A program made the position numbers and the translations under genes. A stretch of 63,662 bases of DNA, the filler included, from Collodictyon triciliatum (Eukaryota): NCBI GenBank assembly GCA_043381765.1. It is 55 parts of 55 records of this genome, joined end to end, with 100 filler letters (N's around TTAATTAATTAA, not from the genome) between each part and the next. Parts side by side here need not be neighbours in the genome. Positions count along the whole stretch, not along the records: positions 49,909 to 50,964 come from JBHJMP010012498.1; 54 more parts are not named here. One strand, given 5' to 3'. The stretch's first letter is position 1; each line of letters opens with the position of its first letter. Shown piece after piece: positions 1 through 63,662 of the stretch. The notes beneath the pieces are model-generated. The model saw nothing but the letters and a program-made list of their open reading frames with translations, searched no databases and was not told the origin of the DNA.

Positions 1-24585: not shown

Positions 24586-25603
24586 AGCTTATAAAATAAA
24601 AAAAATAAAAAAAAAGTTAAAACAGTTTCTACTATAAACATGAACGAGTCAAATATAATAACTTTACAGGTATCTAAATAACATGCTCGGAAAAGTTCCT
24701 GTGAGACTCAGGTTTATGTTTTCTGTTTGATTTTCATGCATAAAAAAAAAAGATCGCTTGTAGCATGATCTATGACAGGATGGTTGTGTTATTTTGTGAT
24801 TATTCTGAAGGATAACTATTTCAATTATATTTATCATTATGTTGTAAATAACACATATTGGGGTACCATTTCACATATTTTTGGAAAAAAAACTATATAT
24901 TCCACAATTCTATATGAAATTAACTATTCAACAGTAGAAGAAGGTAACTAAAAAATAGATAGGATAGTAAATTAGGAGCTATTCTGATTCACTTATATGC
25001 AAAGATATTATAAATAGAGTATATTTTCCACTTCTAAAAGCTTCATCAATATGTCGTGTACATATTCGGCAAAATTGATGATGATCATATCCCTTACATT
25101 AATATTGTATACATTATCTGATTATGTATAGTGTATTATATAAAGAGATAAAAATAGCACAACTTGCATCAAAATGGGTTTGATATGAATCATGGACCAA
25201 TTTTGATCATAACATCCAAGTATGGTTAGGATTGGAAACACATATTATATGACTATAATGTAACATATACATAGAATAATCATGATTGTCTATCTATTTC
25301 TGTTATTATGGAAACATATGTATTAATTGTATGCATATATTATACAACCTTCGAGGTAAAGGTTGTATTACACAAGTTTTATTATAATAAATGATATCTT
25401 CCGCATTTGGATGGGATGACAGGTGCAATTATTTTTTGATCAACTTGACAACAAAACAAAACAAAACACAGTCAGAAACAAAACAAAACAAAACACAGNN
25501 NNNNNNNNNNNNNNNNNNNNNNNNNNNNNNNNNNNNNNNNNNTTAATTAATTAANNNNNNNNNNNNNNNNNNNNNNNNNNNNNNNNNNNNNNNNNNNNAT
25601 AAA

Positions 25604-25694
<91 letters not shown>

Positions 25695-25721
25695 GTTGAA
25701 AAGGGTACACCAATTCAATAC

Positions 25722-26451
25722 CCGTTTCGATGTCAACGCTCCACAAATTGTCACATCCATCCAAGTCACTAGAGAACAAAACACTGCGTCCATCGGGGGC
25801 GAACGTAGGGTGGATTTCATGAGCGACGCCGCCTCTGAGAAGAGTTGCCACGCCGCCAGTGAGGGGAAGTGTGTAAATATCGCCCAAAAGATCAAAAACC
25901 TGTGCAGATAGATCTCGATTACTCACAGAATGGGTAATATGAGGACATGTTCCTTTAAGAGGGACTATGTGTAATGTAGTAGTCAAAATAAAAATGAATG
26001 AGAATAATGCTATTTGGAAAACAAAAGCCCCAGGCAAATAGTTTTATTATAAAATATTTAAAGGACAAGTAAAAACAGCTATTAGAATTGTGGGGCATAA
26101 ATCATATCATATAATGCGCAATTGGACGCGAAGATAGGGTAAAAAATATAGTTAACGAAATAAATACAAGAGTTTATATATTAAGCAACCAAACATCATG
26201 ACAGCTTCATAGCATTGAAATGAAAAATTCAAGCTGCGGAGACTGTGACTCCATAAGGGATATAGTAAGGAAGACCGTACCAGCAAATCCTGCGTTGGAT
26301 GCAGATCAAGACTCATCCAAGTGCCTTCGTTCACACTGAACGGAGATCGACGCGGATGATTCGCAGTGATGTCCCACGGCTGCGGTGGGCGCAGAGGAAA
26401 GTCGTAGTCATCTGCATCGACGCCTGCGTCACGATTCGGAATGTCTGCGGG
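25722..26451 (-). CDS. TolB/PD40 beta-propeller protein (N-terminus of amidohydrolase-fusion family), two exons: 26451-26281 and 25899-25722
   Basis: Spliced: ...WDI...FSVNEGTWMSLDLHPTQDLL|VFDLLGDIYTLPLTGG...PTFAPDGRSVLFSSDLDGCDNLW; GT-AG intron. Confidence 0.8.
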
Positions 26452-28249
26452 CTGGAGCGGAGCGGACAGAGTCGGTTAATGTTGCGCCAAGAGAGGGGAA
26501 ATATGTTCGCATGTTTTTTATGTTTTTTTTTTAACGTTTTCAAGTTTTTTTTTATGTTTTTTTATGTTTTTTATGTTTTTTATGTTTTTTATGTTTTTTA
26601 TGTTTTTTTATGTTTTTTTTATGTTTTTTTATGTTTTTTTATGTTTTTTTATGTTTTTTNNNNNNNNNNNNNNNNNNNNNNNNNNNNNNNNNNNNNNNNN
26701 NNNTTAATTAATTAANNNNNNNNNNNNNNNNNNNNNNNNNNNNNNNNNNNNNNNNNNNNATAATATTCTAATTTTACTCGTCAATATAGTTGACTCCATC
26801 GTTGTGGACATATCACAGCAATTTATTCTATTGCAATAATGTCGTTCGATCCCTTCAGCTACGCTTCACGACCGACCATTGCGCTGGTAGATATCAGAAA
26901 ATATTGCTCTTCGAATTCCTTCATTCAAAAGGTAGTTTGAAATATCAAGAACAATTCATTATGAAAGGTGCCTTACCGTAACTGATAGACATACAATCTG
27001 CTTCGTTATTACTTTCATGTACTATTCATTATTTTTCAACATTTGAACTTCCACTCTACCACACACCAGAATATTACTCTGACCTGAATTCACCCGAACA
27101 TGTTGACTGTAAACACATTCAAATATGGGCATCTTTCCTCTCATTCGAGTTTGTTCTGAATCCTTGCGAGACAACGGGATATTTTTTCAGTCAATTAAAA
27201 AATATAACACCAAGCTTATATGAAGATAGTCAACTGCTTAGTCGAGATACAAAGGTATGCTTCCAACACGTTTGGGTATCGTTCGCACCCTATTTATGAT
27301 GGAAACGATTTTTTCGATGCGTATATTTTGGTGCATGTTGGCTCTCATAATTTTTTGGATATTAGTTTCACATTCTTGTTCTATAATGAAAAAACTGTAG
27401 GTCAGTCATCATCTGTTGACGGACTTTATTCAGAATTCGAGAAAGAATCAGTTGGCTTATCAATATATGAATCCACAAAGCTTGAGCGAACCAAAATTAT
27501 TATTTTACATGTTGCATGATGGTCCCAAGAGGTATTTATCACTTATTCAGGCCTATCCCTCTTAAATTACATGAAATCACGATTGAATACAAATATATCC
27601 TCACCAAACTAACTTGTACTATAAATTCTTAGCCCCCTCTTTGTATCCAAAGGCTTCCTTTCTTTCCAAGTCGACTCAGTTTGTGTTTATTTATTAATTT
27701 AAAAGAAAACCACTCATTTTTCTAGGAAAACTATGACGAGATATGAAATGAACTTATTTTATCTACCAACACTATACCTGGCGAATTTCTTCAACTTTTT
27801 GTAGACACCGTATACTGATNNNNNNNNNNNNNNNNNNNNNNNNNNNNNNNNNNNNNNNNNNNNTTAATTAATTAANNNNNNNNNNNNNNNNNNNNNNNNN
27901 NNNNNNNNNNNNNNNNNNNATGTTTTTTGTATGTTTTTTTGTATGTTTTTTTGTATGTTTTTTTGTATGTTTTTTTGTATGTTTTTTGTATGTTTTTTGT
28001 ATGTTTTTTTGTATGTTTTCTTGTATGTTTTTTTGTATGTTTTTTGTATGTTTTTTTTGTATGTTTTTTTGTATGTTTTTTTGTATGTTTTTTTTGTGGC
28101 AGATTATCAATAGATATCCTGTAGAGTGCTATGCTTATAGATAGAACATATGAACCAGTGTCCGGAAGAAAAAAAGACGGACAGTCAATAGATATATTTT
28201 TTCGAAGAAAAGAGAAGACAAATACAAAGAAGCGTGTGTTGCATCCTAC

Positions 28250-28647
28250 CTCTGTTTCACAAGAGCATCAAACCCAGGGTATTGATTGGCATATTCCGTG
28301 ACACCCACATCGCCCTCTTCGAACGACTCATACACGAAAGGTGCCGGGACTGCTTTTGGTTGATCAACTAAGTCCATCTCTGTGTCATTCTCAGGAGCTG
28401 TCTTTGCTCTTTTGGAACTTGGCTAGTGAATATAAATGAATAAATGAATAAACATTAAATCAATAGCTAAAAAAAGCTATGTGGGGCATGCTATCGATTG
28501 AAAGGTAATAAGAGTTTAATGTGAAAAAGACCATACTGCAGGGAAATGAAGTAAAATAACCTCAGTACGGTCGACTTCGTCGTCTGTGTCTGACTTTTCT
28601 GTGGGAACCTTAGTGGCTTCGAAAGATTCTTTGGTTTCTTCTTCCAT
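28250..28647 (-). CDS. PUS7: Pseudouridine synthase 7 (TruD family), first two exons: 28647-28561 and 28422-28250
   Basis: EGDVGVTEYANQYPGFDALVKQR, the conserved TruD/PUS7 N-terminal motif, followed by a GT donor. Confidence 0.75.
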
Positions 28648-28737
28648 TCGGGATGGCGTTACTTGGGCTGCTGAAGAGAAACTTCTATGAGCGAGCCACC
28701 AACCTCCGCCACTTTTATATTTTTATTTTTATTTTTA

Positions 28738-28768
<31 letters not shown>

Positions 28769-30044
28769 TTATTTTATTTATTTTTATTTTATTTATTTTT
28801 ATTTTATTTTTATTTTATTTTTATTTTATTTTTATTTTATTTTTATTTTATTTTATTTTATTTTATTTTATTTTATTTTTATTTTATTTTTATTTTATTT
28901 TATTTTTATTTTATTTTTATTTTATTTTTATTTTATTTTTATTTTATTTTTATTTTATTTTTATTTTATTTTTATTTTNNNNNNNNNNNNNNNNNNNNNN
29001 NNNNNNNNNNNNNNNNNNNNNNTTAATTAATTAANNNNNNNNNNNNNNNNNNNNNNNNNNNNNNNNNNNNNNNNNNNNTTTTTTTTTTTTTTTTTTTTTT
29101 TTTTTTGTAAATTCATAACAATAAAACATCGCACATTTCGTGTTGTGCATTATAAAATGAACCAATATTCCAAAACAAACCGATTATCGTTCGTGTATGT
29201 TTTTCCATTGAGGGAGAACGGAGCAGCCCCAGAGAGATGTTTGGCAAACCTATTCATCATATTAGATAAAGAGTCTTAATACAAAGGCATTGTGCATTAA
29301 CTGCATGTATTTGGTGAAGGTGTGTATGTCCTGCTTTCCAATAAAATAGAGCTTTTTTGACTGTAAGATCGAATCATAAAATTACGTTTCGTAGTATGTC
29401 TTACTAACAGCATCCACCAGATTTTGTTTCGCCTTGAGGTGGTCTATCGATAGAACGCTCTTATTTTGTAACAAAGATGGTACCGAGCGGGAGGGTTTTG
29501 TATACTTATAAATTGCAGTGTAATTTTAAGGTGAGAAATTGAAAATATTTGGATGCGATCATAGAAAGTGGAATATGATATTCGATTGAATAGTTTGATA
29601 ATTCTTTATATTAAAGTCCGATACTTCTAGTTTCTCTGGATTGCGGCGACGATTCGATGAAAGAAACAAATCAAGTTCACATGGAGTGAAATATGCGATG
29701 GCAAAATTATTGACCATCTCATAAACAATAGCAAATTGGCCACGAATGGTAGCAAGCTGCTCGATAGACCTGGCCGTTGTCAAGTCATAATCATTACTGT
29801 CACATCTTAGATTATATTAATTTAAATGAAATTTGGAGTATTAATTGATTTTTATAGTATAGATGTATCGTGTAACTCACTCGAGTTTAATCAAGTATGG
29901 ATCACCAAAGGTCAGAGTCGGGACAGTATCAACTCCTTTTCAAATTCATTCATAAATATATTTAGATATATTTGCATCACGATTAACCAAAAAAATTTTG
30001 TTTCTTTGTTTTCAGCTACATGCTCTTCTTTTCCTTTCTAAATG

Positions 30045-30137
<93 letters not shown>

Positions 30138-30237
30138 NNNNNNNNNNNNNNNNNNNNNNNNNNNNNNNNNNNNNNNNNNNNTTAATTAATTAANNNNNNN
30201 NNNNNNNNNNNNNNNNNNNNNNNNNNNNNNNNNNNNN

Positions 30238-30365
30238 ATTCCTGATTACCGACTACTTCTCCGCCACCCGGCCACCAGGTAGCGTTAGTGCAAAAGAAGG
30301 CTGGCAGCTTGGAGACAGGAACTTCATCTCCACACGCAAAGAAAATTAAACAAAATAAAAAATGG
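30238..30365 (+). mobile_element. LINE family A extreme 3' end
   Basis: Encodes FLITDYFSATRPP followed by an A-rich tail. Confidence 0.7.
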
Positions 30366-31396
30366 CAATGACCCAGTAAGATGGGTTTAGAAGCAAAGTA
30401 AATTGGCTTTGACTTCGGCTTCGTGGAAAAATAAGTTAATCGAACGCGATGGATTCTTTGAACGATGCATTTAAACAGAGCTTTGCATCAAATGGTGGAA
30501 CGAGTTTACTCAGGAAATGAGTTGTAGTGCGTCAGCATAGTTCATATACATATATTTATCACGGGCAAAAGGCATTCAATCAAACAAAAAAAAATCAAGT
30601 ACAGCATTATATCCAAATGGAAAGTTCCTTTTTTTTAAATAAAATTAGCGACTTTCACATGTTGCGTCTACAAGTTACGCATTCATTGTCTGATTTAAAT
30701 CAGCTGCGTCATTTGGACTTTGCCGGAAGTTAGGCCTCGGATTGAATCCAAGTCAGGCCTTTGGTAGTTACAGCTTTTAAGGATTGTATGTAGAAGCTCG
30801 ACGCACAATAGATGTATTTAGATGAGTCATGAGTTTTGTTTCTATACTACACCGACCTGCATGTGAATCAAAAACGCGTTCGTGCTTTCAACGAAGACGC
30901 AAGAACTAGGGCGGGCTGTAGGATCATAATAAAACCCTTTCTTTAGACAAAATATAAAAGGAAAAAATCAATGCGCCACATTGACCTTAGCGACAGTGTG
31001 AGATCAATAATTTACAAAAAAGATTTTTCTAGCAGTGGTTTAATCAGTTATTATTTTTACAGAATATCCAATAATATCGTATATTTCTTTTGAAAAGTAA
31101 AAAAAAGTAATATTATAGCATAAACCTTTGCTTTGTGTTGGGTTTTAGAAGCCATTATAATGAGTAAAGATACTCGAAAGGCCCGCGTCAATTAACCCCG
31201 CATCAAATATCAGCCTTTTCAAAAAAAAAAAACATACATTAAAAAAGAAACGGTATTCATCTTCGGCGATGTGTTTGATCAATAAACTATTGAAAANNNN
31301 NNNNNNNNNNNNNNNNNNNNNNNNNNNNNNNNNNNNNNNNTTAATTAATTAANNNNNNNNNNNNNNNNNNNNNNNNNNNNNNNNNNNNNNNNNNNN

Positions 31397-32454
31397 TCGC
31401 TCTTCAGATTCAGAACCATACTGGTGATACTTCCAAGAACTTGCTGCAGGTGAACACGGGCTTTGATTGTTTCGCCAAATGAAATGGAATTTTCAATAGC
31501 GACCCCAGCCTGTTAAAATGGGCAGGTTCTCAGCATATGATTGTAAAAGTGAATTCCTTTCTGAGGGATGGCGATATTATGCATAATCACCTGTGCACTG
31601 AATGCTTGCAGGAGCTCCTCATCCACAGCATCAAACTTGGCACCAGATAGCTACGAAGGTGTTGGTCTTTAAAACGACTGACATAAAAATTAAAATGAAA
31701 CTAAATGCAAATAAAGTTCAGGAGGAGGAACAATATTCTAACCTTATTTATCATTTGTGTCACACCAACAATTTTTTGCTGCATGGGATTAATAATTGGC
31801 ATGCACAAGATGCTTTTCGTTCTGTAGCCTGGTGATTTCGAATAAAAGTAAAATAAGCATTTAGCAGTCACAAAAAAAAAAACTCAATTTAGATAAAGTT
31901 ATCAGAACCTGTCTTTTTGTCTATGTCTCTGTTGAAACGTGGGTCATCATAGGCATCAGGAATGTTCAGCGTGACTCCAGAGGTGGCAACATATCCTGCT
32001 ATTCCCAGGTTCATAGGAAAGCGGATTTCTGCAGCACCTTCAGCCACTTGCGACCATAATTCTTTCCTTTCCTTTTGTGTCCATTCATTCGGGGTATCAT
32101 TACAATCAGTAATGCTTGTCATCATTGAAAGTCATACGCGTATGTAAAGCCAACAGACAACTTTCTGAATAATAGTATTCTTGCCTGGTCTAAAAGAAAC
32201 AAAGTACACCGGTCCGCATTTAGCAATTCTTTTGCTTTTTGCATGATGACTTTGCACAAAGCCTAGCATAGCAGAATGGTTTAAAACAAGGAGATACATA
32301 CTAGAAACTAACGCAATTTAAGAGACAATAAGAATTGAATAGAATATGTATTTGGCAGTATTTGAAGAAAAAGGAAAACCTTTAAGTTCAGCTCTGACGA
32401 CATCTGACGAGACAAGTCTAGCATTACAGAAATTCGATGCTGTGTTGTCACGGA
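31397..32454 (-). CDS. GAF-domain signalling protein (second GAF and start of a PAS-like segment), multi-exon
   Basis: Spliced ELLNADRCTLFLLDQ|ERKELWSQVAEG...GIAGYVA...IPDAYDDPRFNRDIDKKT|GYRTKSILCMPI...QMINK|...AGVAIEN; overlaps contig 47597-48652 by 69 nt. Confidence 0.9.
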
Positions 32455-32758
32455 NNNNNNNNNNNNNNNNNNNNNNNNNNNNNNNNNNNNNNNNNNNNTT
32501 AATTAATTAANNNNNNNNNNNNNNNNNNNNNNNNNNNNNNNNNNNNNNNNNNNNTTTCTTTTTCTTTTTCTTTTTCTTTTTCTTTTTCTTTTTCTTTTTC
32601 TTTTTCTTTTTCTTTTTCTTTTTCTTTTTCTTTTTCTTTTTCTTTTTCTCTTTATCTCTACAAATCACAATCGAATAAAAGGGAAAAAATACACAAATCA
32701 CAAAACGAGGCGTCAGCGGCAACAACAGATATAATACAATTCTAATCTCGCTCTGCAG

Positions 32759-33412
32759 CAACACATCTCCAATATTCCTGCAACTCATCGAGTGTGTGTG
32801 GCAAATCATGGAACAGGCGCCACACGTCTTTGAATTCAACGAGCGGTTCCTCCTGACAATCCTGGACCACGTCTATTCATGCTGCTTCGGCACGTTCCTT
32901 TTCAATTGCAGCCGAGAACGTGATGTAAGCAATATCTTTCATAACTCAATTATCTATTTGCTTTTTGTTTTGTTTTGTTTTGTTTTGTTTTGTTTTGTTT
33001 TGTTTTGAAAGAGCAAGAGACCACGGGCTTCTTTTCCGTTCGCCTCGCACACGGCAACACACTCTGATTGGATTACCGCCCCAGAACGCCCGTGTGCGCG
33101 AGCGGACTGTGTCGCTCTGGTCTTTCCTAAACAACAACACGGAGATGTTTGTGAATCCGCTCTACCAGGCACCAGCCGAAGGAATGCGGGTCGTTCGTCC
33201 GTCCACAAACAGTCGTGTACGTCCCAACTATCCCGCACCAGACAATCCCTTTTCTTTTTCTTTTTCTCTTTCTTTTTGTTTCACAAAAGACCGTTGTATA
33301 TCTTGTTCCCCAGATGCTGAGACTGTTTGAACCATACTTCCTTCGGTATCACTACGCGCTCCGGCCAAGGGAGAGAAAGCCGCACCCGTCGGATGGGAAG
33401 AAGCTGAAATAA
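32759..33412 (+). CDS. Myotubularin-family phosphoinositide phosphatase, last three exons
   Basis: [56 protein letters not shown]...FVNPLY; TAA at 33410-33412. Confidence 0.9.
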
Positions 33413-33538
33413 ACCAAAGCACGCACACGGCCCTCGATCGGCGGCTGTGTTCTTTGCTGCCGGGAAATCCTCTTCGGCTCCATCTCTTTTGCTGCTTCGT
33501 GGGCGACAGAGGAAGGATTGGCCTCGATACCTGCACCA

Positions 33539-33573
<35 letters not shown>

Positions 33574-33712
33574 CCTTTTTTTTTTTGTTTTTTTTTTTTT
33601 TTTTTTTTTTTTNNNNNNNNNNNNNNNNNNNNNNNNNNNNNNNNNNNNNNNNNNNNTTAATTAATTAANNNNNNNNNNNNNNNNNNNNNNNNNNNNNNNN
33701 NNNNNNNNNNNN

Positions 33713-33815
<103 letters not shown>

Positions 33816-35029
33816 TTACTACTACTACTAATAGTAATAATAATAATAATAAATAAAAATAAAAATAATAAAAAGTCTCGTATATCAGATAAACGTCCAT
33901 TACATCCTGAAAACCAACAAAATTTCATAGGTCATGGAGTAGGAGTACAAAATACAGAGTTCACAGGGATTCTGATAGTTTAACTGTGATATGAATGAAA
34001 TTCACAATTTGTTTCTGTCTCACGCAATTTTTATGAATATTATGAAAACTCTAAACAGCATCAATGCATATTTTTATGTACCTGTTTGATATTGAAATAT
34101 TCTTTTGTTATAAATGACATCAAATGATACACAATTATCATGCATTTTCATCATTCATTGATGTATTGATATCAAATCATCAACCGGATTAATACTTCAT
34201 TACAGTATCAATGGTTTACCTTTAATTTTCGATGAAATCGCTCACGCTACTTCTGCCAAGGTGTCATAAAATGTTTCTCAATTCAACTCTTCGTACTTTC
34301 AATATTTTTGAATAGAAAATAAGCAAAATCATCCAATTATCAGATATATCCAAGTACGATTAAAAATGCAAAGGACATACTACAAAATCTGTTGGAAGGT
34401 GAATGTTCCCCAGAGTTTGAGACTTTTGCAAACACATCGAATTTGTCTATTTAGTAAGGTATGTTCTCTTACACATATTTACTTTTGTATGCTCACATGT
34501 CCTTTTACTTTTTATATTTTTTTTTCTTGATTGCATTAATGTTTTGTATATTTCCAAAATCTCTTTATTATTATTCTCTGGTATGTCTAGTGAAAGAGTA
34601 ATATAAAAATGTTCATTTTTATATTTGAGTTTCAAAATAAAAGACAATTACTGAATCAAGTTCACACCCAGTTTTAAGGCTATTTATCATATCAAATGGC
34701 ATATGTGTCATACTATACCATCGATTGACTCAATCAAAATGATGATTTTTCATGATCAAATCTAGTTCTANNNNNNNNNNNNNNNNNNNNNNNNNNNNNN
34801 NNNNNNNNNNNNNNTTAATTAATTAANNNNNNNNNNNNNNNNNNNNNNNNNNNNNNNNNNNNNNNNNNNNTTTTTTTTCTTTTTTTGTGCTTTTTTAATT
34901 TTTTTTTTTTTTTTTTTTTTTTTTAGCCAGTCATGGTCAGTGAAATATTTTCGTCAAAAAAAAATCTAAAGTGCTTTCCATCTCTAAATATTGTATCTAG
35001 TGAAATGGGACACACATATCATATTTTGA

Positions 35030-35425
35030 TCTCAACTTCCGGTGGAATCTGCATGACATTCTTTTTGGCCCACAATACCGAATGACCACGACTCTAGAAT
35101 ACTCTGGACAGTCACAAGGGGACATATGCTGCTGTCCTTATGGAGTGTGCGTACGTTCTCTCGCTCTAATGATTCACCCGAACGAGAAATCAATGTATCC
35201 AGGCTTGAAAGCCTCGTGCAATACAGCTTCCCGAACAGCTTGCTGAAACACGCCTGCATTCTTCGCTACTCTGACCGCAAGCGAAGAGAGATGTGGGAAT
35301 GTGTCGTGCGATATCTCCCACAGCATATCCAATCCCTGATACCCACGCAACCAATCAACCAGTTGGGTCGCCCACCTGACCAACTCGCTATCACTGATTT
35401 CTTTCCAGTGCTAGCCTCTTCCTAG
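35030..35425 (+). mobile_element. LINE family B ORF2 C-terminal remnant
   Basis: ILWTVTRGHMLLSLWSVR...YSDRKRREMW...QLAITDFFPVLASS*; aligns with family A LWAVTRGYLLWTMWIAR. Confidence 0.8.
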
Positions 35426-35764
35426 TACCATCTTCTACTCCCATCTGCTAACAACCATGTATATTTTAATTACTACTGTAAGGTTAAACCCCGTTGCACA
35501 TTAGATGGAACAAACAGAAAAATTCTTTAAAGATGAGATTTCATCTAATTTCTTTCTTCATCCCTTTCAATTTTATGTATTTACTTTTATGCTTTTTTTC
35601 TCGACGGATAGATATGATGTTTTTTGTTGTATCAGAAGAAACAATCCAGTTAACATAATTCGTTGTGGTCGGTGGGCAAAGCGGTTCGGCGGTGTGGTAC
35701 TTTCTTCCTTACTCTTTCATCTCGCTTTTCTATTATTTTTATTTTTGACGTCGTGAATTCTGGT

Positions 35765-35928
35765 TTATATTTCCTTTTCGCATGTTATTATCAGAATATT
35801 ATCATTGTAGGTATAGTCCCTATTTGCTTGGTTCTGGTGCTCTAACTCGGCGATTCCTTCTTCGAGCTGCGCGTCAGTAAAGTCGGAGAACACCGACCAG
35901 AATCGATTTCGAACCATCGTATACCACC
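35765..35928 (-). CDS. Probable class I SAM-dependent methyltransferase C-terminus
   Basis: WYTMVRNRFWSVFSDFTDAQLEEGIAELE...ILIITCEKEI*. Confidence 0.5.
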
Positions 35929-36028
35929 NNNNNNNNNNNNNNNNNNNNNNNNNNNNNNNNNNNNNNNNNNNNTTAATTAATTAANNNNNNNNNNNNNNNN
36001 NNNNNNNNNNNNNNNNNNNNNNNNNNNN

Positions 36029-36121
<93 letters not shown>

Positions 36122-36124
<3 letters not shown>

Positions 36125-37040
36125 AGATAGGCCCAAGGCACACGACCAAAAAAACCCACTCTGAAAATAATGACTTTCGAATTGCAGTGCACGACAAGGC
36201 TCTCAAGGTCGGAGTGCGGCAGGTGTTTATGGAGGACCTGTAGAAAAAGTTTATCAAGGATTACATCTTCCGGGTCATCCAGGCAGAATGCATATGTCAA
36301 GGCCGGTACTTGTTGGAGACGTTGCTGGCGCGGCTGGTGATTGCGTGGTGGCTGGTACACTTCAAGCTCCATCTAAGTGCTGTACCCGATGCTGCGCATC
36401 ATCGCTCCGTGGTGGCTGCTGGAGTTCTCAGCATCCTTCCAAAGCCGTCCTACTCCCATATAGATCCCAACCATATTACTATTAATTAGGCGCGACAAGT
36501 TTATACCCTTCTTCGCCCCTAGAAATAATAGTCAATGCAAGTATATTCACCTTAATGAAGTGGGTTAAAACAGATACGTAAAAAAAAAACAGTGTAAGGT
36601 TTAATTCATTAGAAAAGATTGAGATGTTATTGACGGGTTTTCATGCTGATATTGTGTTAAGTTTGAATATCGAATAGTAAACATATAAAACTAATTAGTT
36701 CGATTTGACTGAGCAATAAGATAAACACAAAGGTTATTTCGTCGTCCTATCCACATGAGCGACGACCAAGTAAATTCTCATAATTTGAGAAGGAAGTAAG
36801 AAAAAAAATTGGCTGCAAAATGAGAAGCATAATGAGTCGCCTGAAGAAAAAAGGGAAACCCAACTAGCAAATATGCAGGTGTACGACAGGCAAAGGAAGA
36901 AAAAGGGAGACACTGCAGCAAATAGAAGAATGGCTTCATGACCAAGCAATCCGCGCAATGAATCGAAGAGAACAAGAAAGGCCTAATGAAAGGGTTAGTA
37001 GGCTTCATGTTCTAGCCATCAAGTCATAGACGACATAATT
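36122..37040. repeat. Diverged duplicate of 52334-53274
   Basis: Colinear, highly similar sequence over about 0.9 kb with scattered substitutions and small indels. Confidence 0.9.
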
Positions 37041-38598
37041 ATGAATATAGTGCTCAGTATTAATTGTATGGTTCGTTCATCCGTTTNNNNNNNNNNNNNN
37101 NNNNNNNNNNNNNNNNNNNNNNNNNNNNNNTTAATTAATTAANNNNNNNNNNNNNNNNNNNNNNNNNNNNNNNNNNNNNNNNNNNNTCGAATGAAAAATA
37201 GAAATATTACTATCTTGATATTACTTTACCTTGCGTTGTTAGCCCAGATTGTTTCAGTGTGGAGTGCGTTTCTAATAACCCGTCAACTCTTTATGGAGAG
37301 GTCCTGTAAAAGTTGCTTCTTGCTTGAGCGATGCTGATTCTTCCATAGCACCGTGTGGTTGGATTTAAAATAATCGACATTGTCTTTCTATGATTGGATG
37401 CTCGGTCTGTTAGTATTTTGTGATGGCGTTTACCATGGTTTTTTCCTTTGGTTTTTTCTTGCGTTCTGGGACGGATTATGAAAGACAGGGAAACGTAACA
37501 TTGAAGTTTTTTATAAATCACTGCGTAGTTATGATGCCAGATTCTAGTTCAGCGCTTCATTAATCGAAACACGTTTGAACATTTGATGAATACTGCTAAT
37601 ATGAATGCTTGTTTTTCACGTACTTTCAATGTTTTATTTGATGAAGCCACGAGAAATGCCACGGATGATGGGTAGCAAAAAGCTGACCTCTCTTTGTATC
37701 GGCGAAAAAAAAAAGAACGGATAAGTATTAACTTACTCTCTCCCCGCGTTTTATTTCTTTTGGAAAGTATAATGTTCATTTTTGAAGTTAATCGAGTAGC
37801 TGGTTCATATTCTTCTAAAAGTGACACGCAATATCTTTCACGACTTGGGCTTCTTCTTTCCTTATCTTTATGTGAGCGTGGTAGTTCTGGGCATTTGTGC
37901 TTACCTCGAAGGCGGATGTGGCAGCCGAATCTGCACATGTGCTTCCCAGTGCCCTTTTACTAGTGAACAGCTGTGGCTGGGAAGCTTTGCTCGAGCGGAG
38001 TGCTCCGTTCTTGTGCTTGGTTGTGTTTGCTTCAAGCTTGCGCTTTCTTTCTCCATGGTTTTATCATGTCCAAGAAAAATATAAAAAAAACAATAAAATC
38101 AGTTACAAGAGCTTCAGTAAACATCTAATACATGCATTTATATTCATTTGGATATAAATTAATTCATGCTCCTTACCATGCACCAACGAAAAGGCAGCCG
38201 AAGCGAGGCAACGATTTGTGTGGGTGAGAATTACCTGTTATGGNNNNNNNNNNNNNNNNNNNNNNNNNNNNNNNNNNNNNNNNNNNNTTAATTAATTAAN
38301 NNNNNNNNNNNNNNNNNNNNNNNNNNNNNNNNNNNNNNNNNNNTTTTTTTTTTAAAATTTTTTAATTTTTTTAATTTTTTTTTTTTTCGTTTTGGTTTTT
38401 TTTTTTTTTTTTTTTTTTTTTTTGCATATTTTATCGACGATTTGCTTTTTTGGGTGTTGAACTTCGGGGGCTCTTCCTTTTAAAAAAAAACTTTTAATTT
38501 GTGGTTATCCCTTATCTGATACAAATCCTCGCTTGGTTTAAATCTTAATGAGAAATATCAAACAATAATCGAATTTTGCCCTATTATTGTCTTCGAAG

Positions 38599-39128
38599 GT
38601 CGTATTTATTGGAGAACCTGGAGTGGGTATTAATTTCTTTATTATGGGCAATATGTTGGATATCACAAAGGGTGTAATTTATTAAATATAATGATCATAT
38701 CGTTAAAATGAGAAATCTTAGGGAAGACTTCAATCATACAGCGCTATACGAAAAACACATTCAAGACAAACTACTTGGCCACTGTAGGAGGTGTGTTAAT
38801 AAATACCATATGATTTTGTCTGCGAATTTCATGATTAAGTGATTTCATCTTCCACGATAATATTCCATATACTATTACACATCAGTCTATTTCCAAGTGA
38901 AGAGGATAAAAATAGATGGAAAGACTGTTGACCTAGGGGTACGTTGATGATTTTGTTGACGTATCAAACTTATCTGATTTTTTTGCTTTCTGTTGTTTAT
39001 TTTCCTATAGAATGTATATTTATTGGCTTTTTTTTAGATTTGGGACACTGAAGGTATAATTTAACTGACCTCCAGTTACCTCGTCTACATTTTGTTGTCA
39101 TTTGGAAATGAATCTCGAAGAGACCTAT

Positions 39129-39175
<47 letters not shown>

Positions 39176-39289
39176 TTTCAATTATATTTATTTCAATGAT
39201 TTTTTTTATTCTTCCTTTCAACTTTTGTGCAGGACCGTGGGGAATATCTATTTCAATGATATGCGATACCTTCGATTTTGTTTATAACG
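38599..39289 (+). CDS. Divergent Rab-like small GTPase on very short exons, possibly a pseudogene
   Basis: Spliced VVFIGEPGV|GKTSIIQRYTKNTFKTNYLATVG|VYFQVKRIKIDGKTVDLG|IWDTE. Confidence 0.75.
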
Positions 39290-39541
39290 GTACTTTTGTC
39301 CTATGTATGTATGTATGTATGTATGTATGTATGTATGTATGTATGTATGTATGTATGTATGTATGTATGTATGTATGTATGTATGTATGTATGTATGTAT
39401 NNNNNNNNNNNNNNNNNNNNNNNNNNNNNNNNNNNNNNNNNNNNTTAATTAATTAANNNNNNNNNNNNNNNNNNNNNNNNNNNNNNNNNNNNNNNNNNNN
39501 TTTCTTCTGTTATGAAAAACCCCATTACACTTAGCAAGAAT

Positions 39542-40309
39542 TTATTCCTCTGGAATTACACGCAGCGTAAACGAATAGTCTTGTAACAGATTAATTGTTC
39601 GTCCCAGTCTATCTACCAATCGGAAATTCCAGCTGAACGGGATATAACTACAGTCCATCAGATTCTCTAATATATTGTCATTGACCTCGTAATAACTTGA
39701 ATATCTCGCTCCAAGACCAAGTGGGATTTTGCTGATTATTCCGTTACCTCCGATGTTGCTGGCAAAACTTGAACTCTGAATGTTCGGGGACACAAGGTAT
39801 ACATAATCAAAAGGTCGAATATTGACTGTATTCTGTAGCTCTACAAAAGACGTGTTGAATGTGAGATTCGCTGTCAGTCCTATGAGCTCTCTACATGTAC
39901 TAGAATTCACAAACAGTTGGATTGAAATACTCGGACCGTCTCCCTTGATTGCTATTTTTTGCTTGCCGCTAAGATACGACACAGAAACAGCTAATGCGGC
40001 TGACTGGGATGCCGTAACTGCGTTCATTTTTGTTCGTATGTCACTGACGATTTCTTGTATAGTTAACAAGCCAGTTTCTAGTGAAACATTGTATGAAACG
40101 GGGCTGCCTGCTCCCACCTGACACAGAAAAGCTAATTCGTTGTTGGCGGTTGTGACATTGTGTACGGCATTCGGTATCTGGATGCTTTCTAATCCGATTT
40201 TTGCTTTACTCGACACGTACCTGTTTTGCGTTGTCGCGAAATTAAAGTCTGCGATACTTCCGCTTTCTCGGTTGGCAGAATCAACATAAATGTAAAACGC
40301 TTTATCCAT
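39542..40309 (-). CDS. Polinton-like virus minor capsid (penton) protein, complete
   Basis: MDKAFYIYVDSANRESGSIADF, LESIQIPNAVHNVTTANN, YVYLVSPNI, IISKIP, FRLVDRLGRTINL..DYSFTL: the motif order of PLV single-jelly-roll pentons; intronless. Confidence 0.85.
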   Translation of the reverse strand: MDKAFYIYVDSANRESGSIADFNFATTQNRYVSSKAKIGLESIQIPNAVHNVTTANNELAFLCQVGAGSPVSYNVSLETGLLTIQEIVSDIRTKMNAVTASQSAALAVSVSYLSGKQKIAIKGDGPSISIQLFVNSSTCRELIGLTANLTFNTSFVELQNTVNIRPFDYVYLVSPNIQSSSFASNIGGNGIISKIPLGLGARYSSYYEVNDNILENLMDCSYIPFSWNFRLVDRLGRTINLLQDYSFTLRVIPEE

Positions 40310-40341
40310 ACTCTTGCCAGAAATTATTTCTCTGCGGTTGT
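40310..40341. promoter_or_regulatory. Candidate bidirectional viral promoter
   Basis: 32-bp divergent intergenic region containing the inverted repeat AGAAAT-T-ATTTCT (40319-40331). Confidence 0.45.
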
Positions 40342-40556
40342 ATGAGCGACCCCGAAAATATAGATACCATTGAGAAACCAAAAAAGAAACGCGTAGTATC
40401 AGAAAAACAGAGAGCCCACCTTGCCAAAATTCAACCTAAAGCGACAGAAGCTAAAAAAAGAACAAGGAAATCGTTCAGACCGTCAAGAAATACGAGGCCG
40501 TCAAAAAACCCATTCACGACTATTCTTCGTTACAGCACGACGTGTCCTTGATCAAA
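40342..40556 (+). CDS. Small basic viral protein, N-terminus, probable frameshift in an A-run
   Basis: KPKKKRVVSEKQRAHLAK resembles basic proteins common in PLVs; the -1 frame after the A7 run at about 40453-40459 reads KNKEIVQTVKKYEAVKKPIHDY... open to contig end. Confidence 0.5.
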
Positions 40557-40656
40557 NNNNNNNNNNNNNNNNNNNNNNNNNNNNNNNNNNNNNNNNNNNN
40601 TTAATTAATTAANNNNNNNNNNNNNNNNNNNNNNNNNNNNNNNNNNNNNNNNNNNN

Positions 40657-40690
<34 letters not shown>

Positions 40691-40850
40691 GAACAAGTGA
40701 GGATGAGTGAAAAATTTAAACCTAATCATTCGAAGCATCGATTATCGCCACGGGGCCGCCATGCAGAAAGGTAATTAGTGCCAAATCATGTGGACTTGTT
40801 GTTTATCGATTACTAAGATTTATGCTCATTATGGCGATTGATTCACACAC

Positions 40851-41658
40851 CTTGTTCTGGCTGATGTCGATGGAACTCAGATTCACCAGGAGGGAGATGT
40901 TGGCTGGAAGCGTGGATATCTATTTATTTATTATTTAAAGAGGGTTTAATTACAATCAAATGACTAATAGAATGGATTACCGAATTATAGGAATGTCTCG
41001 TTAAAAAAAAGGATTTAGTTACCTGGTTGGTGGATATATCGAGTGATGCAACGAGCGTCAATGTGCAGATGGCTGCAGGCAATACATCGAGCTTTGGTGT
41101 GCAAGTATTTGTCAGAACACTCTGATTTATGATAGACTGGTATATATATGCTTTTTTTTTTAATTATTCAAGTACTCGTACCTTGTTGTTGCTGATGCTG
41201 AGATTTGTGAGATTTGTCAAGCTCGATATGTATGCTGGCAATGAATATATCTGTTATTGTTGTTTGTTTGTTTGTTTGTTTGTTTGTTTGTTTGTTTGTT
41301 TGTTTGTTTGTTTGTTTGTTTGTTTGTTTGTTTGTTTGTTTGTTTGTTTAAAAAAGTAATTACTTTGATTTCTAACAAATAGGGTTAAGGAATATGAGAG
41401 TATTCGATTTATTTATGAAAGTTTTAAGAACCTGGTTGTTGCATATATCGAGCGATGCAACGAGTGTTAACGTGCAGATGGCTGCAGGAAAGATGTCGAG
41501 CTGAAGTGTGTATGCGTTTATGAGTCCACTTTCACCTACGATGCGCCACGCGTGTTGTTTCCTGGATATGCATTCCAATATTTATATACCTTGTTGTTGC
41601 CGATGCTGAGATTTGTGAGGTTCGTCAAGCTCGATATGTTTGGTGGCAACCTGGATAT
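40851..41658 (-). CDS. Leucine-rich repeat protein, five 69-nt exons
   Basis: Exons 41658-41590, 41500-41432, 41250-41182, 41091-41023 and 40919-40851, each one 23-aa LRR (e.g. ISRLPPNISSLTNLTNLSIGNNK) with GT-AG introns. Confidence 0.9.
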
Positions 41659-42970
41659 CTATTATTTACACTTTTTATTTGTTGAAAAGCTGTAATAGAA
41701 AAAAATCAATCACNNNNNNNNNNNNNNNNNNNNNNNNNNNNNNNNNNNNNNNNNNNNTTAATTAATTAANNNNNNNNNNNNNNNNNNNNNNNNNNNNNNN
41801 NNNNNNNNNNNNNAACATAAACATAAACATAAACATAAACATAAACATAAACATAAACATAAACATAAACATAAACATAAACATAAACATAAACATAAAC
41901 ATAAACATAAACATAGATATAGATATAGATACAGACATAGACATAGACATAGACATAGACATAGACATAGACATAGACATAGATTTAGATATAGTCACTA
42001 TACTTCGAGTTTTACAGGTACAATACCTTGACTGGGATTCGTATATTGGAGCCTTCGTTCGCAGTGACCTTTGAAGTATCATTTGTTTGTACTTCGCCAC
42101 TTTCTGGTCGGGTTGGAGAAGCAAACGATGGAGTATACGTCGAGCGGATTCTGCAGAGAACGGTATAAGTGAATTAGGGTAAGTTCTGTCGCATATTAAA
42201 AAAAAACTACTGCGTTGTGCAAGTAGGAAGTCACTAATCAATGTTCATATTTGGTGCAACATGCAGAGACCAGGAAATAAAGGTATCCGCAATGATGCTA
42301 ATTGCACTTTTCTTTTCCCCACTGGGAAACTGAAAACCTTCTCAAGCTCGATAATAGGTTTCTGTGGTTTTCAAAGGAGAGGAAGGAAAAGGTAGTACTC
42401 TGCTTGAGAAGTGTTCGGTAGAATGTCCATGGACTCTTCAGCAGATTCGTTCATGGCAGAGCACCGACGTTGTCTGTTGAGAAGCGATTGAACTTGCACG
42501 GGCTTTTCCTATCCTTCACAAGGAGGCAGATATTAGAGGCGAAGCAAGTTCAGGCGCTTTGAGGAAAATGGTGGGTTGACCAGGCGGTGTTGATCCAGTG
42601 GGCACATGTTTCCACTTTTTTCTCTCTTGTGTGACAGATAAGGCTGTCGGGCTGTGTTTTTGCTTGTTCATATATTTTTTCTCATATGCTGTTGTTTGGT
42701 TTTCTGTCTCGTTTTCTGTCTCTTTTTTTCTCTTTTTTCTCTTTTTTCTCTTTTTCTCTTTTTTCTCTTTTTTCTCTTTTTTTCTCTTTTTTTCTCTTTT
42801 TTTCTCTTTTTTTCTCTTTTTTTCTCTTTTTTTCTCTTTTTTTCTCTTTTTTTCTCTTTTTTTCTCTTTTNNNNNNNNNNNNNNNNNNNNNNNNNNNNNN
42901 NNNNNNNNNNNNNNTTAATTAATTAANNNNNNNNNNNNNNNNNNNNNNNNNNNNNNNNNNNNNNNNNNNN

Positions 42971-44026
42971 CTGTGTTGACTCGGTCGTGGTAGTTGTGGG
43001 TGTTTCTGTGGCTATGGTTGTTGTATTTGTTTCGGAAGTTATTATTGGTGTCTCAGCATGCGTCCTTCGCAATTTTGGCGTTGATAGTTTCTTTCTGTGT
43101 TGTGCGGGTGACGCTACGGCCTCTGCGGTGGGAAGTTGTGTGTTTTCCGGCGAGGCTGTCAGCTCTGTGCTCGCTCTTTTTGGGCTAGGGTTTGTGCGAG
43201 CAATATACATGGGTGTTACAGCATGCTGGTAGTTTGCTTTGTTAGGGGTGCCCTCGAATGTTGGGAATTTCGGTGTGAAGCTGACGCTGCTCTGGGGTGT
43301 TCCTGATGCAGTCCCTGTTTCTTGGGACGCAGGAGAGAGATAGAGCGAGTCGTTGCTGGAGTTTGCTTCTTTAGGGCTATTCGATTTTTGCACGTGCTTT
43401 GCTGGGGTCACATCAGGGCTCCTATGGAGCATGAAGCTGGCTATGTTCGTTTGTTTTGACGAGTTGGATTGAGGCGCAGATGAAGGTCTTTCTACTCTCG
43501 GTGGTTTAGATTGGTGTTTGGAGCTCGGGTTTGCTGCTGGTGTATTTGGTGTAGTCGTCTTCCTCTCAGGGGTTCTTCCAGTCGAAGACGCTGAGCCTTG
43601 CTCCATTTGTTCGGTTGATTTCAGGATGATGCGCGTTTCCAAAGTCTCATTTGCTTTCTTTGGGAGTTCCTTGCGAGAGGAGCTTCTTGGTTGGGTGGCG
43701 GTAATGGGCTGAGGTGGTTCATCGTCCTCGTCTTCCATGGCTTCGGGTGATGGTGTCCGAGAGGGTTGGGCCCGTCTTTCACCCCTGGATTGCGTGGGTT
43801 GCGAGGGTTTGCGGTTTTGTTTACCATGGTATTTGCCCTGGTGCTTGATATGTTTGGTATCGTGTTTAGGCTTCTCCTTCCGGTCGGGGAGTATAAAGGG
43901 GACGAGGAATCCTTGCAAGTTTATTTTCTTTTTTGGCACTCTGGACAGTTCTGATGCCGGGAACTTGACCAGCGCGTCATTGGTCCAGATGCCGTCCACA
44001 ACTTCATAGTAAACTATGGTAGGCGA
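42971..44026 (-). CDS. Possible LINE ORF1 (RRM tail followed by long S/T/P-rich region)
   Basis: Intronless 1-kb frame; DGIWTNDALVKF...VPKKKINLQGFLVPF resembles the end of the L1/Tx1 ORF1 RRM. Confidence 0.45.
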
Positions 44027-44127
44027 ANNNNNNNNNNNNNNNNNNNNNNNNNNNNNNNNNNNNNNNNNNNNTTAATTAATTAANNNNNNNNNNNNNNNNN
44101 NNNNNNNNNNNNNNNNNNNNNNNNNNN

Positions 44128-45156
44128 AATTTAATACCGGCGGGATATTTTGGCAATTTTGAATTAATACGTGTTTCTGATAGTGGTAATGGTACATGGT
44201 TAATAACTAATTTAAATGTTTATGATAGTTCAGGAACGAAACGAGAAATCGGGAGTTTATCAATTGCTAATAATTTAAGTATTGATGGGTCATTTTCAAC
44301 TAATGGAATAAATATAAATAGGAATTTTATATGGACACCACCGGCAGGAGTTGTACAAACATTAATATATGATATTGGAACTCATGGATCATATGTTCAA
44401 ATTAATGCAGTAAATAACAATCAGACAGTGTTTATAACTTTACCAAATTTAAATATTGCAGGATATCAAAATAAGACATTTTTATTAACTTTTGATTTAA
44501 TATTAGATAATGCAAGAACTCAAACAAACGGCGTTTTTTCTTATTCATCACCGACAGTTAGATTATCAACGGGAAACAGACCGGCACAAGAATATAATGG
44601 AAATTTAGTATATGAGCCTAGAAGTTGGAGACTTGACACACCAGGGGGTGCACTAACAAGAAGAGATTATAGAGGAGGTCCAATATCATTTTTAGTTAGT
44701 ACAAATTCTAATTATACATGGTATCGTCCTATAACAAATGATGATGATTTTATAGAAGATGTAGGATCGATAAATTGTATTTTTTCAAATCCTGATTATT
44801 ATATAAATGTTAATAATTTAAATCAAGGGATAACATTTTATAAATATAATGAAGTAATAGGGGCACCATCAGGAACAAATGTTATTTTAAATTTTGAAAC
44901 TTTAACATTTACCGATAATAAATTTACTATATATTTTACTATGACGTCGGGAAATTCTACCGGTAATTTTAATATAAGAAATAATATGTCACCAGGTGAT
45001 ATAGTTAATATATATTCTCAAGGATCAGTATCAACTTTAGCGGTTGCAGGTAGTACCAACAGAGACGGTCAATCATTTTTAAGATGTACATATTATCATA
45101 GTAGATTCGGAAACCCTCAAAATGTATGGGTAATACATGTACTAAACTCAATATAA
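44128..45156 (+). CDS. AT-rich, beta-strand-rich N/T/G/I protein, C-terminal part; probable viral fibre or structural protein
   Basis: Open from contig start to TAA at 45156, intronless, strong A/T third-position bias, fibre-like composition. Confidence 0.5.
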   Translation, partial: NLIPAGYFGNFELIRVSDSGNGTWLITNLNVYDSSGTKREIGSLSIANNLSIDGSFSTNGININRNFIWTPPAGVVQTLIYDIGTHGSYVQINAVNNNQTVFITLPNLNIAGYQNKTFLLTFDLILDNARTQTNGVFSYSSPTVRLSTGNRPAQEYNGNLVYEPRSWRLDTPGGALTRRDYRGGPISFLVSTNSNYTWYRPITNDDDFIEDVGSINCIFSNPDYYINVNNLNQGITFYKYNEVIGAPSGTNVILNFETLTFTDNKFTIYFTMTSGNSTGNFNIRNNMSPGDIVNIYSQGSVSTLAVAGSTNRDGQSFLRCTYYHSRFGNPQNVWVIHVLNSI

Positions 45157-45284
45157 ATATTATGATTTTTAAATAATACATATANNNNNNNNNNNNNNNN
45201 NNNNNNNNNNNNNNNNNNNNNNNNNNNNTTAATTAATTAANNNNNNNNNNNNNNNNNNNNNNNNNNNNNNNNNNNNNNNNNNNN

Positions 45285-46340
45285 ACATGAAATGCATATT
45301 AATTGACTGAATGAACCGTTTTTGTTGTTAAATGTTCCAGCTGGACATGACGTGCATGATGCTTGACCATCTCTATCATTCCAAGTACCTTGTGGACATT
45401 CAATGCATGATTTGTCTCCATATGAGCCGGAGTTTGAGTTGAATGTACCTTTTGGACAAGCGTTGCATGATTCCGAATCTTTTGTGATTCCTTCTTTTTG
45501 ATAGAATCCTGATGGGCATAGGCTGCACGATAAGCTTCCAACCGAGCTATAGCTTCCATTTGGACATGAAATGCATATTAATTGACTGAATGAACCGTTT
45601 TTGTTGTTAAATGTTCCAGCTGGACATGACGTGCATGATGCTTGACCATCTCTATCATTCCAGGTTCCTTGTGGACATTCAATACATGATTTGTTTCCAT
45701 ATGAGCCGGAGTTTGAGTTGAATGTGCCTTTTGGGCATGTATGACATGATTCTGAGTCTTTTTTGATTCCCTCTTTCTGATAGAATCCTGATAAACATAG
45801 GCTGCATGATGCGCTTCTTTCTGAGCTGTAGCTTCCATTTGGACATGAAATGCACGAGTATTGATTGAATGAGCCAGTTTTGTTGTTAAATGTCCCAGCT
45901 GGACATGACGTGCATGATGCTTGACCATCTCTATCATTCCAAGTACCTTGTGGACATTCAATACATGATTTGTTTCCATATGAGCCGGAGTTTGAGTTGA
46001 ATGCGCCTTTTGGACATGCATAGCATGATTTTGAGTCTTTTGTCTTTCCCTCTTTTTGATATAATCCTGGTGAACAAAAAATGCATGATGAGCTACTTTC
46101 TGAGCTGTAGCTTCCATTTGGACATGGTTTACATGATAATACATCAAATGAGCCAGTTTTGTTGTTGAATGTACCAGCTGGACATGATGTGCATGATGCT
46201 TGACCATCTCTATCATTCCAAGTACCTTGTGGACATTCAATGCATGACTTATTTCCATATGAGCCGGAGTTTGAGTTGAATGAGCCTTTTGGACAAGTAT
46301 GGCATGATTGTGAGTCTTTTATAATTTCTTCTTTTTGATA
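45285..46340 (-). CDS. GCC2/GCC3-type cysteine-rich repeat protein with a 279-bp (93-aa) higher-order repeat
   Basis: True frame has no Met, so the ORF track shows off-frame ORFs: YQKE...SCHTCPKGSFNSNSGSYGNKSCIECPQGTWNDRDGQASCTSCPAGTFNNK...; same family as 20956-22015. Confidence 0.85.
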
Positions 46341-46440
46341 NNNNNNNNNNNNNNNNNNNNNNNNNNNNNNNNNNNNNNNNNNNNTTAATTAATTAANNNN
46401 NNNNNNNNNNNNNNNNNNNNNNNNNNNNNNNNNNNNNNNN

Positions 46441-46534
<94 letters not shown>

Positions 46535-46572
46535 GCTGTTATCTTGGTCCTTTGAATTCATCACACATATAC

Positions 46573-47308
46573 CTCTGCTAGCTCTAGAGCTTTCTCATAC
46601 ATCTTAGTTGCTTGACTGATTGCACCACCACTAAAGGCTTCTTTTCCAGCCTTCGCAAATAACTAGCGGTTTTTATGTTTTGCTTGGTAATTAGACAGTG
46701 AAGTAAACTAAAGTTCATTATATTATATAGCTATACGCACTAAATGGTTGTATTTTATAAAAAAGATAGGGTGTGTGCATCTTTTCTTCTTTAGAACACA
46801 AGAAAAACAATCCATGCGAAACGGGGCATTCCATCGACATGATTGTCACAAATATTTTTAAAAAAATACAAATCCTTACATGCATCGCCTTTTCTTCTTG
46901 TTTGGCGACGATAAGATGCTCAGCAAGGTCGCCAGTCGAAATAAAGGAGTCATGAAATGTCTCAGAGTCTGAAAAAGAAACAATCTGCAAACATAAAGCA
47001 ATATGCAAAGCGTCATGATTACATATATCCAGCATACTTGAGATATCGCTCCGTTTTTACATAATCATTTCAACCAACCACCAACCTGGGTACTGACCAT
47101 AGTGCGGTTTTCTACGGTAACAAGGCCTCTGACAATACTCAAAATAGTTCGGTTGGAAAATCTGTACACTGCAGCTTCGATAGTCTCCTGATCTAAATTC
47201 AGGCGAGAATTATCAAGGACAATTTGAAAAGGTCTTGTAGATACCGGTTGCTTGACATATTTCTCAAGTAAGCCTTTGGAAACGAGCTCTGAAAGAGATT
47301 GGTCCACT
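46573..47308 (-). CDS. STAND-type (soluble adenylyl cyclase-like) winged-helix/TPR region, three exons
   Basis: LSELVSKGLLE...YRFSNRTIL; DLAEHLIVAKQEEKAMH|LFAKAGKEAFSGGAISQATKMYEKALELAE. Confidence 0.5.
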
Positions 47309-47762
47309 CTGATTTACATGATAGATTTGCTCATATTAGATAAGAAATATGATAAGATTTTTATCTGCAAAATCTTATTGTTTTGTTCTTGATTTGGTTC
47401 ATTTCCGATAAAATAGTATTTGCCATATATACATAAAGATAGTTGTTTCTTAATCAAACAGAATCCATTTATATTATTTGTAATGTGATAACCTTTNNNN
47501 NNNNNNNNNNNNNNNNNNNNNNNNNNNNNNNNNNNNNNNNTTAATTAATTAANNNNNNNNNNNNNNNNNNNNNNNNNNNNNNNNNNNNNNNNNNNNAAAC
47601 AATAAAACAATAAAACAATAAAACAATAAAACAATAAAACAATAAAACAATAAAACAATAAAACAATAAAACAATAAAACAATAAAACAAAAAAAAACAC
47701 ACAACATCTTCACACACAAAACACACAAAGGGATTCCAGGGGAAATACATGCTGTAAAATAG

Positions 47763-48254
47763 AACCATCCCTAAAAATTCAGTTTGTTATCACTATTATG
47801 ACTGATAATGTTTCGTTATTTCTATCCAAAGGGTATTGCCGGAGTGACTGCGCTCACAGGAAAAACATGCAATATTCAAGAGGCGTCATCTGTATGTTAC
47901 AATAATTTCTTGCATACATTAGAATTTAATAAGCTCGACTTAACTATCTGGATTGATATACAAAATAGGACGAGCGATACGTCCCTGATATTGATGACTC
48001 TGACTCTGGTGCTACGAGCATTCTCTGTGTGCCAGTCAAAGACCCGATAAGCTCCAAGGTGATTTTTCCTCCTCCTCTGTGGCCCCGATTTAATTTATCT
48101 CAAGCTTGAGGCATATGACTGATTATCAGTTTGTGTTGTAGTAGTGAATTGTTTGGGTATAAAATAGATTGTTGGTGTTCTGAAAGCGGTTAATAAGAAC
48201 GATGAGGATATCCAAGGAGCCATAGTGGTAAGTTTCTCTCAGAATCTCACTCGA

Positions 48255-48341
<87 letters not shown>

Positions 48342-48652
48342 TACTTCCTGGTCGATTTGTTGTCATATAATTGGCTTGTATTTTTCGACCAACATTTACG
48401 TTTGATCTGTCTAGCCTTTTATTCCGCAAGACGAAGCATACCTTCAAACAATCGCCTCACAAACCGGTACTACGCAGCTTCCTTCATCACCCTTTCTTTG
48501 TCATCACAAAAGACGCATATATTCTCACTCATCTAAAATTTTAACTAGGTGTTCACATAAGAAATGCAAAATTATACAAAGCATCCGTGACAACACAGCA
48601 TCGAATTTCTGTAATGCTAGACTTGTCTCGTCAGATGTCGTCAGAGCTGAAC
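47763..48652 (+). CDS. GAF-domain protein (first GAF), upstream part of the gene continued at 32454-31397
   Basis: GIAGVTALTGKTCNI|DERY...SILCVPV|IVGVLKAVNK|PFIPQDEAYL|GVHIRNAKLY. Confidence 0.85.
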
Positions 48653-48752
48653 NNNNNNNNNNNNNNNNNNNNNNNNNNNNNNNNNNNNNNNNNNNNTTAA
48701 TTAATTAANNNNNNNNNNNNNNNNNNNNNNNNNNNNNNNNNNNNNNNNNNNN

Positions 48753-48845
<93 letters not shown>

Positions 48846-50572
48846 TAATCATCGTAACAAAATCTTTGAATCGAATAAAGAAAAAAAATCATCATAACAA
48901 AATAAATATTGCGACAGAAATGCTCAAACATTATTAAAGAAGAGATTTCTCCAGCGACTAATGATTGTGAACAATTTTGGTGGCTTGTGGTTGCGATGGT
49001 AGTCGAATAGCCCTCCCCAGAAATCTAGATAATATCACCACGTTTATTTTGTATTCATATTAGAATTTATAATTTTCTTGTGATAAGAATTTAATGATTG
49101 GGGACTACCGATTGGGATGCATGTCATCGTATTGTAAACAATACAAAAATGAATAAGAAAATTAAAATTATTACTAGAAATCTGCAAAATCAACAGATCA
49201 AGAAAGGTAAGGGAGGAAGCCTGACACAATATGTAAATATATGATAATAAAAAATAGATGAGCAATCAATAAAAAAATCAATTAGCAATTAGTAATAAGA
49301 AAAAAATATGCCGTGAAGTAAATCAGAGATAATAATGGATTCTAATATGCAAAGTTCCAAGCTCACCAAAGAAACGCACAGGATCTTCTTTTAAGGTAGC
49401 GGGTGTCCGGATCGCGTCTGAGTCGGCAGAAGAACTGCGCACATCGACTGGATAACGACAGGCGCGACTGAACCCGCCGCCCGCTAAACAATGATAGAGA
49501 CGAATGGCGACAAGAAAGGTTTTTACGAAAAATTACTAATATAAAATGCACACATGTAAATTTTGACCTTAAAGATAATAATATCAAGAATAAAAAATCA
49601 AGAATAAAAAATCAAGAATAAAAAATCAAGAATAAAAAAAATCAAGAATAAAAAAAATCAAGAATAAAAAAAATCAAGAAAAAAAATCAAGAATAAAAAA
49701 ATCAAGGATAAAAAAATCAAGAATAAAAAAGAATAAAAAAGAATAAAAAAGAATAAAAAAGAATAAAAAAGAATAAAAAAGAATAAAAAAGAATAAAAAG
49801 AATAAAAANNNNNNNNNNNNNNNNNNNNNNNNNNNNNNNNNNNNNNNNNNNNTTAATTAATTAANNNNNNNNNNNNNNNNNNNNNNNNNNNNNNNNNNNN
49901 NNNNNNNNTATTTTATTTTATTTTATTTTATTTTATTTTATTTTATTTTATTTTATTTTATTTTATTTTATTTTATTTTATTTTATTTTATTTTATTTTA
50001 TTTTTTCCCCTCTGCTTTTCCTTATGACAACTCATGCGTCGAACCTATATAAATCGTATAATGATGGGGCATTTGCAACTGGTCCCAGTATGCATCATTC
50101 AATGGAAGAAGATCCCTTGCAGTCGAGCGAGGTTTGATGCCTTGCGTGCGTGCAGTTTTCTCTCTCAGCGCACCAACATGGCCGGGCATTAGAAAATACG
50201 AAAGGGAAATGAAAGCGGATTCATTAGAAGGCTGCAGAAAGTGCGCCGAATGAAACAGCACGCTAATGAACAGTTCAATGATGATTTTTTTGTTCATTGA
50301 ACGAGCATTTGTATACCTACTATATATATTGTTAGCTGCATTTGTATATTTTACTTATTAAATAAAGCATTCATTTATTGAGGGTTCATAATATTTACAT
50401 TATATTTTCCACATATAATGATACCCTGTTGGGAATTTTATTTATTTGGAAGTGTGAGTAAAACAAAAATTTTGCTGGGTTTGTTTGTACACATATTTGT
50501 TCAGTGCGACATGGTTTGAGGCTAGCCAAGATGTCAATTTTCATCCAATCCATGTTTCTAGTTACTATCATA

Positions 50573-50708
50573 TATGCTAGAAGGGGTACTAATCTTTCGA
50601 TTGGTAAACCTGGTGCACTAGTATCCAATGTCTCACCACTTGTTTCACAAGGATTGTGTAGTGGTGAAGGCTGCCAGGGAAGACCCAACAGCCTGTTATT
50701 TAGAGGAA
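50573..50708 (-). ncRNA. Candidate Fanzor omegaRNA scaffold / element right end, copy 1
   Basis: Three predicted hairpins, conserved with 59396-59533(+). Confidence 0.65.
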
Positions 50709-50950
50709 GGTGCATATTTTTCGAAGGATTAAAACAACTTTGTTGAGTATATTTATAGCGCTGTGAATGTCCCTTGTCAAGAATATACTTTGTTTGCTTT
50801 CTGACCGATTGCATTATTTACTTATGAGACATCCATATACATTTTTTTAATTTCCATTCAGTTTCATATGTTCCAGTTCTTTTTCGCAGTTGCAGCATAT
50901 CTTGGATGTTCTAAATTCATTTACACAAACTGTTTCAAAATGTTTGGATG
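50700..50950 (-). pseudogene. Fanzor (eukaryotic TnpB) C-terminal remnant, copy 1
   Basis: VCVNEFRTSKICCNCEKEL...*...LISK*C...FLTRDIHSAINIL: RuvC-II glutamate motif, zinc ribbon and RuvC-III RD..A.NI; two in-frame TAA; absent from the ORF track. Confidence 0.85.
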
Positions 50951-51064
50951 GTATTTTTTTTTATNNNNNNNNNNNNNNNNNNNNNNNNNNNNNNNNNNNN
51001 NNNNNNNNTTAATTAATTAANNNNNNNNNNNNNNNNNNNNNNNNNNNNNNNNNNNNNNNNNNNN

Positions 51065-52119
51065 GCGATGTTACTCAATGCAAGGCCGTTTGTGCTTCCA
51101 ATATCGACATCGCCGACATCCGGGCTCAGATTTGCATAGGCGCTTGACGTTCCTACGACTCCATAGCATGTGGACGATGTAAGCTTTACAATACTGAGCG
51201 AATTTGCTTGCATGGTGGCTGTTCCTATGTTATCGATAGCTATCGAGGTCGGGTCATCGCTGGTGTAAGATAGTAGCCCAGTGATGGTGTGAGCCGTTGG
51301 ATGTTTTGTTCCGTCTTGGAATACGGCAGTCGCTTTGATGCTTTGTGTTGATGTTCCGATGATACCAGTGTATGTTGACGGAAATACGGTCGCTAGCGAT
51401 GTTGCGCTTACAGTTTCGTCCACGACAATGATGTCTATTGTAGCTGACGCATCGCCGTATGAGGCTGTGATTGTAGCAGCTCCGAAGTTTGTACCAGTCG
51501 GTTCAAGGATAGTTTTGTCTTTGATTTTGAAAATATTTTGCTGGCTTGTGGGTACAGAGAATACGGTCAGTGATTTTGACGTGATGTCATGCACAGAGTT
51601 GTCAGTCAGTCTCATAGACAATGTCAGCGTCGCTCTTTGATAGACCTGTGTGCATGCATAGCGAGTCAGCTTAGTCAGTGACACTGAGCTGGAGCCTGTG
51701 TATGTCGGATATGGACTGGATGAAACACTCAGTGACACAAATCCAATTACGGTGATGTCCACGCTTCCATGTATATTGGGTGCGCTGTTGACTGTCACTA
51801 CTATCGTCGCGGTTCCGAAGCCATTGCCTGTTGCAACCACATAGACCTCTGTGATGCTGGATGACACTGTTGTCGTCTCAATTTGGATGATGTTGTTTGC
51901 ATCAGCGGTGATGTCGTCATAGTTTGTCCTAGAGTCTAGTGTGTAGTCACTTTGCTGTCCATTCTCAAAAGTGCACATGACCTTCAGATTGCTCTTCGTG
52001 GGTATGCCAACAGTTGTTGATAGGTCATTGGCACTCGTGATTTTAGTGTCTGTGACTGTCACTGTTATTTGAGTAATCTTGGGTAGATTCAAGTTCACGA
52101 GTCCGAGTCCGCTACCAAG
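51065..52119 (-). CDS. Large extracellular Ig-like repeat protein (TMEM132/Big-domain-like), internal fragment
   Basis: Open across the contig, T/S/V-rich beta-sandwich periodicity, YQRATL..MRLTDNSVHDIT and NLSPDVGDVDIG motifs. Confidence 0.55.
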
Positions 52120-52333
52120 GNNNNNNNNNNNNNNNNNNNNNNNNNNNNNNNNNNNNNNNNNNNNTTAATTAATTAANNNNNNNNNNNNNNNNNNNNNNNN
52201 NNNNNNNNNNNNNNNNNNNNAAAAAAGAAAAAAAGAAAAAAAGAAAAAAAGAAAAAAAGAAAAAAAGAAAAAAAAGAAAAAAAGAAAAAAAGAAAAAAAA
52301 GAAAAAAAGAAAAAAAGAAAAAAAGAAAAAAAA

Positions 52334-53274
52334 GAAAAAAAGAAAAAAAAGAAAAGAAAGGCTCAAGACACACGACCAAAAAAACCCACTCTGAAAATAA
52401 TGACTTGCGAAGTGCAGTGCACGATAAGGCACTCAAGATCGGAGCGCGGCAGGTGTTTATGGAGGGCCTGTAGAAAAAGTTTATCACGGATAACATCTTC
52501 CGGGTCATCCAGGCAGAACGCATACGCGAAGCGCTGGTACTTGTTGGAGACGTTGCTGGCGCGGCTGGTGATTGCGTGGTGGCTGGTACACTTCAGGCTC
52601 GCCATCTAAGTGCTGTACCCGATGCTGCGCATCATCGCTCCGTGGTGGCTGCCGGAGTTCTCAGCGTCCTTCCAAGGCCGTCCTACTTACCCATATAGAG
52701 CCCATCCATACTACTATTAATTAGGCGCGACAAGTTTATACCCTTCTTGCCCCTAGAAATAATAGTCAATGCAAGTATATTCACCTTAAGTGAAGTGGGT
52801 TAAAACAGCTACGTAAAAAACAGTGTAGGTTTTATATCATTAGAAGAGATTGAGATGTTATTGACGGGTTTTCATGCTGATATTGTGTTAAGAAGTTTGA
52901 ATATTGAATGGCACACATATAAAACTAATTAGTTCGATTTGACTGAGCGAAAAGATAAGCAGAAAGGTCATTTCATCGCGTCCTATCTGCATGAGCGACG
53001 ACCAAGTAAATTCCCATAATTTGAGAAGGAAATAAGAAAAAAAAATTGGCTGCAAAATGATAAGTATAATGAGTTGCCTGAAAAAAAAAGGGAAACCAAA
53101 CTAGCATATATGCAGGTTTACGATAGGCAAAGAAAGCAAAGGAGACACTGCAGCAAATAGAAGAATGGCGTCATGACCAAGCAATCCGCGCAATGAATCG
53201 AAGAGAACAAGAAAGGCCTGATGAAAGGGTTAGTAGGCTTCATGTTCTAGCCATCAAGTCATAGACGACATAAT
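52334..53274. repeat. Diverged duplicate of 36122-37040
   Basis: Colinear high similarity to the other copy. Confidence 0.9.
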
Positions 53275-53517
53275 NNNNNNNNNNNNNNNNNNNNNNNNNN
53301 NNNNNNNNNNNNNNNNNNTTAATTAATTAANNNNNNNNNNNNNNNNNNNNNNNNNNNNNNNNNNNNNNNNNNNNTTTTTTTAATTTTGAATGGATGAAAA
53401 AAAAAAAAAGAGCATACGAAATTAGAAACAACCATATCCTTTTTCATTTGTGCGTGCGTATGTGTGCTATTTTCTGGGTCTGGGTTGAAGGTGAATGATA
53501 AGCCCATTTCAATCTAC

Positions 53518-53667
53518 CTCGACCGGATGAAATCGTTTATCAAGGATTCTCTCCACAGTGAAAATGTCGTCGCTGAGAGAACTCTCTTTGGAAGTATCCA
53601 GATTTGTCTCGTTGCTGTTTTCCTTCGAAGCCTGATGTTCTGCAAGAAGAGTCACAAGTGTTTCAAA
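53518..53667 (-). CDS. Exon ending in the start of a chromodomain
   Basis: CAG|FETLV...DDIFTVERILDKRFHPVE|GT, 150 nt. Confidence 0.6.
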
Positions 53668-54529
53668 CTGAATCGGTTTATTGATTATTTTGAATTTAGA
53701 TGTACTATGGCCAGGAACTGGCTACTCTATTTTTTCCCCTTCCTATTTCTTCCGTTCTTGTTTTGCTTTCTTTGCATGCTTCAGAATTTGAATCAAAATG
53801 GTGTTATATTACGGATTGGGTTGTCTTAACAGAATGAGCATTTCGTCGAGTTATTAATTACCTTTCGAAGATTTGTTTCCTTTGTCTTTTGCTCTCTGAT
53901 TCTGCAAAGTATAGCGAAAAAAAAAAGAGCAAGATAGTTATGAGTGAACATGGAGACTTTGTTACTAGCAGTTGGCGGTTCGTGCATGAGATATATGAGA
54001 AAATATTTTTTGAGCGAGACGGGCGTGTTTGAGGGTATTTCATGACGAATACTTTGTCATTCTTTTCCCCCGAATTTCGAACTTCGATGGGGAATGAAAT
54101 CACAGTTATTCCGTCTATTATTTGTAAAATATTGTGTTCTCATTAGTCGGATGAGCGGTAAGTCATTTGAGAGAATTCTATTAAAAATCATCAGAAAAAA
54201 AATATCAGCTCTGAATTTTCAGCATGTTTTCAATGTTCAAGGCATCCAATAAAATTGCCCTTTATACAAACCATCTGGCCTGAGAGGATGCTTTTCTACA
54301 TCGTTTTCCTCCCAGTATTGATTATGAAATGAATCGGCAAACGCGTCTAGAGGTAGTCCGTTCGAGTCAATATTTGAAAACGTGTGTGTATCGAAAGATT
54401 TACGAGAGCCGCTCCTTGAATTTCGAGTGNNNNNNNNNNNNNNNNNNNNNNNNNNNNNNNNNNNNNNNNNNNNTTAATTAATTAANNNNNNNNNNNNNNN
54501 NNNNNNNNNNNNNNNNNNNNNNNNNNNNN

Positions 54530-55584
54530 AAGGACTTGGTTGGCGAAGCGCAGTGCGTTGCCCATCTGGATCAGGGAGCGCTCGCCTTCGGGCTTTTCAA
54601 TCAGCTTGCGCAGCGTTCGTTTGGCAATGTGGATTCGGCGCATTTCGTTCATGAGGCTGCTCTGCGAGTTCCTCAGCGGGCCAAGGATGGACTCGTTCAA
54701 CGCATCGAGCTGGGTTGTATTGAAGGTATTAATTTCCTTGTGGAATATGTCATAATTTTTCTTATTTAAAAAACAATGGATAACGCGAGAAAGTTGAGCT
54801 TACCTCCTTCTTCGACTCAGCCTTGAACTGTTTCACTTGTGCTTCAAGTTCTTCGATGAATGCGTCGAGTTCGTTGGCTCTCTTCTGGTGCTGCTCGGCT
54901 TCCTATATGGGTCAGGTTGTTATTGTGATGTCTATGTTGGCAAACTTATATTTTTTTAGACGGAAATAAATTTTTGAAGTATCTAACCTTTCTCATCTTC
55001 AGCTGGATGGATGCAATATTCGGTGCAAGTTTGGTCTCTGACTTGCGGAGCTCTTGGATTTTGGTGACTAGAATAGAATTGGCGTCGAATCCTTGTTGTG
55101 AAAGCTCTATGTGTTTGTCTAAATGTTTGCGGTCTTTGATTACACATTTTGCACATTTCATTGCAGATTCGGGGCAGTATGGGCAGAAGTATTCAATTGG
55201 AAAGCTCTTGTGGATAGAGCAGTTATCCGTTTCCTTTGCACTGGGTACGGCTCCAAAGTCGAGTTCACTGAACGAAAGGGAATGTGTGAATTTTTTTAGT
55301 TTGTAATCGAAGCAATAATTTGAATCACTATAACGCATCAGAAATAACTAAAAATAAATATTACTTGAGGACATGTCGCACATCGCTTGCTGTGGTTTTC
55401 CCAGCCTCAAGGCCGGCGTTCATGCCTCCCAGAGAGGCCGCATCATACTCATACGCTTTTAACTCACCAATCGTGTTCCCATCCACGTAGGCTGGCTCGG
55501 CGCATAGCGGGCATCGAAGCGGTGGCTCCTCGTTTGAGTCGGTGACTGTCTTTATGCAGCCGGAGCAGAATGTGTGTTGGCATG
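54530..55584 (-). CDS. TRIM-like RING / B-box / coiled-coil protein, multi-exon
   Basis: CQHTFCSGC...CPLC (RING), CSIH...YFCPYC...CAKC...H (B-box), then coiled-coil exons. Confidence 0.8.
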
Positions 55585-56839
55585 NNNNNNNNNNNNNNNN
55601 NNNNNNNNNNNNNNNNNNNNNNNNNNNNTTAATTAATTAANNNNNNNNNNNNNNNNNNNNNNNNNNNNNNNNNNNNNNNNNNNNAGAGAAAGAGAGAAAG
55701 AGAGAAAGAGAGAAAGAGAGAAAGAGAGAAAGAGAGAAAGAGAGAAAGAGAGAAAGAGAGAAAGAGAGAAAGAGAGAAAAAGAAAAGTAAAGAATAGAAA
55801 AGAAAAACATTGAGGCGAGGAAGGGGCGCGTCCGAATTTGCATACGTGTCCATTTTCAATTAAAAAAAGAAACAAGATTAGTTCAGAGTGGCCACGATCA
55901 ACAACGCGCAAGAAGAAAAATGAAATGTGAATGCCAGCCGGGTGTGGGGATCCAATGGCATTCATAGCAAGCAAGTCTGGGCGAAAGCGGGGTGTAGAGT
56001 GTTGGATCTCGTCCAGGGGCGAGTGGGGAAAATTAGCGGAAAACAAGGAGAAAATAAACTCCGCCCGAATCCACGCGAAGGCCGCGTGGTCAAGAATGAA
56101 ATCGGCGAAGGTATTGTTTGTTGCCCTCAGAGAGGAAAAATGGGGGAAAATCGGCGGCACAGACAGCTCATCACCATTGTTTCTCGGAAGACGCAACACA
56201 ATCGCCTTTACGAAACTAAGAAACTGTCGGGTGTGTTTATATACAGGCAAAGGCTTACTTTTCTCTTTTGGAATAGAATATTCCGAAGCCCCGGCAAATC
56301 TAAGAATGTTCTGCTAGCATAATATCTATATCTGGGATTTATAGTATTATGCTTTTATGTATAATTTATATAAATTATAATTTGCATTTTTGTCGTATTA
56401 CCAAGTACGTATTGGCCACTTAACAATCTACATGTGCTACAGGCTCTCCTGGCTGAAGATCGCATGAGCTCTCCATTTATTACCACACAAAGGGCAGTGC
56501 GCTGGTTAGTATCTGTTATTGCAGCGCAGTTGATATTGGAAATTATTAGTATCCCTATTATTCCTTGAATAAAATAAAGGGAAAAAAATAATAATTAGTT
56601 ACCTGTTTTATGTCTTTGATCCCTTTTTTTTTTTTTTACTATGTGACAATTATTCTCATTCTTCGGCAAAAAAGCATAATCTACCGCTAATTGTGGAGCC
56701 AGCCCGGGCAACAAAAAAAACAAAAAAACAAAAAAAACANNNNNNNNNNNNNNNNNNNNNNNNNNNNNNNNNNNNNNNNNNNNTTAATTAATTAANNNNN
56801 NNNNNNNNNNNNNNNNNNNNNNNNNNNNNNNNNNNNNNN

Positions 56840-56896
<57 letters not shown>

Positions 56897-57638
56897 TCTT
56901 TGGGGGGTAGACTATTATTGCCTTTCAATTCAATGTACGCAAAACCGAACTCATTTTAAAATAAAAATTACATGTATTAAGGGTGCGAAATGGAATCTGG
57001 ACCCTCTGCAGGAGGCCAAGTCAAATCTCGGTATGAAGTCAAATATTTTTGTTGAATTTAGCTAGCTAGCTAGATTTCCTCCTTTTTGTCGTTCCTTATC
57101 ATTCGATTTAACTCCCTGCTGTGTTTATTTGCCTTGTAAAAATTTTAATTTTTCTATGGCATATCTTGACTCAAGGCATTATTTTTGACCGCATCCTTCA
57201 TTGAAATCCAAATAGAGGCGCTCGGTAAGAGGAAGCAGGATATTTCTGAGTCGTCCATGAAAAAGGTGAAATCAGCGACATCCCCTCCAGGTGCATTTCA
57301 AATCATGGGTTACTACCCAATATTTTCGCGTGTTTGTATGTGTGCTATTTCATACTGCAGCGATTGGAAAATAAGCGATGAGACAATTTATTATGAACTT
57401 CTCTAAAAAAAAATGACCTCACAAGATGCTCCAATTCCATCTGCATTACCTGGCACATGCGAGGTTTGCCACAAAGGATTTGATTTTCTTTTCTCGTTTT
57501 TCATCAATAATTTAATAAAATACCAGAAACATGTGCTTCTTTCTTCTTTATTGCTATCATTACTGGCTGCCGTTTGGCCTTCGTACAATTTCCTTGAGAT
57601 AGGTACAAGTTTCTGAATGTTAGCCTGTTGATATTCAG

Positions 57639-57737
57639 GTTGACTCTCAATCAAATTTGGAGAAGGTTATTACGGAAGAAATGAAAGGAGCGCTTCATTT
57701 TCAAGTTATTCGCAACGATGGGAAACCCAACAGTCTT
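57639..57737 (+). CDS. GCN5: Probable GCN5 histone acetyltransferase exon (start of HAT domain)
   Basis: EEMKGALHFQVIRNDGKPNSL between CAG and GTGAGT matches the EExxGxIxFxVxxND lead-in of GCN5. Confidence 0.5.
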
Positions 57738-58204
57738 GTGAGTGACCGATTCAGCATTTAGTAAAATCCGCATTTGCCTTTCTTTTTTTATATTGTATTC
57801 TATTGTATTCTATTGTATTCTATTGTATTCTATTGTATTCTATTGTATTCTATTGTATTCTATTGTATTCTATTGTATTCTATTGTATTCTATTNNNNNN
57901 NNNNNNNNNNNNNNNNNNNNNNNNNNNNNNNNNNNNNNTTAATTAATTAANNNNNNNNNNNNNNNNNNNNNNNNNNNNNNNNNNNNNNNNNNNNTATTCA
58001 TCATTATATTCATCATTATATTCATCATTATATTCATCATTATATTCATCATTATATTCATCATTATATTCATCATTATATTCATCATTATATTCATCAT
58101 TATTAATACATGTTACATTAAAAGAATTCCAAAAACACAACGTTTGCATCCTCCTTAATTCAAAATTTTGTAGCTAAATGATGATGATTGTATGAAAATA
58201 TTAC

Positions 58205-59038
58205 AGAGGACCCTTGCTCCGTGGCAATTTCCTTCAATGTTTTAAATACACCTAGAAATTATTTTATTTTTCAAATATATTTGAAATTTTTTTTGAAAGA
58301 AAGACAAATGATTGATACTAGGGGCAGCCATACCAGCTGCAGTCAATGGTTTTGGTTGCAACATCATTTTTTGAGTCAATCGACTCTCCTACGAGTGATG
58401 GAACATGGGATTTAGGCTATTAAATTTACTTTACAATATAGCTGAACAAAGAATCGCTCTTGTAAAACGAACCTGTGCAATCTTTCCTAAATCACCAACA
58501 TCCTTGAACATCGCTTTTAGCGTTCCAACATCTACATCAGAAGTAAATTACTAAACATTTTTAAATAAATTAATGATTTTTTTATTAAACGAGCTATTTA
58601 CTCATGCTGATTTTGAAGTAAATGTCTTACTTCGTCCAGTCGCCTCGGCAATAACGTTCATCAATGTCGCATCAGCTATACCAAGCTCAATTCCAGCATA
58701 TGACGGCGCAACCTAGTAATTCAAACGTTTTAGTAAGATAAGCTTTGTTGGCTTGGTTGTTAGTAGTAAATTATATCAGGAGTGTTGTTATTTTTGAAAT
58801 CTAATCAATTCGTTAGTATTGATACCAATAGCTAAGATTGTGTCAAGGATTCATAAAAAAAGAAAAACGAGAAAAACCAAAAAAACCCCATCGAAAAAGA
58901 AGCAGATTACAGAAAAAAATGTGGATAATGGGATATTATACCTGGCTAGTAGAAAGATAGACACATGGAAGTAAATCCTCAGGAGTCAAGGCAATTACTC
59001 TGCGATAAAACTCACGCGCTATCTCAACAATTTTCAAT
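58205..59038 (-). CDS. LIG1: DNA ligase I DNA-binding domain, five exons
   Basis: [25 protein letters not shown]...[29 protein letters not shown]. Confidence 0.9.
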
Positions 59039-59148
59039 CTGTTGGGATNNNNNNNNNNNNNNNNNNNNNNNNNNNNNNNNNNNNNNNNNNNNTTAATTAA
59101 TTAANNNNNNNNNNNNNNNNNNNNNNNNNNNNNNNNNNNNNNNNNNNN

Positions 59149-59241
<93 letters not shown>

Positions 59242-59258
59242 GATGTTTCCTTTTATTA

Positions 59259-59456
59259 TTGTTGAAATACGTAGAAATGCATCTCTGCCCCAGCGCGAGA
59301 GAGAATGTAAACAAACTATTCTTGACAAGGGACTTTAACAGCGCTAAAAATATACTCAGCAAAGTTCTTTTAACCCTTCAAAATATGCCTACATCTTCCT
59401 CTAAAAAACAGGTTGTCGGGTCTTTCTTGACAGCCTTCACCACTAAAAGAACATAG
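59259..59456 (+). pseudogene. Fanzor C-terminal remnant, copy 2
   Basis: LFLTRDFNSAKNILSKV (RuvC-III); nucleotide similarity to copy 1 from about 59310 onward. Confidence 0.75.
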
Positions 59457-59533
59457 TGAAAAAAGTGGTTAGACCTTGGATACTAGCGCACCAGGTTTAC
59501 CCATCTTTCAATTGGTATACATCTTCCAGTATA
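59396..59533 (+). ncRNA. Candidate Fanzor omegaRNA scaffold / element right end, copy 2
   Basis: Conserved with 50573-50708(-); substitutions in hairpin 1 retain base pairing. Confidence 0.65.
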
Positions 59534-61481
59534 AGACATAATATGCCATGCTCTTCGGTCGCGCACCAACCGGCCGGAACATGCGACCTTTTGCAACTTA
59601 AGCCCCACGAACCTTTCTTTTTTTGGTAGCCCAAATTTTGAAGGTTCCAAATAAATTCCACAACAATAAAATACGGTATTAATAGTACCGTTACTATTCC
59701 TTCCGCGAAAGTGAGTTGGCAAACATGTCGGATTTCTGGTAATTGAAACGACAGAGCTTGAAAAGTGCCAGCGTATTGCCAGAGCCCTGCCTGCACAAAC
59801 TAAAGGGGCTCGGATCAAGGGAAAGAAACGAAATATTCACTTAAAGGCCTCAAGATTAGTCACGCACCCACAAGGACAGGCCACACGCTGCGCAAGAAAA
59901 GACAAGGAGGTAGGAGAGAGACGAGCACAGAAGAAACGAAGCAAAAATCCACGATGTTCAGCTTTTCTGGTATTACTAAAAGCAAGAAAGGTATCCGCAT
60001 CTTGTGTCAGGTTAGTCTGTGTGTTTTAAAAGGGTGTGGAACATCGCAAAGCACCAGTATTAACAGTTTATTTTATTTTATGTTTATTTATTTATTTGTT
60101 TGTTTATTTTTGTTTGTTTGTTTGTTTGTTTGTTTGTTTGTTTGTTTGTTTGTTTGTTTGTTTGTTTGTTTGTTTGTTTGTTTGTTTGTTTGTTTGTTTG
60201 TTNNNNNNNNNNNNNNNNNNNNNNNNNNNNNNNNNNNNNNNNNNNNTTAATTAATTAANNNNNNNNNNNNNNNNNNNNNNNNNNNNNNNNNNNNNNNNNN
60301 NNTCTTTTTTCTTTTTTCTTTTTTTTTTTTTCTTTTTTCTTTTTCTTTTTCTTTTTTCTTTTTTCTTTTTTCTTTTTTTCTTTTTTTCTTTTTTTCTTTT
60401 TTTCTTTTTTTCTTTTTTTCTCTTTTTCTTTTTTCTGGAATGGTTTGAAATGGATTGAAGCGGTGGAAGGCAAGCGCGCAGAAGCAAAACAGGTGGCAAT
60501 AGGCCCACTTCTGCCTTGTATTGACCGTCGATGATAATACAACAGCAGACCCAGTTGTCCTGTCTAAAAACCACTTGAGGATGCAGGATGTGTTGAGGCC
60601 ACTCGAGTGGGCCAGCTCGACCTTCTCCTTGGCGGATGTTTCGGCGGTAATGCTGATGCTGATGGGTTGAGCATAGCCTTCGTTCCTATGTGCCAACAAA
60701 AAGGTGTGCCTTGCTCAGCCGCTGAGAGACAATTCTCAAAGAGGCACGTTGTGCAGAGAGGCACTTGTTGGGCTCAGTGCGGAAGAAAAGAACGTCCGCC
60801 AATGCGCGGCCTTATGCGTTCTGTTTGCTTTTGAGGTAGCACCCGTTTCTCGTCTCTTCGTGTTTCTTAATTTCTGTTGATACGCCCACCATCACCCCAC
60901 CAACGTCGCTGAGGAATGCGGTGTGATAGTGTGTCTGAAGGGATTGAGGATTTGTTTATCAACCACAGCTTCTTGACTTTATCACTGTAGATGCTCGTGC
61001 GTCTTTGGTTGATTAAACTCTGCAACGATGTAGGGAAAGAATATGTGACGTCGGGCGCATGATTCGTTTGTGTCATGTGCGTTTTACTTGGGTGGCTAGC
61101 ATGTGGCTTGCTGTGGCAATTCTTTCTGGCGTGGAGACTCAACCACATTAAGCAAAAAACTATGCAAACAGAAGGTGGCCAACTTTTTTTCATCATTGAA
61201 GATGCATGTGTCATTCTTCTGCTTACATACATGATTCTGCTCATTGTTTTATTGTTTTTTTATTGTTTTTTATTGTTTTTTATTGTTTTTTATTGTTTTT
61301 TATTGTTTTTTATTGTTTTTTATTGTTTTTTATTGTTTTTTATTGTTTTTTATTGTNNNNNNNNNNNNNNNNNNNNNNNNNNNNNNNNNNNNNNNNNNNN
61401 TTAATTAATTAANNNNNNNNNNNNNNNNNNNNNNNNNNNNNNNNNNNNNNNNNNNNTCTTTTTTTTTTAAAAAAAAAAAAC

Positions 61482-62005
61482 CTGCGCATCGAACCATTGC
61501 TTTTGATTTTCTGCTAATAATCCATGTCCGTCATATTCTTTCTGAATCTGCATCATCAAAAAAAATGGTGATTATTCCTTAAATAATCATTGTTACAAAT
61601 ATTTATATTATCTACCTGATGGAAGTTATCGACGACCACTGAAACAAATAGGTTTGTCACAAAAAATCCACCGAATACGATAAATGCTACAAAATATAGG
61701 ACCATGGCGGGATTATTGTCACGTATGGGCTGTTTCCCCACCTATTTAGATTAAATCATCATGAGGTAAACGAAAATATCCAAGAAATGTATACATTATG
61801 ATGTTTTCAGTGAGTTAAAAGTTCCGATTAAGAGTATTTGAAACGATAACATCTAATGGCCATTAAAAAAAACCCCAGCAGAATCCACCGCGAAGTACAT
61901 TATAGTGACCCAGTTGTCAAAAGTTGACATGACAAAAAGGGTCTTCATTGCATCAGGGACCGTATCAAAATGCAAATACTGATTCTTCCAGACTCTTTCC
62001 TCCAT
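61482..62005 (-). CDS. Four-domain voltage-gated Ca2+/Na+ channel, repeat III pore, S6 and III-IV linker
   Basis: HFDTVPDAMKTLFVMSTFDNW..IMYFAVDS; YFVAFIVFGGFFVTNLFVSVVVDNF; LLAENQKQW. Confidence 0.9.
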
Positions 62006-62609
62006 CTGATGTAAAGAATTAACTTCAGATGTAGAAGAAAATAGAAAAAAAAAAAAAGGAAAAAAGGAACATGCACTAGTCAATTTTAAAAAAAGTATTT
62101 CTGTAAGGAGGAATATAGTAAATGTAATTACCATTCCTGTCTTATCGACGAACAAGCCGACGCACTGCTCCACCGAAAAAACGTCTGAAACGTATTGTAT
62201 AAGAACAATGCGTGGTTTATACAGAGGAGGGATATCTTCCTTGAAAGTAAGGTAGAGGGGAAAAAAACTCACTGGAGTCAGTGCAGTAATTAAATTCGCC
62301 CCCAAATAACTGTACTCCAAGAATCGCAAACATGAGCCAAAATAAAAATGATAATATCATGATATTCAAAAACGATGGTATTGATAAAATAATGGCGTTG
62401 ACGACAATCTGTCAGAATTTTGATGGTTGTTTAGCTTGGGTGTAATAATTTTCATAAGCAGCGATTTAATTTCTTTCTTTTTTTTTTTTTAAAAAAAAAA
62501 TAGCTCAATNNNNNNNNNNNNNNNNNNNNNNNNNNNNNNNNNNNNNNNNNNNNTTAATTAATTAANNNNNNNNNNNNNNNNNNNNNNNNNNNNNNNNNNN
62601 NNNNNNNNN

Positions 62610-63643
62610 CACTTGTTGTGTATGCTTCATCCTTAAAGTATCGCTCTTTGATGGATTGTGTCAGCAGCTGGTGAGAGAACGCGTATCTAATAAAGATATT
62701 GTGATTAGCAATGACGACAATTAAGAAACATATGAATACCCGTATCACCTCCCGTTCCTCACAAAGAGCGAATCCAGCAAGACAAAAAGAAACGATTTCC
62801 TAAAATAAAAAATACGATTTATCAAAAGTGATAAATATGAATTATATGACAGGTATCGATATACCAGGTTGCATGGTTGATTTGCATATGAGTTTGGTTA
62901 AGTCGATGCTCCATGTATTTGTCCAGCTCGTTTTCATCAAGACCAATGCGCGACACATAAAGAACACTGATGGACAGGCGGACAATATCTTTGCCTAAAA
63001 TTATATATAAATCAATAAACCCATATTTAAAACACTTTCAGATGTATCACAAAACCGTATTTCTTTTCCCAGCGACTCATCACAAGGTCGAACAAATTGA
63101 CAACTCCCTTTGTCTCCAGCATCTCAAGAAGCTCAGTGTCTACTCTTTCGTACACTCCAAAAACACGGAGCTCATCCAGCACAATGCGCAGGTAGAGTGG
63201 ATGACCTGGTCTCGTATTCATCATTCATTATGATATTTATACTAAAAATAAAATATAAAAATATTCGGAATCATTAGCTATAATCACCAGTATCGTCACG
63301 GTCACTCAGTATCATCTCCATCTGTTTCTCGTTCAAGGTCTTGTTGTAGCGCTTGAAAAACGAGGTGGCTGCTTGCCTGATTCCGGCATCATCAAGCTTT
63401 GATACAGGAATGACATCTAGCCCTGCTGACTTGGCAACCTATTCAAAAGCGATTGGATTAATTCAAGCATATTATATCCTCAAAATAAACAACAAACATC
63501 GCATGATTCGTGGGTGTCGATGGTTGATGCGACGATGGAAGTGTTCTTTGGTGTCTTTTTGGGAAGCCATTCAAGGCGGTGGACGTGCTTGTTTTGCTCT
63601 GAATTGACCAACTGGTTGAATGCATCGATGACCAAGACAACCT
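62610..63643 (-). CDS. NACHT-type STAND NTPase (NPHP3/TEP1-like), multi-exon
   Basis: VVLVIDAFNQL (Walker B), LEWLP, YNKTL, HPLYLRIVLDELRVFG, SRIGLDENEL, YAFSHQLL. Confidence 0.85.
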
Positions 63644-63662
63644 GCTTTTTTCTGTATTGATA

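Follow-up and report, generated by a model that had tools for sequence, protein, structure and literature searches.

Results

Two related gene fragments in the window

The window, the 63,662-nucleotide stretch of DNA analysed here, consists of 55 contigs of ~1.06 kb each, chained by N/TTAATTAATTAA linkers (N-run map and contig split). Two related fragments lie on separate contigs, copy A on the minus strand of the contig at 49909–50964 and copy B on the plus strand of the contig at 59149–60202. Copy B (59302–59505, plus strand) aligned with copy A (50802–50599, minus strand) over 204–208 nt with 83% identity (E 3e-57). This was the sole significant non-self match among the window's 55 contigs, and it bears out the diverged second copy on the plus strand that had been proposed in a first-pass annotation of this DNA. 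The flanks of the two copies are unrelated to each other. An (ATT)n microsatellite occupies 59150–59241, immediately 5′ of copy B.

The minus strand at 50703–50960 translates as KKIPSKHFETVCVNEFRTSKICCNC...RDIHSAINIL... and, as first described, is interrupted by two in-frame TAA triplets, at codons 38 and 49. Translation and HMMER relatives identify this stretch as the last 86 codons of a decayed Fanzor1 gene. With the remnant (P0001) as query, HMMER returned 63 relatives at E ≤ 1e-3 and nine at E ≤ 1e-10, the best being P0002 (74% identity, E 7.8e-24); relatives of 588–695 aa were matched at their C-terminal ends. Direct matches of the remnant to PF07282, NF040570 and the Fanzor1 structure 9cf0 were weak (E 0.25 for 9cf0). 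One of the relatives, P0007 (634 aa; E 5.9e-14 from P0001, 51% identical), matched, along its full length, the Spizellomyces punctatus Fanzor1 structure 8gkh (E 9.2e-37, residues 14–607), the Parasitella Fanzor1 9cf0 (E 7e-34) and the Guillardia Fanzor1 9cer (E 7e-16). These three Fanzor1 structures were its only PDB matches at E ≤ 1, with none to TnpB or Fanzor2. Through this transitive link from the remnant to 63 relatives and on to solved structures, assignment to Fanzor1 is well supported; the equivalents of a catalytic Glu and Asp are kept, and the original identification as a Fanzor stands. The RuvC-III and zinc-ribbon core of the remnant is common to prokaryotic TnpB (IS200/IS605, IS607) and Fanzor2. 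A prokaryotic TnpB was considered and rejected, as the NCBIfam model NF040570 scored 15.4 bits (curated cut-off 100) and relatives are 588–709 aa long, not ~400.

Bao and Jurka (2013; PMC3627910) describe the Fanzor1 C-terminal signature as [TS][TS]-x-x-C4 zinc finger-x(5,50)-RD. This layout is present in copy A as T18 S19 K I C22 x x C25 ... (S47) x x C50, 12 residues, R63 D64, with Ser as the third ligand; copy B retains the RD part only. The segment N-E-F-R-T-S-K-I-C-C-N-C (50886–50918, minus strand) contains Glu15 and the TS motif, and with C22 and C25 it also supplies the zinc ribbon's first CxxC; E15, T18, S19 and C22 are nearly invariant in the A3 alignment of relatives. The RuvC catalytic residues given for the S. 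punctatus enzyme SpuFz1 by Saito et al. (2023; PMC10432273) are D383, N385, E541 and D606. By the P0007–8gkh alignment read with that residue list, Glu15 of copy A is the equivalent of E541. Asp64, in the RuvC-III motif R-D-I-H-S-A-I-N-I-L (50745–50774, minus strand), is the equivalent of D606 as listed there, and the D606 equivalent is kept in copy B too. The D383/N385 region falls upstream of 50964, outside the visible part of copy A, where the ORF is interrupted by the end of the contig and not necessarily by biology. A TAA at 50700–50702 (minus strand), 24 codons past RD, closes the present frame of copy A.

Both copies are decayed

Both copies are remnants of Fanzor1 members and not working members, in agreement with the first-pass annotation, which had called both broken. 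Copy A combines its two TAA codons with the substitutions C47S and N66H. The first TAA (codon 38; 50847–50849, minus strand) is a copy-specific nonsense mutation, the codon being ACA or AAA in diverged copies from two metagenome runs and the residue Thr in P0002. The second half of the zinc ribbon (50811–50822, minus strand) is damaged. At the position of Ser47, ≥90% of relatives carry Cys (A3 column) and the metagenome copies have TGT (Cys), and codon 49 (50814–50816), the second TAA, is GAA (Glu) in the metagenome copies; Cys50 is kept. In the RuvC-III motif, copy A has His66 where relatives and copy B carry Asn.

The coding remnant of copy B (...FLTRDFNSAKNIL...; 59295–59456, plus strand) comprises ~31 recognisable codons, with nothing recognisable 5′ of them and a frame that runs on to a TAG at 59454–59456. 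It matched the family profile over 31 columns (hhalign probability 90%, E 1.7e-6). Copy A thus keeps the zinc ribbon and RuvC-III, and copy B RuvC-III only. The copies differ by 2-nt indels on either side of the RD motif, leaving B frame-shifted relative to A. Within the 20 codons from LTRD onward, A and B differ at seven codons, and all of these changes (7/7) are non-synonymous, indicating no protein-level constraint. An intact ORF of ~600–700 aa was found in neither copy (86 codons with two stops in A, ~31 codons in B), and nothing suggests that either is active today.

A common tail with two predicted hairpins

Similarity between the copies continues beyond the coding motif. The first-pass annotation had extended it for about 135 nt; it is firm to 50599/59505, 101 nt past the stop codon of copy A, and only marginal from there to 50573/59533, with unrelated flanks beyond. 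With two copies to compare, the true right end probably lies somewhere in 50573–50599, an uncertainty of ~26 nt.

Hairpin 1 (50668–50694, minus strand, in copy A; 59410–59436, plus strand, in copy B) has the 11-bp stem and 5-nt loop originally drawn for it, and the four changes between the copies, each on one side of the stem, all still pair. Hairpin 2 of copy A (50633–50667, minus strand) has an 8-bp stem that encloses a variable interior of 19 nt, and copy B has only a 6-bp core of this stem in its own hairpin 2 (59437–59471, plus strand). Of the stem first written as (TC)ACCACT/AGTGGT(GA), the core ACCACT/AGTGGT is therefore common to both, and the outer C-G pair is broken in B (G to T). 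The hairpin 2 region contains nine A/B differences in 36 nt, mainly in the interior. The conserved 3′ block follows, with two differences in 29 nt, at 50599–50632 (minus strand) in copy A and 59472–59533 (plus strand) in copy B, where firm similarity reaches 59505 and 59533 is the end given earlier. The existence of this shared block was confirmed by a 24-mer (50603–50626 in A, 59478–59501 in B) that occurs exactly twice in the window; 0 of 100 shuffles contained two matches. The zone of marginal similarity in copy A (50573–50598, minus strand) begins where the local alignment stops, at 50599. A possible third helix, derived from the minimum-energy fold of copy A and a reading of both sequences, would pair TACTAG with TTAGTA in A and TTGGTA in B and would reach into 50573–50598. 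A candidate GTCT/AGAC pairing is present and invariant in A and B, and we found no support for the pseudoknot that had been proposed from it; the solved SpuFz1 omegaRNA, as described in PMC10432273, is without a pseudoknot.

The frame of copy B continues through hairpin 1 to the TAG in the hairpin 2 loop, which suggests that in the ancestor the tail may partly have been coding sequence. A match between this C-terminal extension and the C-terminus of the relatives was considered and rejected, as the hhalign alignment stops at ...LQNM and the resemblance of LTAFT to GLTFT by eye is too weak.

Tests of RNA structure

The two tails folded more stably than shuffles (z −2.84 and −2.99). Hairpin 1 had predicted folding energies of −16.0 (A) and −15.2 kcal/mol (B; z −5.1) on the ORF strand versus −12.3 (A) and −6.4 kcal/mol (B) on the other strand, and its pair-preserving substitutions are ORF-strand-specific. 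Its changes are transitions in 5/5 cases, versus 5/19 elsewhere in the tail (Fisher p 0.006). That 4/4 stem changes keep pairing has a probability of 0.006–0.012 given the background transition share, and of 0.20 if every change is assumed to be a transition. A substitution test on hairpins 1 and 2 together gave P 0.003; this test and the hairpin 1 test were picked after both sequences had been seen. The hairpin 2 stem is invariant and hence uninformative either way.

Across the 33 predicted pairs in the two copies there were no compensatory changes. When the structure predicted from one copy was tested on the other, 30/37 pairs were intact compared with 27.0 expected (P 0.12), and the reciprocal test gave 25/32 compared with 23.3 expected (P 0.28). 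Competing folds of the 3′ domain were obtained in A and B. The identity of the tails (83%) is lower than that of the adjacent decayed coding part (93%). Searches for terminal inverted repeats or target-site duplications on both contigs, from which the left ends are missing, gave no convincing candidate. The description of the tail as omegaRNA-like in the first-pass annotation is favoured by position, strand, the hairpin 1 substitutions and the layout of the intact giant-virus relatives described below, and weakened by the lack of compensatory pairs and the whole-fold results, with two copies in hand. The further claim that these copies suffice to define a scaffold was too strong, given the competing 3′ folds and a right boundary uncertain by ~26 nt.

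Giant-virus relatives have a comparable layout but an unrelated tail sequence

The closest intact relatives are giant-virus-borne Fanzor1 genes (IMG/VR loci L001–L080), which are 31–55% identical over the ~70-aa remnant; 122/283 pattern matches were confirmed. These genes carry 'transposase' labels and fall in DUF8286 and Cas12f1-like TNB clusters, and the nearest Atlas clusters are 92–100% viral (Nucleocytoviricota). A motif search found the gene in 74 loci, 54 of which have stop-to-stop ORFs of 590–709 codons. In the 74 relatives, the ORF extends 21–78 codons past RD, mostly 30–61. An alignment of 20 viral 3′ regions, drawn from the 33 best-matching of the 80 loci, is conserved through the stop codon and breaks sharply after ...GGTGTAA. 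One helix pair changes from G-C to A-U in five of these 20 sequences, and among 32 predicted pairs in the four closest viral relatives, five show changes on both sides.

The viral loci have structure on both sides of the stop codon and an abrupt right end, a layout that the copies here appear to share. The boundary lies ~215–257 nt past RD in the viruses versus 176–202 nt in the copies here, and the viral tail, which ends in ...TTCAARGGTGTAA, is unrelated in sequence to the tail here. A blastn search of both tails against the 80 giant-virus loci gave six short matches (E 0.002–0.30), none of them in the 3′ tails; the best was to L001, at the coding DNA of the RD motif. Covariance model R1, built from the 20 viral tails and run against the window with filters off, returned 17 chance-level hits (E 0.33–9.7), none on A or B. 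In these comparisons with the giant-virus loci, no nucleotide similarity of the tail here to a relative's tail was found. The viral relatives are intact, whereas the copies here are broken, stand beside microsatellites and lie on contigs that resemble eukaryotic junk DNA.

No further tail copies were found in exact-match searches of the genome contigs collection and of viral contigs with the 24-mer, or of metagenome contigs with a 22-mer. The hairpin 2 pattern matched once in the viral contigs and once in the genome contigs, by chance and inside unrelated sequence. A protein-pattern scan of the metagenome contigs gave 97 pattern matches and no relatives. A tRNA search was negative, and Rfam 15 at the gathering score had no matches across the whole window. 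Five other ORF-filled contigs of the window had no Pfam or PHROGs matches, and one had no relatives in the viral contigs; on these comparisons (Pfam, PHROGs, viral contigs), giant-virus DNA in the assembly was not demonstrated from the other ORF-filled contigs.

Discussion

Fanzors are eukaryotic RNA-guided nucleases in development as compact genome editors, and each new Fanzor lineage with a matching guide scaffold is a potential tool. The two copies are unremarkable fossils of a jumping gene of a type already known. The reading we favour, with a probability of roughly two in three, is that A and B derive from the right end of a DNA transposon that carried Fanzor1 and has since decayed, in a fragmented and most likely eukaryotic freshwater assembly, and that the tail would have been the omegaRNA scaffold of the intact element. 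Each fragment comprises the C-terminal end of the nuclease gene followed by ~100–130 nt that would belong to the right end of the element. Were the element intact, this right end would be transcribed on the ORF strand, with or behind the gene, and the transcript would be processed into an omegaRNA scaffold made up of at least two stem-loops and then the conserved 3′ block. This scaffold would stop where the transposon stops, and the guide that directs the nuclease would come from the following ~15 nt of flanking DNA.

A scaffold role for the tail is plausible by analogy with SpuFz1, GtFz1 and the giant-virus layout. An omegaRNA that overlaps the 3′ end of the gene is a principle common to TnpB, Fanzor2 and the reading favoured here; the GtFz1 omegaRNA overlaps its ORF by 17 codons according to PMC10432273, and in the characterised Fanzor elements described there a single stretch of DNA serves as both right-end repeat and omegaRNA scaffold. 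SpuFz1, from the Spizellomyces punctatus SPu-1 element (PDB 8GKH), has the same C-terminal signature, E-x-x-TS-x-x-C4 zinc ribbon ... RD. As described in PMC3627910 and PMC10432273, it also has a folded conserved region right behind the stop codon that reaches to the right end of the element, as is probably the case here, and by the account in the latter its leading part has two stem-loops, as predicted for the tail here. The two systems differ in other respects. The SpuFz1 scaffold is given in PMC10432273 as 75 nt, whereas the tail here is longer, at 101–127 nt past the stop codon, and hairpin 2 is followed here by a 26-nt conserved block whereas the SpuFz1 guide is placed there directly after stem 2. 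The SpuFz1 element, in the published descriptions, has 30-nt inverted repeats and a TA duplication; none were found for the copies here, both of which are pseudogenes. PMC10432273 also describes ghost omegaRNA loci, ORF-less Spu-1 elements that copy B, with a tail and ~31 codons, resembles. The ghost loci of that account are complete elements from one inverted repeat to the other, whereas copy B has no bounding inverted repeats and has a microsatellite and the contig end upstream. The best inverted pair around copy B is 16 nt long, 88% identical and AT-rich, and lies off the limits of the A/B homology. We therefore set aside the interpretation of copy B as a ghost locus; a 5′-truncated fragment explains it equally well.

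The evidence from the tail has to be weighed against the idea that it is a neutral leftover of a Fanzor1 gene, either 3′ UTR or former C-terminal coding sequence, whose hairpins are fortuitous and whose similarity reflects a recent common ancestor. In favour of this idea, the tail's 83% identity does not exceed the 93% of a coding part that itself looks unconstrained (7/7 non-synonymous differences), the whole-fold substitution tests were not significant and compensatory pairs were absent. The open frame of copy B through hairpin 1, and ORFs that run on for 21–78 codons past RD in 74 relatives, would also suit former coding sequence. Yet every change in hairpin 1 is a transition, unlike those elsewhere in the tail (p 0.006), and the pairing survives on one strand only. 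Moreover, the protein-profile homology of A and B ends before hairpin 1, a 2-nt A/B indel stands just 5′ of it with the nucleotide similarity behind it intact, and a structured conserved region is found at the same place in relatives and in characterised Fanzor1s. We consider a neutral tail unlikely. Alternatively, the tail could be functional as something other than a guide RNA, namely as transposon terminal DNA (a terminal or subterminal repeat, or a hairpin bound by the transposase) or as an mRNA 3′-end signal. According to PMC3627910 and PMC10530073, Fanzor1 rides on Mariner/Tc1, hAT, Helitron, Sola, IS4 and other elements with ends conserved for the transposase, and Jiang et al. (PMC10530073) point out that transposon boundaries may account for conserved flanks. 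In both copies, C(T/C)AG with (C/T)A behind it, at about 50575–50580 and 59526–59531, could be a Tc1-like end with a TA duplication. Against this, no inverted repeat partner was found on the contigs, from which the left ends are missing, and conservation of hairpin 1 that depends on G-U pairs and on the strand points to RNA over recognition of double-stranded DNA. Much of this alternative also overlaps the omegaRNA reading, the right-end repeat being the scaffold in the characterised elements of PMC10432273. As a separate explanation, we regard it as quite improbable.

A last alternative concerns the gene and not the tail: the in-frame TAA codons could encode an amino acid, as in a ciliate-type code, and copy A could then be part of a working gene. 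Copy A indeed has TAA at both internal stops and at its terminal stop, the contig is AT-rich, and a single base change each would turn K/T and E codons into TAA. However, a zinc-ligand Cys (C47S) and the conserved Asn of RD-x-N are also gone from copy A, Gln is found at neither position in any relative, and 2-nt indels separate A from B. Stop-free ORFs of 350–385 codons with ordinary Gln codons on other contigs of the window also speak against recoding, although they may come from another organism. Recoding strikes us as very improbable.

If the tail of the transposon is indeed an omegaRNA scaffold, it would add a Fanzor1 sub-lineage in which the protein is related to that of giant viruses and the RNA is different, which would bear on the pace at which a nuclease and its guide co-evolve and on exchange between hosts and their giant viruses. 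The practical value of the locus lies in the peptide and the 24-mer as search handles for intact copies, both copies here being dead and incomplete. More speculatively, A and B might sample an uncharacterised Fanzor1 lineage of a freshwater eukaryote, possibly still alive, with a protein whose nearest kin form a large giant-virus-borne Fanzor1 clade and an entirely different scaffold. If so, the host and virus branches of one nuclease clade would have swapped or rebuilt their omegaRNA, and copy B could be a nuclease-less guide locus. We hold this view to be doubtful; it is prompted by the less decayed copies, with sense codons and the zinc ligand, in two lake/freshwater metagenome runs, whose sense codons suggest that an intact ORF of ~600–700 aa exists. 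Contigs from these runs gave no coverage of the tail at 50557–50736. The unique flank of copy A at 50222–50551 does recur in 151-nt contigs of the two freshwater runs, either identical or nearly so (0–3 other letters and a 4-letter gap).

Two related coding remnants in the window

The first-pass annotation had proposed two broken Fanzor remnants, beginning with a minus-strand translation containing two stops. This translation was recovered as a single frame at 50703–50960 (−) with TAA at codons 38 and 49 (copy A, on the minus strand of contig 49909–50964). The open reading frame continues into the contig end and terminates 24 codons past the Arg-Asp (RD) motif of RuvC-III, with its stop at 50700–50702. 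The proposed diverged second copy is also present (copy B, coding remnant 59295–59456, on the plus strand of contig 59149–60202). It is the sole significant non-self blastn match of copy A among the 55 contigs (208 nt, 83.2% identity, E 3e-57), every other match having E ≥ 0.023. A stricter local alignment paired 50802–50599 of copy A with 59302–59505 of copy B, and the window contains exactly two occurrences of a common 24-mer, a number reached in none of 100 shuffles.

Direct family searches with the 86-residue read-through of copy A, carrying X at the stops, gave weak matches to the Pfam Cas12f1-like TNB domain (E 0.019, 15.5 bits versus a cut-off of 26.3), to NCBIfam TnpB over the last 53 profile positions (E 0.0084) and to Parasitella Fanzor1 in the PDB (E 0.25). 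A HMMER pass over 1.84 billion representatives returned 63 relatives at E ≤ 1e-3, nine of them at E ≤ 1e-10, the best being P0002 (74% identity, E 7.8e-24). In 11 relatives of 588–695 aa the match falls at the C-terminal end. PF07282 was listed at E ≤ 0.01 in seven of the ten relatives scanned, one of which passed the gathering score. One relative, P0007 (634 aa), had three PDB matches at E ≤ 1, namely the Fanzor1 proteins of S. punctatus (E 9.2e-37, residues 14–607), Parasitella (7e-34) and Guillardia (7e-16). Since all three are Fanzor1, a Fanzor2 identity was rejected; TnpB was rejected at 15.4 bits versus a cut-off of 100. The residues named for S. punctatus Fanzor1 include E541, D383, N385 and D606 (Saito et al., 2023, PMC10432273), and tracing them through the P0007–S. 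punctatus alignment makes Glu15 of the remnant (in N-E-F-R-T-S) the equivalent of E541 and Asp64 (in R-D) that of D606. Copy A could also be laid out along the C-terminal Fanzor signature [TS][TS]-x-x-C4-x(5,50)-RD as given by Bao and Jurka (PMC3627910). The annotated Fanzor identity thus holds through the relatives of the remnant and the three structures matched by P0007, and assignment to Fanzor1 is a near-certainty. The Fanzor family has thousands of catalogued members.

Decay of both copies

Both copies are broken, as had been claimed. Besides its two TAA codons, copy A has Ser at residue 47, where at least 90% of the 37 sequences in the family alignment have Cys, and His in place of the Asn of the RD-x-N motif. 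When aligned with the family profile by hhalign, copy B is recognisable over only about 31 codons (probability 90%, E 1.7e-6). The copies differ by 2-nt indels on either side of the RD motif, and all 7 codon differences found over the 20 codons that start at LTRD are non-synonymous, indicating that protein-level selection has been absent since they split. Two metagenome contigs of 151 nt proved to carry divergent versions of this coding remnant, with 16 and 17 differences. Their codons are ACA or AAA in place of the first TAA, GAA in place of the second and TGT for the Ser of copy A; in P0002 the two stop positions are occupied by Thr and Glu. The stops thus represent damage particular to copy A, and a variant genetic code was rejected. 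A working nuclease was likewise rejected for copies A and B, both being broken.

The final 13 residues of P0002 (136 aa; ..TLTALKIYSRKFF) are a +1-frame translation of the RD-motif DNA (compared at 50733–50780 (−) and 59321–59376 (+)), ending at the same stop, so that its gene model crosses either a frameshift or a second partial copy. P0002 probably also derives from a decayed copy.

Folding and divergence of the tail

Protein homology to the family stops before hairpin 1 in both copies (50668–50694 (−) in A, 59410–59436 (+) in B). In copy B a 2-nt difference leaves the frame open across this hairpin, and it closes only at a TAG in the loop of hairpin 2. Both 121-nt tails form more stable folds than dinucleotide-shuffled sequences do (A −36.7 kcal/mol, z −2.84; B −32.8 kcal/mol, z −2.99), and over 120 ungapped nt they differ by 10 transitions and 14 transversions (24 differences). 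Hairpin 1 behaves as annotated: both copies have an 11-bp stem in which all four differences are one-sided and keep a standard pair. The probability that four random stem changes would all do so is 0.006–0.012 at the background transition share, or 0.20 if all are transitions; all five differences in hairpin 1 are transitions, versus 5 of 19 elsewhere in the tail (Fisher p 0.006). The stability of hairpin 1 is nearly the same in the two copies when the ORF strand is folded (A −16.0 kcal/mol, B −15.2), but drops from A to B when the complementary strand is folded (−12.3 to −6.4). Such a strand-specific pattern is what one would expect if selection had acted on an RNA of sense polarity that uses G-U pairs.

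The claim of a structure-preserving tail has support in hairpin 1 on the ORF strand, but tests of the whole fold were not significant. When the minimum-energy fold of one copy was tested on the substitutions of the other, 30 of 37 pairs were spared (P 0.12) and, reciprocally, 25 of 32 (P 0.28). Compensatory changes were found in 0 of 33 consensus pairs in the comparison of copies A and B, which counts against structure, as does the GTCT/AGAC pseudoknot, invariant and of only 4 bp. The solved S. punctatus Fanzor1 omegaRNA (guide RNA) is described as two stems and a linker, without a pseudoknot (PMC10432273). Hairpin 2 (50633–50667 and 59437–59471) has an invariant 6-bp core in both copies, in partial agreement with the annotation, but its outer C-G pair is gone in B; its 19-nt interior is highly variable. 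Taken jointly, hairpins 1 and 2 gave P 0.003 in a post hoc test. The 3' block is 93% identical yet folds differently in A and B. A tail end at 50573/59533, as annotated, is possible, but likeness is only marginal past 50599/59505. About 20–25 nt beyond this firm limit both copies have C(T/C)AG followed by (C/T)A (50575–50580 (−) and 59526–59531 (+)), which could be a Tc1/mariner-like terminus with TA target duplication, as judged from two copies only.

Relatives in giant viruses

A pattern and tblastn scan of IMG/VR gave 283 pattern matches and 122 confirmed relatives. The best 80 of these 122 loci lie mostly on giant-virus MAG contigs, and a motif search recovered the zinc-finger-plus-RD gene in 74 of them, within a stop-to-stop ORF of 590–709 codons in 54 cases. 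Across the 74 loci the ORF continues for 21–78 codons beyond RD. In the ESM Atlas, P0007 falls among clusters that are 92–100% viral (Nucleocytoviricota) and named 'transposase', with DUF8286 plus Cas12f1-like TNB; one further cluster is from Chlorophyta. For the 33 best-matching loci of the 80 we compared the 3' regions. Starting at RD, nucleotide likeness between separate viral contigs persists for about 215–219 nt in the L001 group or about 238–257 nt in the L003 group, and ends there. In an alignment of 20 of these loci conservation is near-complete to ...TTCAARGGTGTAA, with noise immediately beyond; one helix pair changes from G-C to A-U in five sequences, and the 3' strand of a terminal long-range stem lies at the element's end. 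Among the four closest viral relatives, 5 of 32 predicted pairs are changed on both sides. The sharp end and helix changes indicate that this nuclease clade bears the expected omegaRNA-type right end.

The intact viral genes of L001–L033 (e.g. L003:3287–3414, L001:3280–3440) have a structured 3' region across the stop codon. At least two of its helices show compensatory changes, and TTACAC..TTT, an internal inverted copy, pairs with the very end. The region has the appearance of an omegaRNA plus the right end of a viral Fanzor1 transposon that is widespread.

The boundary in copies A and B, 176–202 nt after RD, is comparable to that of the giant-virus loci, and giant-virus Fanzor1s are the nearest proteins to the remnant (31–55% identity over about 70 residues), but the tails differ. 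The tails of copies A and B had no blastn match to the 3' tails of the 80 loci, and a covariance model of 20 viral tails gave 17 window matches (E 0.33–9.7), none on copy A or B. Searches for exact tail patterns in prokaryote genomes, IMG/VR and JGI metagenomes returned no match or chance matches only, and 97 matches from a protein-pattern scan of metagenome contigs contained no relatives. Judged by sequence, the remnant is a Fanzor1 element of an uncharacterised sub-lineage, with a protein nearest the giant-virus Fanzor1s and a distinct tail.

Interpretation of the copies

Fanzor1 genes are described as carried by DNA transposons, both in eukaryotes and in giant viruses, the guide being 14–15 nt of flank reached by the transcript (Saito et al., 2023, PMC10432273; Jiang et al., 2023; Bao and Jurka, 2013, PMC3627910). 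The omegaRNA is 75 nt in S. punctatus and overlaps the ORF by 17 codons in Guillardia (Saito et al., 2023, PMC10432273). Copies A and B would correspond to the decayed right end of such a transposon plan. Their homology to Fanzor1 and their decay are shown; the annotated omegaRNA role of the tail goes a step further, and we consider it probable that the tail is the scaffold. For the statement as a whole, decayed Fanzor1 right ends with a scaffold tail, we estimate a probability of about 0.68. For copy B two readings are possible, a truncated fragment or a locus like the 'ghost' loci that lack an ORF and retain only the omegaRNA scaffold (Saito et al., 2023, PMC10432273); no bounding repeats were found that would support the ghost-like reading.

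Other contigs of the window

The window of 63,662 bases is not continuous genome sequence: its 55 contigs (1,053–1,066 bp each) stand in descending size order and are chained by spacers of N44-TTAATTAATTAA-N44 (e.g. 50965–51064, 59049–59148), so features that lie on separate contigs cannot be read as neighbours. Parts of the copy A contig also occur, at low coverage (word shares 0.23 and 0.07), in two metagenome DNA runs, one from lake water and one from freshwater. Microsatellites form the ends of many contigs, and others encode WD40 repeats, ephrin-receptor-like cysteine repeats or a reverse-transcriptase zinc-finger remnant. The underlying assembly is most probably eukaryotic and fragmented. 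End-to-end ORFs of 297–355 codons at 2335–3318 (+), 3498–4562 (−), 39545–40435 (−), 44128–45153 (+) and 51067–52119 (−) had no Pfam or PHROGs match; that at 3498–4562 terminates in a P-loop-like G-G-T-G-K-T and had no relative in a pattern scan of IMG/VR. Contigs 36029–37086 and 52221–53274 match at 91.5% identity along 1,022 nt, possibly as alleles, as products of a recent duplication or as copies of a repeat. A dispersed repeat family occupies six contigs (12814–13877, 4663–5728, 13978–15041, 6994–8057, 30238–31296 and 38344–39400) with common blocks of 38–314 nt at 78–95% identity; an ORF within it (13181–13753 (−)) weakly matches zf-RVT (E 3e-4), and the family probably consists of remnants of non-LTR retrotransposons. 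Contigs 20956–22014 (+) and 45285–46340 (−) are each spanned in full by an ORF made up of ephrin-receptor-like, cysteine-rich repeats of GCC2/GCC3 type, the former fused to WD40 repeats, an architecture typical of protists.
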